A DNA stretch of 64,000 nucleotides from an uncultured candidatus Porisulfidus sp. (GCA_965215125.1 OZ244052.1:1056001-1120000), one strand, 5' to 3'. Shown: positions 1-64,000, counted from the stretch's first letter. Notes: generated by a model from the letters alone, not told the origin. Numbers and translations: made by a program.

Positions 1-530
1 CCACTGTGTTCTATTGCGATATTGCGGATCAGTTCCATCAGGGTGACGGTCTTGCCGACCCCGGCACCACCGAACAAGCCGATTTTGCCACCTTTGGCAA
101 TCGGCATAATCAGGTCTATGACCTTGATGCCGGTCTCTAGGATCTCCACACCCGGAGATTGCTCTACATAAGTCGGGGCGGTGCGGTGTATTGGCATCTT
201 TTTCTCCACATCGACCGGTCCCGCCTCGTCTATCGGGCGACCCAACACATCCATGATGCGACCGAGCGTCGGTTCGCCGACCGGCACCGACACCGGCGCA
301 CCGGTGTTGACGACATCGGAGCCTCGTTTGAGACCTTCCGATGAACCCAATGCAATCGTGCGAACCACGCCGTCGCCTAATTGCTGTTGTACTTCCAATG
401 TTAAATCGCTTTCACCTTCAACATTCAATGCATCGTATATTTGGGGTATGTGTTCACGCGGAAACTCCACATCGACCACAGCACCGACGATTTGTACGAT
501 TTGCCCAGAACTCATGTTTTCCTCCGACAT
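1..530 (-). CDS. atpD: Second (duplicated) copy of F1 ATP synthase beta subunit, 5' part; runs off the window edge, so intactness is unknown
   Basis: 1..530 aligns without gaps to 9689..10218 (offset 9688); same start [23 protein letters not shown]. Confidence 0.85.
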
Positions 531-541
531 CTATCTATAGG

Positions 542-743
542 TTAAATTGCAGCAGCGCCTCCGACAATCTCGGAAAGCTCCTGTGTAATCGCTGCCTGAC
601 GCGCTTTGTTATAAGCGAGTTGCAGCTCGTCAATCAGTGAACCGGCGTTCTCCGATGCGCTCTTCATCGCAACCATGCGCGCCGCCATCTCGCAGGCGAC
701 ATTTTCCACGACCGCCTGATACACTTGTGATTCGATATAACGC
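542..743 (-). pseudogene. atpG: 3' fragment of a duplicated ATP synthase gamma gene
   Basis: Encodes [26 protein letters not shown]...GGAAAI, identical to the AtpG C-terminus; homology to 10230..10431 ends at the MITE starting ~745. Confidence 0.9.
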
Positions 744-744
744 C

Positions 745-849
745 GGCTGTTGAAAAATAGAATCGCAATGTAACCGAAATGTGTAGAGGCGGACCATTCC
801 CCTCCTTTGGAGGGGTGGCAGGCGTAGCCTGACGGGGTGGTCGCATCGT
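745..849. mobile_element. Outer, truncated copy of the REP-bearing MITE (continues at 2874..~2900)
   Basis: Starts GGCTGTTGAAAAA; contains TTCCCCTCC..GGAGGGGTGGCAGGCG.AGCCTGACGGGGTGG; resumes after the inner MITE as ATCTGCA..TTTATACATTCAT, as in the intact copy at 35069..35353. Confidence 0.7.
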
Positions 850-1027
850 GGGGCTGTTGAAAAAGTATTGGCACTGCATAAATCCAACCGCGTGCGCCGT
901 GAATTTATAATAACCACTGAGCCGTAGATAGTATGGATGACCAGCTTTGCTGAAAGTTGGTTAAACTTTCATTTTAGTTCCCCTCTTAAGAGGGGTTTAA
1001 TTCACCACTAAACAAATGAGGTCACCC

Positions 1028-2176
1028 ATGACTAGTATACTGTATGTTGGCATTGATGTTGATGATAAGAGTTTCACTGCCACAGCCATTTCTAAACACA
1101 ATAATCATCATTCCATTAAAACGCGTCCGGACTTTGCATCACTGCATAAGGCAATCACCAAAGTCGCTTTGCCGAATGAACGAATCAGGGTCTGTTATGA
1201 GGCGAGCTATTTAGGCTTTTCGTTAAAGCGACAATTTGATGCGGTGGGCATTCATTGTGATGTGATTGCGCCGTCGCTAATCCCGGTGCGTCCCTCGGAT
1301 CGTATCAAGACTGATCGTTTAGATAGCGTCAAGCTGACCGAATACTACCGGCAAGGTATGTTGAAAATCGTCCACGATATTGATACTGAGACCGAAAGTC
1401 ACCGACAACTCATTCGTGGACGTCAACAAGTGGTCAACACCTGCAAGATCTATAAACTGCAGATTTTGTCGTCGTGTCGTTATCGCGGGATTAGTTATCG
1501 TACCAGTATGCGGGCTAAGAGCTATTGGACGAAGCAACACATGGCATTCTTAAAGCGGTTGCTAGTCGACGAGAGTTTAGATAAGTATTTCCGCATTGAT
1601 TTAGAGAACAAGTTGTATCTATTGGAGACGCAACAAGGGGTTATCAGACGCTATGAGAACGATATACATCAGTTAGCGGTATCCGAGCCGTATCGTCGGG
1701 CGGTCGGCTATTTATGTTGTATCAGAGGCATTGCCGAGTTGATTGCCATGACGCTGATTGTTGAGATTGGCGACATCGGTCGGTTTGTCAAGGCGCGTCA
1801 TCTGGCCGGTTATGCCGGCTTGAGTATCAGTGAGTATAGTTCCGGTGGCAAGAGTCGCAAAGGGGGTATTACCGGGATGGGTAACAAATACATCCGCACG
1901 GTGTGCGTGGAAGCCTGCCAGTTGGCGGGTAGACGCTATAGCGTGAATAAGGCATTGCGTGCCCGACGCACCGACCAAGACCTAGTGGCTATAGAGATAG
2001 GCGACCGTTGCATGAAGCGTTTGTATAAGAAGTATCAGACGATGTATCATGCCAACAAACCATTCAACAAGATTAAGGTGGCGTGTGCCAGAGAGCTACT
2101 CGGTTTTGTGTGGGAAGCCTTGCGTGCTGCCCAGGCCGCTGAGAACGCATTGCACGCCGCACCGGTGGTTGAGTAA
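1028..2176 (+). CDS. IS110-family DEDD transposase/recombinase
   Basis: GIDV, CYEA and KTDRLD acidic motifs, C-terminal GL..EYSSG serine motif; start taken as MTSILYVGIDV by comparison with copy 2. Confidence 0.93.
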   Translation: MTSILYVGIDVDDKSFTATAISKHNNHHSIKTRPDFASLHKAITKVALPNERIRVCYEASYLGFSLKRQFDAVGIHCDVIAPSLIPVRPSDRIKTDRLDSVKLTEYYRQGMLKIVHDIDTETESHRQLIRGRQQVVNTCKIYKLQILSSCRYRGISYRTSMRAKSYWTKQHMAFLKRLLVDESLDKYFRIDLENKLYLLETQQGVIRRYENDIHQLAVSEPYRRAVGYLCCIRGIAELIAMTLIVEIGDIGRFVKARHLAGYAGLSISEYSSGGKSRKGGITGMGNKYIRTVCVEACQLAGRRYSVNKALRARRTDQDLVAIEIGDRCMKRLYKKYQTMYHANKPFNKIKVACARELLGFVWEALRAAQAAENALHAAPVVE

Positions 2177-2664
2177 GTTCGCTAAGCAAGAGGTTGCCAG
2201 ATAGAGTTTTGAGAGACCGAGGGAGTTGAAGCTAAAGTCAATGACAAGTTCCGAACTTAGATGCCGTCCTAGAGTATCTGCCCATAGAAAACTGCCAGGC
2301 GTGATGCGTGGCAGGGCAACTGACCGTAGATTAAGGGGCACAGTTCATCCAATTAACTTATCATGTGGTAATGCGAAAGCAAAGTACACGAATATGAGGT
2401 TGATAATACCGAACGACTCATTAGTTGAGTACTTTAGCGGCGCTGCGCTCGGTCTTTCTTCGGCACAGCATGATGCCGTTAACAAGGAGATAAAGCAGGT
2501 GCACGAAAGTCGCCACGACAAGTGGCGCATACACATACCTGATGCATGCTTTAAGAGTGGTGGCGCATTGCTATCGCTCGCTCCTTGTTGGCATCATCTG
2601 TGCCGTCATTTAACCCTTGAGTTCTGGTGACTCTTGGGAATGTAGACTTCGGTAAAAATTTAAT
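2177..2664 (+). ncRNA. Putative bridge RNA / seekRNA region of the IS110-family element
   Basis: Long conserved 3' region (nearly identical at ~62800-63290) with hairpins and short matches to target (TCTGCCC 2277-2283, CCGTAG 2324-2329) and donor (ATATGAG 2392-2398); boundaries are not determinable from sequence. Confidence 0.6.
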
Positions 2665-2670
2665 TTGACA
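2665..2670 (+). promoter_or_regulatory. -35 element of the IS circle-junction promoter
   Basis: TTGACA near the right end; circularisation places it 18 bp from GATAGT (copy 1) or GATAAT (copy 2) formed with the left end. Confidence 0.6.
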
Positions 2671-2921
2671 AGCTGGTCATCCATATGAGGGGCAGACCTG
2701 TGTGTCTGCCCTTAAGTGCCGTTCTGCACAGCCGTAACCGCTTGCGCCGTATGGTTTTGGTTTCCATAAATCGGGTGAATGAATGTATAAATCGTGCCAA
2801 CCAGCGCGTTACGGGCGGACATGCAAGTCCGCCCCTACCACTCTATGGAATACTTTTTCAACAGCCCCATCGTATCTGCACTATTTTATACATTCATCCA
2901 TTTGATCTATAGCACCCATAC

Positions 2922-3030
2922 ATGAAACGGTTTTCTATTAAAAACACCCGGTCTATTTCCTCCTGCTCGTATGCATCGAAGATCACCTTCATCGTGCCTA
3001 GTAATTGAGTGAACTGCGGGGAGTCGCCCA
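2922..3030 (-). pseudogene. atpG: Internal fragment of the duplicated atpG
   Basis: Aligns to 10564..10672 ([34 protein letters not shown]) with mostly synonymous changes. Confidence 0.85.
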
Positions 3031-3137
3031 TGCGATTACCGTAGGGGTTGCGGTCAGTTTAGCTAGCTATACCATTTTTTAGATTACTATTGTTATACTA
3101 CTACGATTATTTAATCCCAATATGTGGAGAGCTAAAA

Positions 3138-4673
3138 ATGATAAAGAAAATAACAATACTTAAAGTAATGGTAATTGCCATGATTTGGGGGGGATTTGTT
3201 GCTAAAACAGTATCAAGCAATCAAGAGATCACCCATGAGGATGGTGCAGATGTGGTGAGAGACTACCAGCAGGCGGCTGCACAAGGAGATGCAACGGCTC
3301 AATACAAACTTGGGGCGATGTATTACAAAGACGAGGGTGTGCCAATAGACTATGCAGAAGCAGCTAAGTGGTTTTTAAAAGCTGCCGAGCAAGGAAATGC
3401 AGATGCTCAATATAGCCTTGAGTGGATGTATGACAATGGCGAGGGTGGGTCAAAAGAAGATTACATGAAAGCATGGGAGTTGCTCTTTGAGTGGTTTGAA
3501 AAAGCAGCCGAGCAAGGAGATGTGTCTGCTCAATATGAACTTGGGTGGATGTATTACAACGGCGAAGGTGTACCAATAGACTATGCAGAAGCAGCTAAGT
3601 GGTTTTTAAAAGCTGCCGAGCAAGGAAATGCAGATGCTCAATATAACCTTGGAGTGATGTATTACAATGGCGAGGGTATATCAAAAAACTATGCAAGAGC
3701 AATTGAATGGTATGAAAAAGCTGCCGAGCAAGGAAATGCAGATGCTCAATATAACCTTGGAGTGATGTATTACAATGGCGAGGGTATATCAAAAAACTAT
3801 GCAAGAGCAATTGAATGGTATGAAAAAGCAGCCGAGCAAGGACTTGCAGAAGCTCAACACATGCTGGGGGTGATGTATTACAAGGGCGAGGGGGCATCAA
3901 AAGACTATACAAAAGCGTTTGAATGGATTGAAAAAGCAGCCGAGCAAGGACATGCAGATGCCCAATACGGCCTTGGCTGGATGTATTACAAAGACGAAGG
4001 GGTGTCAAACAATTATACAAAAGCGGCTGAATGGTTCGAAAAAGCAGCTGCACAAGGACATGCAGATGCTCAATATAACCTTGGAATGATGTATTACGAT
4101 GGCAAGGGTATGTCAAAAAACTATACAAAGACAATTAAATGGTATCAAAAAGCAGCCGAGCAAGGACATGCAGATGCCCAATATAACCTTGGGCTGATGT
4201 ATTATTTTGGTAGAGGAATACCAAAAGACTATACAAAGGCGGTTGAATGGTTTGAAAAGGCTGCGGCACAGGGAGATACAGATGCTCAGTCTTCGATCAT
4301 TGCCTTTCTTAAAATCAGACATTGGCCAGTCTCATTATCGCAAGCAATAGCTATTGTACTAGTTCAGATCTCATTTTTTGGTTTTATTATTGGACGCATA
4401 ATTAGGCACCTTAAAAATAATAAAGATGAACCTTACAGTCGCTCTGTCTCTTTTTTTATTGCTATGCCGGTTGGCTTTTTGTTTTGGATTTTAGTATTCA
4501 TGTTATTTAATGGGGCACATCCCGCTTATCTTTTTTCTACAGTTGGATTATGGTTTGCTTTAAGGGAAAAGATAATTCGGATTAAAACAAAATACTTGCT
4601 GCTGATATTATTTGTACCAACAATCTTATTTATGAAATGGTACATAGATTTCTTTTCCTTTTATCATTTGTAA
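3138..4673 (+). CDS. Sel1-repeat (SLR) protein with N-terminal signal/TM segment and C-terminal multi-TM region
   Basis: About nine 36-aa AQYNLG.MYY.GEG..K.Y.KA.EW..KAAEQG repeats; start MIKKITILK matches the paralog at 7464. Confidence 0.9.
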   Translation: MIKKITILKVMVIAMIWGGFVAKTVSSNQEITHEDGADVVRDYQQAAAQGDATAQYKLGAMYYKDEGVPIDYAEAAKWFLKAAEQGNADAQYSLEWMYDNGEGGSKEDYMKAWELLFEWFEKAAEQGDVSAQYELGWMYYNGEGVPIDYAEAAKWFLKAAEQGNADAQYNLGVMYYNGEGISKNYARAIEWYEKAAEQGNADAQYNLGVMYYNGEGISKNYARAIEWYEKAAEQGLAEAQHMLGVMYYKGEGASKDYTKAFEWIEKAAEQGHADAQYGLGWMYYKDEGVSNNYTKAAEWFEKAAAQGHADAQYNLGMMYYDGKGMSKNYTKTIKWYQKAAEQGHADAQYNLGLMYYFGRGIPKDYTKAVEWFEKAAAQGDTDAQSSIIAFLKIRHWPVSLSQAIAIVLVQISFFGFIIGRIIRHLKNNKDEPYSRSVSFFIAMPVGFLFWILVFMLFNGAHPAYLFSTVGLWFALREKIIRIKTKYLLLILFVPTILFMKWYIDFFSFYHL

Positions 4674-4726
4674 CATAAGAGATTGCAGCTTTTTATAGTT
4701 TTATATTATGGAATTTAGGATATAAG

Positions 4727-4833
4727 ATGATAGTTATACTTGGATCGTTGATAAAGGTTATAGTTGGTTTATTACTTGTGTACGTTTCTTTATATTTATT
4801 ATCAGATCAATCTTTACCAGCTTTCTTTACTTG
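4727..4833 (+). pseudogene. Small hydrophobic ORF interrupted by IS3
   Basis: MIVILGSLIKVIVGLLLVYVSLYLL... runs into the IS3 left end at 4834. Confidence 0.4.
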
Positions 4834-4920
4834 TGACGTTCTCCCTAAATTTATTACCGATGTTAAAGTCGGTTTTTCCGATAAACTAGAGAAGTTAAAA
4901 ACATTACAGGAGAACTTAAC

Positions 4921-5187
4921 ATGAAGAGAAAACGTTTTAGTGAAGAACAAATCATTAAGGCATTAAAGTCAAATCAAGCCGGCATGAAAGTAGTCGATAT
5001 CTGTCGTGATTTAGGCATCGCCGAACAGACATTTCATCGCTGGCGCAGCAAGTATAATGGCATGGAAGTGGCAGAAGCCAAACGCCTGCGAGAGCTTGAA
5101 GCCGATAATAGCAAGCTCAAGAAGCTATTGGCTGAATCGGTGATGCAGTGTGAAACACTCAAGGAGGTATTATCAAAAAAGTGGTAA
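4921..5187 (+). CDS. IS3 transposase OrfA
   Basis: MKRKRFSEEQII HTH; A6G slippery site at 5175-5181 for a -1 frameshift into OrfB. Confidence 0.92.
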   Translation: MKRKRFSEEQIIKALKSNQAGMKVVDICRDLGIAEQTFHRWRSKYNGMEVAEAKRLRELEADNSKLKKLLAESVMQCETLKEVLSKKW

Positions 5188-6005
5188 AGCCGGCGCAACG
5201 CAAGCAGATTGTCAAAGATCTAGTGAGCGCGGGTCGGCATAGTGAACGCACTGCGTGTGCCCTTGCCAGTATTAGTCGCACTGCATATCGCTATCAGGGC
5301 AACCAAGCCGATAAAGATCGTCAACTGGAAGTTGCGTTACTGGAGAAGGCAAAGCAGTATCCACATTATGGCTATAAGATGTTGCATGCGCTTTTGAAGA
5401 GCGAAGGCCGGGTCGTCAATGTGAAGCGTACCTATAGGCTTTATAAGAAGCTTGGGCTTGAATTGAGAACCAAGAAGTGCAAGAAGCTGTGTCGTCCGCG
5501 TGGCGTGCCGAAAACACCGGCAACGGTGAATGAGTGCTGGTCAATGGACTTTGTGCATGACCAGTTTAGCGATGGCAGATGCTTTCGGGTATTGAACATA
5601 GTAGATAACTTCAGCCGTGAATGTGTCGGGCAGATTGTTGATGTTTCGATTACCGGTCAACGCGTAGCAAATTATCTATCCGAATTGATAGAACGGCTCG
5701 GCGTAAAGCCGGCACGCATCGTCTGCGACAATGGCACCGAGTTTAGATGCAAGGCGATGTTCCACTGGAGCCGAGATCAGCAGGTGGAATTGGACTTTAT
5801 CCAACCCGGCAAACCGACCCAGAATGCCTTTGTAGAAAGTTTCAACGGCAAGTTCCGAGACGGTTGCCTGAACCAGTTCTGGTTTCGTTCAATAAAAGAG
5901 GCGAGAGAGATTATAGAAGCCTGGCGAATAGATTATAATGAAGTCCGTCCGTACAGCGCATTGGGTTATCAACCCCCGAGTGTATTTGCGGAGGCTATAG
6001 CATGA
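5181..6005 (+). CDS. IS3 transposase OrfB (rve DDE)
   Basis: WSMDF, DNGTEF, QNAFVESFNG motifs. Confidence 0.92.
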   Translation: MVKPAQRKQIVKDLVSAGRHSERTACALASISRTAYRYQGNQADKDRQLEVALLEKAKQYPHYGYKMLHALLKSEGRVVNVKRTYRLYKKLGLELRTKKCKKLCRPRGVPKTPATVNECWSMDFVHDQFSDGRCFRVLNIVDNFSRECVGQIVDVSITGQRVANYLSELIERLGVKPARIVCDNGTEFRCKAMFHWSRDQQVELDFIQPGKPTQNAFVESFNGKFRDGCLNQFWFRSIKEAREIIEAWRIDYNEVRPYSALGYQPPSVFAEAIA

Positions 6006-6107
6006 AAACTAACTTTGTAGATGGTAATAAAAATGGGGTAACGTCAGGAGTTATCTGGTTTCTAGCCTGTTTTTTCCTATGAAAACTTTGTCATTACTTT
6101 GACGTTA

Positions 6108-7401
6108 GGACTCGTTAAAAAATAAATTTCACAACTTTAATATTGTGTAATTCCATTCTCCGTGAAATGATGCTTTCTTTATTTTGATTTTTTCCATTTT
6201 TTCTTTAGAAACTTTAATTCCTTTTTCGTACTTTTTTTTGTCAATCCGAGATTGAACCTTTAAGCCGGCTTGCGTTGTCGTAGCAGCTATAAGATTAACA
6301 ACTGTTTGGTAATCTCTTAAGGGTTGCCCTCTCCAGTTTATGCTTATATAAGAGAACAAACGGTGTTCGATTTTGTTCCATTTGCTCGTTCCCGGAGGGT
6401 AGTGACACACTGTAATGGAAAGACCTTCTTGTTTTGCAAACTTATATAACTCCCATTTCCATAGGTGGGAACGATAGCTATTGCTACCGCTACTATCTGC
6501 ACACAACAACAATTTAGAAGTCTTGGGATATCTTTTTTTACCCATTTTTTTCCACCACTGGCGGATACTTTCTACAGAGAACTCTGCGGTATCGGCACTG
6601 ATACCCACATTGACCCAAGCTTCATTTTTGCCAACATCATAAACTCCATAGGGAACTGCTTTTGGAGACTCTGGATCAGGAAAGTCATGCACATTCACTC
6701 GCTCAGGATTTTTTTTCTTACTCCATTTTTCCCCCCCGTTCTTATAATTACCTATGAGTTCTTTCTTTTTTGTATCTATAGAAAGAACCGGAAACCCCCT
6801 TGCTAAAAACCATTTGGCTCTTTTATTGATAAACGAAAACTGCTCATTTCTATCAGGATGCTTTGCACCTTCTAAAGTCTTTTGATTGGCCTGAAGGCTA
6901 AACTCAAGCTCTTTTAATAAAGAAGCGACACTCGGATAACTTATCTCATATCCTCTAGCCCTTAACTCTTTCTCCAGAGAACGAACGCTTTTACAAGTCC
7001 AACGCAAAGGCGACTCAGGATCGCCTCGAACACAAGGTTCCATTAAACTTTCTATTTCATCTACAATCCCAGGAAACTTATCGATGATCTTTTTTCTTCC
7101 GCCGCCTTTTTTTCTAACCCTATTTGAAACATCTGTCTGTTTATCTTTAGCTTCATTTAAATCTTTCATTCCACGATAAATCGTTGGTCTAGAGACACCG
7201 ATTATTTTTGACAACTTTTCTATTCCACCATATCCTAAATTACAGGCTTCAGCAGCTATAAGTATTCTGCGTTGCTTTTCGTTTAAGTGTGGTAATACAG
7301 ACGATAACTTTATTTTAAGTTGACTATCTTTTTCCTTATCACTCATAAACTAAAGATAGCACAATTAGATCTAAATGTAAAGTTTATTTTTTAACAAATA
7401 C
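6108..7401 (-). mobile_element. ISAzo13-family insertion sequence
   Basis: Imperfect IRs with core GTTAAAAAATAAA at both ends; TTA direct repeat at 6105-6107 and 7402-7404. Confidence 0.85.
6129..7346 (-). CDS. ISAzo13-family transposase
   Basis: RGDPESPLRWTCKS, SIDTKKKELIG, HYPPGTSKWNKIEHRLFS motifs. Confidence 0.9.
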   Translation of the reverse strand: MSDKEKDSQLKIKLSSVLPHLNEKQRRILIAAEACNLGYGGIEKLSKIIGVSRPTIYRGMKDLNEAKDKQTDVSNRVRKKGGGRKKIIDKFPGIVDEIESLMEPCVRGDPESPLRWTCKSVRSLEKELRARGYEISYPSVASLLKELEFSLQANQKTLEGAKHPDRNEQFSFINKRAKWFLARGFPVLSIDTKKKELIGNYKNGGEKWSKKKNPERVNVHDFPDPESPKAVPYGVYDVGKNEAWVNVGISADTAEFSVESIRQWWKKMGKKRYPKTSKLLLCADSSGSNSYRSHLWKWELYKFAKQEGLSITVCHYPPGTSKWNKIEHRLFSYISINWRGQPLRDYQTVVNLIAATTTQAGLKVQSRIDKKKYEKGIKVSKEKMEKIKIKKASFHGEWNYTILKL

Positions 7402-7463
7402 TTACCCCTTTTTTAGATTATTACTGTTATGATTATTTAACCTAAATATGCGGGGAGTTAAAA

Positions 7464-8333
7464 ATGATAAAGAAAATAATGATACTTAAAATAGTCCTAA
7501 TTACCGTAATTTGGGGAGGGCTTGTTGTCAAAACAGTATCAAGCAATCAAGAAATTATCCATGAGGATGTTGGAAATGTGATGAGAGACTACCAGCAAGC
7601 GGCAGCACAAGGAGATGTAGCAGCTCAATATAATCTTGGGTGGGTGTATTACAGCGGCGAGGATGTACCAAAGGATTACACGAAAGCGTTTGAGTGGTTT
7701 GAAAAAGCAGCTACACAAGAATATGCTCTTGCTCAATACAACCTTGGGGTGATGTATTACAACGGTGAGGGGCTGCCAAAAGATTATATGAAAGCGTTTG
7801 AGTGGTTTGAAAAAGCGGCTACACAGGAATACGCTCCTGCTCAATACAACTTAGGAGTGATATATCACAATGGCGAGGATGTACTAAAAGATTACACAAA
7901 AGCGATTGAGTGGCTTGAGAAAGCAGCCAATCAGGGACTTGCAGAAGCTCAATACAACTTAGGGTTTATGCATTACAATGGCGAGGGTGTACCAAAAGAT
8001 TACACAAAAGCGATTGAGTGGTATCAAAAAGCAGCCAATCAGGGACTTGCAGAAGCTCAATACAACCTTGGGGGGATGTATGGCATCGGGCAAGGTGTAT
8101 CACAAAACGATGCAAAGGCACTTGAATGGTTTGAAAAAGCAGCTGCACAAGGAAATACAGATGCGCAAGATGCTCTTAACAAAACTAAACAGTCGACAGT
8201 CTTTTTTTCTGATATGTTAGACAAAGCATTTTTAGCAGCATTTTTGGGTGCGTTGGGAGGTGGGGTTATAGCTCTTTTCTTCATGTTTTATGATTTCCTT
8301 GTCTCTACAATTAAAAATAAAGTTAAGCGGTGA
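7464..8333 (+). CDS. Sel1-repeat protein with C-terminal TM helix (paralog of 3138..4673)
   Basis: Five SLR repeats; N-terminus and upstream leader shared with 3138..4673; the TGA stop is the first three bases of an IS3 end-like sequence. Confidence 0.9.
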   Translation: MIKKIMILKIVLITVIWGGLVVKTVSSNQEIIHEDVGNVMRDYQQAAAQGDVAAQYNLGWVYYSGEDVPKDYTKAFEWFEKAATQEYALAQYNLGVMYYNGEGLPKDYMKAFEWFEKAATQEYAPAQYNLGVIYHNGEDVLKDYTKAIEWLEKAANQGLAEAQYNLGFMHYNGEGVPKDYTKAIEWYQKAANQGLAEAQYNLGGMYGIGQGVSQNDAKALEWFEKAAAQGNTDAQDALNKTKQSTVFFSDMLDKAFLAAFLGALGGGVIALFFMFYDFLVSTIKNKVKR

Positions 8334-8374
8334 CGTTCCCCCATTTTTAGAACCACCCCGTCAGGCTGCGCCTG
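8331..8374 (+). repeat. IS3 IRR-like site followed by a REP-module remnant
   Basis: TGACGTTCCCCCATTTTTA (18/19 to the IS3 IRR), then ACCACCCCGTCAGGCTGCGCCTG. Confidence 0.7.
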
Positions 8375-8382
8375 TGTGTGGG

Positions 8383-8802
8383 TTAGCGGCCGCGTTTGCG
8401 CAGGCGTTCTATCATGCGAAGTTGGGCGGCAACTTCGGCAAGTTCGGTCATCGCTTTGGCAGTTTCTATATCGGTGAGTTGGCTTTGTAGCAGTTCTTCG
8501 GCACGTTGTTTGGCTTCCAGTGCTCTGGCTTCGTCCAGATCTTCGCCACGCAAGGCGGTATCGGTTAGCACGGTGACCATGTGCGGTTGTACTTCTATCA
8601 CGCCGCCGGAGACATAGAAGTGGCGGTCGTCTTGACCTTCCATGCGCACCCGCACTTCGCCGGGACGCAAGGTTGATAGAAAGGGTGCATGCTGCGGATA
8701 GATGCCGACTTCGCCCATTTCGGCTTCGGCAAAAACCGCATTCACCTCGCCGTTGAAGATCTCCTCTTCGGCACTAACAATATAAGTACGTATCGTGTTC
8801 AT
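8383..8802 (-). CDS. atpC: ATP synthase F1 epsilon
   Basis: GEVGIYPQHAP, VSGGVIEVQP motifs; operon position. Confidence 0.97.
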   Translation of the reverse strand: MNTIRTYIVSAEEEIFNGEVNAVFAEAEMGEVGIYPQHAPFLSTLRPGEVRVRMEGQDDRHFYVSGGVIEVQPHMVTVLTDTALRGEDLDEARALEAKQRAEELLQSQLTDIETAKAMTELAEVAAQLRMIERLRKRGR

Positions 8803-8823
8803 CTGTAGCGGCGTAGGGTTGGC

Positions 8824-10218
<1,395 letters not shown>

Positions 10219-10229
10219 CTATCTATAGG

Positions 10230-11090
10230 TTAAATTGCAGCAGCACCTCCGACAATCTCGGAAAGCTCCTGTGTAATCGCTGCCTGACGCGCTTTGTTAT
10301 AAGCGAGTTGCAGCTCGTCAATCAGTGAACCGGCGTTCTCCGATGCGCTCTTCATCGCAACCATGCGCGCCGCCATCTCGCAGGCGACATTTTCCACGAC
10401 CGCCTGATAAACTTGTGATTCGATATAACGCTTGAGCACAAAATCAAGCACGCCGTGCGAATCCGGTTCATAAATATAATCCCAATAATGCTTCATGCTC
10501 TCGTCCTCTATCGGCGGCACCGGCAACAGCTGCAGGGCTTGCGGCTTTTGGGTCATTGTATTTATGAAACGGTTCTCTATTAAAAACACCCGGTCTATTT
10601 CCTCCTGCTCGTATGCGTCGAATATCACCTTCATCGTGCCTAGTAATTGAGTGAGTTGCGGAGAGTCGCCCAGATGAGAGGTTTTGGAAATAATCTTTGT
10701 ATAGCGTCTGAAAAAGCCTGCGCCTTTACTACCGATCGTCGTCACTTTAATATCAACACCTTTATCTTTCCATTCGCGCATCGATGCGAGTGCAGCCTTG
10801 AACAGATTGACATTGAGACCGCCGCAGAGTCCGCGGTCAGTAGAGACGATGATATAGCCGACATTTTTCACCTCTTCCCGCTTTGTCAAAAAGGGGTGCT
10901 GGTATTCAAAATGCGCTTGTGCAATATGCCCGAGTAAGGCGCGCATGCGATCGGCATAAGGACGGCTGGCAGCCATTTTATCTTGGGCACGACGCATTTT
11001 ACTGGCGGCGACCATTTCCATCGCCTTAGTAATTTTTTGCGTGTTTTTAACGCTCGTTATTTTGGTTCTTATTTCCTTGCCGACTGCCAT
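10230..11090 (-). CDS. atpG: ATP synthase F1 gamma
   Basis: [29 protein letters not shown]. Confidence 0.99.
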
Positions 11091-11118
11091 ATTCTTTGCC
11101 TAAACAATTGCTCGGTTG

Positions 11119-12657
11119 TTACCACGAACCGTTTGCTTTGAAGTCTTCAACCGCTTTTTTCAATACGCCTTCTATGTCTTCGTTGAAATCGCCTTGGTTC
11201 ATCTGCGTCATCAAGTCGGCATGCTCGGCGCGCATATGCGAGTGTATCGCCGCTTCGAATGCACGGGTTTTCTTAACCTCTATATCGTCCAGATAACCGC
11301 GATCGGCAACGAATAGCGAGACTGCCATCTCGGCAACCGACAACGGCGAGTATTGATTTTGCTTCATCAATTCCATCACCCGTTCGCCGCGCTCGAGCTG
11401 TTTTCTGGTCTGTTCGTCCAAGTCCGATGCAAACTGTGAGAAGGCAGCGAGTTCTCGGTATTGTGCAAGCGACAGACGCACACCGCCGCCTAGCTTTTTG
11501 ATAATCTTGGTTTGCGCAGAACCCCCGACCCTAGACACCGATAGCCCGGCGTTCATTGCCGGTCTAAAGCCGGCATTGAACAAATCGGTCTCAAGAAAGA
11601 TTTGCCCGTCGGTGATCGAAATCACATTCGTCGGCACAAATGCCGAGACATCGCCGGCTTGCGTTTCAATAATCGGTAGTGCGGTCAAAGAACCGGTCTT
11701 GCCCTTAACCGCACCTTGGGTTTTCTGTTCGACATAATCGGGGTTCACCCGTGCGGCGCGCTCCAGCAGGCGCGAGTGCAGATAAAAGACATCGCCCGGA
11801 TAGGCTTCTCGCCCCGGCGGGCGGCGTAGCAACAGGGAGATCTGACGATACGCCCACGCCTGTTTGGTGAGGTCGTCGTAAATAATCAGTGCATCTTCGC
11901 CGCGGTCGCGATAATACTCGCCCATCGCACAGCCCGAAAAAGGTGCCAAGAATTGCATCGCTGCCGGGTCCGAAGCACTGGCGGCGACGACAATCGTATG
12001 TTCCATCGCACCGTGTTCCTCGAGCTTGCGCACCACGGCGGCAATCGACGATTGCTTCTGCCCGACGGCAACATAGATACACTTCAGATCACCGCCCTTT
12101 TGGTTGATGATGGTGTCGACCGCAACCGCAGTTTTGCCGACTTGGCGGTCGCCGATAATCAATTCGCGTTGCCCGCGTCCGATCGGCACCATAGAGTCGA
12201 TGGCCTTCAGACCGGTTTGTACCGGTTGCGAAACCGACTGTCGGGTGATGACACCCGGAGCCACTTGTTCAATGGGTGCAGTCTGTTCGGTTGCAATCTC
12301 GCCCTTGCCGTCTATGGGCTGACCGAGTGCATTAACGACGCGTCCTTCCATAGCAGGACCCACCGGCACTTCCAAAATGCGACCGGTGCATGTGCATATC
12401 TGTCCTTCACTAACACCCAAATAGTCGCCCAGCACAACTGCGCCGACCGAGTCGCGCTCTAGGTTCAACGCCATTCCGAAGATCCCGCCTTCAAACTGGA
12501 TCATCTCTCCGTACATTACGTCTTGCAATCCGTGGATGCGCACGATGCCGTCGGTTACACTAACGACTACGCCTTCGTTGCGAATCTCCGGCGACGTGCT
12601 GAATTCTTCTATTTTCTCTTTGATTAAACTACTAATCTCTGTTGGGTTTAGTTGCAT
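11119..12657 (-). CDS. atpA: ATP synthase F1 alpha
   Basis: [32 protein letters not shown]. Confidence 0.99.
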
Positions 12658-12732
12658 TTCAAAATCCTCTGTTATTAAATATCGGTTAAACGAAGTGGTT
12701 CTCTATTCGGGGTGTGGTTTGTCCTAAAGCGA

Positions 12733-13266
12733 TTATGCGTTGAGTGTGTCGGATAGTTTTTGCAGACGGGATTTAAGCGAGCCGTCTATCGATAGACGAC
12801 CGGCGTGGATCACCGCACCTGCCAAAAGACTTTTATCCAAACTACAATTCAGCACTACTTTTGCGTTCAATCGGCGGCTCAATGTCTCGGTTAGCGATTT
12901 CTGCTGTGCCTCGTCCAACGGCATTGCCGAGACAACCTGCGCCTCGATACGCTGCTCGCTTCGCGCACGATATTCCTCGAACAACGCGGTGATGTGCGGG
13001 ATTAACATCAGCCGATGGTTCTCGGCAAGCAGTGATACGAAATTCTGCACTCGGGCATCCAAGCCGTCTATCTTTGTGATTACAAACCGAGCGACATTGT
13101 GCGCAGGGAACAATGGATTGCCGGCAATGCGCCGCACGGCATCGTCGGCAAGACACCTCTTTATTGCCGCAAGTGCCTTAGACCAAACTGCAACATTATC
13201 GTGCGCACACGCCACCTCAAAGGCAGCTTTGGCATAGGGTCGGGCAATGGTGGTCGGTTCGGACAT
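12733..13266 (-). CDS. atpH: ATP synthase F1 delta
   Basis: TIARPYAKAAF N-terminus, IDGSLKSRL C-terminus. Confidence 0.96.
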   Translation of the reverse strand: MSEPTTIARPYAKAAFEVACAHDNVAVWSKALAAIKRCLADDAVRRIAGNPLFPAHNVARFVITKIDGLDARVQNFVSLLAENHRLMLIPHITALFEEYRARSEQRIEAQVVSAMPLDEAQQKSLTETLSRRLNAKVVLNCSLDKSLLAGAVIHAGRLSIDGSLKSRLQKLSDTLNA

Positions 13267-13271
13267 GAGTC

Positions 13272-13751
13272 TTATTCGCTTTGCATTTTGGTTTCAATCG
13301 CTTTGAGTGCCTCGTTGTGCGCGGCTGCATCAACCTCTCTGCCGAGTACCTGTGCGGCACCCAGCAATGCAAGATGAGCGACTTCTTGGCGTAGCTGTTC
13401 GCGGGCTTCCTGGGTGCGCCGAGCGACATCGCTTTCTGCAGAACGCCTTATATTGTCGGCTTCCTCGCGCGCTTTCACTTTGGCTTCCTCTTTAATCTCG
13501 GTTGCTCGCTTCTCGGCTTGTGCGATAATCTCACCGGCACGCGTCCGGCTTTGTGCGAGTTCTTCTTCCACTGTCTCTTGTGCTTGTTGAAGGTCCTGCT
13601 TGCCTTGTTCCGCTGCCGCCAGCCCTTTGGCAATCCGCTTTCGCCTTGCCTCCAGTGCGTCTATCATCGGTTTCCACAACAGGCGGCTCACCATCCATAT
13701 CAGGATCAGGAACGCCAAAACCTGAGCCAGCAGTGTTATATTGATATTCAC
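13272..13751 (-). CDS. atpF: ATP synthase F0 b
   Basis: N-terminal TM followed by a coiled coil; operon position. Confidence 0.95.
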   Translation of the reverse strand: MNINITLLAQVLAFLILIWMVSRLLWKPMIDALEARRKRIAKGLAAAEQGKQDLQQAQETVEEELAQSRTRAGEIIAQAEKRATEIKEEAKVKAREEADNIRRSAESDVARRTQEAREQLRQEVAHLALLGAAQVLGREVDAAAHNEALKAIETKMQSE

Positions 13752-13792
13752 TTCAAAATCCTCGCGTGCAATACCCTAGGTGCGACACTCGC

Positions 13793-14071
13793 TCAGAGTG
13801 CCGCTTGTAGCGCACCGACAAATGGATTGGCAAACAAAAACCACATCGCAAATGCCAAGATAATAAACGGAAAAGATTCCATCAGTCCGGCAAAGATGAA
13901 CATATTGGTCATCAGTTGCGGACGCAATTCCGGTTGTCTGGCAATGCCTTCCAAGGTCTTTGCGCATATCAACCCCCAGCCTATCGCCGAACCTAAACCA
14001 GCAGCCGCTAGTATTACGCCGACGCCGACGGCGGTGTATGCATATATCATTGCAATCATATCAGGTGTCAT
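13793..14071 (-). CDS. atpE: ATP synthase F0 c
   Basis: ARQPE loop and conserved acidic residue in GLMESFP. Confidence 0.96.
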
Positions 14072-14215
14072 ATTATTTCTCCCAATTTCTCCAAGTTAAT
14101 CAATCTAATCATCCGTTAAGACGGTTGCGCTTCGGTGAGAACACAGTGCCGCTATTCGGCACACAGAGTCTCTCGAAAAAATTCTCGCTTCGCATATCCG
14201 GTACTCTATCAATGT

Positions 14216-15438
<1,223 letters not shown>

Positions 15439-15475
15439 TTTATATCTGTTTGGATTTAGACTGATTGATACTTAA

Positions 15476-15685
15476 TTAACTAGCTAATAATTTACAGACC
15501 CGAATTGCTGCGCCGACAAAACCAAGCCCTGCGAATAATAACATAAAAACAGGTCTGGTATCAAGCCAAGCATCAACCCAATACCCCAGTAAAAAGCCAC
15601 TGAGCACCATAGAACTGAGTATCGTGCCTACTCCCAATAGGATAATACGCGGGGATTTTTTAGGAACTTGTGCGGGTTCTGACAT
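15476..15685 (-). CDS. AtpZ/AtpI-family small membrane protein
   Basis: GFLLGYWVDAWLDTRPVFML motif; first gene of the atp operon; start taken at MSEPAQ. Confidence 0.8.
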   Translation of the reverse strand: MSEPAQVPKKSPRIILLGVGTILSSMVLSGFLLGYWVDAWLDTRPVFMLLFAGLGFVGAAIRVCKLLAS

Positions 15686-15822
15686 AACACAGCTTATTTT
15701 AGCGTATGCAAGGTATATCCGATGATAATGTTGGAGGTTCTGAAAAAATTTATAAGTGAATACCCTCTTTGAATGAACCAAAATTTTGTGTAATAATATA
15801 ATTTTTAATTTTGAGGAACAAA

Positions 15823-16032
15823 ATGTCCGATATCGCTCTATATAATGTGCTAACAAAATTAGGGGCTAACCACGAGGAAGCCGAGAAAGCTGTTGCCGAT
15901 GTTGTGAGTTCAAAAGATGTAGCAACTAAAGCAGACCTAGAGAGAATGGGTAGACATATCATTATGTGGACATGTGGTTTTATAGTCGGTTATTCTTTGG
16001 TATTGATAGGATTAGCGGCGTTAATTTTGTAA
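15823..16032 (+). CDS. Small coiled-coil protein with VATKAD motif and C-terminal TM (DUF1640-like)
   Basis: Paralog of 31676..31912 (IALYN.LTKLG.NHEEA..AVADV.S.KDVATK.D); GAGG RBS. Confidence 0.7.
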   Translation: MSDIALYNVLTKLGANHEEAEKAVADVVSSKDVATKADLERMGRHIIMWTCGFIVGYSLVLIGLAALIL

Positions 16033-16065
16033 GAAAATTTTTCGCCATTTTATTGCCGATGACGA

Positions 16066-16292
16066 GGGGTTGCTGAAAAAATACCGTCATTGCATAAACT
16101 CAACCGCTTGCACAAATCCAATCGCTTTGCACCACCCGATGATGGTTTCCATATTTGAAACCACCCAGTCAGGCTGAATAGAACCGCCGATTGAACTTGT
16201 AGGTCAATCGGCGTGACTTTGTTCAGAACCTCAACATGACTGCTAAACGCATGCATTGCAAAATGCATAGGCCACCCCGCCAAAGGAGGGGG
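16066..16292. repeat. Degenerate copy of the modular REP/MITE repeat
   Basis: TIR remnant GGGGTTGCTGAAAAA, hairpin TAGAACCGCCGATTGA..TCAATCGGCG, CCACCCC..GGAGGGG module. Confidence 0.65.
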
Positions 16293-16378
16293 ACGATCTG
16301 CAGTTTTATATGTACGTCTGTGGGAATATAATAGGCTTTTGATCCCCCCGTATTTATTTGGTGCAATCATAGTTGAGG

Positions 16379-19291
16379 ATGTCGGTAAAAATTTTAGTGA
16401 TAATGCTTTTAACGACAGGCACGCAGTCTGTCATTGCCCAACAACAAGAACCGGACGACCCGCTATATCCTCAGCAGTGGCATCTGAACAATACCGGGCA
16501 AAGCGGGGGTATTGCCGGCGAGGATATCAATGTAGAACCGGTTTGGAATACAACACTTACGAGTGGGGTAAAAGTAAGAGGACAAGGTACATATATCTCC
16601 ATAGTAGACGGAGATTTGCAGCTTGACCACCCGGATCTAAGAGAAAATGTATCCACCACCCGCACACACGATTACTATCCGAGTACTACCGATACTAGTT
16701 CTCATGCCACCAGTGTCGCCGGCATTGCCGCAGCACGCGGTTTTAACGGCATAGGTGTTCGAAGTGTGGCACCTTGGGCGAGAATGTATAGTTTGAATCT
16801 TTTAGCAGATGTACGACAAAGACCGGGCGGAGGCTCTTTTTCTTTTATAACAAACGACGACCTCGTGGATGCTATGCAGCGTAATCACATAATAACCGCA
16901 GCTTCCAATAATAGCTGGGGTCCTGAGAGTCCTTTTGCATCGGTATCAGGCTCGTGGGCGATGGCAATAAACACCGGGCTTGCAAACGGATTTTACGGCA
17001 AGGGAACCGTTTATGTATGGGCTGCCGGAAACAATCACTGTCCCGTGGTAGCGATAGATGCAATGACCAGAAGGAGAGTTTGTGGTGGAGATAACGCAAA
17101 TTACGACAATTATGCAAACTATCATGCCATTGTTACCGTTTGTGCGGTGGATCATAGAGGGGAACACAACGGTAGTTCGGAGTTCGGGGCTAATTTATGG
17201 GTTTGTGCGCCGTCAAGGAGGAGTAGTGGTGGCGCCGGGATTTTTACGACCACTATACGCGGTAATTATACGACCGGATTTAGCGGAACTTCTGCGTCGA
17301 CACCGATGGTCAGTGGTGTGGTGGCATTGATGCGGCAAGCCAATCCGAGTCTTAGTTGGCGCGATGTGAAACTCATTCTGGCTAATTCCGCAAGGCAGAA
17401 CGATCCCGGAGACAGCGACTGGGCGCAAGGTGCCATAAAACATGGTTCGTTCAACGATGGCTCCGGGGAGCGATACCATTTTAACCACAAATATGGATTC
17501 GGTGTCGTCAATGCCGACAAGGCGGTTGAAATGGCGCGCAGTTGGATTAATGTTCCCGTTAGAATGACAAGGACGGTGACAAACAACAGCCCTTTGGTTG
17601 ATAACACGATTAGTAGAAATATATCGGTGCAATCCGATATTAACTTTACGGAATATGTTGATGCTAGGATTCGATTAAGAACATCCAGATATTCCGATTT
17701 AAGTGTTAAGTTAATATCACCGTCGGGTGCGATCTCTGAACTTGCAATACCGGCTGCTTCGGATTTTATCAGCAACTTTTTTAGCAGTGCTTCGTTTAGA
17801 CCGTGGCGTTTCGGTTCTGCCAAGCATTTGGGCGAAGATCCGTCGGGCGTATGGAGATTAGAGGTTGATAATATTAGAGCAACCGAAGATATCGTATTAT
17901 TCTCGTCGGAGCTTAGAATACGCGGCTATCAAATAAAAATGGATGCCGTTCCCGTTGCAGAGTTATCAAACACAAACCTAACCGAAACCCCGCTGATTTT
18001 ATCTTTAATCGGTGCAAAGTGGAGAGAAGATTTGCAGCCTAGCGATTTTAACTTGAAAAATCTGCGGCCTAGCGATCCGCAATTCAGAAATGTGCCGGCA
18101 GGATTGCGCATTGCGAGTGTAGTCCGTACTTCCGATACGCAAGTCCGGCTAAATCTTGCCTTGACGGGAAATCTTTTAGAAAACTATCTCTTCCAAGTTG
18201 AAGCGACGACAGGCACCGTCTCAAGCCTCGGCGGTCCTCTTGCCGGCAACGACATACCAATCGTATCGAATACGCGGATAACGGTGCGCAAAGGTACAGT
18301 ATTGAACGACGGTACCGTTGATCAGAATTATCGCTTCAGTTTGGATGACATCTTTGCAAGCTCGGAAACATTGACCTACACGGTAAGCGATCTACCACCC
18401 GGTCTGAAAATAAACGGTTCCATCATCGGTGGCACGCCGAGTGCTGCCGGCGATTATCGTATTGAAGTGGTTGCGACCAGAGCAGACGGGGTTAGCCGAA
18501 CGGAGTTTTTTGATTTACAAGTCCTTCTTACTTTTCAAGTACAACTGAGAGTCTTATTGGAAGGTGCGCTTGTAACTTTTATTGATGTATGCGATCGCAC
18601 CGAACAAGTGCGAAATATCATTGTTTCTAGTACCGGAAGTAGCGGCTGTGAGGCTGTTCCTCAACATCTACTCCGCTCAGTTGCCGACATAGGCCTTAGC
18701 AATAGCGGAATTAGTTCTTTAGCGACGAATGATTTCGATGATTTTACGGGTTTGGAAACATTGAACCTAAGTGCCAACAGCTTGACCGACTTGCCGGAAG
18801 ACGTTTTCAGAGACTTAACAAGTCTGAGAACATTGAACTTGAGCAACAACGATTTGACCACGCTAACAGCGGTTATTTTCAACGGCTTGCCGAGTTTGGA
18901 AACATTGAACTTAAGTGCCAACGAATTGAACGATCTGCCGGGGGATGTTTTCAGTGGCTTAACAAACTTGATAACATTGAACTTGAGTAACAACGATCTG
19001 ACCCTCTTACCGACAACTATTTTCGGTAGCTTAACAAATTTGCGTACCTTAAACTTATCAAACAATAGGTTATCTGTAAGCCTATCAGATCCTCGGCTAT
19101 CTGCCAATAACAACGAGCTATTCAATAGAACTTTCAACAGAAAAACTTTCGGCATAGGAAGATATATAACAATGCTACACTTAAGTGGAAACGGCATTGC
19201 CTCTGCAGATTGCACCACACTTCGGGACTCATTTCCTACTTTTACTCGCGCTGGTTTTATCATTTCCTCCGCCAATTTCAGTTGTTCTTAA
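16379..19291 (+). CDS. Secreted S8 kexin/furin-like protease with P-domain, Ig-like domain and C-terminal LRRs
   Basis: Signal peptide; DPLYPQQWHL; catalytic D (IVDGD), H (HATSVAG), oxyanion N (WAAGN) and S (GTSASTP); P-domain; LPPGL..GTP Ig-like motif; 24-aa L.L.LS.N.L..LP..F..L repeats. Confidence 0.88.
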   Translation: MSVKILVIMLLTTGTQSVIAQQQEPDDPLYPQQWHLNNTGQSGGIAGEDINVEPVWNTTLTSGVKVRGQGTYISIVDGDLQLDHPDLRENVSTTRTHDYYPSTTDTSSHATSVAGIAAARGFNGIGVRSVAPWARMYSLNLLADVRQRPGGGSFSFITNDDLVDAMQRNHIITAASNNSWGPESPFASVSGSWAMAINTGLANGFYGKGTVYVWAAGNNHCPVVAIDAMTRRRVCGGDNANYDNYANYHAIVTVCAVDHRGEHNGSSEFGANLWVCAPSRRSSGGAGIFTTTIRGNYTTGFSGTSASTPMVSGVVALMRQANPSLSWRDVKLILANSARQNDPGDSDWAQGAIKHGSFNDGSGERYHFNHKYGFGVVNADKAVEMARSWINVPVRMTRTVTNNSPLVDNTISRNISVQSDINFTEYVDARIRLRTSRYSDLSVKLISPSGAISELAIPAASDFISNFFSSASFRPWRFGSAKHLGEDPSGVWRLEVDNIRATEDIVLFSSELRIRGYQIKMDAVPVAELSNTNLTETPLILSLIGAKWREDLQPSDFNLKNLRPSDPQFRNVPAGLRIASVVRTSDTQVRLNLALTGNLLENYLFQVEATTGTVSSLGGPLAGNDIPIVSNTRITVRKGTVLNDGTVDQNYRFSLDDIFASSETLTYTVSDLPPGLKINGSIIGGTPSAAGDYRIEVVATRADGVSRTEFFDLQVLLTFQVQLRVLLEGALVTFIDVCDRTEQVRNIIVSSTGSSGCEAVPQHLLRSVADIGLSNSGISSLATNDFDDFTGLETLNLSANSLTDLPEDVFRDLTSLRTLNLSNNDLTTLTAVIFNGLPSLETLNLSANELNDLPGDVFSGLTNLITLNLSNNDLTLLPTTIFGSLTNLRTLNLSNNRLSVSLSDPRLSANNNELFNRTFNRKTFGIGRYITMLHLSGNGIASADCTTLRDSFPTFTRAGFIISSANFSCS

Positions 19292-19345
19292 ACCGCTTGT
19301 TAACCCGACATTCAAATGTCACCCGACGCAATGCAACCGACATGC

Positions 19346-19487
19346 GTAGGGCAGACCATTCCCCTCCTGTGGAGGGGAATAGACCACCCCATGGAAAGGC
19401 TTTACATTTTGTAATATGTACTAAGATCTGCACAATGTTACGCCGACTGACCTACTGGCTCAATCGGCGGTTCTGTTGCGCCTGCCA
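19346..19487. repeat. Modular REP repeat split by IS1380 (continues at 21297..21358)
   Basis: GTAGGGCAGACCATTCCCCTCC..GGAGGGG and CGCCGA.TGACCTACTGGCTCAATCGGCG; the right part ends in the MITE TIR GATACTTTTTCAACAGC. Confidence 0.75.
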
Positions 19488-21296
19488 CCCTAATTTCTCA
19501 ATAGAGCATGAAAATTGCATGTGATGGATAATTTACTGCTAAATTATCAGGGCAATCGCCTGAACCCGAAACTGAATGCCACATCATTGCTCGGTGACGG
19601 GAGATAAACTCCTATTGAGAGCTAAATGAAGCATCAAAGTACTCTAATCTCTAGTATTAGGGTATGCTGGGGCATGGCATCTACTTTGATTGATGCCTTA
19701 TGAGTAATGAAGAGATAAGGTGGCTAGTTAATGTAGCAAGGGGTATCGCATATCCGGCAATAGCTTGCCGATAGTCTCATCAAGGTCTGAGAAAACTCCA
19801 CTCAATAAACTACGATGCACTTCGTGTAGTTTGAGCTTCCATTGCCGACCCTGTCGTACAATCTTCGCCGCTAAACCAAACAGGCGGACCCTGAGCGTCG
19901 GGGCTCTAGAGGAACGAAACTGTTTAGCTAAGCCGGCACGCATCAGTGCGAACACATTGTAGGCTAAAGCACACACACAAACATACAGAGCATTGGCAGC
20001 AAAATCACTACACGGCAAACGACCGGCAACAAAATCCGATTTGAGTTCTTTAATGCGGTTTTCGGAATGCTCACCGCGTTGATTATACTCATGTACAATC
20101 TGTGCATCGTCTAGCCCGTTGATGTTAGTCGCAATCACACGATAGTCATACTTGTCGGGTTGATAGCGCAGCTGTTCAGACAGTCCCGACAACTCCGGTT
20201 GGTTAGACTGTCGGGCGGCTTCGCTCTTGAGGCGGCGTTGAATGACTAGCGTAAATACGAGGTTGCTGCGATACATCTGATAAGTGCAGCGAGCCACATA
20301 GTCGTGGGGTGATAAACTGCCGTCGCTTAATCGCAATGGTCGCCAGTCTGCTTCCGACAGACCAGCAATCGCTTGCGCTATTGACGGGTACATCGGCGCA
20401 CGAATAACAAACTCTATTCCTTGAGCTACTAGATATTCAATGATTGCTTGTTGATACCCTGCCGAGTCGATACGCACCCGCTTGAGTATTACGCCACTCG
20501 GCAACTGTGCTTGGCAGGTCTTGATGAAACCGATATTATCAAAGTTCGGGGAGACATTGCCGTGGCGCAACTCAACGGCGATGACTTGACCCACTTCAGC
20601 TAGCGTGCCGACCATTAGCATGAAACCACGCTCCTTAAAACGCGTCCATTTAGCACCGACTTTCTCGGTCAAAATAGTAGTCGCATCAATATCCAAAGTC
20701 ACATGCTTTACTTTCCACAACTTCAGGGTCTTGGCAATCACCGTGCGATTGAGCTGGTGAACTAAACCGGCACCGGCTTGACCATGGCGTTTCAACCACC
20801 TCGCCAAAGTGTCTGCTCCCGGTATCTTGTTAATACCTCCCAGCTTAAGCAACACCCTTTCGGTGTGTAAATGGCAGACATCCTCAAGGCATCTCGCACC
20901 CTCGTTGAGCATCAAGATGAAGCTCGTTAGAATGTCGCCATTGCGGTAGCCACGATTGCTACCCGGTGCCGCAAACACAGTGTCTGCTTGTGGCTTAAGT
21001 TGTAGTGCTTTGAGCACTTTAATCAATGCCAACAAACCACAACGAGAGGTCAATTTCTGGTGGGTGGTAGCTAGCGTATACGATGATTGATTGTGCTGAT
21101 TTTTTTGTTTTGACATAATACCTCCGAAGTTATTAATTGGTAAATAGTAACAAAAAAATAAGGCATTGTACAGAGTTTTATGTAAAAAATTAGTAATAAT
21201 TATGTTTCACCTAATGGGTGAATTGGGAATATGCATGAGAGTGTTGCAACATAAGAGATTACGGACTTTTGCAGGTGGTCTATTGCGGAATTAGGG
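19488..21296 (-). mobile_element. IS1380-family insertion sequence, intact copy
   Basis: CCCTAATT...AATTAGGG ends; TGCCA direct repeat at 19483-19487 and 21297-21301. Confidence 0.9.
19728..21116 (-). CDS. IS1380-family DDE transposase
   Basis: TLDIDAT, RIDSAGY, YNQRGEHSENRIKELK motifs. Confidence 0.9.
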   Translation of the reverse strand: MSKQKNQHNQSSYTLATTHQKLTSRCGLLALIKVLKALQLKPQADTVFAAPGSNRGYRNGDILTSFILMLNEGARCLEDVCHLHTERVLLKLGGINKIPGADTLARWLKRHGQAGAGLVHQLNRTVIAKTLKLWKVKHVTLDIDATTILTEKVGAKWTRFKERGFMLMVGTLAEVGQVIAVELRHGNVSPNFDNIGFIKTCQAQLPSGVILKRVRIDSAGYQQAIIEYLVAQGIEFVIRAPMYPSIAQAIAGLSEADWRPLRLSDGSLSPHDYVARCTYQMYRSNLVFTLVIQRRLKSEAARQSNQPELSGLSEQLRYQPDKYDYRVIATNINGLDDAQIVHEYNQRGEHSENRIKELKSDFVAGRLPCSDFAANALYVCVCALAYNVFALMRAGLAKQFRSSRAPTLRVRLFGLAAKIVRQGRQWKLKLHEVHRSLLSGVFSDLDETIGKLLPDMRYPLLH

Positions 21297-21415
21297 TGCC
21301 ACCCCTCCACAGGAGGGGAATGTACCGTCCTACAGTTCGTGGATACTTTTTCAACAGCTACCTGTGTAGGCTGTCGGTTATAATGGGCTTTTCAGTTCAA
21401 ATAGACGGAGGAAAA

Positions 21416-22345
21416 ATGAAAGTGCTTATTTCAAAGAACGGTAACAGGGCAGTGAACGGCATCGTTGCCGTGTCGTTTTTATTATTGCTATCCACGCTAA
21501 CATCTGTCAACGCATATCAGGTGGGAGAAACTTTTCGTGATTGTGCAACCTGTCCGGAGATGGTCGTGTTGCCGGCAGGCAAGTTCACGATGGGTTCGCC
21601 CGAAGGGGAAAGAGGAAGATACGATGATGAGGGACCGCAACGTCGGGTTACTATTCGCAAACCTTTTGCGGTGGGTAAATATGAAGTGACCGTAGGGCAA
21701 TATGCAGAGTTTATCAGAGAGACGAAACACAAAACCGGGAATTGTGATTTGCCGGAGGATAAATTATCTTGGCGCGATCCGGGTTTTAAGCAAACCAATA
21801 ATCATCCGGTAGTATGTGTTAATTGGGATGATGCTTCAACCTATGCGCATTGGTTATCGGTGAGGACCGGGCATAAATACAGATTATTGACCGAAGCAGA
21901 ATGGGAATATGCGGCTCGTGCCGGAACCACGACGGCGTATTATTTCGGCAGAATGATTTTGGCAAATCAGGCTCGATATAACAGTGAAGGCACCGTAGCG
22001 GTAGGGAGTTTTCCTGCAAATGCATTCGGGCTACACGACATGCACGGCAATGTATGGGAATGGGTGGAGGATTGTTGGCACGATGATTACACCGCTGCAC
22101 CGACGGATGGTGGTGCGTGGTTTAGTGGATGCAGGAGAGGCGGCGAGAATGATTGTGCCGGGCGTAGTGGGGATAACTTGAGGCTATGCGAAGAGTTATT
22201 GATCGGAAAGGAATTACGCGTGTTGCGCGGTGGCTCTTGGTTTGATTCCCCGGGGGTTCTACGCTCTGCGTCCCGCTACTTGATCAGCGCAATTATTCGG
22301 ATCAGCGACGACGGGATTCGTGTTGCCCGCGACCTTAGCCCGTAA
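21416..22345 (+). CDS. Secreted FGE-sulfatase (SUMF1-like, CLec-fold) domain protein
   Basis: FRDC..CPEMV, GKYEVT, RLLTEAEWEYAARAG, NAFGLHDMHGNVWEW, RVLRGGSW; signal peptide; GGAGG RBS. Confidence 0.92.
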   Translation: MKVLISKNGNRAVNGIVAVSFLLLLSTLTSVNAYQVGETFRDCATCPEMVVLPAGKFTMGSPEGERGRYDDEGPQRRVTIRKPFAVGKYEVTVGQYAEFIRETKHKTGNCDLPEDKLSWRDPGFKQTNNHPVVCVNWDDASTYAHWLSVRTGHKYRLLTEAEWEYAARAGTTTAYYFGRMILANQARYNSEGTVAVGSFPANAFGLHDMHGNVWEWVEDCWHDDYTAAPTDGGAWFSGCRRGGENDCAGRSGDNLRLCEELLIGKELRVLRGGSWFDSPGVLRSASRYLISAIIRISDDGIRVARDLSP

Positions 22346-22408
22346 ATCCTTAAATGGGGTTGTCAACTATTTTTTGTAACTTTGCTCTCTTCAATGTCGA
22401 CAAACTTC

Positions 22409-22650
22409 AGGGCGGACCATTCCCTTCCTTCGGAGGGGTGGCAGGCGCAGTAGAACCGCCGTTTGTTGCAGTAGCACAAACGGCGTGACTTATACAGAGC
22501 CTTAACGTGTTGGGTGGCGCATACATTACAAAATGCAATATCCGCCGATTGAGCCAGTAGGTCAATCGGCGTAACGTTGTGCAGAACCCATAACATATAT
22601 TACAAAATGTAAAGCCTTTCCATGGGGTGGTTATCAAATATGGAAACCAT
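22409..22650. repeat. Modular REP repeat cluster
   Basis: GGAGGGGTGGCAGGCGCAG module plus two hairpins (CGCCGTTTG..CAAACGGCG; CGCCGATTGA..TCAATCGGCG); right half is the reverse complement of 19384-19470. Confidence 0.75.
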
Positions 22651-22661
22651 AAAATTATTAG

Positions 22662-23369
22662 CTAACAATGATCGAAAATTGTGCGGATTTGGGCTTGCAT
22701 TTGTGCTGCCGCCTCGGCCGGTGATGCGGCTTCGCGTATCGGTCTGCCGACCACGACATAATCTGCACCGTTCTCGAATGCTTGGGCTAAATCAACCGTG
22801 CGTTTTTGATCGTCCATATTAGCAACCGGGCGTATGCCGGGGACGATGATTAAGTGCTTAGAGCCGAGCACCTCTTTTAATGCCCGAGCTTCCAACCCGG
22901 ATGCGATAACGCCGTCGCACCCGACGGCAAGCGAACGTTGCGCACGCGACAACACCAATTCCCGCACACTGCACTTGAAGCCGAGCGCGTCTATATCGCT
23001 TTGGTCTAAGCTGGTCAGTGCCGTCACCGCGAGTATCTTCAAATCACCTTTCTCGGCACTCGCCGCCTTCAGCATGTCGTCGTTGCCGTGAACGGTCACA
23101 AAACTGTCACCGAAATGTCGTAAACCTTTAACCGTTGCGGCAACCGTGCGCGGCACATCGAATAGTTTTAGATCTAGGAATATCTTTTTACCTTGCGCTC
23201 GCAATTCCTCCGCCAATGCGAAGTATTCTCCGCATGCAAGTAACTCCAAACCCAGTTTGTAGAAACTCACCGTATCGCCTAAGGCTGCAACCAGTTCTCT
23301 TGCCTGAGCCGCAGTTGTCACATCGAGGGCAAAAATTAGGCGGTCGGCAGTGGGGATTTCGTCGTTCAA
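22662..23369 (-). CDS. pyrF: Orotidine-5'-phosphate decarboxylase
   Basis: FLDLKLFDVPRT, VPGIRP, VVGRPI. Confidence 0.95.
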   Translation of the reverse strand: MNDEIPTADRLIFALDVTTAAQARELVAALGDTVSFYKLGLELLACGEYFALAEELRAQGKKIFLDLKLFDVPRTVAATVKGLRHFGDSFVTVHGNDDMLKAASAEKGDLKILAVTALTSLDQSDIDALGFKCSVRELVLSRAQRSLAVGCDGVIASGLEARALKEVLGSKHLIIVPGIRPVANMDDQKRTVDLAQAFENGADYVVVGRPIREAASPAEAAAQMQAQIRTIFDHC

Positions 23370-23374
23370 TTGCT

Positions 23375-23875
23375 TTAGGTTGAGCTATCAATGACCTCTA
23401 TGCGGAGCGGAGCGGGACCTCTGAGTTTAATATGTTGTCCCTCGCGCAAATCTACCGTTGTGCCGACGATGTCGGCACAAATCGGCATTTCTCTTCCGCC
23501 TCTGTCTATCATGATTGCCAAGCTGACGGTTGCGGCGCGTCCGTAATCGGCAATTTCGTTCAGTGCGGCGCAGATTGTGCGCCCGCTGTGTATCACATCG
23601 TCGACCAAAATAATGTGCCGGTCGTCAAGGTTCGTATTGATTGCCGAAGGTTTAACCTGCGGGAAAGAGCTTATCCTACTAAAGTCGTCTCTATAAAAAT
23701 TAATATCCAGCAGCCCCATAGGTTCGTTGATTTTCAGTTGCTTATGAATGCGCTCGGCAACCCAAACCCCGCCGCTACGTATTCCCAAAATAATCGGGTC
23801 GTTTAATTGTCGGTGCGCTATCAAATGCCGTAATTGTTCCGACATTTCTGCTATCAGTTTTTCCGGTTCTTTCAT
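23375..23875 (-). CDS. pyrR: PyrR pyrimidine regulator / uracil PRTase
   Basis: LDINFYRDD, ILVDDVIHSGRT, DRGGREMPI. Confidence 0.93.
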   Translation of the reverse strand: MKEPEKLIAEMSEQLRHLIAHRQLNDPIILGIRSGGVWVAERIHKQLKINEPMGLLDINFYRDDFSRISSFPQVKPSAINTNLDDRHIILVDDVIHSGRTICAALNEIADYGRAATVSLAIMIDRGGREMPICADIVGTTVDLREGQHIKLRGPAPLRIEVIDSST

Positions 23876-23883
23876 TCTGTCAT

Positions 23884-24351
23884 TTAACGGGTTGTCGTTT
23901 GCTGCGCCTCAAACCAGCTTTCCAATATCAAGGCAGCAGCAACTTTGTCAATGTCCGAGCGTGCTATTCTACCAATTTCTCCTGCCGATCTTTGTTTTTT
24001 TAGTCTATGGTATGCTTCTATCGAGCTTAAGTATTCGTTGCCCTTGTCTACCGGCAGGTTGAAGTGCCGATCTAATCGGTTTATAAACCGGTTCAACTGA
24101 TTCAGCAGTTCGGGCGGTGAGTCGGAATCGGGATAACCGACTACGAAGCGGCACGGTTGCCAAATTTGACATATTTTGTCTATCGCTTGCCAGTCGGCTT
24201 GCCCTGCCTTACACGCAATAGTCTGCAAGGGTTGCGCAGTTGCCGTTTTGATATTGCCCACCGCACTACCGATATACTTCAGCCCGTAATCAAAAGCAAT
24301 CACATGTTCCGATGATACCGCTGCATCCCGTTTTATCTGTTTATCGTCCAT
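23884..24351 (-). CDS. ruvX: YqgF/RuvX pre-16S rRNA nuclease
   Basis: AFDYGLKYIG, VVGYP, E.LSS.EA, ID..AA..ILE. Confidence 0.9.
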   Translation of the reverse strand: MDDKQIKRDAAVSSEHVIAFDYGLKYIGSAVGNIKTATAQPLQTIACKAGQADWQAIDKICQIWQPCRFVVGYPDSDSPPELLNQLNRFINRLDRHFNLPVDKGNEYLSSIEAYHRLKKQRSAGEIGRIARSDIDKVAAALILESWFEAQQTTTR

Positions 24352-25325
24352 TAAACTTGAGACACCAGACGTTTTTCAATTGCATCGATGACATCGCTGC
24401 CGATGTCCAATGCGTATGCTCGGTTGATTTCCCTAACACAGGTGGGGCTTGTGATGTTGATCTCGGTTAAATAACCGGCAACCAAATCGATACCCACAAA
24501 CAGTAAGTCCAGTTCTCGCAGGCGCGGGGCGATGCGCTCGCAAACCGCATAGTCGTGGTCGTTCAATGCCACAGCCACACCCTTGCCTCCGGCAGCCAGA
24601 TTAGCCCTGAACTCGCCTTGTTGAGGCAGCCGGTTGAGCCCGTACGGCACCGGCGTGCCGTCTATCAATAGTACACGCTTATCACCCTCGCTATAATTCG
24701 GGATCAACTCTTGGATTAGGAGGGTCTTTTGTCCGTCGCAAAGCATTGTTTTGAGCAACTCGGACACATCGTCGTCGTTTCGGTTGACTCTGCATACCGA
24801 AGCCCCGCCCATTTCGTTCAGCGGTTTGACGATCGCTTGAGGATGCAACTCTAAAAAGTTTAGTAAATCGTCCAATGAATTACCGACCAGGGTCGGCGGT
24901 CCTAAATCGGAGAATTCCTGAGCGAGTATTTTCTCGTTGACCGACAACAGGCTACGCGGCGGGTTATACACCAATGTGCCGGCACGCTCGGCAAACATCA
25001 ATATGTGGCAGGTATATAGAAACTCGGTATCTACCGGTGGGTCGGAGCGCATCAATATCACATCCAGTTCGGATAAATCGATGTCTTTGGGTGCCGATAC
25101 TTCAAACCAGTGCCTCTGGTCTAAGGAAACCTTTAGACCTCGCGCATGTCCCTTTGCCCGACCTTGATACAAATGCAGGTCTTTGGGTTCAAAATAATAG
25201 AGTTGCCAGCCTTTTCTTTGCGCAGCCTCCAGCAAACATAGGGTAGTGTCTTTGAGCGGATTTATCTCGGCAATCGGGTTCATTACAACTCCCAGAGAAA
25301 CCGACCGATTGTTTGAGTGATTCAT
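24351..25325 (-). CDS. gshB: Glutathione synthetase
   Basis: MRSDPP, GDKRVLLIDG, RANLAAGG, TEINITSPT; start approximate. Confidence 0.95.
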   Translation of the reverse strand: MNHSNNRSVSLGVVMNPIAEINPLKDTTLCLLEAAQRKGWQLYYFEPKDLHLYQGRAKGHARGLKVSLDQRHWFEVSAPKDIDLSELDVILMRSDPPVDTEFLYTCHILMFAERAGTLVYNPPRSLLSVNEKILAQEFSDLGPPTLVGNSLDDLLNFLELHPQAIVKPLNEMGGASVCRVNRNDDDVSELLKTMLCDGQKTLLIQELIPNYSEGDKRVLLIDGTPVPYGLNRLPQQGEFRANLAAGGKGVAVALNDHDYAVCERIAPRLRELDLLFVGIDLVAGYLTEINITSPTCVREINRAYALDIGSDVIDAIEKRLVSQV

Positions 25326-25491
25326 AAAGAAAATAAGGCAAATGTCATACGTGCTTTGAAATTCCAATCATATAACATCATATGCTCAACTACAAGCGAT
25401 ATAATGTCGGACACACATAGTACAATGACATATTTCTAAACAATATCGGGAGAAACTGCTACACCAAGCATGCGCAAGTACAAGGAGAACA

Positions 25492-26127
25492 ATGTATAGA
25501 GTTGATAGAAACAATTTTTATCGGCAACCGAAAAAGGCAACAATATACACGCCTGCCGGTGTGAGTCAATTCATTTATGATATCGTCTCGGACAAAATAG
25601 ATACAACGAAGCCGGTATTAGATCCGTGTGTGGGCAGTGGTTCATTGCTGAAACCTTTCCAACAAAACGGGTTTGAGGTGATCGGTATTGATATCGAATA
25701 TCAGGGTTTCCCGAAGACAGAAGTTAAAAACTACTTGAATATTCAAAAAGATGAGATCGAAAAGCCCGGTTTGGTGATAATGAACCCGCCTTTTAATATC
25801 GACAAAAAAACCAAGCAATATATAACGGCGCATTATGGTGGGCGACCGCTACTTCCCGAAGTGTGGCTACAAAAAGCCCTAGAATTATTCGGAAAAGATA
25901 TACCGATTATATTGTTCACACCCTACGGGTTGCGGCTTAATCAAATGGTGACAAGTCGCCGTTGGCAGAAGTTTGTATGCGGCGAATACCCGGAAATTAA
26001 ATCTATTATCAGCCTGCCGAAAGATATATTTGAAAGCATCCTATTCCATAGTGAAATTCTAATATTCAACATCGAAGGATTAAAAGGACACTATTTTTAT
26101 CACGACGGCAAGCCCTCGAAACATTAA
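25492..26127 (+). CDS. Small N6-adenine DNA methyltransferase-like protein
   Basis: YTP, VLDPCVGSG (motif I), MNPPF (motif IV); strong AAGGAG RBS. Confidence 0.8.
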   Translation: MYRVDRNNFYRQPKKATIYTPAGVSQFIYDIVSDKIDTTKPVLDPCVGSGSLLKPFQQNGFEVIGIDIEYQGFPKTEVKNYLNIQKDEIEKPGLVIMNPPFNIDKKTKQYITAHYGGRPLLPEVWLQKALELFGKDIPIILFTPYGLRLNQMVTSRRWQKFVCGEYPEIKSIISLPKDIFESILFHSEILIFNIEGLKGHYFYHDGKPSKH

Positions 26128-26310
26128 AAAGGGTAGGTTGCGTTTGAGATTATAAGGTAAGATAGTTTTTATTTTCGAGTGAACAGATGTCTGACATAGC
26201 CTTGATGTATCCCATGAATAATCATACTATTATATGGATGGTCGGTATTGGTTCGGCAATTGCTGGAGCAATTAAATATCTGTTCAGCACTAAATTTAGG
26301 GAGAATGTCA

Positions 26311-29300
26311 ATGCCTAATGGAATAAATCCTGATGAAGTAAATAGGGTTGTCTACCTTATTCAATATCTGCAAAGGCTGGCAACTCTTCGCACAACGCTA
26401 ATTCAGGTTCAGGATGTCCACCAATACGAAGAAACAGGGAAGGTGCTTTGGCTATCGGACTGCCCGCATGAACAGGGAGTCTTCACACAGGCATGGGGAC
26501 GCGATGAGGAACACGACCAAGACGAATGGCTGGAAGTACAGCACCGACCGGAACCGCCACTACCCGCCGTTCCGGATCAATGTAAGGACTGGGAGAACCC
26601 TGAATCTCTCCGAAACGAAAATGACTTACCGGAACAACCGGAATTGCCTGATGCTCCGGATCAATGTGAAGACTGGGTGAACCCTGAATCCCTCCGAAAC
26701 AAGAATGACCGGCCTGAACTTTTTCCGGAGATCACCCGGCAAATTCCGAATCCCGACTGGCACGAGGATTCGGACAAGCCAGAAACCATTCCGCAGACCG
26801 AACGCCTTGAGGATTATCCCGAAGTTGGGCAGGAATGGGATCGCTATGTCGGAGATCAATGGTTATCGTGGATGGAAAGACATAATGCGTGGGAGAGAGA
26901 TCACAAGCCTAAACTTCTGTCGGAGATCATCCGACAAACTCCAAATCCTAATTGGCGCGAGGGATCGGACCAGCCGGAAACCATCCCGAAAACTGAACGC
27001 CTTGAGGATTATCCCGAAGTCAAACAAGCATGGGATCGCTATATCCAAGATAAATGGTTGCCGTGGACGAAAGAACATGCTGCGTGGAAGAGAGTCCACA
27101 GGGTTTATTCCACACTCTTTGCTATTTATCAGATGCAACTTCGGCTTGGTGAGGAATACGAACTTGTGCTTGGCTTGGGTCTGCTGACCTGGCAAACACC
27201 CACCGAACCGCGTGTCCGTCGTCATCTGATTGTTGCCGATGCCTTCTTGGAGTTTGAAGCTCACTTAGGAAAATTCATCGTTCGCCCCCATGCGGAAGGT
27301 GCCAAACTACGTCCCGAATTGGACATGTTGGAAATTAACGAACAACTATCAGACGCAGAAAAAAATGCAAGTAACGCATTGAGCCAAGCCGAAGACAATC
27401 CGTGGGAAAGAGGATGTGTCGAAAGTGTTCTTAACGCTCTGGTGCATTCAATCAACCCACAAGGCGAATATAGCAACACACTGAAAGCGAATGTCGCCTT
27501 CGCCCCAGAGCAGCCCATCGTGGAATATGCTCCTGCCCTGATCCTGCGCGAACGTTCCACTAAGGGTCTTATCAAGACCTTGGAGCGGATCAAGGAACAA
27601 ATTGAGAGCGGTGAGCGCATCCCCTGCGGATTTGCGGAACTTGCAGAAATCCATCCGCGGGATAACTCTTATTTAGGCGATGAGCCGGGAGATGCAAACG
27701 CTGCTTTCGATAACACTATTTTTGATGGTGAGATTTTCTTTCCCTTGTCATCGAATGAAGAGCAGCGCCGCATAGTGGAAAAAATACAAGAGGCAAAAGG
27801 TGTGCTTGTGCAAGGTCCTCCCGGCACTGGGAAATCTCATACCATTGCCAATTTGATATGCCATTTGCTTGCTACGGGAAAGCGAATACTCATTACTGCG
27901 AAGACATCGCATGCACTTCAGGTACTTTATAAGAAGCATTTGCCCACAGAGTTGCGCCCTCTCTGCATTAATCTGCTGGGCAGTGGTCGCGAGGGACACA
28001 ACGCTCTTGAAACGAGCGTGAGAGGCATTCTTCATAAGGCAGAAAATTGGATAGAGGAGCATGCCGAGCAAGACCGCAAGGACAAGAAAGACTGCCTGCA
28101 CACTCTCCGCAAGGAGGAAAAGGATAAGGACCGGCGGATACGTTCCATCCGGGAGTCCGAAACACGCTCGCAATCCATTGCGGAAAGAACCTATCGAGGA
28201 ACGGCAGCGAGAATCGCCGAAACGGTGGGCCGGGATCGTGCCAAATACAATTGGTTCACCGATGATGTTCGCTGGAACGAGGATTGGCCGCGCAACATTT
28301 CCACCAACCATTTACAAAGCGTACTTGCAGAGTTACGCCGATTCACACCGGAAATGCGCAAAGAACTGAAACTTGCATGGCCCCAAACTTTGCCATCTGC
28401 TGAGTACTTTGCCAATCTTGTGCAGAATGAGCAAAGCGCAATCCAAGAAGAGCAAAGTGTGGCGCATGGAGCCGACGAACAACTTGCCGATCGGTTGGGA
28501 ACAGATGACCGTTCGGTCATTAAGGCGATTCATAGAGCTTTCGAATCTTTTCAAGATACTCGCAGACAACTTTCAGCATCACCGTTTTTATGGATAAGTA
28601 ATGCCGAGCGCGATATTTTGGGCGGCAACTCGCGTCTGTGGCATCAACGCCTGCGTGTTACACGAGATGTTATTGCCTTGGTTGAAAAACTCGCCGAGAT
28701 CGCCGATGAGACCTCAATTGAATTCCCGGATACCTGCAACATCATATTGTTGTGTGACGATGCCCACAAACTGAAAGAGCATATAGAAAATGGTGGGAAG
28801 CTGGGCTGGGGGCTATTTCGGTCCAAACCGGTGAGAGATCGGCTGTATGTTATCAGGGATGTGAAGATTAATGGACACCCATGCTCTACGGTTGAGCATT
28901 TCACAAATCTTGCCGATGTGCTAGATGTTCGTATTGAATGTAAAAGAGCATGGGACGTCTGGGAAAAGCTAAGTGAAAGGATTGAAGGACCGTATGCTCT
29001 CCAGTTGGCTGAACTGCGGTCGCTGCATGATGCACTTGAAGATGCCTTGGCATTAGAAAAGCGCATTGCCAAGTGTCGTGCAGCGATAAACCAATGCGCC
29101 GGCATAGGTGAGCCTACCTGGTCGGACAAATCTGAAATTGAAAAGATCATCTTCTCGTGCCGCTTGGCCTTGGCTTGTATTGACAAGCAGCGTGCCAGTG
29201 AGGAAATCCATCGCATTGAGAATTCCATCTCTCGGGTAGGCACCGAGGAAGATGCTCATCCGGTGACAAACGATTTGCTGAATGCCATTCGCAGCCGTGA

Positions 29301-31479
29301 CACGGATGAGTTTACTCGGTGTGCGAACAAGATTCAGAATTTGGAAGAGCAATACCATAACCTTGAGGAGATGAACGAATCCCTCACACAACTACGAGAT
29401 GTACTTCCGCAGTTCACAAACTCTATGGAGGAAACCTACAACGAGCACCACTGGAAAGAGCGAATCGAACACATTGGTGATGCCTGGCACTGGAGACAGG
29501 CGCGACACTGGATTGAGGATTACATTAACAAGGAAGATGTCCCTGCACTCAACACGCGTGCCAAGGAAACCGAGAATAAGATAAACGATCTCATTGCCGA
29601 GCTTGCCTCTCTTCACGCTTGGTCATTCTGTGACGATCGGCTTGAGGATAACCATCGTCAGCATATGGTAGCCTGGCAACAAGCCATGGAACTGGTTGGT
29701 GCTGGGACGGGGAGACACGCGGCTCACCATCGGCGCGAGGCTCAAAGGCATCTGAATCAATGTCGTGAGGCAGTTCCGGCGTGGGTGATGCCACTGCATC
29801 GCGTTTGGGACACGGTGACACCCGCTCCCGAAATATTTGATGTGGTTATTGTTGACGAGGCTTCGCAATGTGGCATTGAAGCACTTCCTTTGTTCTATCT
29901 TGCCAAAAAGATAGTGATTGTCGGTGACGACAAGCAGATCAGCCCGGATGCTGTTGGCATTGACCAGACCTTAGTGCATCATTACGTGGGAGAGTTCCTT
30001 CAAGATTTCCAATTTAGAGATAGTTTTGATACTAAGAGCAGCCTGTTTGATCATGGGAGACGCCTGTGTCAATCTCAGCAAATCACATTGCGTGAGCACT
30101 TCCGCTGTATGCCGGAAATCATCCGTTTCAGCAACGATCTTTGCTATTCGGATACGCCATTGCTTCCCGTGAGACGACATGGTTTAGACCGGCTGCCGCC
30201 ACTTGAGCATGTTTTTTTAAACGGAGGGTATTGCGAAGGAAATGGCAACCGGATTATTAACCGACCGGAAGCCGAAAAAATTGTCGAAAAAATCGCCGAG
30301 ATGTGTGATGATCATCGCTACGATGGTAAGACGATGGGTGTGATAGTACTTCAAGGAGTAGCCCAACCGCGGTTTATTGAGAGTCAATTACTTGAACATC
30401 TGGGAGCCGAGGTAATGGAAGAGCGACGTTTAATCTGCGGCAATCCATACAGTTTTCAGGGCGACGAGCGAGACATCATATTCTTGTCACTTGTTGTAGC
30501 ACACAACATAAATTTCAACGCACGCACCACGGCACCAGATGTAAGGCGATTCAATGTCGCTGCCAGCCGTGCCCGCGACCAGATGATTCTTTTCCATTCT
30601 GTCATTTGTGACGATCTCAGCCGAAGAGATCTTCGGAGGAAGTTGCTTGAGTTCTTCCAAAATAAACAGCCACAGCAGATTGCTGGTACTGATATCAGTC
30701 CGGATGAGCTGGAGCTACGGGCACACCACGACAACCGACAAATCGTAGAACCACCCAAACCCTTTGAGAGCTGGTTCGAAGTTGATGTTGCCCTGGAACT
30801 ACAGCGCAAAAACTTTAGGTTTATACCTCAGTATGAATCTGCAGGCTACCGAATCGATTTACTAGTCGATGGCGGGCAGGCGCAACTTGCTGTTGAATGT
30901 GATGGCGATTATCATCACGGACCAGACCGTTATGATGCCGATATGCAACGCCAACGCCAGTTGGAGCGATGCGGTTGGCAATTCTTCCGGATCAGAGAGT
31001 CGAAATTCCGCCTCGACAAGGAGAACACGCTTGCCGAGCTCTGGCAGGCACTGGAAACCCGAGGCATCTTTCCACATTACGTTGCAGCCGAGCCTCACGA
31101 AGACGCTTCGGAGAGAGACGGTTTGAATGATTGCGAAGATGCTAACGAAAATGAGAATGAAGATTGCTCATCCGCCGACTCAGAAAATGAAGGCAGTCAA
31201 CCGGGTCACCCAATAGATGCAATAACGGAAGAGAAAATTAAGGACGCTATCATTTCTGCCTTATCGAGGCAACCTAATCAGTGGCATCCATTGCAATTGC
31301 AAGACATGACCAGGCTCGTTCTTAGAGAAGTGGGTGTGCAAACTCGTGGAAGACGACGGTTAGCCTTCGGAGAGAAAATTATGCGGATCATTGATACTCT
31401 TGAGAAAAACGGTCGCATTGAAAAACACATAAACAATCGAGAGATCAGGCTGATAAATTCAATGACACCAAGCGGCTAA
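26311..31479 (+). CDS. Large SF1 (DNA2/UPF1-like) helicase fused to a Vsr/DUF559-like PD-(D/E)XK nuclease
   Basis: QGPPGTGKS, DEASQ, GDDKQ, LREHFRC, FQGDERD, RFNVAASRAR; C-terminal FE...YRID..VECDG..H..D..RQ..LER.GW.F.RI; start approximate. Confidence 0.88.
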   Translation: MPNGINPDEVNRVVYLIQYLQRLATLRTTLIQVQDVHQYEETGKVLWLSDCPHEQGVFTQAWGRDEEHDQDEWLEVQHRPEPPLPAVPDQCKDWENPESLRNENDLPEQPELPDAPDQCEDWVNPESLRNKNDRPELFPEITRQIPNPDWHEDSDKPETIPQTERLEDYPEVGQEWDRYVGDQWLSWMERHNAWERDHKPKLLSEIIRQTPNPNWREGSDQPETIPKTERLEDYPEVKQAWDRYIQDKWLPWTKEHAAWKRVHRVYSTLFAIYQMQLRLGEEYELVLGLGLLTWQTPTEPRVRRHLIVADAFLEFEAHLGKFIVRPHAEGAKLRPELDMLEINEQLSDAEKNASNALSQAEDNPWERGCVESVLNALVHSINPQGEYSNTLKANVAFAPEQPIVEYAPALILRERSTKGLIKTLERIKEQIESGERIPCGFAELAEIHPRDNSYLGDEPGDANAAFDNTIFDGEIFFPLSSNEEQRRIVEKIQEAKGVLVQGPPGTGKSHTIANLICHLLATGKRILITAKTSHALQVLYKKHLPTELRPLCINLLGSGREGHNALETSVRGILHKAENWIEEHAEQDRKDKKDCLHTLRKEEKDKDRRIRSIRESETRSQSIAERTYRGTAARIAETVGRDRAKYNWFTDDVRWNEDWPRNISTNHLQSVLAELRRFTPEMRKELKLAWPQTLPSAEYFANLVQNEQSAIQEEQSVAHGADEQLADRLGTDDRSVIKAIHRAFESFQDTRRQLSASPFLWISNAERDILGGNSRLWHQRLRVTRDVIALVEKLAEIADETSIEFPDTCNIILLCDDAHKLKEHIENGGKLGWGLFRSKPVRDRLYVIRDVKINGHPCSTVEHFTNLADVLDVRIECKRAWDVWEKLSERIEGPYALQLAELRSLHDALEDALALEKRIAKCRAAINQCAGIGEPTWSDKSEIEKIIFSCRLALACIDKQRASEEIHRIENSISRVGTEEDAHPVTNDLLNAIRSRDTDEFTRCANKIQNLEEQYHNLEEMNESLTQLRDVLPQFTNSMEETYNEHHWKERIEHIGDAWHWRQARHWIEDYINKEDVPALNTRAKETENKINDLIAELASLHAWSFCDDRLEDNHRQHMVAWQQAMELVGAGTGRHAAHHRREAQRHLNQCREAVPAWVMPLHRVWDTVTPAPEIFDVVIVDEASQCGIEALPLFYLAKKIVIVGDDKQISPDAVGIDQTLVHHYVGEFLQDFQFRDSFDTKSSLFDHGRRLCQSQQITLREHFRCMPEIIRFSNDLCYSDTPLLPVRRHGLDRLPPLEHVFLNGGYCEGNGNRIINRPEAEKIVEKIAEMCDDHRYDGKTMGVIVLQGVAQPRFIESQLLEHLGAEVMEERRLICGNPYSFQGDERDIIFLSLVVAHNINFNARTTAPDVRRFNVAASRARDQMILFHSVICDDLSRRDLRRKLLEFFQNKQPQQIAGTDISPDELELRAHHDNRQIVEPPKPFESWFEVDVALELQRKNFRFIPQYESAGYRIDLLVDGGQAQLAVECDGDYHHGPDRYDADMQRQRQLERCGWQFFRIRESKFRLDKENTLAELWQALETRGIFPHYVAAEPHEDASERDGLNDCEDANENENEDCSSADSENEGSQPGHPIDAITEEKIKDAIISALSRQPNQWHPLQLQDMTRLVLREVGVQTRGRRRLAFGEKIMRIIDTLEKNGRIEKHINNREIRLINSMTPSG

Positions 31480-31675
31480 GGTTATGCAAAATATCACGCC
31501 ACCTGTTTTGATATATGTAGGCTTACACAGGTACGTGCCTGCATCCACAAATATATCTTTTATAGTACAATCGGGCGTATCAGTACGAAGGAAGGTTTTT
31601 TATGTCAAATCACGACGGCAAAGTTTGTCGACGGGATTATAATAGTAATTTACAGATAACAAAGGGAGATTAAAG

Positions 31676-31912
31676 TTGTTAGGAATAGCACTTTACAACG
31701 CATTAACAAAGCTAGGATTAAACCATGAAGAAGCAAAGGAAGCAGTTGCAGATGTTGCGAGTACAAAGGATGTGGCAACTAAGACGGATATAGTGCGAAT
31801 GGAAGGGGTTTTCAACGCGAGATTAGCAAAGGTAGAAATCGAACTGAAAAATTTGCGATGGTTGATAGTGATAGTGGTAGGTGTTGCCGTTGGAATAATC
31901 AAATATCTATAA
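31676..31912 (+). CDS. Small coiled-coil protein with VATKTD motif and C-terminal TM
   Basis: Paralog of 15823..16032; GGGAG RBS before a TTG start. Confidence 0.7.
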   Translation: MLGIALYNALTKLGLNHEEAKEAVADVASTKDVATKTDIVRMEGVFNARLAKVEIELKNLRWLIVIVVGVAVGIIKYL

Positions 31913-31916
31913 GGAA

Positions 31917-32060
31917 GTGGCAACGAAGGCAGACCTAAAAGAAGAGCTAGCAGAACTAAAGGCAGACAACAAAGCAATAAAATGGTTGTTAGGTTTATTA
32001 GTAGCGATAAATGTTGCTTTTATTGTGTCTGCTGTTAGTTTGCTGGTTAGGTTTTTATGA
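31917..32060 (+). CDS. Orphan C-terminal module of the same family (VATKADLKEELAELKADNKAIKWLLGLLVAINVAFIVSAVSLLVRFL)
   Basis: 47-codon ORF, below the ORF-track cutoff, starting at the family's VATKAD motif directly after the previous stop. Confidence 0.6.
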   Translation: MATKADLKEELAELKADNKAIKWLLGLLVAINVAFIVSAVSLLVRFL

Positions 32061-32208
32061 GTAGGACTGCCGGCAAAGAAAACCAAAAAATAAACTAATT
32101 AGCAATAGTAAAAACCTGTTTGCAAAAAGCGGGAGACTGTAATTTAAATTGTGTAAGTTCTAATTAAGATAAACTAGGTGGCAACACCAAACTAATAAAG
32201 GAGAACTT

Positions 32209-32742
32209 ATGAAAGATATAAAAAGCATCGGGAAAGAATTATCCCGTCATGTAAAGACCCAACAAGAGATGACCGATATCATCGGTCAGTTGATTAAGTC
32301 AATGATGGAAGGCATACTCAATGCGGAGCTGGACGACCATCTCGGCTATGAGAAAAACGACAAAGCATCCAAGCGTAGAAAGAATACCCGCAACGGGCAT
32401 AGTGCCAAGACCTTAAAGACCAATTATGGGGATATAACGATACAGACACCGCGAGATCGGGAGGCGTCGTTTGAACCGATGATTGTGCCGAAAGGGAAAA
32501 CCCGTTTAGACGGATTTGAGGATACGATATTGGCACTCTATGCGCAAGGGATGACGGTGCGACAGATACAAGAGTCGATTAAAGAGTTGTATCATGGTGC
32601 GGAGATTTCTACTGCGGTTATCTCGAATGTCACCGATGCGGTGATAGACGAGGTGCGGACTTGGCAGAGCCGAGTGTTAGAGTGCCTCTATGTGGTGATG
32701 TATCTGGATTGCATCGTCGTCAAAGTGGAGACTGTAATTTAA
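32209..32742 (+). pseudogene. Truncated IS256 transposase
   Basis: Identical to the N-terminal part of 32804..34036, cut by the second IRL. Confidence 0.9.
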
Positions 32743-32803
32743 ATTGTGTAAGTTCTAATTAAGATAAACTAGGTGGCAACACCAAACTAATAAAGGAGAA
32801 CTT

Positions 32804-34036
32804 ATGAAAGATATAAAAAGCATCGGGAAAGAATTATCCCGTCATGTAAAGACCCAACAAGAGATGACCGATATCATCGGTCAGTTGATTAAGTCAATGA
32901 TGGAAGGCATACTCAATGCGGAGCTGGACGACCATCTCGGCTATGAGAAAAACGACAAAGCATCCAAGCGTAGAAAGAATACCCGCAACGGGCATAGTGC
33001 CAAGACCTTAAAGACCAATTATGGGGATATAACGATACAGACACCGCGAGATCGGGAGGCGTCGTTTGAACCGATGATTGTGCCGAAAGGGAAAACCCGT
33101 TTAGACGGATTTGAGGATACGATATTGGCACTCTATGCGCAAGGGATGACGGTGCGACAGATACAAGAGTCGATTAAAGAGTTGTATCATGGTGCGGAGA
33201 TTTCTACTGCGGTTATCTCGAATGTCACCGATGCGGTGATAGACGAGGTGCGGACTTGGCAGAGCCGAGTGTTAGAGTGCCTCTATGTGGTGATGTATCT
33301 GGATTGCATCGTCGTCAAAGTGCGAGAGCAAGGCCGTATCATTAACAAGTCGATCTATGTTGCACTGGGCATAAAGCGCAGTGGACGCAAGGAATTACTC
33401 GGGTTGTGGATTGCCGAGACCGAAAGTGCTAAGTTCTGGTTAGCGATATTAACCGAGCTACAAAATCGGGGTGTGAAAGATATCTTGATCTGTTGCATAG
33501 ATGGTCTGAAGGGTTTCGCAGAGGCGATTGCCAGCGTCTATCCGCAGGCAAAAATACAACTGTGTCTAGTCCACATGATGAGAAACTCGCTACGCTATGT
33601 TGCGACTAAAGATAAGAAAGCAGTCTCGGCAGCGTTAAAGAAGATATACAATAGTCCTACGGCGCAGGCTGCCGAGCAGGCGTTAGATGAGTTTGCCGAT
33701 TGCTGGTCGGCAAAATATCCGAGTGTTGAGCGGTCGTGGCGCAATAACTGGGACAACCTGATTACGTTATTTGATTACCCGCCGGAGATTAGAAAAATTA
33801 TCTATACAACGAATGCGATAGAAAGTCTCAATAGCGTGATTAGAAAATCCATCCGCAACCGGAAGATATTCCCGAGCGACCAATCGGCATTGAAAGTAGT
33901 TTATTTGGCAATCAAAAAAGCCTCTGCTCGCTGGACGCTGCCGATACGAAATTGGATACCGGCGATGAACCGATTAGCTATTGAATACGAAGGTAGATTT
34001 GATATTGAGGAAAACGAAGTTACACAAAATAGTTAA
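32804..34036 (+). CDS. IS256-family (mutator) transposase
   Basis: RNGH, PRDR..FEP, DGLKGF, IYTTNAIESLN. Confidence 0.95.
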   Translation: MKDIKSIGKELSRHVKTQQEMTDIIGQLIKSMMEGILNAELDDHLGYEKNDKASKRRKNTRNGHSAKTLKTNYGDITIQTPRDREASFEPMIVPKGKTRLDGFEDTILALYAQGMTVRQIQESIKELYHGAEISTAVISNVTDAVIDEVRTWQSRVLECLYVVMYLDCIVVKVREQGRIINKSIYVALGIKRSGRKELLGLWIAETESAKFWLAILTELQNRGVKDILICCIDGLKGFAEAIASVYPQAKIQLCLVHMMRNSLRYVATKDKKAVSAALKKIYNSPTAQAAEQALDEFADCWSAKYPSVERSWRNNWDNLITLFDYPPEIRKIIYTTNAIESLNSVIRKSIRNRKIFPSDQSALKVVYLAIKKASARWTLPIRNWIPAMNRLAIEYEGRFDIEENEVTQNS

Positions 34037-34103
34037 CAGGCTCAAAAGCGGGGGGCTGTAGTATGGAAACCGACTTTGCAGGTGATCCTAAAAATGGGGA
34101 AGG

Positions 34104-34625
34104 TCATTGAGTTTCCTGCTCTAATTTCACTTGGATGTTAGGCCATGCATATAGTTGAGAGGTCATGCGTTGTAGGAACCCAACCTTATATATATCTTCT
34201 TTAGTTTCCTCTATAGATTTTGCTAATTCATTGTGACACAAAATATCAAGTGCTCTTAGTATAGGCGGTTCATCCTTTTCAATCTGAAGGCGTTGGGCTG
34301 TAAAGGAGGCTATATCATTTTGTCTGTTCATGATAATGTCTGCCTCTAATTCTCCAAATCTTTGTTTGAGGTTTGTGTGAAGCATGGCGCAATTAGAGAA
34401 TCCAAGAAATAAATCTAGCAGGAAAGCGAACATAGAAAGAATACTAAATACAGTTAACCATTTATCATCTAATGCGCCATTTGCAACAGTAAAACCAATC
34501 GTTGCGAGCACAATGCCGGTGCCTACGACAACACGATGACAAATATCAAAGAATCTACGTCGTCTGTCGTGGTAGCGGATTGATCTGCGGACTCCCCATA
34601 GAAGATCCCATCTTTCGTCTTCCAT
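34104..34625 (-). CDS. Two-TM hypothetical protein, SLATT-like architecture
   Basis: VRRSIRYH.RRRRFF helix, two hydrophobic helices, then an H..L...F..L helix; start could be 34676. Confidence 0.6.
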   Translation of the reverse strand: MEDERWDLLWGVRRSIRYHDRRRRFFDICHRVVVGTGIVLATIGFTVANGALDDKWLTVFSILSMFAFLLDLFLGFSNCAMLHTNLKQRFGELEADIIMNRQNDIASFTAQRLQIEKDEPPILRALDILCHNELAKSIEETKEDIYKVGFLQRMTSQLYAWPNIQVKLEQETQ

Positions 34626-34678
34626 ATTGTTTTTTTGAGGACCTGAGCATTGGGGAGACTGTGTTTGTGAGTTCATAT

Positions 34679-34957
34679 CTACTTACCTTTCTTTTTAGGT
34701 TTGGCGGGTGGGACTGTGTTTGTTACTTCCCTCTTCATTGGGGATTTTATGCCTGCCACTTTTTTCTTCCTCGGGGATGCTATGCTTGCTCCTTTTGTCT
34801 TTGGCTTCTTTCTGTACCCGGGTGTTTCGTCTTGAACTAAAGCTGATCCAGCTAAAGATTTGCTCTCCTTCGGAGTTGGTTCTTTCCTCCCGGATAAGAC
34901 TTTTGATGCCAACTTCGACACTTTATCGCTTGTTTGTTTTTTTCCTTTTTTAACCAT
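34679..34957 (-). CDS. Small Lys-rich hypothetical protein
   Basis: TSDKVSKLASKVL...KSLAGSALVQ core and Pro/Lys tail; directly upstream of and co-oriented with the 2TM gene. Confidence 0.55.
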   Translation of the reverse strand: MVKKGKKQTSDKVSKLASKVLSGRKEPTPKESKSLAGSALVQDETPGYRKKPKTKGASIASPRKKKVAGIKSPMKREVTNTVPPAKPKKKGK

Positions 34958-35068
34958 TATATTTTTTCACACAGTAGTTATATGAATTTATAGACTTATA
35001 GTTTGAGTATATCATATGATGTTGTCCATTGTTGGGAGGAAGATCACGATACTCGTGCGGATACTTCT

Positions 35069-35353
35069 GGAGCTGTTGAAAAAGTATCCACGAACCGTAG
35101 GGACGGTACATTCCCCTCCTTCGGAGGGGTGGCAGGCGCAGCCTGACGGGGTGGTTGTGTCGTATCTGCAAGATTTATACATTCATTCACCCGATTTATG
35201 GAAACCAAAACCATAAGGCGCAAGCGGTTGGTGTCGTGCAGAACGGTACTTAAGGGCAGACACACAGGTCTGCCCCTACGGCTTGGTGGTTATTATAAAT
35301 TCACGGCGCAAGCGGTTACGGTTGCAAGCTGACGATACTTTTTCAACAGCCCC
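35069..35353. mobile_element. Intact 285-bp REP-bearing MITE containing an empty IS110 target site
   Basis: TIRs GGAGCTGTTGAAAAAGTATC / GATACTTTTTCAACAGCCCC; direct repeat ACTTCT at 35063-35068 and 35354-35359; contains the reverse complement of GCCGTAGGGGCAGACCTGTGTGTCTGCCC. Confidence 0.85.
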
Positions 35354-35381
35354 ACTTCTGCGACCACCCCGTCAGGCTAAG

Positions 35382-35422
35382 TAGAACCGCCACTTGTGCT
35401 ACTGCAACAAGTGGCGGTTCTA
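35382..35422. repeat. REP-type hairpin overlapping the mnmE stop codon (possible terminator)
   Basis: TAGAACCGCCACTTGT-loop-ACAAGTGGCGGTTCTA perfect stem. Confidence 0.7.
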
Positions 35423-36775
35423 TTTGCCGACACAGAAGCGGGAAAAAATATCTCCCAATAGTTCTTCGGTGCTGTATGCGCCGGTGATATTTGCCAGTGC
35501 TTGTTGTGCGATGCGCAAGTTCTCGGCGATGATTTCCAGTTTTTGATCGTGCGCTGTTCCATCCCGCATAACGATTTCGGACAACGCTGCTTCAGCCGTA
35601 TCCAGCGCATCCAGATGCCGTCGGTTGGCAAACAGCACGCTACGCTCGGCATCCAAAAAGTCGCCTTGTACGATACGCGCCTTGATTTTCTGTTGTAGTG
35701 TTTCTATGCCTTCGCCGGTTTTAGCCGATATCTGCACCTCAACTTCCGGATCGTCAACGGGTGTCATGAGCAGATCTATTTTGTTAGATACCACAAGAAC
35801 GGGCTGGTCTTTGAATTGCTTTAGCATTGCGCGCTCAGCATCGTCGATTCCACTACGCGCATCCACCAACAGCAAAAGTAAATCGGATGCTTGCATTGCC
35901 AAGTGGGTGCGGCGCACCCCTTCTTGTTCAACGGGATCTATGGTTTCCCTAATGCCTGCGGTATCCGATATCCGAATCGGGATGCCACCGATGACAATCT
36001 CTCGGCGGACTATATCTCTTGTCGTACCGGGTTGTTCGTTGACGATCGCTTCCGCTCGCATTGCCAACCTATTCAACAAGCTGGACTTGCCGACATTCGC
36101 TTGACCGACGATTGCAAGCTCTGCGCCTTCATATAAATAAAGGCTTTGCCGACCTGCCGCTTTAACCCGAGAAATCGTTTGGACGAGGTCTTGCAGATGT
36201 TGCTTAAGCACTTGCCGGTCAAAGGTTTCTATATCCTCATCGGAGAAATCCAACTCCGCCTCTACCAGGATGCGCAATGCTTTTATGCGCTCGGCTATTT
36301 CTTCAAACTGAGCGGACATTTCTCCTTGCAGGGCGCGTTGTGCGCCGCGTGCGGCTTGACGGCTGGAGCTATTGATCAAATCGGCAATCGCTTCCAACTG
36401 CACTAAATCGTATTTATTGTTGAGAAAGGCGCGTTGGCTGAACTCTCCCGGTTGCGCAAGACGTGCGCCGAGCTGCAACACCCGTTCCAGTATCAAGTCC
36501 AACACGATCGGACTGCCGTGTGATTGCAGTTCCAAGACATCTTCTCCGGTGAAACTGGCGGGGGCTTTATACAAAATAGCGATACCCTCGTCGATGATTT
36601 GACCTTGCGCGTCCATAAAGCGGCTATAGCACGCGTTGCGTGGTTTCAATGTTGTATGCGTAATCCGTGATGCAATCTCAACTGCGGCTTTGCCGCTAAC
36701 CCGCACAACCCCTATGCCGGCTTTGCCCGAGGCGGTTGCAACTGCGGCTATGGTGTCGCCGTCTTTAAGGTTCAT
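35420..36775 (-). CDS. mnmE: tRNA modification GTPase MnmE
   Basis: SFTGEDVLE, GQANVGKSS, DTAGIR, FSRFCVGK C-terminus. Confidence 0.98.
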   Translation of the reverse strand: MNLKDGDTIAAVATASGKAGIGVVRVSGKAAVEIASRITHTTLKPRNACYSRFMDAQGQIIDEGIAILYKAPASFTGEDVLELQSHGSPIVLDLILERVLQLGARLAQPGEFSQRAFLNNKYDLVQLEAIADLINSSSRQAARGAQRALQGEMSAQFEEIAERIKALRILVEAELDFSDEDIETFDRQVLKQHLQDLVQTISRVKAAGRQSLYLYEGAELAIVGQANVGKSSLLNRLAMRAEAIVNEQPGTTRDIVRREIVIGGIPIRISDTAGIRETIDPVEQEGVRRTHLAMQASDLLLLLVDARSGIDDAERAMLKQFKDQPVLVVSNKIDLLMTPVDDPEVEVQISAKTGEGIETLQQKIKARIVQGDFLDAERSVLFANRRHLDALDTAEAALSEIVMRDGTAHDQKLEIIAENLRIAQQALANITGAYSTEELLGDIFSRFCVGK

Positions 36776-38469
36776 GATTGCTCTATGCGTTTATTGATTA
36801 CATATTGTTGTGCAATTGAGAGGACATTGTTAATAAGCCAATAGAGTACCAAACCCGACGGGAAAAAAGCAAAGAAGACGGTAAAGATAATCGGTAGCAA
36901 GGTCATTATTTTGGCTTGTATCGGGTCGGGTGGTGTCGGATTGAGCTTGGTTTGGATGAGCATCGTAGCACCCATCAGCAACGGCAAAACATAATACGGA
37001 TCGCGGGTGGAGAGGTCTTGTATCCAAAACATAAACGGTGCTTGTCTGAGTTCTACACTCTCCAACAGCACCCAATAGAGTGCTATGAAAACCGGGATCT
37101 GAACCAAAATCGGCAGGCAGCCGCCCAAGGGATTGATTTTTTCTTTTTTATAGAAGTCCATCATCTCCTTTTGCATACGCGATTTATCGTCCTTGAAACG
37201 TTCGCGCAATGTCATCAAGCTGGGTTGTAATTTGCGCATTCTCGCCATTGATTTATAGCTCATCTCCGACAGCTTATAGAACACCAGCTTTATCAGCAAG
37301 GTCAGCAAAATGATTGCAACTCCCCAATTTCCGACACTACCGTAGATTAAATCCAGCAGCCAAAACAGCGGCTTGGATATGATCGAAAAAATACCGTAGT
37401 CGGTGGTCAGTTCAAGGCCTTCTTGTATTTCCTCTAGTTGGTTTTGTAGCTTAGGACCCACAAACAGCCGGGTAATAAATCGTTCTTCCTGCCCCGGTTC
37501 CACGACGATCGGTTGTGAGCGCATCCCTATAATGTATTCCGGGCGCACGCCGCCCTGCGCAACCCGCGTGTAAAAATCATTGCTTTGCCCGGCTTCCGGC
37601 AACAGTGCCGAGAGAAAATAATGTTGTAGCATCGCGACCCAGCCTTCGACGACTTCTATTCCGAGTTGCTCTTGCGCAATGTCGTCAAACGACAATTTGT
37701 TGTATTTACCGTCGTAATAGGCGGCGCCGGTAAAGGTATATAACAAGCGAAAGTCCTCTTCGTCAATATGCCCGCGGCGTAATTGCCGATATTGCCTCCC
37801 CACCCATGCCGTATCGCTATTGTTTTTCACCAAATGCTCGATGTCTAGCAGATAACTGCCGCGCTTGAAGGTGTATATCTTGTTGACCTCTATGCCGTCT
37901 CCGCTATTCCAATACAGTGCCGTTCGCAAGACCTCGTCGCCGTCGTCCATCACCGCCTCTTGCTGTTGCGCTTGATATTCTTGGTGATGCGAGGGGGCTT
38001 TTTTTCTGAGTGTGTCCCTGTCAATGCCGGCGATCTGATCATGTAATAACCCCGATTGCATCACATAAAAGTTTGCACCTTCTTTATTGTTAAATAAACG
38101 AAAGGGTCGCTCCGGCGTATCTATGCTTTGCGGTTGTTTCAGCAAGTCGGCACGGATGATGTCTCCGCCTCGGGTGCTGATTTCAAGATCCAACACATCG
38201 GTTATCACCTTGATGCGACCGCTCAACCCACGCTGTGGCGAGTCTTGTATCACGGCATTAGCTTGACCGGGGTCGTGAACAACCGCCTCGGGCAGATCGT
38301 CTTGGGGTGGTGGTGTTGCGGTGTCTCCGTATCGGGTGATTTCGGCTTGCGATACCGAGGGATCGGTCAATGCTGCGTGCTGCTCCGATTGCCAAGTTTG
38401 CCACCTTTCCCATAATAGAAAAAGCACCAATGCCAACGATAAATATAATATGAGGCGCGAATTCTCCAT
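36772..38469 (-). CDS. yidC: Membrane protein insertase YidC
   Basis: GNWGVAIILLT, NPLGGCLP, WIQDLS..DP. Confidence 0.97.
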   Translation of the reverse strand: MENSRLILYLSLALVLFLLWERWQTWQSEQHAALTDPSVSQAEITRYGDTATPPPQDDLPEAVVHDPGQANAVIQDSPQRGLSGRIKVITDVLDLEISTRGGDIIRADLLKQPQSIDTPERPFRLFNNKEGANFYVMQSGLLHDQIAGIDRDTLRKKAPSHHQEYQAQQQEAVMDDGDEVLRTALYWNSGDGIEVNKIYTFKRGSYLLDIEHLVKNNSDTAWVGRQYRQLRRGHIDEEDFRLLYTFTGAAYYDGKYNKLSFDDIAQEQLGIEVVEGWVAMLQHYFLSALLPEAGQSNDFYTRVAQGGVRPEYIIGMRSQPIVVEPGQEERFITRLFVGPKLQNQLEEIQEGLELTTDYGIFSIISKPLFWLLDLIYGSVGNWGVAIILLTLLIKLVFYKLSEMSYKSMARMRKLQPSLMTLRERFKDDKSRMQKEMMDFYKKEKINPLGGCLPILVQIPVFIALYWVLLESVELRQAPFMFWIQDLSTRDPYYVLPLLMGATMLIQTKLNPTPPDPIQAKIMTLLPIIFTVFFAFFPSGLVLYWLINNVLSIAQQYVINKRIEQS

Positions 38470-38486
38470 CTCGTTTTAGCTCGCTG

Positions 38487-38861
38487 TTACTCGGGACACT
38501 GTATCGCTTGCCGCTGCCAAAAATGCACAAGTTTTCTATGGAGCGTCGGTGCATCTATTCGGGTTTGTTCGCCTCTATAACTGACTAGATAATCCCGTCC
38601 GGGTAGTCTTAGTCGGTAGATGCGAAAGGTCTCTTTGATAATTCTTTTAATTCGGTTGCGCTTCACTGCGTGTTTAACTCTTTTCTTTGAAATAGCCACT
38701 CCTAAACGCGCATGACCACAACGATTGACTACATGGCGGATTAAAAGATCGCTATCCTTAAATATCTCTGTTCGCTTAGCCGGGAAAACAAAATCCGAGG
38801 CTTTGCGAAGGCTGAATACTCCTTTTAGATTTTTAACCGCTTTTGCTTCGTCGCCATCCAA
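38487..38861 (-). CDS. rnpA: RNase P protein component
   Basis: RLGVAISKK..HAVKRNRIKR RNR motif; start uncertain. Confidence 0.9.
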   Translation of the reverse strand: MDGDEAKAVKNLKGVFSLRKASDFVFPAKRTEIFKDSDLLIRHVVNRCGHARLGVAISKKRVKHAVKRNRIKRIIKETFRIYRLRLPGRDYLVSYRGEQTRIDAPTLHRKLVHFWQRQAIQCPE

Positions 38862-38882
38862 AATAATTCTGTTGCCATTGTA

Positions 38883-39017
38883 TTAAGGGCAAAGCGCAGA
38901 CCGACCGCGGCGACGACGGGCATTAAGAATCGCACGGCCGCTACGCGTTTTCATGCGCGCACGAAAGCCATGCGTCCGTTTGCGTTTAAGATTACTGGGC
39001 TGAAATGTCCGTTTCAT
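38883..39017 (-). CDS. rpmH: 50S ribosomal protein L34
   Basis: Hand translation [44 protein letters not shown]. Confidence 0.97.
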
Positions 39018-39052
39018 TTTTTGGTCTCTAAAATACTCGGTTTAGGGTGCTT

Positions 39053-39081
39053 AATGTAACACTTTTGCGCTTTTTTTTCAA
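39053..39081 (-). promoter_or_regulatory. Putative sigma70 promoter of rpmH
   Basis: TTGAAA-17 bp-TACATT on the minus strand. Confidence 0.5.
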
Positions 39082-39093
39082 CTTTGGGTTGCC

Positions 39094-39187
39094 AGTTCAA
39101 CGCATCAAGCTGTCTTTGTATATACAGTCTGCGATCAGGGGTGCGCTTGAGGCTTATTATATAGATAGGGTAGGGATTAGTATTCAT
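39094..39187 (-). pseudogene. 5' fragment of a second GT25 glycosyltransferase
   Basis: MNTNPYPIYIISLKRTPDRRLYIQRQLDALN parallels the N-terminus of 39265..40275. Confidence 0.8.
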
Positions 39188-39264
39188 GGTTATTTGAACT
39201 TTATTGTATCAGTCTCCGGACTGCATTCTAATACAAAATATGGATACGCGGCTTCTTAGCTCCC

Positions 39265-40275
39265 TTATACATTGCGAACGGAATTTTTCAAATAACCAAA
39301 CGAAGCTGTCGCACAAGGTGGTGTAAGAATCCTAAGTTTAATACTACCTTGCTTGTATAAATACCACGGGATAGCATCTATATGCATTCTGTATTCAGAA
39401 TTAACTACCTCCTTACATTGATTGGCTGCCGCCGAAGTCAATAGATAAGCCATACCCGATGTCGGTTGCTCGGCAGGGATTGCCGTATCGTAGCTCTCGT
39501 ATAGGGTTTGTTGGCTAGGTCTAACAGGCAGCCCCCCTATTTGACAGGCTGCGTAGATACGCATATTCTTTTCTTTGTTTCTGTATATTATGTGGTGATC
39601 GGGATTATAGAATGTCAATAAATACTTATAGGCATTAATAGAATACTTAAACAATTTATTGGCTGTTCTTGAACTGCTTAACAACATTAACAACCACCAT
39701 TGAAACTTAGGAATAGCAGTCCAGTCTAACTGATTGCGAGATGCAGGTGTAGGTGGCATCATCCGTCTAAACCATTTGACTCTTTTCAATTTCGGAAATA
39801 ATGAACAATCTATCTCGGGCATTTCTTTCATTTCTTTTTGAATATTAGGATTCGTTGCCGGTATATATCTAATCGTCTTAGACTGGCTGGACAGCATGAG
39901 TATATCCCAAGATGCTTTTTGTGACGCGCTCAGTATCCTTCCAAAATCAGGTGATATTTGGGTATCGTCTTCCAATATACAAGCGGCAGAATCATGATGC
40001 TTCGCCATTAAATTATAGGCTTTGACATGACTTAAGGCACACACAAAGTGATAATAAAAATAATGCTCGTTTCCTTTCTCAATAACGGTTCGATCAATAT
40101 CCAATAGGTCGGCAACCTCATCTCGGTATTGTAGAGATTTAAAATCTCGTTTATCTACAGCATCGACGATTTGATAGTTCAAGTTCAACGCATCAAGCTG
40201 TCTTTGTATATGTAGTCTACGCTCGGGGGTGCGCTTCAGACTGATTACATAAATAGGATACGGGTTAACACTCAT
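39265..40275 (-). CDS. Glycosyltransferase family 25 protein
   Basis: YVISLKRTPERR, CALSH, ILEDD, AYLLT..AA, HID motifs. Confidence 0.85.
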   Translation of the reverse strand: MSVNPYPIYVISLKRTPERRLHIQRQLDALNLNYQIVDAVDKRDFKSLQYRDEVADLLDIDRTVIEKGNEHYFYYHFVCALSHVKAYNLMAKHHDSAACILEDDTQISPDFGRILSASQKASWDILMLSSQSKTIRYIPATNPNIQKEMKEMPEIDCSLFPKLKRVKWFRRMMPPTPASRNQLDWTAIPKFQWWLLMLLSSSRTANKLFKYSINAYKYLLTFYNPDHHIIYRNKEKNMRIYAACQIGGLPVRPSQQTLYESYDTAIPAEQPTSGMAYLLTSAAANQCKEVVNSEYRMHIDAIPWYLYKQGSIKLRILTPPCATASFGYLKNSVRNV

Positions 40276-40358
40276 GCTCAGACAAGTTCGAAATTCAGGG
40301 TTATGCTACAACATTATTTTGCTTTTATGCGCGCTTTCTATACAATGAATATCGCTCA

Positions 40359-41135
40359 ATGAAAACCGATAAACATCCCGAAATCGTTATTATATCAGGC
40401 TTTGATCCATGCGCTGGTGCGGGGTTGATTGCCGATATTGAAACCGCACACGCCTTAGGTTGTCGTAGCCGAGCGGTCATTACTTGTCAAACGGTACAAA
40501 ACAAAGAGAATGCGACAGCTTGTGTGGCAAGCGATGCAACTTGGTTCAAGTCTCAGTTGCACTCTGCGACAGATAGAAGTGCTTGCTCGGCAATAAAAAT
40601 AGGCTTAACACCGTCACCCGAGATAATTGAGATAATCGCCGAAGTGCTGCCCGGATTAAATTGTCCCATTGTCATTGACCCGATTATTGCTGCCGGTGGC
40701 GGTTATGTGTTTTGTGACTCTAAAACTATAGACCTTCTTTGCGGTAAGCTAATTCCCCTATGCGATCTTGCAACGCCCAATGCACAAGAGCTCAAGCAGC
40801 TTGCGAAGACATCCGATTCCAACCAAGCTGCAACATTACTACTTGGACGGGGATGCAAAGCGGTTTTGGTAAGTAGCGAATACCAAAAGGAAGGCCTTTT
40901 ATATCATTGCCTTTATAGACCGAACCATTCACCTCAAATATATACTGCCAAACGATTACCCCATCGTTATCGCGGTAGCGGTTGTATACTCGCCAGTGCA
41001 ATAGCCGCCTATCTAGCACACGGGAATGAATTGGCATCGGCTGTTAAACAAGCACAAGAATTTACATACGGCTGTTTGTTGACTGCAATTTCCGCAGAAC
41101 AAGGAATCGCTATGCCTCAACGTTTTAAGCGATGA
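40359..41135 (+). CDS. thiD: Hydroxymethylpyrimidine/phosphomethylpyrimidine kinase
   Basis: GFDPCAGAGLIADI, TPNAQE, GSGCILASA; overlaps thiE. Confidence 0.85.
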   Translation: MKTDKHPEIVIISGFDPCAGAGLIADIETAHALGCRSRAVITCQTVQNKENATACVASDATWFKSQLHSATDRSACSAIKIGLTPSPEIIEIIAEVLPGLNCPIVIDPIIAAGGGYVFCDSKTIDLLCGKLIPLCDLATPNAQELKQLAKTSDSNQAATLLLGRGCKAVLVSSEYQKEGLLYHCLYRPNHSPQIYTAKRLPHRYRGSGCILASAIAAYLAHGNELASAVKQAQEFTYGCLLTAISAEQGIAMPQRFKR

Positions 41136-41785
41136 AATTAGAAGGTCTATATCTGATTGCCGATACTACACAGTTGATAGAGAAAAATATGGACAAACAC
41201 ATCGCTTCGTTGATAGAAGCGGGTGTGTCAATGATTCAATTTCGAGACAAAACACGCCGCACCTATGAACACGAGGCTATACAAAAAACACACCGGCTCG
41301 CTCGAGCAATCCAAGCGCAATGCCAAATCTACAACATTCCTTTTATCGTCAACGACGATGTTTCTTTGGCGATAGCAATCAACGCCGACGGCGTGCATCT
41401 GGGAAAAAACGATATGGATATGGCGGAGGCAAGACAACGGTTGGGTCCTAATAAATATATCGGTGTGTCGTGTTATGCTTGTGCATCGCGTGCCTTACAG
41501 GCACAACAAAACGGTGCCGATTATGTCGCTTTCGGTGCGGTTTTTAGTTCCATCACTAAACCACAAGCCGAACGTTTGGGTTCGTCTATTGAGGAATCAC
41601 TACGCGTATTAGAAAAACTAAGCATAGGAATCGATATACCGATATGCGCAATCGGCGGCATCACGCCGGACAAAGCAAAACAAGTGATCGGATGCGGTGT
41701 GCAGATAGTCGCAGTCGCTTCGGGCATTTTGAAGGCGGTCAATCCCTGTCAGGCGGTTGAGCACTATCGCCGTGCTTGGTTATAG
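41132..41785 (+). CDS. thiE: Thiamine-phosphate synthase
   Basis: QFRDK, VNDD, ADGVHLG, AIGGIT. Confidence 0.93.
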   Translation: MKLEGLYLIADTTQLIEKNMDKHIASLIEAGVSMIQFRDKTRRTYEHEAIQKTHRLARAIQAQCQIYNIPFIVNDDVSLAIAINADGVHLGKNDMDMAEARQRLGPNKYIGVSCYACASRALQAQQNGADYVAFGAVFSSITKPQAERLGSSIEESLRVLEKLSIGIDIPICAIGGITPDKAKQVIGCGVQIVAVASGILKAVNPCQAVEHYRRAWL

Positions 41786-41895
41786 CATGTTCGACGACGG
41801 TAGCTGTTCACCAACCACGAATTAACCTACCGGCGATTATCGTAAATTTAATTGATGAATATTGTGGTTTGCGTAAATCACAATAGCGGCAACGA

Positions 41896-42702
41896 TTACA
41901 ACGCCGTCATCAAATCCATTACTTGTTTGTGTTGCCATACATCGTGCACCCTAAAAATTTTGACACCGGCTTGTAATCCGAGTACCGTCGTCGCACAGCT
42001 TGCCGGCACGCGCTGTTGCGGTTTGGCTACACGACACACGTCCCCCATAAAGCGTTTGCGGCTGGTGCCTAGTAGTACTGGGTAACCCAGTGCGGTTATT
42101 TTGTTCAGATGCTTTAGAAGCCTTAGGTTATGCTCGGTGTTTTTCCCGAAACCAATGCCCGGATCTAGAATGATCGCATCCTCGCTCAACCCGTAATTCT
42201 TTGCGGCTTCGGCTCGGGCGACCAAGAAATCGCATACCTCGCCGACCACATCGTCGTACTGCGGCTGCTCGTTCATGGTAGCTGGTTGGCCTTGCATGTG
42301 CATCAGGCAAATCGGTACTTGTCGGTCTGCCGATAGTTCCAACATCGCCGGATCGTCGCGCCCTGCCGAAACATCGTTGAGCATTGCGGCACCATGATCC
42401 AAAGCAGCTTCGGCAACCTCGGATAAAGTGGTATCTATACTCATTATCGTATCGGAATAACATTCCGATATTGCTGCAATGATATCCACCACGCGCGCCT
42501 TCTGCTCTGCGGCACCGACCCGTTGCGAACCGGGGCGCGTGGATTCACCACCTATGTCGATGATGTCGGCACCTTGCTCTATCATTGTCCCTACACCCTC
42601 GATAATCTGTTCGGGATGATTCCACTCCCCGCCGTCCGAAAAGCTATCGGGGGTGAGGTTCAGGATTGCCATCAATCGGGGCTTGCTTAAATCCAGTTTC
42701 AT
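41896..42702 (-). CDS. folP: Dihydropteroate synthase
   Basis: ILNLTPDSFSDGG, GGESTRPG, DPGIGFGK, SRKRF, RVHDV. Confidence 0.97.
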   Translation of the reverse strand: MKLDLSKPRLMAILNLTPDSFSDGGEWNHPEQIIEGVGTMIEQGADIIDIGGESTRPGSQRVGAAEQKARVVDIIAAISECYSDTIMSIDTTLSEVAEAALDHGAAMLNDVSAGRDDPAMLELSADRQVPICLMHMQGQPATMNEQPQYDDVVGEVCDFLVARAEAAKNYGLSEDAIILDPGIGFGKNTEHNLRLLKHLNKITALGYPVLLGTSRKRFMGDVCRVAKPQQRVPASCATTVLGLQAGVKIFRVHDVWQHKQVMDLMTAL

Positions 42703-42826
42703 TACTTCTTGCTAAAAACCACCATTATATTCTTGATTGTACTTTTCTATATCCACGATTTATTCTTCTCTGGTCAAATGGGCAGTTGTGCTATAATCAA
42801 GTCACTGATTTATGAGGCAATATGGT

Positions 42827-43081
42827 ATGAATACACGCTTGAATGCAGTGCATCACCAGCAGCAAGTGATCAAAAACAACAATAGTTTACTTGATTTATT
42901 GGCGGTGCTAGTTATAGGAGGAATAGGAATGACTATATCTTTCAGCGCAGGCGATGATACGCTAGCCTACGCATTAGGTCTGATTATAATGATACTTGTC
43001 ATCGTACGGCTTTCTTTTGACTGCTTGAGCGCATATCGTGATTATAAGGATCGCACCAAAGACAAAAATAAAGGCCAATAA
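42827..43081 (+). CDS. Small two-TM hypothetical protein
   Basis: Two hydrophobic segments and a basic tail; TATAAT upstream. Confidence 0.5.
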   Translation: MNTRLNAVHHQQQVIKNNNSLLDLLAVLVIGGIGMTISFSAGDDTLAYALGLIIMILVIVRLSFDCLSAYRDYKDRTKDKNKGQ

Positions 43082-43150
43082 ATTAAGCCTATATGTCGCT
43101 ATCCAACCAACAAAAAACTTACCGCAGTTAATCCAAAGCGCAGGTCTAAT

Positions 43151-44098
43151 TTAGAAAGCGTCGCGCCTATAAACACGAATATTATCGCCTATATCAAATG
43201 CCGTCAGGTCTTCACCGAACATTACCTCGCCTTTATACCCCGCCTTTATCTCGGATAATACATCGGCGCGATCTTTGCCGAAAATAAGCGCGTGAACTAA
43301 AACCGTTTGACGAGGATTGCTTCGCCTCAATAAGCGGTTCAATTCCGAGGGTCTGGTATGATACGAAATGACTTTGCGTAAGCGTGGGTTACGCTCTAAT
43401 AAGACATCGCTTGCATCGGCAATCTCGTGGATCAATAAATCCGCACCTTCGGCGTGTTCGGCTATTTTCTCCGAGTAACGGGTGTCGCCCGAAATCACCA
43501 AACGACGCCCTTTATAATCAATCCGATAACCGAAAGCGGGCTTGACGACACCGTGATCGACCAGAATTGCCTCCACAGTCAAGTCTCCCTCCGAATAAAC
43601 CACGCCTTCGTCAATTTCACGAACATCGATGCGAATGCCCGCTTCGGGCAAATCGGTATGCTGCTTGCGTAGCGAGATATCGAAGGAATAAGCCTTTAGG
43701 ATTTGCTGCACATGGTGTTCACTGCCGACGGGACCCCACAGCCGTATCGGATCGGCGCGTTGAAAAACCCAGCCGGAAAGCATCAAATCGGGCAAACCGA
43801 TAATGTGGTCGTAGTGCAGATGGGTGATGAATAGCTTATTAATGGTGTTGTAGTCCAATCTTAGCTGATAGATTCGCCGTGCAACGCCGCGCCCGGCATC
43901 TAACAATAATTTTTGCGCGCCGGCTTCGACCAGCACTGCCGCACTGCCGCGTTCAATCTCCGGGCGCGGCGTGCCGGTACCCAGCAAGGTAACCACCATC
44001 ACATCGGCAGTAGCAATCGCAGTACTCATCAATAAAAAAAGCGCGCAGTACCACGCTCCGACAACGGCACCAACCATTCTCAACGACAATCGCTTCAT
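43151..44098 (-). CDS. Exported MBL-fold hydrolase (RNase Z/arylsulfatase-like)
   Basis: LLGTGTP, THLHYDH, SGDT, LIHE; signal peptide. Confidence 0.85.
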   Translation of the reverse strand: MKRLSLRMVGAVVGAWYCALFLLMSTAIATADVMVVTLLGTGTPRPEIERGSAAVLVEAGAQKLLLDAGRGVARRIYQLRLDYNTINKLFITHLHYDHIIGLPDLMLSGWVFQRADPIRLWGPVGSEHHVQQILKAYSFDISLRKQHTDLPEAGIRIDVREIDEGVVYSEGDLTVEAILVDHGVVKPAFGYRIDYKGRRLVISGDTRYSEKIAEHAEGADLLIHEIADASDVLLERNPRLRKVISYHTRPSELNRLLRRSNPRQTVLVHALIFGKDRADVLSEIKAGYKGEVMFGEDLTAFDIGDNIRVYRRDAF

Positions 44099-45889
44099 CT
44101 ACTTATCCACCTTTAGCACCGCTAAAAACGCCTCTTGCGGTACGTTGACTTTGCCGATTTGTTTCATACGCTTCTTGCCTGCTTTTTGTTTTTCCAACAA
44201 CTTCCGCTTGCGGGTAACATCTCCGCCGTAGCATTTTGCGGTGACATTCTTGCGCAGTGCTTTGGTCGTCGCTCGTGCAATAACGCGAGAACCTATGGCA
44301 GCTTGTATCGCAACATCAAACATTTGCCGAGGAATTAGGGTTGCCATTTTTTCTACTAAGGTGCGCCCTAGCGTTTGTGCATAATTTCTATGCACTATCG
44401 CCGATAACGCATCAACCCGGTCGCCGTTGATCAGCATATCCAACCGGATCAAGTCGGCAATCCTATAGCCGGCCAGATAGTAGTCAAAGGATGCATAACC
44501 TCTGGTAATAGATTTTAGACGATCAAAGAAATCGTAGACTATTTCGTTCAACGGCAGTTCGTACTCTATCGCAGCTTGTAGACCCACATAATGTATCTTT
44601 TTTTGTACGCCTCGCTTTTCTATACATATTTTCATCACATCGCCGATATGGTTCTGGGAGACCAGTATCGTTGCTAAAATCATAGGTTCTTCAATCCTTT
44701 CCACCTCGTTTGCAGGGGGCAGGGTGTCGGGGTTGTGCACCTCCACCACCTCGCCGCTTTTGAGTGTAACCCTATAGGTGACAGTCGGTGCGGTGGTGAC
44801 CAAAGCCTTGCCGTATTCACGCTCCAAACGTTCTTGTATAACCTCCATGTGCAACATGCCGAGAAAGCCACAGCGAAAGCCGAAGCCCAAGGCCTGAGAA
44901 GTCTCCGGCTCGTAGACCAACGCGGCATCGTTCAGGCTCAATTGATCCAAGGCTGCGCGTAAATCCGGATAATCTTCCGAATTTACCGGATAAATCCCGG
45001 CAAACACCCGCGGCGGTATTTTCTTAAATCCTGCCAGTGCTTGTGTTGCCGGGCTTTGTGCGTTAGTCCACGTATCTCCGACACGAACTTCTTCTATGCG
45101 TTTGATACCGGCGATCACAAACCCGACATCGCCGGTATACAAGCACGAGTGCATCACGCGCTCGGGGGTATAAACCCCCACCGCCTCGACTTTGTGGGTG
45201 GTTTTATTCGCCATAGACAGTATTTTACCGCCGACTTCCAGTTGACCGTCTACGACCCGCACCAACGCAATCACACCCAAATACTGGTCAAACCAAGAAT
45301 CTATAATCAACGCCTTCAAAGGCGCATCGACGACACCTTGCGGCGGCGGAATTTTAGCGACGATATGTTCGAGCAATGCTTGCACCCCCTGACCGGTTTT
45401 AGCACTCACCAAACAGAGTTCGCTTATGTCCAGCCCGATCAAATCGACGATTTCTTGTTCAACGCGTTCCACCTCGGCAACCGGACGATCAATTTTGTTC
45501 AGCACCGGCAACACGACGAGGTTTTGTTCTACTGCGGTGTAGCAAACTGCGATGCTCTGCGCTTCCACGCCTTGTGTTGCATCGACGACCAACAGCGCGC
45601 CCTCGCAAGCGGATAGGGAACGCGACACCTCGTAGCTGAAGTCCACATGCCCGGGTGTGTCTATAAAATTGAGCTTGTACTGCTCGCCGTTGCGTGCCGT
45701 ATAATTCAACGATACCGCTTGCGCCTTAATCGTGATGCCGCGTTCTCGCTCTATATCCATTGTGTCGAGGACCTGCGATACCATTCGGCGACCACTATAT
45801 CCGCCGCATAATTCAATAAATCTATCGGCAAGCGTCGATTTACCGTGATCTATATGCGCGATAATCGAGAAATTTCGGGTTTTATTCAT
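44099..45889 (-). CDS. lepA: Translation factor EF-4 (LepA)
   Basis: [33 protein letters not shown]; start taken at MNKTRNF. Confidence 0.97.
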
Positions 45890-46172
45890 GATACTATAAA
45901 TTATAGATGAGCGACGATCGTATACCATTACTTTCCATACAATTTTTACATCGCTTCTATATGGATATTTTGGAAACCAAAATTCCCCACACTGCGAATT
46001 AAAAAAATTATGTTTTAATCGCAAAGCTATGGTAGAATGGATACTCAAACAAATGCTTCTCTGCGAATTTTGATTCCATACCAGTATAGAAATCGGCATC
46101 GGCTTCGCCTAGAGGTTCTTTGATAACAACTTTTAGCCCCTTCGTCTATTTAATAACCCTAGGATAACTAAT

Positions 46173-47429
46173 ATGAATCTTACAGAATTAAAAAAAACAC
46201 CGGTTCCCGATTTGATATCGCTGGCACAATCTATGGGTGTGGAAAGCACTAGGAGTTCACGACGCCAAGATATTATTTTTTCCATATTAAAAACAAAATC
46301 TAAAAATCGGGAAGACATTACCAGCGAAGGTGTGCTCGAGATACTGGAAAACGGTTTCGGGTTTCTACGCTCGGCGGATGAATCTTATCAACCCGGACCC
46401 GACGATATTTATGTATCACCGAATCAAATTAAACGTTTCGATCTACGCACCGGAGATACGATCGCCGGAAAAATTCGGCCGCCCAGAGACGGCGAGCGTT
46501 ATTTTGCACTGCTGAAGATAGATACGGTCAACTATCAATCCTTAGAGCAAGCTCGAGATAAAGTCCCTTTTGAAAACTTAACGCCTCTGCATGCGGAGGA
46601 GCGTCTGCGCCTTGAGTGCGGAAGCGGCAGTTCGGAGGATATTACTGCACGGATGATAGATTTGATTGCCCCGATCGGCAAAGGGCAACGGGGATTGCTG
46701 GTTTCTCCACCCAAAGCGGGAAAGACCATCATGCTACAAAACATCGCCCAAAGTATCACTGCAAATTGTCCCGAATGTTATTTGATCGTATTGCTGATAG
46801 ACGAACGTCCCGAGGAAGTCACCGAGATGCAACGCATGGTGAAAGGTGAGGTTGTCTCCAGCACTTTTGACGAGCCGGCAACACGACATGTACAGGTTGC
46901 CGACATGGTCATAGAAAAAGCCAAACGTTTGGTTGAACACAAAAAAGATGTAGTGATACTACTGGACTCAATCACTCGCCTCGCTCGGGCCTACAACACG
47001 GTGATGCCGGTCTCGGGACGGGTATTGACGGGTGGTGTCGATGCCAACGCATTAACACGCCCCAAAAGGTTTTTCGGGGCAGCTAGAAATACCGAAGAAG
47101 GCGGCAGTCTGACAATACTCGCGACCGCTCTAATCGATACCGGGTCTAAAATGGACGAAGTTATTTATGAAGAGTTCAAAGGCACCGGTAATATGGAAAT
47201 ACACCTGGATCGTCGCATTGCCGAAAAACGCATCTATCCGGCAATCAATGTGAAACGTTCCAGCACCAGACGGGAGGAATTATTGACCGAACCGGACGAG
47301 CTACAGAAAATGTGGGTGTTAAGAAAGTTCTTAGATCCTATGGATGATGCGGAAGCAATAGAGTTTATGCTGGCGCGGATGAAAAATACAAAAATCAATT
47401 CCGAGTTCTTCGAGGCGATGAGGAGCTAA
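46173..47429 (+). CDS. rho: Transcription termination factor Rho
   Basis: [27 protein letters not shown]. Confidence 0.99.
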
Positions 47430-47431
47430 TC

Positions 47432-47630
47432 AGAACCGCCGTTTGCTGCAATGGCAACAAACGGCGCGACATCGTGCAAAAACTTAGCATGGGTATGTAG
47501 GTCGAACAAGCTAGGGCTTGTTCTCATAAGTGCAAGGTGGTGCTAGTTGCACGGAATGGTATTTTAGGGCAGACAAATCAAATTGCCGATTGACCTGCCG
47601 GCTCAATCGGCGGCTTTATATTGCCCCTAC
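47432..47630. repeat. REP hairpin cluster between convergent rho and purH
   Basis: AGAACCGCCGTTTG..CAAACGGCG, GCCGATTGA..TCAATCGGC, GCCCCTAC. Confidence 0.7.
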
Positions 47631-47640
47631 GACTCGATGG

Positions 47641-49200
47641 TCAGTGCTTGAAATTACGTATGCCGCTGAACACCATGGCAATGCCGTTTTGGTCTGCCGA
47701 CACAATCACATCGGAATCTTTTAGGGAGCCGCCGGGCTGCACCACAGCACAAATTCCTATCTCGGCGGCGTATTCAATGCTATCGGCGAAAGGAAAGAAA
47801 GCGTCGGATGCTAAAACCGCTTTATCCAGCGATAGTTTTGCCTGCCGTGCTTTGCTCGCCGCTATTTTCATCGCATCTATTCTGCTCATCTGTCCTGCAC
47901 CTATTCCCAGTGTCTGTAGTTCACTCGCATAGACGATAGCATTTGATTTCACATGTTTTGCAACACGCGCAGCGAAAACCAAGTCGCGTATTTGCTTATC
48001 GTTCGCGGCATACTGGCCGGCCACGCTCAAATCCTTTGCCGTGATACGGGAATTATCTTTTTGTTGGACTAGTAGACCACCCGCTACGCTACGCAGGCTA
48101 TAGTCCGACTTTTTTTGTTCGGGAGGCTTATAAGCCATCAAACGCACGCTCGGTTTTTTAGTTAACACCTGCTTGGCACCGTCACTCACTTCGGGGGCGG
48201 CTATCACTTCTACGAATTGTTGTTCTATAATGCAGGTTGCCGTCTGTTCGTCTATTGCGCAATTAAACGCAATGACACCACCGAATGCCGACAGGGGATC
48301 GGTCGCGTAAGCTCGCATATAAGCATCGATCGGATCCGAACCGCAAGCAACACCGCACGGGTTAGTGTGCTTGATAATCGCACAAACACATTTTTCCATA
48401 TCGCTAAAATCGGAGACCAGTGCTACTGCCGAATCTAGATCCAGATAATTGTTATACGATAATTCTTTACCCTGTATTTGTTGGATGCAATGATGCCCTT
48501 CACTGATATACAGCGCAGCGCGTTGGTGTGGATTTTCACCGTAGCGCAACGCAATAGCCCGAATATATTCTCCCGAACTACCTGGAAAATCATCATTTAT
48601 TTCGGCTAAATAGCGGCTAATCGCACTATCGTAAGCGGCGGTATAGCTAAACGCCTTTTCTGCCCAAAGCAACCGTTGTTCGTGCGGGATGCCGCAACTG
48701 TTTTGTCTCAACAAAGACATTAACATCGGATAGTCGGCAGGATCTACGATAACCGTAACATCACGGTGGTTTTTGGCTGCAGAACGAATCATCGCCGGGC
48801 CACCGATATCGATGTTTTCAATCGCTCGATTTAGCGTGCAATCCTTTCGTCGGATGGTCTGCGCAAAAGGATAAAGATTGACCACCACTAGATCTATAGC
48901 TTCTATGTGGTGGTTTTGCATCACGATATCGTCCGAACCACGCCGACCCAGCAATGCCCCGTGCACCTTCGGATGTAGTGTCTTGACACGTCCATCCATA
49001 ATTTCCGGGAACCCCGTGTAATCGGAGATTTCGGTAATTTTAATTCCTGCATCGTGTAGTTTGCGCGCAGTGCCGGAGGTAGATAGAATCTCTATATCTA
49101 AAGCAACTAGTGTTTCGGCGAGTTTAACGATGTCGGTTTTATCCGACACACTTAACAACGCGCGTTTTACTGTGTTTTTTTCCTGATTGGAATCGGGCAT
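47641..49200 (-). CDS. purH: Bifunctional AICAR transformylase / IMP cyclohydrolase
   Basis: ALLSVSDK, GRVKTLHP, RYGENPHQ, SDAFFPF. Confidence 0.98.
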   Translation of the reverse strand: MPDSNQEKNTVKRALLSVSDKTDIVKLAETLVALDIEILSTSGTARKLHDAGIKITEISDYTGFPEIMDGRVKTLHPKVHGALLGRRGSDDIVMQNHHIEAIDLVVVNLYPFAQTIRRKDCTLNRAIENIDIGGPAMIRSAAKNHRDVTVIVDPADYPMLMSLLRQNSCGIPHEQRLLWAEKAFSYTAAYDSAISRYLAEINDDFPGSSGEYIRAIALRYGENPHQRAALYISEGHHCIQQIQGKELSYNNYLDLDSAVALVSDFSDMEKCVCAIIKHTNPCGVACGSDPIDAYMRAYATDPLSAFGGVIAFNCAIDEQTATCIIEQQFVEVIAAPEVSDGAKQVLTKKPSVRLMAYKPPEQKKSDYSLRSVAGGLLVQQKDNSRITAKDLSVAGQYAANDKQIRDLVFAARVAKHVKSNAIVYASELQTLGIGAGQMSRIDAMKIAASKARQAKLSLDKAVLASDAFFPFADSIEYAAEIGICAVVQPGGSLKDSDVIVSADQNGIAMVFSGIRNFKH

Positions 49201-49284
49201 CGCGAATAGATTAAAAGACGCAATTATACACTAATGCGTGCATCCGCGAATCCAAGGCTTAGAAAAACTTAGGCAAATTGAGTG

Positions 49285-50193
49285 TTAATAAATGCCTGCT
49301 AGCGAGACAAAAGTTTTGGCAAATTCGCCAAATTCATCTTCTTGTTTTGATCCTTTGCGCCAAGCTATACCTATTTCGCGATAGGCATGTGCAGGCATGT
49401 CAAGCGTTTTGATAGTGGTATGCTCAAGCATTTTTGCTTTTATCGCCATTTCCGGGATAAAAGTGATGCCTAAATCGCCCTGCACCATTTGTATTAAAGT
49501 GTGTATGCTGCTCACCGCATAAGGACTTACTTTGTCTGCATTTTTAACATCGCATGCCGACAATGCATGATTTCTAAGACAATGACCATCTTTGAGAAGT
49601 AAGATGCTACCATCCGGCAAAAGCTCTTCTTTATATTTAGCAGAAAACAAGAACTGAGAGTTTTTATTGTGTGCCACCTTAAAATGATCCTTGAATAAAA
49701 CTAGGGTTTCCGCGCCTTTTAAGTCAAAGGGTAATGCCAAGATCAATAAATCAAGGTAGCCGTTTAATAACGCGCGGTGAAGATTGACGGTTAAATCTTC
49801 GTGGATCGAGATGCTCATTTCAGGATATTTCGCTTTTATCAAAGGCAATACTGCCGGCAATATGAAGGGTGCTATCGTCGGGATAATACCTAAGCGTAGA
49901 TGGCTGGTGAAGATTGTTGCGTTGTCATTGGCAATTTCTTTTAGTATTTCTACTTCCTGCAAAATTAGATTGGCTTGATCTACAACTTTTTGGCCTAATA
50001 ACGTAAACACAACTTGTTTGTTGGTTCTATCAATTAGATCTACCCCCAGCACTACCTCTAAATTGTTGACCGCAATGCTAAAAGCGGCCTGACTGACCGC
50101 ACAGTGGTCGGCTGCCTTATTAAAGTGGAGGTATTGATTCAAAGCACAAAGATAGCTTAATTGACGCAATGTTGGCTGCTTGGCTTTACTCAT
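49285..50193 (-). CDS. oxyR: OxyR-type LysR regulator
   Basis: LysR HTH, LGIIPTIAPF, DGHCLRNHALSAC carrying both redox cysteines. Confidence 0.8.
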   Translation of the reverse strand: MSKAKQPTLRQLSYLCALNQYLHFNKAADHCAVSQAAFSIAVNNLEVVLGVDLIDRTNKQVVFTLLGQKVVDQANLILQEVEILKEIANDNATIFTSHLRLGIIPTIAPFILPAVLPLIKAKYPEMSISIHEDLTVNLHRALLNGYLDLLILALPFDLKGAETLVLFKDHFKVAHNKNSQFLFSAKYKEELLPDGSILLLKDGHCLRNHALSACDVKNADKVSPYAVSSIHTLIQMVQGDLGITFIPEMAIKAKMLEHTTIKTLDMPAHAYREIGIAWRKGSKQEDEFGEFAKTFVSLAGIY

Positions 50194-50200
50194 TGTTTAC

Positions 50201-50242
50201 AAATAAAATATATTGATGACTTTTTATCAATATATTTTATTT
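50201..50242. promoter_or_regulatory. Perfect 17-bp inverted repeat, putative LysR/OxyR operator
   Basis: AAATAAAATATATTGAT-8 bp-ATCAATATATTTTATTT just upstream of the oxyR start. Confidence 0.6.
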
Positions 50243-50385
50243 ATAATTTCCCGGTTGTCAACCTAATGTCGAATATGCCGATGACACAGATAAAAACCCT
50301 TGCAGAATTATTTATTTAGGGCATAATAGCGACTTTAGCCACATTTCGCTACATTAATTAAAAAACTATTTATAAGGATTAAAAC

Positions 50386-51645
50386 ATGCCAGGACGTAAC
50401 TTTTTATTTGTTCCAGGACCGACAAATATCCCGCAATCTATACAGAACGCAATGAATATCGCGCAGCAGGATCATCGGCGACCTGATTTTGCACAATTAA
50501 CAAAACCTCTGTTTAAGGGTTTGAACGAGGTATTCAAAACTAAGACCGGACGCTCTTTTATCTTCCCTGCTACCGGCACGGCAGGTTGGGAAATCGCACT
50601 GAGCAATACGCTGTCGCCGGGCGACAAGGTATTGACTTCGCGTTTCGGGCAATTTAGTCACCTATGGTGGGATCTTGCGGTGCGTATCGGACTAGACGTA
50701 GAAACCATAGACGTGCCGTGGGGCGAAGGTGTGCCGATTGAGAAATTCCAACGGCGTTTAGAGAAAGACACCCGGCATGAAATCAAAGCGGTGCTTACAT
50801 GTCATAACGAAACTGCCACCGGAGTTACTTCGGATATCGCTGGCTTACGTAAAGCGATGAATAAAGTAAATCATCCGGCGATGCTGTTCGTAGACGGTGT
50901 TAGCTCTATCGCAAGTATAGATTTTCGCATGGACGATTGGGGTATCGATGTTGCCGTAAGCGGCTCGCAAAAAGGGTTTATGTTGCCAGCCGGCATGGCT
51001 TTGGTATGCTTTAGCAGGAAAGCGTTGCGAGCAAGGAACACGGCAAAATGTGCCCGCTGCTTTTTAGATATACAAGACCACATCAATGCAAACGGCGACG
51101 GATTCTTCCCGTATACACCATCGGTGCCGATGCTATACGGATTGAGGGAATCGTTGAGATTGATATCCGAGGAAGGCTTGAGCCAGATATTCAAGCGGCA
51201 TCATCGGCTCGCCGAAGGTGTGCGCGCTGCGGTCAAGGCATGGGGTCTAAAACCTGTCGCCAAGCTACCTAAATGGTACTCGGACACCGTGACGGCAATC
51301 TACACACCGCCACGTTACGATGCTCGCGATGTGATAGAAATTGCCTACTACCGCTACAACATTTCCTTAGGTGCCGGGTTGTCGGTGCTTGCTGGAAAAG
51401 CCTTCCGTATCGGACATTTGGGTGATCACAACGAAACCTCTATTTTAGGCGTCATTGCCGGCGTTGAAATGGCATTGCGCGATGCCGGTGTGCCGATTAC
51501 CGCAGGCAAAGGCGTAGGCGCGGCGATCGAACACTTCCGCCGTACCGCCCCACCCCTCAAAGTAAAATTAACGACCACGAAACTTAAAAAGAGTCCCGCA
51601 AAAAGCAAAAAGAAGAAAGGCGGTTCGGGCATCGTCCGTCGTTAA
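50386..51645 (+). CDS. sgaA: Serine-glyoxylate aminotransferase (class V)
   Basis: GRNFLFVPGPTN, HNETATGV, GSQKGFMLP, FRIGHLG. Confidence 0.85.
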   Translation: MPGRNFLFVPGPTNIPQSIQNAMNIAQQDHRRPDFAQLTKPLFKGLNEVFKTKTGRSFIFPATGTAGWEIALSNTLSPGDKVLTSRFGQFSHLWWDLAVRIGLDVETIDVPWGEGVPIEKFQRRLEKDTRHEIKAVLTCHNETATGVTSDIAGLRKAMNKVNHPAMLFVDGVSSIASIDFRMDDWGIDVAVSGSQKGFMLPAGMALVCFSRKALRARNTAKCARCFLDIQDHINANGDGFFPYTPSVPMLYGLRESLRLISEEGLSQIFKRHHRLAEGVRAAVKAWGLKPVAKLPKWYSDTVTAIYTPPRYDARDVIEIAYYRYNISLGAGLSVLAGKAFRIGHLGDHNETSILGVIAGVEMALRDAGVPITAGKGVGAAIEHFRRTAPPLKVKLTTTKLKKSPAKSKKKKGGSGIVRR

Positions 51646-51653
51646 GGTCGGTC

Positions 51654-52607
51654 ATGAGTCATACACGTTTTGAGCCGGTTTGTCAGCGAGTTCAGCGCAG
51701 TGAGCTTGCGGTGCCGGGCTCCAATCCTAAAATGATAGAGAAAGCCCTGCACTGTGATGCCGATTATGTATTTCTGGATTTAGAAGACGCGGTCGCTCCC
51801 GGCGACAAATTGCAAGCGCGCAAGAATGTTATAGAAGCCCTCAACAGCCTAGATTGGAAAGGTGCCGGCAAAACCATCTCGGTACGCATCAACGGACTGG
51901 ATACACATTATATGTATCGCGATGTCGTCGATGTAGTAGAACAAGCCGGTTCCAAACTGGATACGATACTGGTGCCTAAGGTGGGCGTGCCCGGCGACCT
52001 CTATACAGTAGATGTTTTATTAACACAGATGGAAGAAGCAAAAGGTATTAAACACCGAATCGGGCTGGAGGCCTTGATTGAAACCGCACTCGGGATGGCA
52101 TGTGTCGAGCAGATTGCATCGTCGTCGAGCAAACGCCTTGAAGCGATGCATTTCGGAGTAGCCGATTATGCGGCGAGCAATAGAGCACGCACCGTCAATA
52201 TCGGCGGGCTGAATCCGGACTACCCGGGCGATCAATGGCACGCCGCAATTACGCGCATGACGGTTGCTTGCCGAGCGTACGGGTTGCGTCCCATAGACGG
52301 ACCTTTCGGAGACTTCAAAGACCCCGACGGCTATATTTTGGCTGCAAAACGCGCCGCGGCACTGGGCGTAGAAGGCAAGTGGGCGATACACCCCTCACAG
52401 ATAGCATTGGCAAATCAGGTTTTCTCGCCACCCGATACCGAAGTAGACAAAGCACGGCGCATACTCGAAGAATTAGACAAGGCTGCCGCCGAGGGGCGTG
52501 GGGCGGCGTCCCTAGACGGAAAAATGATTGACGCAGCTTCTGCGCGCATGGCGGAAAATATCGTCGGTATTGCGGAAGCGATTGCGAATAAGCAAAGCAA
52601 ATCCTAA
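51654..52607 (+). CDS. mcl: Malyl-CoA lyase (CitE/HpcH family)
   Basis: RSELAVPGS, DLEDAVAP, HFGVADYAAS, GKWAIHPSQ. Confidence 0.85.
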   Translation: MSHTRFEPVCQRVQRSELAVPGSNPKMIEKALHCDADYVFLDLEDAVAPGDKLQARKNVIEALNSLDWKGAGKTISVRINGLDTHYMYRDVVDVVEQAGSKLDTILVPKVGVPGDLYTVDVLLTQMEEAKGIKHRIGLEALIETALGMACVEQIASSSSKRLEAMHFGVADYAASNRARTVNIGGLNPDYPGDQWHAAITRMTVACRAYGLRPIDGPFGDFKDPDGYILAAKRAAALGVEGKWAIHPSQIALANQVFSPPDTEVDKARRILEELDKAAAEGRGAASLDGKMIDAASARMAENIVGIAEAIANKQSKS

Positions 52608-52629
52608 AAACTCATAGGAGGAGATCACA

Positions 52630-53796
52630 ATGAACCTTCACGAATATCAGGCAAAAGCACTTTTGCAAAAAAACGGTATTAAAATTGCTGCCGCAAGACT
52701 CGCCTATAGCCCTGCTCAGGCGGTTGCCGGCTATAGAGAGATCGGAACCCCGACTTGTGCGGTTAAAGCCCAAATCCATTCCGGAGCGCGCGGCAAAGCC
52801 GGAGGCATCAAAGTCTGTTACAGCGAAGAGGAAATACGCAAGTTCGTCAACAACATTTTGGGAACCTATTTGGTCACCCATCAGACCGGCCCGCAAGGGA
52901 AAACCGTCGAGAAAATCTATATAGAGGCGGGAACCGATATCGGTCGCGAACTTTATCTGGCTTTCGTGCTGGATCGTGCAACCGAACGTATCGTTGCGAT
53001 CGCCTCGGCAGTCGGCGGCATGGACATAGAAGAACTTGCCGAAAGCCAACCCGAGACGATTATTCGCTCACCTATTGATCCGGCAATCGGCATGCAGCCT
53101 TTTCAAGCGCGTGAATTGGCATTCGCGCTTGATATCCCTAAGCCGCTACTCAAAGAAGCAATTAAATTATTCATCAACTGCTATAAAACCTTCGTGCAGA
53201 GCGATGCCAATCTGTTGGAAATCAATCCGCTGGTCGTCACTCAATCGGAAGACAAATTGGTGCCGGTGGATGCCAAACTCGCGGTTGACGACAATGCTTT
53301 ATACAAACACCCGGAAATTTCTCAAATGCGCGATAAATCGCAGGAAGACCCCCGCGAAACCAATGCCTCGGAACACGATCTGAGCTATGTCGGATTGGAG
53401 GGAAACATCGGCTGCATGATCAACGGCGCAGGACTTGCGATGGCAACGATGGATATGATCAAATACGCCGGCGGCGAGCCGGCAAACTTTTTAGACATCG
53501 GCGGCGGTGCCTCGCCGGAGCGAGTTGCTAAAGCATTCGAGTTGGTTTTAGAAGATAAAAATGTCAAGTCTATGCTGGTCAATATCTACGCCGGCATCAA
53601 TCGCTGCGATTGGATTGCCGAAGGCTTGATTAAAGCAATCAAATCCATAGAACTCAACGTGCCTTTGGTGGTGCGTTTGTCGGGAACCAATGTGGAGCAA
53701 GGTCAACAAATGCTCAAAGAAAGCGGTTTGCCGGTTATCTCTGCGTATACTCTGGGTGAGGCGGCGGAGAAAGCGGTTGCTGCAACAAAATCATAA
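52630..53796 (+). CDS. mtkA: Malate-CoA ligase beta subunit (SucC-like)
   Basis: HEYQAK, GARGKAGG, NGAGLAMATMD, GINRCDWIA; adjacent to mcl. Confidence 0.8.
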   Translation: MNLHEYQAKALLQKNGIKIAAARLAYSPAQAVAGYREIGTPTCAVKAQIHSGARGKAGGIKVCYSEEEIRKFVNNILGTYLVTHQTGPQGKTVEKIYIEAGTDIGRELYLAFVLDRATERIVAIASAVGGMDIEELAESQPETIIRSPIDPAIGMQPFQARELAFALDIPKPLLKEAIKLFINCYKTFVQSDANLLEINPLVVTQSEDKLVPVDAKLAVDDNALYKHPEISQMRDKSQEDPRETNASEHDLSYVGLEGNIGCMINGAGLAMATMDMIKYAGGEPANFLDIGGGASPERVAKAFELVLEDKNVKSMLVNIYAGINRCDWIAEGLIKAIKSIELNVPLVVRLSGTNVEQGQQMLKESGLPVISAYTLGEAAEKAVAATKS

Positions 53797-53805
53797 GGAA
53801 ACATC

Positions 53806-54693
53806 ATGGCAATACTACTAGACGAAAAAACCAAAGTTATAGTGCAGGGAATTACCGGCAAGATCGGTAGTTTTCATACTAAAGAGATGGTTGCCTACGG
53901 CACCAATGTCGTCGGCGGTGTCACCCCCGGCAAGGGAAGTACTACATACCTCGACTTGCCGGTCTTCGATACCGTCAAGCAAGCGGTAGAACAAACCGGT
54001 GCCGAGGCGAGTGTTTTATTCGTTCCCGCTGCCGCCGCTGCCGATTCTCTGATGGAAGCCACCGACGGTGGCATCAAATATGCCGTTGCCATTACCGACG
54101 GGATACCCGCTTTGGATATGATGCGCGTTAAGCGTTTTATGCGCCGTTATAAAGAAACCAAAAAAATGATTCTCACCGGACCGAATTGTGCAGGAACGAT
54201 TAGCCCGGGCAAAGCAATGATGGGGATTATGCCCGGACACATTTATATGCCCGGCGATGTCGGTGTGGTTGCACGCTCGGGTACACTCGGCTATGAAGCC
54301 GCCTCACAAATGAAAGCGGTAAACATCGGTATCACGACCAGCGTCGGCATCGGCGGCGATCCGATTAACGGTAGTTCGCATCGCGACATACTGGAAATGT
54401 TTGAAGCCGATCCCGAGACCAAGGCGGTGATGATGATCGGTGAAATCGGCGGACCCCAAGAAGCGGAAGCGGCGGAGTTTATCAAATCGGAAATGAGCAA
54501 ACCGGTGGTCGCTTATATCGCCGGAATGACCGCACCCAAAGGACGACGGATGGGACACGCCGGTGCAATCGTTTCCGGCAAAGGAGAAAGTGCCGACGAG
54601 AAAGTCGAAATCTTGCAAGAAGCCGGCGTGGCAATCGCGCCGAATCCATCCGAGCTCGGTTCTACGATGGCCGAGGTTATGAAAAAGCTATAA
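53806..54693 (+). CDS. mtkB: Malate/succinate-CoA ligase alpha subunit (SucD-like)
   Basis: VQGITG, GPNCAG, RRMGHAGA phospho-His motif. Confidence 0.8.
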   Translation: MAILLDEKTKVIVQGITGKIGSFHTKEMVAYGTNVVGGVTPGKGSTTYLDLPVFDTVKQAVEQTGAEASVLFVPAAAAADSLMEATDGGIKYAVAITDGIPALDMMRVKRFMRRYKETKKMILTGPNCAGTISPGKAMMGIMPGHIYMPGDVGVVARSGTLGYEAASQMKAVNIGITTSVGIGGDPINGSSHRDILEMFEADPETKAVMMIGEIGGPQEAEAAEFIKSEMSKPVVAYIAGMTAPKGRRMGHAGAIVSGKGESADEKVEILQEAGVAIAPNPSELGSTMAEVMKKL

Positions 54694-54708
54694 ACAAAGG
54701 AAAGATTG

Positions 54709-55686
54709 ATGAGTAAAACCGTAGTCGTAACCCGACGTTGGCCGGAAGTTGTGGAACAAGAACTTAAAACGATGTGCGACGATGTGCATCTAAACGAAGA
54801 TGACCGTCCCATGTCCAAAGACGAGCTCAAAGCGGCACTGGCAAACGCGGAGTGTGTGTTGCCGACGGTGACCGATCCCATTGATGCCGAAGTACTCGGC
54901 ATTGATAATATGGCGTGCCGTTTTCTTGGCAATTTCGGCGTCGGCTTTAATCACATAGATTTAGAAGCTGCTAAAAAAGCGAATGTCGCAGTTAGCAATA
55001 CTCCCGAAGTGCTGACCGATTGTACTGCCGATATCGCAATGGTCTTGATGTTGATGGTTGCCCGCCGTACCGGAGAGGGCGAACGGCACCTGCGTACCGG
55101 TGCGTGGAGCGGGTGGCGTCCGACCCACATGATGGGGACGAAGGTGACCGGCAAAACTCTAGGATTGGTCGGCTTCGGGCGGATTGCCCAAGCAGTGGCT
55201 CAAAGGGCACACCACGGTTTCGGAATGAAGATAACTTTCAGCGACCCGGCCATGGACCGCATTCCGCAGCAAGCCATCGATGCCGTTTCGGCAATCCCGT
55301 GCGATTCCCTTGAAGAATTGATGTCTAGTGCGGACTTTATCTCACTGCATTGCCCGGGCGGTAAAGCAACCTATCATTTAATAAACACCGAGCGACTTTC
55401 TTTGATGAAACCGTCGGCTTTTATTATCAACACCGCACGAGGCGATGTAATAGATAATCAGGCACTAATCGCGGCGCTGAAAGAAAAAACCATTGCCGGT
55501 GCAGGCTTAGATGTCTACGAAGGAGAGCCCGAACTAGACCCCGGATTTTTGGGCTTGGAAAATATCGTGTTGCTTCCTCATCTGGGAAGTGCTTCTCTGG
55601 AGACTCGCATCGCAATGGGTCGCCGTGTACTGCAAAACCTAAAAGCCTATCTGGCAGGAGAGCCTTTACCCGACAAAGTGGTTTGA
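54709..55686 (+). CDS. D-glycerate dehydrogenase / hydroxypyruvate-glyoxylate reductase
   Basis: GFGRIA, INTARG, GLDVYEGEP, LPHLGSA. Confidence 0.88.
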   Translation: MSKTVVVTRRWPEVVEQELKTMCDDVHLNEDDRPMSKDELKAALANAECVLPTVTDPIDAEVLGIDNMACRFLGNFGVGFNHIDLEAAKKANVAVSNTPEVLTDCTADIAMVLMLMVARRTGEGERHLRTGAWSGWRPTHMMGTKVTGKTLGLVGFGRIAQAVAQRAHHGFGMKITFSDPAMDRIPQQAIDAVSAIPCDSLEELMSSADFISLHCPGGKATYHLINTERLSLMKPSAFIINTARGDVIDNQALIAALKEKTIAGAGLDVYEGEPELDPGFLGLENIVLLPHLGSASLETRIAMGRRVLQNLKAYLAGEPLPDKVV

Positions 55687-55699
55687 TCGAGACGCGTAG

Positions 55700-56734
55700 A
55701 TGAAGTTATCTGCGCTTAGCAGACAAAGCATGCTATGGTGGCGTTTTATCAAGTTAAGTGTTCTAGCCATATGGATGATTTTAGTTGTCACTCTAAAAAT
55801 TCAAGGCAATAGAACAAAAATAGCACGTATTCTGCATAGATTTTCATTGTTTGCTCGTCTATTCCGTCGTCAATTCTTAAACAAAGATTTTCTTGATCGT
55901 AAATGCATAATCGTGAATTATGAAGATTATCGTCCTGTAGGTTCGTCTTTAGATGGACTCGTTGCTTTTGCATGGATCTGTGAAAAAATGAAAATTAATG
56001 TAAGGATCAAAAAACCCACCAACATGATATGGAGACATTTTGAAAACGATAATCCAATCAATATAACAGACGAATTAAAGCATAAATTGCAGTCTTCCGA
56101 GCAAAAGAAATTTTTCGAAAACAAAATTGCGTATTTTGGGATTTTTTTCATTTCTTCGGTGTACGGGCATAAAATACTATCGAAACTTGCGATAAACAGA
56201 CATCTTAAAAAATGTGCCGACCAATGGGTTGACGATAATATCAAAGGGGATTGGGTTGCCGTCCATTACCGTGGCACAGACACTACAAAAAGAAAATGTC
56301 GGTACAGATATAGAATATCTCTTGACCCGTATATTGTTTATCTAAAAGGGGTGATAGGTGATGAATACAGTATTTTCGCATGTTCGGATCAGGCACAGTT
56401 TATTGATAAAATGCACTTGGCTTTTCCGGGCAGAGTGTTTTCAAGAGATATTGAACGCTCTCATAATGAACTTCCCATACATAAACACGATATTCTCTCG
56501 AGACTGAGAGACAAAACTGATAATTTTGACCAAGAGAAAGATGCGCTGATAGATCTTTTGATTTTAACAAAAAGCGAACTTATATATACTACAGGTTCCG
56601 GATTTGTAGACGTTACGCGATATTTCAATCCACGAATTAAAATTATATCGCTAGACCAAAGAAAAATAGGACGAGGTAGAAATAATGTGCCTATCCCTAG
56701 AAAGGATTTATTTAATAGGCTTTGTAGACCTTGA
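55700..56734 (+). CDS. NodZ-like alpha-1,6-fucosyltransferase family protein
   Basis: VAVHYRGTD, IFACSD, DALIDL.IL.K motifs; N-terminal TM; low GC. Confidence 0.65.
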   Translation: MKLSALSRQSMLWWRFIKLSVLAIWMILVVTLKIQGNRTKIARILHRFSLFARLFRRQFLNKDFLDRKCIIVNYEDYRPVGSSLDGLVAFAWICEKMKINVRIKKPTNMIWRHFENDNPINITDELKHKLQSSEQKKFFENKIAYFGIFFISSVYGHKILSKLAINRHLKKCADQWVDDNIKGDWVAVHYRGTDTTKRKCRYRYRISLDPYIVYLKGVIGDEYSIFACSDQAQFIDKMHLAFPGRVFSRDIERSHNELPIHKHDILSRLRDKTDNFDQEKDALIDLLILTKSELIYTTGSGFVDVTRYFNPRIKIISLDQRKIGRGRNNVPIPRKDLFNRLCRP

Positions 56735-56809
56735 CTTGCTTCAAAAAAACGATAGAGAAACTACATCCTTGTAATTCCTCTATCATCTCATCATGAAAAA
56801 GTTCTGCTA

Positions 56810-58451
<1,642 letters not shown>

Positions 58452-58508
58452 TTAATTTATCAATGGGAGGAATTATAACATAAATTATAATAATTACAAT
58501 TATAAATA

Positions 58509-58598
58509 TAGAACCGCCGGTTGAGCCAGTAGGTCAACCGGCGTAACCCTGTGCAGAACCTTTGTAACCACTTCGTCAGGCTTCGCCTGCTACCCTAG
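58509..58598. repeat. REP modules flanking IS110 copy 2 (continue at 63314..63346)
   Basis: TAGAACCGCCGGTTGA..TCAACCGGCG and GTCAGGCTTCGCCTGC.ACCC; right flank GTCCGCCC..GGAGGGGAATAG. Confidence 0.65.
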
Positions 58599-58698
58599 AT
58601 AATATGGATGACCAGCTTTGCTGAAAGGTGGTTAAACTTTCATTTTAGTTCCCCTCTTAAGAGGGGTTTAATCCACTACTAAACAAAGGAGGTCATCC

Positions 58699-59591
58699 AT
58701 GACTAGTATACTGTATGTTGGCATTGATGTTGATGATAAGAGTTTCACTGCCACAGCCATTTCTAAACACAATAATTATCATTCCATTAAAACGCGTCCG
58801 GACTTTGCATCACTGCATAAGGCAATCACCAAAGTCGCTTTGCCGTATAAACAGATTAGGGTCTGTTATGAAGCAAGCTATTTAGGCTTTTCGTTAAAGC
58901 GACAATTTGATGCGGTGGGCATTCACTGCGATGTGATTGCGCCGTCGCTGATCCCGGTGCGTCCCTCGGATCGCATCAAGACTGATCGTTTAGATAGCGT
59001 TAAGCTGGCTGAATACTACCGACAAGGTATGTTGAAAATCGTCCACGATATTGATACTGAGAGCGAAGGTCACCGACAACTCATTCGTGGACGCCAACAA
59101 GTGGTCAACACCTGCAAGATCTATAAACTGCAGATTTTGTCGTCGTGCCGTTATCGCGGGATTAGTTATCGCACCAGTATGCAGGCCAAGAGCTATTGGA
59201 CGAAGCAACACATAGCATTCTTAAAGCGGTTGCTAGGCGACGACAGTTTAGATAAGTATTTCCGCCTCGATTTAGAGAACAAGTTATATCTATTGGAGAC
59301 GCAACAAGGGGTTATCAGACGCCATGAGAACGATATACATCAGTTAGCGATATCCGAGCCGTATCGTCGGGCGGTCGGCTATTTATGTTGTATCAGAGGC
59401 ATTGCCGAGTTGATTGCGATGACGCTGATTGTTGAGATTGGCGACATCGGTCGGTTTGTCAAGGTGCGTCATCTGGCCGGTTATGCCGGCTTGAGTATCA
59501 GTGAGTATAGTTCCGGTGGCAAGAGTCGCAAAGGGGGTATTACCGGGATGGGCAACAAATGCATCCGCACGGCGTGCGTGGAAGCCTGCCA
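58699..59591 (+). pseudogene. IS110 transposase, 5' part (3' part at 62539..62799)
   Basis: Near-identical to 1028..2176; broken at ...CVEAC by IS1380. Confidence 0.9.
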
Positions 59592-60903
59592 CCCTAATTC
59601 CGCAATAGACCACCTGCAAAAGTCCGTAATCTCTTATGTTGCAACACTCTCATGCATATTCCCAATTCACCCATTAGGTGAAACATAATTATTACTAATT
59701 TTTTACATAAAACTCTGTACAACGCCTTATTTTTTTGTTACTATTTACCAATTAATAACTTCGGAGGTATTATGTCAAAACAAAAAAATCAGCACAATCA
59801 ATCATCGTATACGCTAGCTACCACCCACCAGAAATTGACCTCTCGTTGTGGTTTGTTGGCATTGATTAAAGTGCTCAAAGCACTACAACTTAAGCCACAA
59901 GCAGACACTGTGTTTGCGGCACCGGGTAGCAATCGTGGCTACCGCAATGGCGACATTCTAACGAGCTTCATCTTGATGCTCAACGAGGGTGCGAGATGCC
60001 TTGAGGATGTCTGCCATTTACACACCGAAAGGGTGTTGCTTAAGCTGGGAGGTATTAACAAGATACCGGGAGCAGACACTTTGGCGAGGTGGTTGAAACG
60101 CCATGGTCAAGCCGGTGCCGGTTTAGTTCACCAGCTCAATCGCACGGTGATTGCCAAGACCCTGAAGTTGTGGAAAGTAAAGCATGTGACTTTGGATATT
60201 GATGCGACTACTATTTTGACCGAGAAAGTCGGTGCTAAATGGACGCGTTTTAAGGAGCGTGGTTTCATGCTAATGGTCGGCACGCTAGCTGAAGTGGGTC
60301 AAGTCATCGCCGTTGAGTTGCGCCACGGCAATGTCTCCCCGAACTTTGATAATATCGGTTTCATCAAGACCTGCCAAGCACAGTTGCCGAGTGGCGTAAT
60401 ACTCAAGCGGGTGCGTATCGACTCGGCAGGGTATCAACAAGCAATCATTGAATATCTAGTAGCTCAAGGAATAGAGTTTGTTATTCGTGCGCCGATGTAC
60501 CCGTCAATAGCGCAAGCGATTGCTGGTCTGTCGGGAAGCAGACTGGCGACCATTGCGATTAAGCGACGGCAGTTTATCACCCCACGACTATGTGGCTCGC
60601 TGCACTTATCAGATGTATCGCAGCAACCTCGTATTTACGCTAGTCATTCAACGCCGCCTCAAGAGCGAAGCCGCCCGACAGTCTAACCAACCGGAGTTGT
60701 CGGGACTGTCTGAACAGCTGCGCTATCAACCCGACAAGTATGACTATCGTGTGATTGCGACTAACATCAACGGGCTAGACGATGCACAGATTGTACATGA
60801 GTATAATCAACGCGGTGAGCATTCCGAAAACCGCATTAAAGAACTCAAATCGGATTTTGTTGCCGGTCGTTTGCCGTGTAGTGATTTTGCTGCCAATGCT
60901 CTG

Positions 60904-62035
60904 TGTACAATGCCAGATACATATTGGACTCTTTAGAACCTAATCTTTCCACTAGGAAAAGTACTTTTCCTAGTGGAAAGATACCTCTTAAATCAAAGTA
61001 GCCGACATGCAAAACCAGCACATCGGCTACCGCATTACAGGTTTTTATAAAATAGCCTCTTTTTCCAACAAAACGGAGGCTATGATGGCAACAGATGCCA
61101 AACAAAAACTTAATGCACTAGAATTTTGGAACAAACACGGCTTAAACGCAACCCAAGACTTTGTCGGGGTGAGCCGTTCCACCCTATACCGCTGGAAAAA
61201 GTGCTTTGACGAGGGCGGTGTATCCGCTTTGCGAGACGCAAGTAAAGCACCTCGGCAGCGTCGTCGCCGTAATTGGTCTACTCACATCAGCGATGAGATT
61301 AGGCGACTGCGACACAGCTATCCGAATATGGGTGCGCCGAAGATTTACTACTTCTTAAAGCCGTGGTGTGATGCACGGGAACTGCAGTGTCCGAAGCCTC
61401 GCACCATTGCTCGGTTGATTGCCGATGCATCGGACAACATGCGTTGTTCGCCCTCTAAGAAAACACACAAACGCAAGGTTTCTCAACCACGCAACCGTCT
61501 CGGCAAAGATGCCAAAGCGCAATTTCCCGGACACTGCGTGGCTATGGATACCATCCATTATTTCGTTGATCGGACACGCTATTATCTGTTCACTGCGATT
61601 GACCACTACAGCCGTTTCGCCGTTGCCGTCGCCTGCCGACGTGCCCACAGTAAAAATGCTGCGACATTCGCAAGATTGGTGGACACGGTATTCCCCGGCA
61701 ACCTCTCTCAAGTACTGACCGACAACGGCAGCGAGTTTGCCGGCGACTTCGAGGCTTATCTACAACAACACAACATTAAACACTGTTATACTTATCCTCG
61801 TTGCCCGAAAATGAATGCCGTAGACGAGAGATTTAACCGCACCATTCAGGAGGAGTTTGTAACACATCATGAGGATATTTTAGTGACCGATTTAGCACAA
61901 TTTAACGATGTATTATTTGAATATCTCGGGCGGTATAACTTCAGGAGACCGCACCAAAGTCTAGCCTATAAAACACCGGCACAACAGCTCGCTTCCTTTT
62001 GCCCCCATTTGTCCAATATGTCATGGCATCGTACA
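60904..62035 (+). mobile_element. IS481-family insertion sequence
   Basis: TGT...ACA ends with IR TGTAC.ATGCCA.A.ACATATTGGAC; CTCTG direct repeat at 60899-60903 and 62036-62040. Confidence 0.9.
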
Positions 62036-62062
62036 CTCTGTATGTTTGTGTGTGTGCTTTAG
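61007..62062 (+). CDS. IS481-family integrase-core transposase (stop codon lies outside the element)
   Basis: HTH VSRSTLYRW, MDT, TDNGSEF, ERFNRTIQEE, RPHQSL. Confidence 0.88.
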   Translation: MQNQHIGYRITGFYKIASFSNKTEAMMATDAKQKLNALEFWNKHGLNATQDFVGVSRSTLYRWKKCFDEGGVSALRDASKAPRQRRRRNWSTHISDEIRRLRHSYPNMGAPKIYYFLKPWCDARELQCPKPRTIARLIADASDNMRCSPSKKTHKRKVSQPRNRLGKDAKAQFPGHCVAMDTIHYFVDRTRYYLFTAIDHYSRFAVAVACRRAHSKNAATFARLVDTVFPGNLSQVLTDNGSEFAGDFEAYLQQHNIKHCYTYPRCPKMNAVDERFNRTIQEEFVTHHEDILVTDLAQFNDVLFEYLGRYNFRRPHQSLAYKTPAQQLASFCPHLSNMSWHRTLCMFVCVL

Positions 62063-63405
62063 CCTACAATGTGTTCGCACTGATGCGTGCCGGCTTAGCT
62101 AAACAGTTTCGTTCCTCTAGAGCCCCGACGCTCAGGGTCCGCCTGTTTGGTTTAGCGGCGAAGATTGTACGACAGGGTCGGCAATGGAAGCTCAAACTAC
62201 ACGAAGTGCATCGTAGTTTATTGAGTGGAGTTTTCTCAGACCTTGATGAGACTATCGGCAAGCTATTGCCGGATATGCGATACCCCTTGCTACATTAACT
62301 AGCCACCTTATCTCTTCATTACTCATAAGGCATCAATCAAAGTAGATGCCATGCCCCAGCATACCCTAATACTAGAGATTAGAGTACTTTGATGCTTCAT
62401 TTAGCTCTCAATAGGAGTTTATCTCCCGTCACCGAGCAATGATGTGGCATTCAGTTTCGGGTTCAGGCGATTGCCCTGATAATTTAGCAGTAAATTATCC
62501 ATCACATGCAATTTTCATGCTCTATTGAGAAATTAGGGTGCCAGTTGGCGGGTAGACGCTATAGCGTGAATAAGGCATTGCGTGCCCGACGCACCGACCA
62601 AGACCTAGTGGCTATAGAGATAGGCGACCGTTGCATGAAGCGTTTGTATAAGAAGTATCAGGCGATGTATCATGCCAACAAACCATTCAACAAGACTAAG
62701 GTGGCGTGTGCCAGAGAGCTACTTGGTTTTGTGTGGGAAGCCTTGCGTGTTGCCCAGGCCGCTGAAAACGCATTGCACGCCGCACCGGTGGTTGAGTAAG
62801 CTCGTTAAGCAAGAGGCTGCCAGATAGAGTTCTGAGAGACCGAGGGAGTTGAAGCTAAAGTCAATGACAAGTTCCGAACTTAGATGCCGTCCTAGAGTAT
62901 CTGCCCATAGAAAACTGCCAGGCGTGATGCGTGGCAAGGCAACTGACCGTAGATTAAGGGGCACAGTTCATCCAATTAACTTATCATGTGGTAATGCGAA
63001 AGCAAAGTACACGAATATGAGGTTGATAATACCGAACGACTCATTAGTTGAGTACTTTAGCGGTGCTTCGCTCTGTCTCTCTTCGGCACAGCATGATGCC
63101 GTTAACAAGGAGATAAAGCAGGTGCACGAAAGCCGCCACGACAAGTGGCGCATACATATACATGATGCATGCTTTAAGAGGGGTGGCGCATTGCTATCGC
63201 TCGCTCCTTGTTGGCATCATCTGTGCCGTCATTTAGCCCTTGAGTTCTGGTGACTCCTGGGAATGTAGTCTTCGGTAAAAATTTAATCTTGACAAGCTGG
63301 TCATCCATATGAGGGCATACGAGTCCGCCCTGCAAGGAGGGGAATAGTCAGGACAAGTTTATGTGCTATAATTTTTCCCTTTATTCCCCAAGCAAGTAAT
63401 TAATA

Positions 63406-64000
63406 ATGAGTAAATGCGCGTTAATCACCGGTGTCACAGGGCAAGACGGTGCCTACCTTTCCGAGTTTTTATTGGAAAAGGGGTATACCGTTCACGGCAT
63501 TAAACGGCGAACCTCTTTATTCAATACCGACCGAGTAGATCATTTATACAACAAGTTCCACGAGCACGGTAAAGGATTCAACATGCACCACGGCGATATG
63601 ACCGACTCCAGTAGCTTGGTTCATATTATAGAAAAGACAAAACCCGACGAAATATACAATATCGCTGCGCAATCTCATGTTGCCGTCTCGTTCGAGGAGC
63701 CCGAATACACCGCGAACTCGGATGCTTTGGGTCCGCTGCGCATGCTCGAGGCAATCCGCACCCTAAACATGAATAAAACGGTGCGTTATTACCAAGCCTC
63801 CACATCGGAAATGTACGGCCAATCGCCGGAAAGTCCTCAAAACGAGGATACACCGTTTCGCCCCTGCTCGCCCTACGCCGCCGCTAAATTATATGCTTAC
63901 TGGATTTCGGTTATTTATAGAGAAGCCTACGGGATTTATGCGGTCAACGGCATTTTATTTAATCATGAATCTAAAAAACGGGGTGAGACTTTCGTCACCC
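63406..64000 (+). CDS. gmd: GDP-mannose 4,6-dehydratase (5' part, runs off the window)
   Basis: Hand translation [62 protein letters not shown]. Confidence 0.95.

Follow-up and report, generated by a model that had tools for sequence, protein, structure and literature searches.

The 1762-bp insertion sequence at positions 928-2689 (plus strand) of the analyzed DNA, a 64,000-nucleotide stretch (hereafter, the window) from an uncultured candidatus Porisulfidus sp. (GCA_965215125.1 OZ244052.1:1056001-1120000), encodes a DEDD recombinase which, judging from the sequence, very probably works with a bridge/seekRNA that is encoded downstream and whose guides set both the target and the donor. The anatomy and the insertion sites of the element are established here, and three guide stretches of the predicted RNA each covary with their DNA partners. 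The DEDD protein, the subterminal repeats, the downstream non-coding region and the order of the guides, i.e. most of the features tested, place the element in the IS1111 type of the IS110 family. Since targeting guided by RNA was described for IS110/IS1111 elements in 2024, the element is an addition to a known kind; that it is a new example of this published mechanism, not a new mechanism, is well supported. Thus, when an earlier note on this DNA proposed a 'new programmable recombinase orthologue', the new orthologue stands, whereas the kind itself has been known since 2024.

At the left junction, GCCGT (921-925) is followed by AG (926-927) and by the start of the element, ATAGTATGG, at 928; at the right junction, CATATG extends to 2687 and is followed by AG (2688-2689) and by the flank GGGCAGACC from 2690. 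The AG at 926-927, common to both junctions and to the uninterrupted site described below, is the left copy of the crossover dinucleotide, and AG occupies the left-core position in nearly all lineages of the subfamily. A perfect 14-bp subterminal inverted repeat, TGGATGACCAGCTT, is located at 934-947 and 2670-2683, that is, 6 and 4 nt inside the ends; such repeats are 9-16 bp long in most relatives and 7-17 bp long in the IS1111 group, which the 14-bp repeat fits. The non-coding ends are unequal, 100 nt on the left (928-1027) and 513 nt on the right (2177-2689), and a longer non-coding region 3' of the transposase gene is likewise characteristic of the IS1111 group. Besides the repeat, the left end holds a terminator-like hairpin (980-995) upstream of the transposase gene, with a stem that is kept in the relative from the sister genome G004 and a loop that differs. 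The right end proper (2666-2689, plus strand) comprises a -35-like TTGACA (2666-2671), the repeat, the terminal TATG and the AG core.

The DEDD transposase/recombinase gene (1028-2176, plus strand) encodes 382 amino acids from the ATG at 1028; the frame is open from an ATG at 1016 (386 aa), but the start at 1028 is favoured on the basis of homologues starting with MTSIL and of a GAGG 7 nt upstream of 1028. The protein matches PF01548 (E 3e-7) and PF02371 (E 7e-17) in Pfam as well as the NCBIfam model NF033542, 'IS110 family RNA-guided transposase', with 176.9 bits against a cut-off of 140, the match covering positions 1-342 of the 343 in the profile. Among 27 aligned sequences, D14, E62, D100, D103 and S275/S276-G277 (386-aa numbering) show little or no variation; by analogy with IS621, these are presumably the catalytic residues. 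The closest solved structure is that of the IS621 transposase (8wt6), which is matched weakly, in the C-terminal domain (phmmer E 7.9e-5). There are 1353 relatives of the transposase in the database at E <= 1e-20, and the nearest large group of them is 41-49% identical and 367-386 aa long. A tblastn search of plasmids for a close named IS yielded none above 35% identity; the best plasmid-borne relatives (<=35% identical) carry the generic family name alone. At 382 aa, the transposase exceeds the range of 330-350 aa given for IS1111 transposases in PMC11187229.

The host genome, which is complete (2.22 Mb, 46% G+C), contains five copies of the element. The window copy described above (c1) is intact and is flanked by CCGT-AG on the left and AG-GGGCAGACC on the right. 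In the second copy (c2; 58599-63313, plus strand), a nested 2.9-kb insertion interrupts the element at position ~1000; the insert is a DDE_Tnp_1_4 IS, into which an rve-type IS has in turn been inserted. This second copy occupies the off-consensus site CCCT-AG / AG-GGCATA, which had already been noted as the poorer fit and is so. The other three copies lie elsewhere in the genome: c3 is intact and 97% identical (TTGT-AG on the left, AG-GGGCAGATT on the right); c4 is cut off within the right non-coding end (CGGT-AG on the left, the right side being lost); and c5 is split at element position ~1000 (CCGT-AG on the left, AG-GGGCAGACC on the right). The right arm GGGCAGA is thus found in three of the four copies that retain the right end, and the left arm ends in GT-AG in four of the five copies and reads CCGT-AG in two.

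An uninterrupted target site, CCGT-AG-GGGCAGA, is present on the minus strand at 35267-35282, the single occurrence of GCCGTAGGGGCAGACC in the window; like the junctions, it had been reported in the earlier note, and all the coordinates proved correct. The exact uninterrupted GCCGTAGGGGCAGACC fixes the crossover to the AG dinucleotide. The flanks of this site are paralogous to those of c1 for more than 100 bp on either side, so that it represents an empty site in a paralogue rather than the allele that preceded the insertion. The site is located at the 5' foot of a REP-like hairpin that consists of GGGCAGAC, six bases and GTCTGCCC. In the genome, GTAGGGGCAGA occurs 23 times, the empty site being one of the 23, against ~0.8 expected from composition, and CCGTAGGGGCAGA occurs 5 times (~0.04 expected). 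The target of the element is a REP-like hairpin repeated through the genome, in agreement with the REP target proposed previously, and such hairpins thus provide landing pads in a small, repeat-rich genome.

The predicted bridge/seekRNA spans positions 2260-2425 (plus strand) and comprises a target-binding loop followed by a donor-binding multiloop. The right target guide, TCTGCCC (2277-2283), is complementary to the right target arm GGGCAGA; the left target guide, CCGT with the core AG (2324-2329), repeats the top-strand sequence of the left target arm; and the left donor guide, ATATG with the core AG (2392-2398), is identical to the right end of the element (2683-2689). These three motifs, the CTGCCA/TGGCAG hairpin (2292-2314) that separates the first two, and TTGACA at the right end had all been read from the sequence before, and the positions stated then for the three guide motifs agree with those given here. 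When the 2177-2664 region was subjected to 20,000 mononucleotide shuffles, 252 of the shuffled sequences contained TCTGCCC, 1925 contained CCGTAG and 862 contained ATATGAG; both target motifs, in the right order and within 60 nt, appeared in 2 of the 20,000, and all three motifs together in none. Alignment, pairing and mutual-information scans yielded no convincing right donor guide to match the left end: the candidate TTATC (2358-2362) overlaps an RNA helix with covariation of its own, and 'NCTT' upstream of the GCG hairpin, the apparent complement of AAGN in the left end, was rejected since its variable base covaries with the 3' strand AGGN of the RNA itself (UA 22, AU 17) and thus belongs to an RNA helix.

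The contrast between the host genome and the same-genus sister genome G004 (uncultured Candidatus Porisulfidus sp.) amounts to a natural 'before and after' of retargeting. The sister genome contains six copies of a related element that are 99-100% identical to one another; compared to c1, the protein is 74% identical, and the end-to-end alignment shows ~76% nucleotide identity. At the guide positions, G004 has TCCGCCC in place of TCTGCCC and CTTTAG in place of CCGTAG, the stretch being otherwise conserved. The left sites are ACTTT-AG in five of the six copies and GCGTT-AG in the sixth, and the right sites are AG-GGCGGA(T/C) in all six, so that changes at three bases of the RNA are accompanied by three matching changes in the sites. 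If the guide bases of G004 were swapped into the host element, specificity would be expected to move to CTTTAGGGCGGA. A deleted remnant in the genome G003 has the guides TTCGCCC and CCGTAG and the flanks CCCT-AG-GGGCTTA; the insertion sites of this remnant and of c2 fit the guides poorly.

To extend the comparison to the subfamily, an alignment query was used, a single-protein query having recovered no relatives; it returned 80 loci from public genomes, mostly MAGs of Bdellovibrionota and Gammaproteobacteria. In total, 82 loci were scanned, namely, 74 that are not from G004 and eight copies of the host or G004 element; the conserved donor-guide motif was present in 74 rows, which represent 56 distinct RNAs, of which 53 were aligned. 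The ends of the elements were set from the subterminal repeats alone, the right core being the two bases that follow (CCAT/CTAT)A-N-(G/A) and the left core the two bases at positions seven to six before ATGGATGAC or ATAGACG(C/G)C.

Tested in fixed register over 42 lineages, the left guide is identical to the flank at positions -4 to -1 in 0.76/0.76/0.93/0.98 of the lineages, compared to 0.35/0.30/0.39/0.46 for non-self pairs. Bases beyond the four before AG show no match signal with the left flank in the same 42 lineages; the signal being confined to these four, the left guide consists of 4 + 2 bases, exactly CCGTAG. For the right guide, also in fixed register, 4.55 of 8 positions are complementary to the flank compared to 2.46 for non-self pairs (49 lineages). 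Neither score was reached in 10,000 permutations (0/10,000 for each), although these tests overstate independence, given that the lineages are related and many share targets. The right guide of c1 pairs at 7/8 positions at offset +1 and at 2/8 at offset 0, that is, one base farther from the alignment anchor than the guides of G004 and most relatives. For the donor guide ATA(T/C)GAG, 49 of 51 lineages have the same variable base in the RNA and in the right end (31 T/T and 18 C/C); in the remaining two, the RNA has ATATGAG and the right end ATAGGAG, so that T stands against G twice but never against C. A free-sliding test, in which the best match between guide and flank was sought, gave significant but noisy results owing to the high maximum of the null, and the fixed-register tests were used instead.

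Covariation of the guide positions with the targets in homologues had been suggested as a check in the earlier note, and these positions do covary, both in G004 and across the 42-51 lineages. An unbiased mutual-information scan, in which every flank or end position was compared with every column of the RNA, leads to the same positions: the top signals are LT-2/2326, LT-1/2327, RE-2/2395, LT-3/2325, LT-4/2324 and RT+1/2282, that is, 2324-2327, 2395 and 2282, all within the guides assigned in that note. RT+1 is complementary to 2282 in 0.80 of the lineages, and RE-2 is identical to 2395 in 0.96; the top signals also include clade markers that are neither identical nor complementary. The contrast between the host genome and G004 is independent of the permutation tests across the subfamily.

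The guides are embedded in an RNA scaffold that is conserved in the 53 aligned lineages. RNAalifold predicted 4 pairs only from the raw 53-row alignment and 24 pairs in six helices from a cleaned alignment, from which the rows of the window, L038, L065 and L112 and gappy columns were dropped. In the predicted first unit, a two-part stem closes an internal loop with a small distal stem, the right target guide being on the 5' side of the loop and the left target guide on the 3' side; in the second unit, a stem surrounds a multiloop, which contains a conserved GCGU/ACGC hairpin and, on its 3' side, the donor guide. In the full alignment, the 24 consensus pairs are paired in 88.9% of cases, compared to 83.5% in shuffles (0/500) and ~40% when slid; the covariation score of the scaffold is 0.190, compared to 0.111 in shuffles (0/500), and 12 pairs change on both sides.

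The RNA of c1 departs from this consensus at two places. The distal hairpin of the target loop, CTGCCA (2292-2297) with TGGCAG (2309-2314), which is found in both the MFE and the centroid folds, is enlarged in c1 where most relatives have a 3-bp UAG/CUG stem, and the GCG hairpin is replaced by a longer one (about 2365-2388). Folded alone, the c1 RNA is not significantly structured (z -1.34), and in the MFE fold some of the right target guide is taken up by pairing with the scaffold. Among the copies in the host genome, the RNA region is 98.6-99.5% identical, compared to 95.4-96.8% for the next 220 nt. When positions 850-2800 were compared with Rfam, E values up to 1 being allowed, the best E was 0.21 and all matches were far below the gathering scores, and no stand-alone copies of the RNA were found in the host genome. 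A possible internal promoter of the RNA, TTGAGA-18-TAAAGT (2209-2238), is one weak match and was not adopted, given that its -35 hexamer is not kept in G004.

Taken together with published relatives, these observations suggest a mechanism in which the DEDD recombinase would bind and act with a bridge/seekRNA made from ~2260-2425. The two target guides of the first internal loop would jointly specify CCGT-AG-GGGCAGA, the 5' foot of the REP-like hairpin, so that those of c1 would direct recombination into CCGTAGGGGCAGA, and the RNA would hold donor and target together while the recombinase swaps strands within AG. By analogy with the same relatives, the element presumably moves through a circle, which would join TTGACA of the right end to a -10-like hexamer of the left end and might drive expression. 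The predicted circle junction of c1 consists of TTGACA, 18 nt and GATAGT, with GATAAT in copy 2 and in G004, and 36 of 41 lineages have a TTGnn hexamer 22-23 nt ahead of the core; junction promoters have been described for the family (PMC11187229).

Two other accounts of the targeting have to be weighed. Conceivably, the recombinase reads the REP-like hairpin by protein-DNA contacts alone, and the matches in the RNA are due to chance or are leftovers of the target: a structured hairpin could be read by a protein, and each match is only 6-7 nt long, arising singly in 1.3-9.6% of shuffles. However, the three motifs were never produced together by shuffling, and the same RNA positions shift with the flanks in G004 and across the 42-51 lineages, where the targets are unrelated and many are not hairpins, which makes this account very improbable. 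The guide stretches could also act as DNA, with single-stranded element DNA pairing with the target as in the guide sequences of IS200/IS605, and covariation of sequence alone cannot separate a DNA guide from an RNA guide. Such a role likewise has little probability, considering that the helices of the scaffold around the guides are kept, with compensatory changes, on one strand, and that RNA co-purification and RNA reprogramming have been demonstrated for the family to which the protein belongs (PMC11187229; PMC11208160).

Guidance by the downstream RNA, the reading that we prefer, is compatible with a third possibility, namely, that the guides are correctly assigned but the element in the host genome is a decaying relic that no longer moves. 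The copies in this genome differ by 3-4% (96-97% identity, compared to 99-100% among the six copies in G004), and three of the five are broken, two being split by another IS and one lacking the RNA and the right end; hence, present activity is doubtful. Yet copies 1 and 3 have kept full-length frames, both ends and the RNA, and conservation is higher in the RNA region than around it, so that decay is a substantial possibility to which we nonetheless give somewhat less than even weight.

Among the known systems, the element most closely resembles ISPa11, ISEc11 and ISKpn4, for which seekRNAs have been shown experimentally (Siddiquee et al. 2024, PMC11187229). As described in that source, these elements share with it the DEDD transposase, the subterminal repeats, the long downstream non-coding region and the order of the guides, the match complementary to the top strand lying 5' of the bottom-strand match in IS1111 seekRNAs; ISPa11 also targets REP hairpins. 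By the same description, the element differs from them in the length of the protein (382 aa, not 330-350) and in its 513-nt right end with an extra ~200-nt hairpin. Compared to IS621, as presented by Durrant et al. 2024 (PMC11208160), the general plan is the same: there is a target loop and a donor loop, each guide includes the 2-nt core, and pairing takes place between the left guides and the bottom strand and between the right guides and the top strand. In contrast to IS621, the RNA is encoded in the right rather than the left end, the guides of the target loop come in the reverse order, the donor guide is in a multiloop with no right donor guide found, the core is AG, and the proteins are only distantly related. 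According to PMC11208160, 93% of IS1111 elements have a bridge RNA predicted in their right end, and many IS1111 bridge RNAs have their donor-binding bases in a multiloop. ISPpu9/Ssr9 of Pseudomonas putida (PMC12288879) is similarly an IS110-family element that has inserted into REP sequences and has a gene for a small RNA 3' of its transposase gene, but the P. putida host also has stand-alone copies of the RNA, and none were found in the genome searched here.

The analysis contributes one more recombinase/RNA pair, from a lineage of uncultured symbionts, and defines a subfamily of ~370-aa proteins from Bdellovibrionota, Gammaproteobacteria and other MAGs, in which the RNA scaffold is conserved, the AG core is invariant and the guides are readable. 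This subfamily provides dozens of ready guide/target pairs for surveys of programmable recombinases.

Between the RNA and the right end, the element carries a lineage-specific, very stable hairpin of ~200 nt (2451-2646, plus strand; MFE -89.9 kcal/mol, z -4.49, 0/200 shuffles), with 3 compensatory pairs among 7 sequences. Accordingly, 299 nt separate the donor guide from the right end in c1 and 327 nt in G004, compared to 80-91 nt in most relatives. The hairpin was found in 4 of the 21 genomes searched and, being confined there to copies of the element, it was rejected as an independent mobile repeat. Within the RNA, CTCAT (2417-2421, plus strand) is complementary to the donor guide and is a possible masking strand. 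We regard it as rather unlikely that the RNA module is more than a standard bridge RNA, with the hairpin as a functional add-on and CTCAT masking the donor guide. If so, the hairpin could, for instance, serve the transcript as a domain for processing, stability or regulation, or act on the donor end as a DNA structure, and CTCAT would keep the donor guide covered until it is opened by the recombinase or by the donor, making donor binding a switch. In relatives, the pattern is CTC(A/G)T, and its variable base matches the T/C of the guide in 18 of 29 ATGGAT-type rows; the pattern is absent from ATAGAC-type rows.

A relative of the main element about 40% identical to it, found in a Muiribacteriota MAG (L118:1338-1560), lies at a GT-AG-GGGCAGA hairpin, and its RNA carries CTGCCCCT and TTTGTAG. 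It provides an independent instance of GGGCAGA serving as the right-arm target, as in the main element. Among other subfamily relatives in public genomes, several loci (L067, L068, L070, L100, L115, L096 and L097, the first three of these all coming from one Pseudohongiella MAG) have AG at the left junction and AA at the right, so that the two core copies are unlike within a single insertion.

Downstream of the guide RNA and before the right end of the main element, an imperfect and very stable hairpin of approximately 200 nt spans positions 2451-2646 (folding energy −89.9 kcal/mol, z = −4.49). Across the 21 genomes searched, this hairpin was restricted to copies of the main element in four genomes of the genus, and it was absent from typical subfamily members. 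A second, GC-rich hairpin (CCCCTC-TTAA-GAGGGG, 980-995) separates the left end from the start of the tnp gene and is followed by T-rich sequence; in the 74%-identical relative from a sister genome (G004), the stem is retained and the loop differs. This hairpin may block read-through coming from outside the element.

Both split copies of the main element, copies 2 and 5, are interrupted at the same point, TGCCA in tnp, which is duplicated at either side of the insert (59592-62538 in copy 2 and G000:C1:931981-933789, in the same genome, in copy 5). The inserted IS has ends CCCTAATT... and its orientation in copy 2 is opposite to that in copy 5. Within copy 2, this DDE_Tnp_1_4 IS has in turn been broken into two pieces (59772-60686 and 61999-62298) by an rve-type IS (61007-62062), which amounts to three-level nesting. 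Copy 4 is truncated at its 3' side (G000:C1:1428679), just ahead of the right target guide, and the sequence at the break starts GATGCCTTATTAAAAGTCAAG. Because the same sequence also adjoins a GTAGGGGCAGA site at G000:C1:1998230, its occurrence suggests another mobile element, one that would land in or beside repeats of the GTAGGGGCAGA kind.

Read by eye, a 527-aa frame (3090-4673) is nearly all Sel1-like repeats (AEQG-ADAQY-LG-MYY-GEG), with a hydrophobic tail after them.
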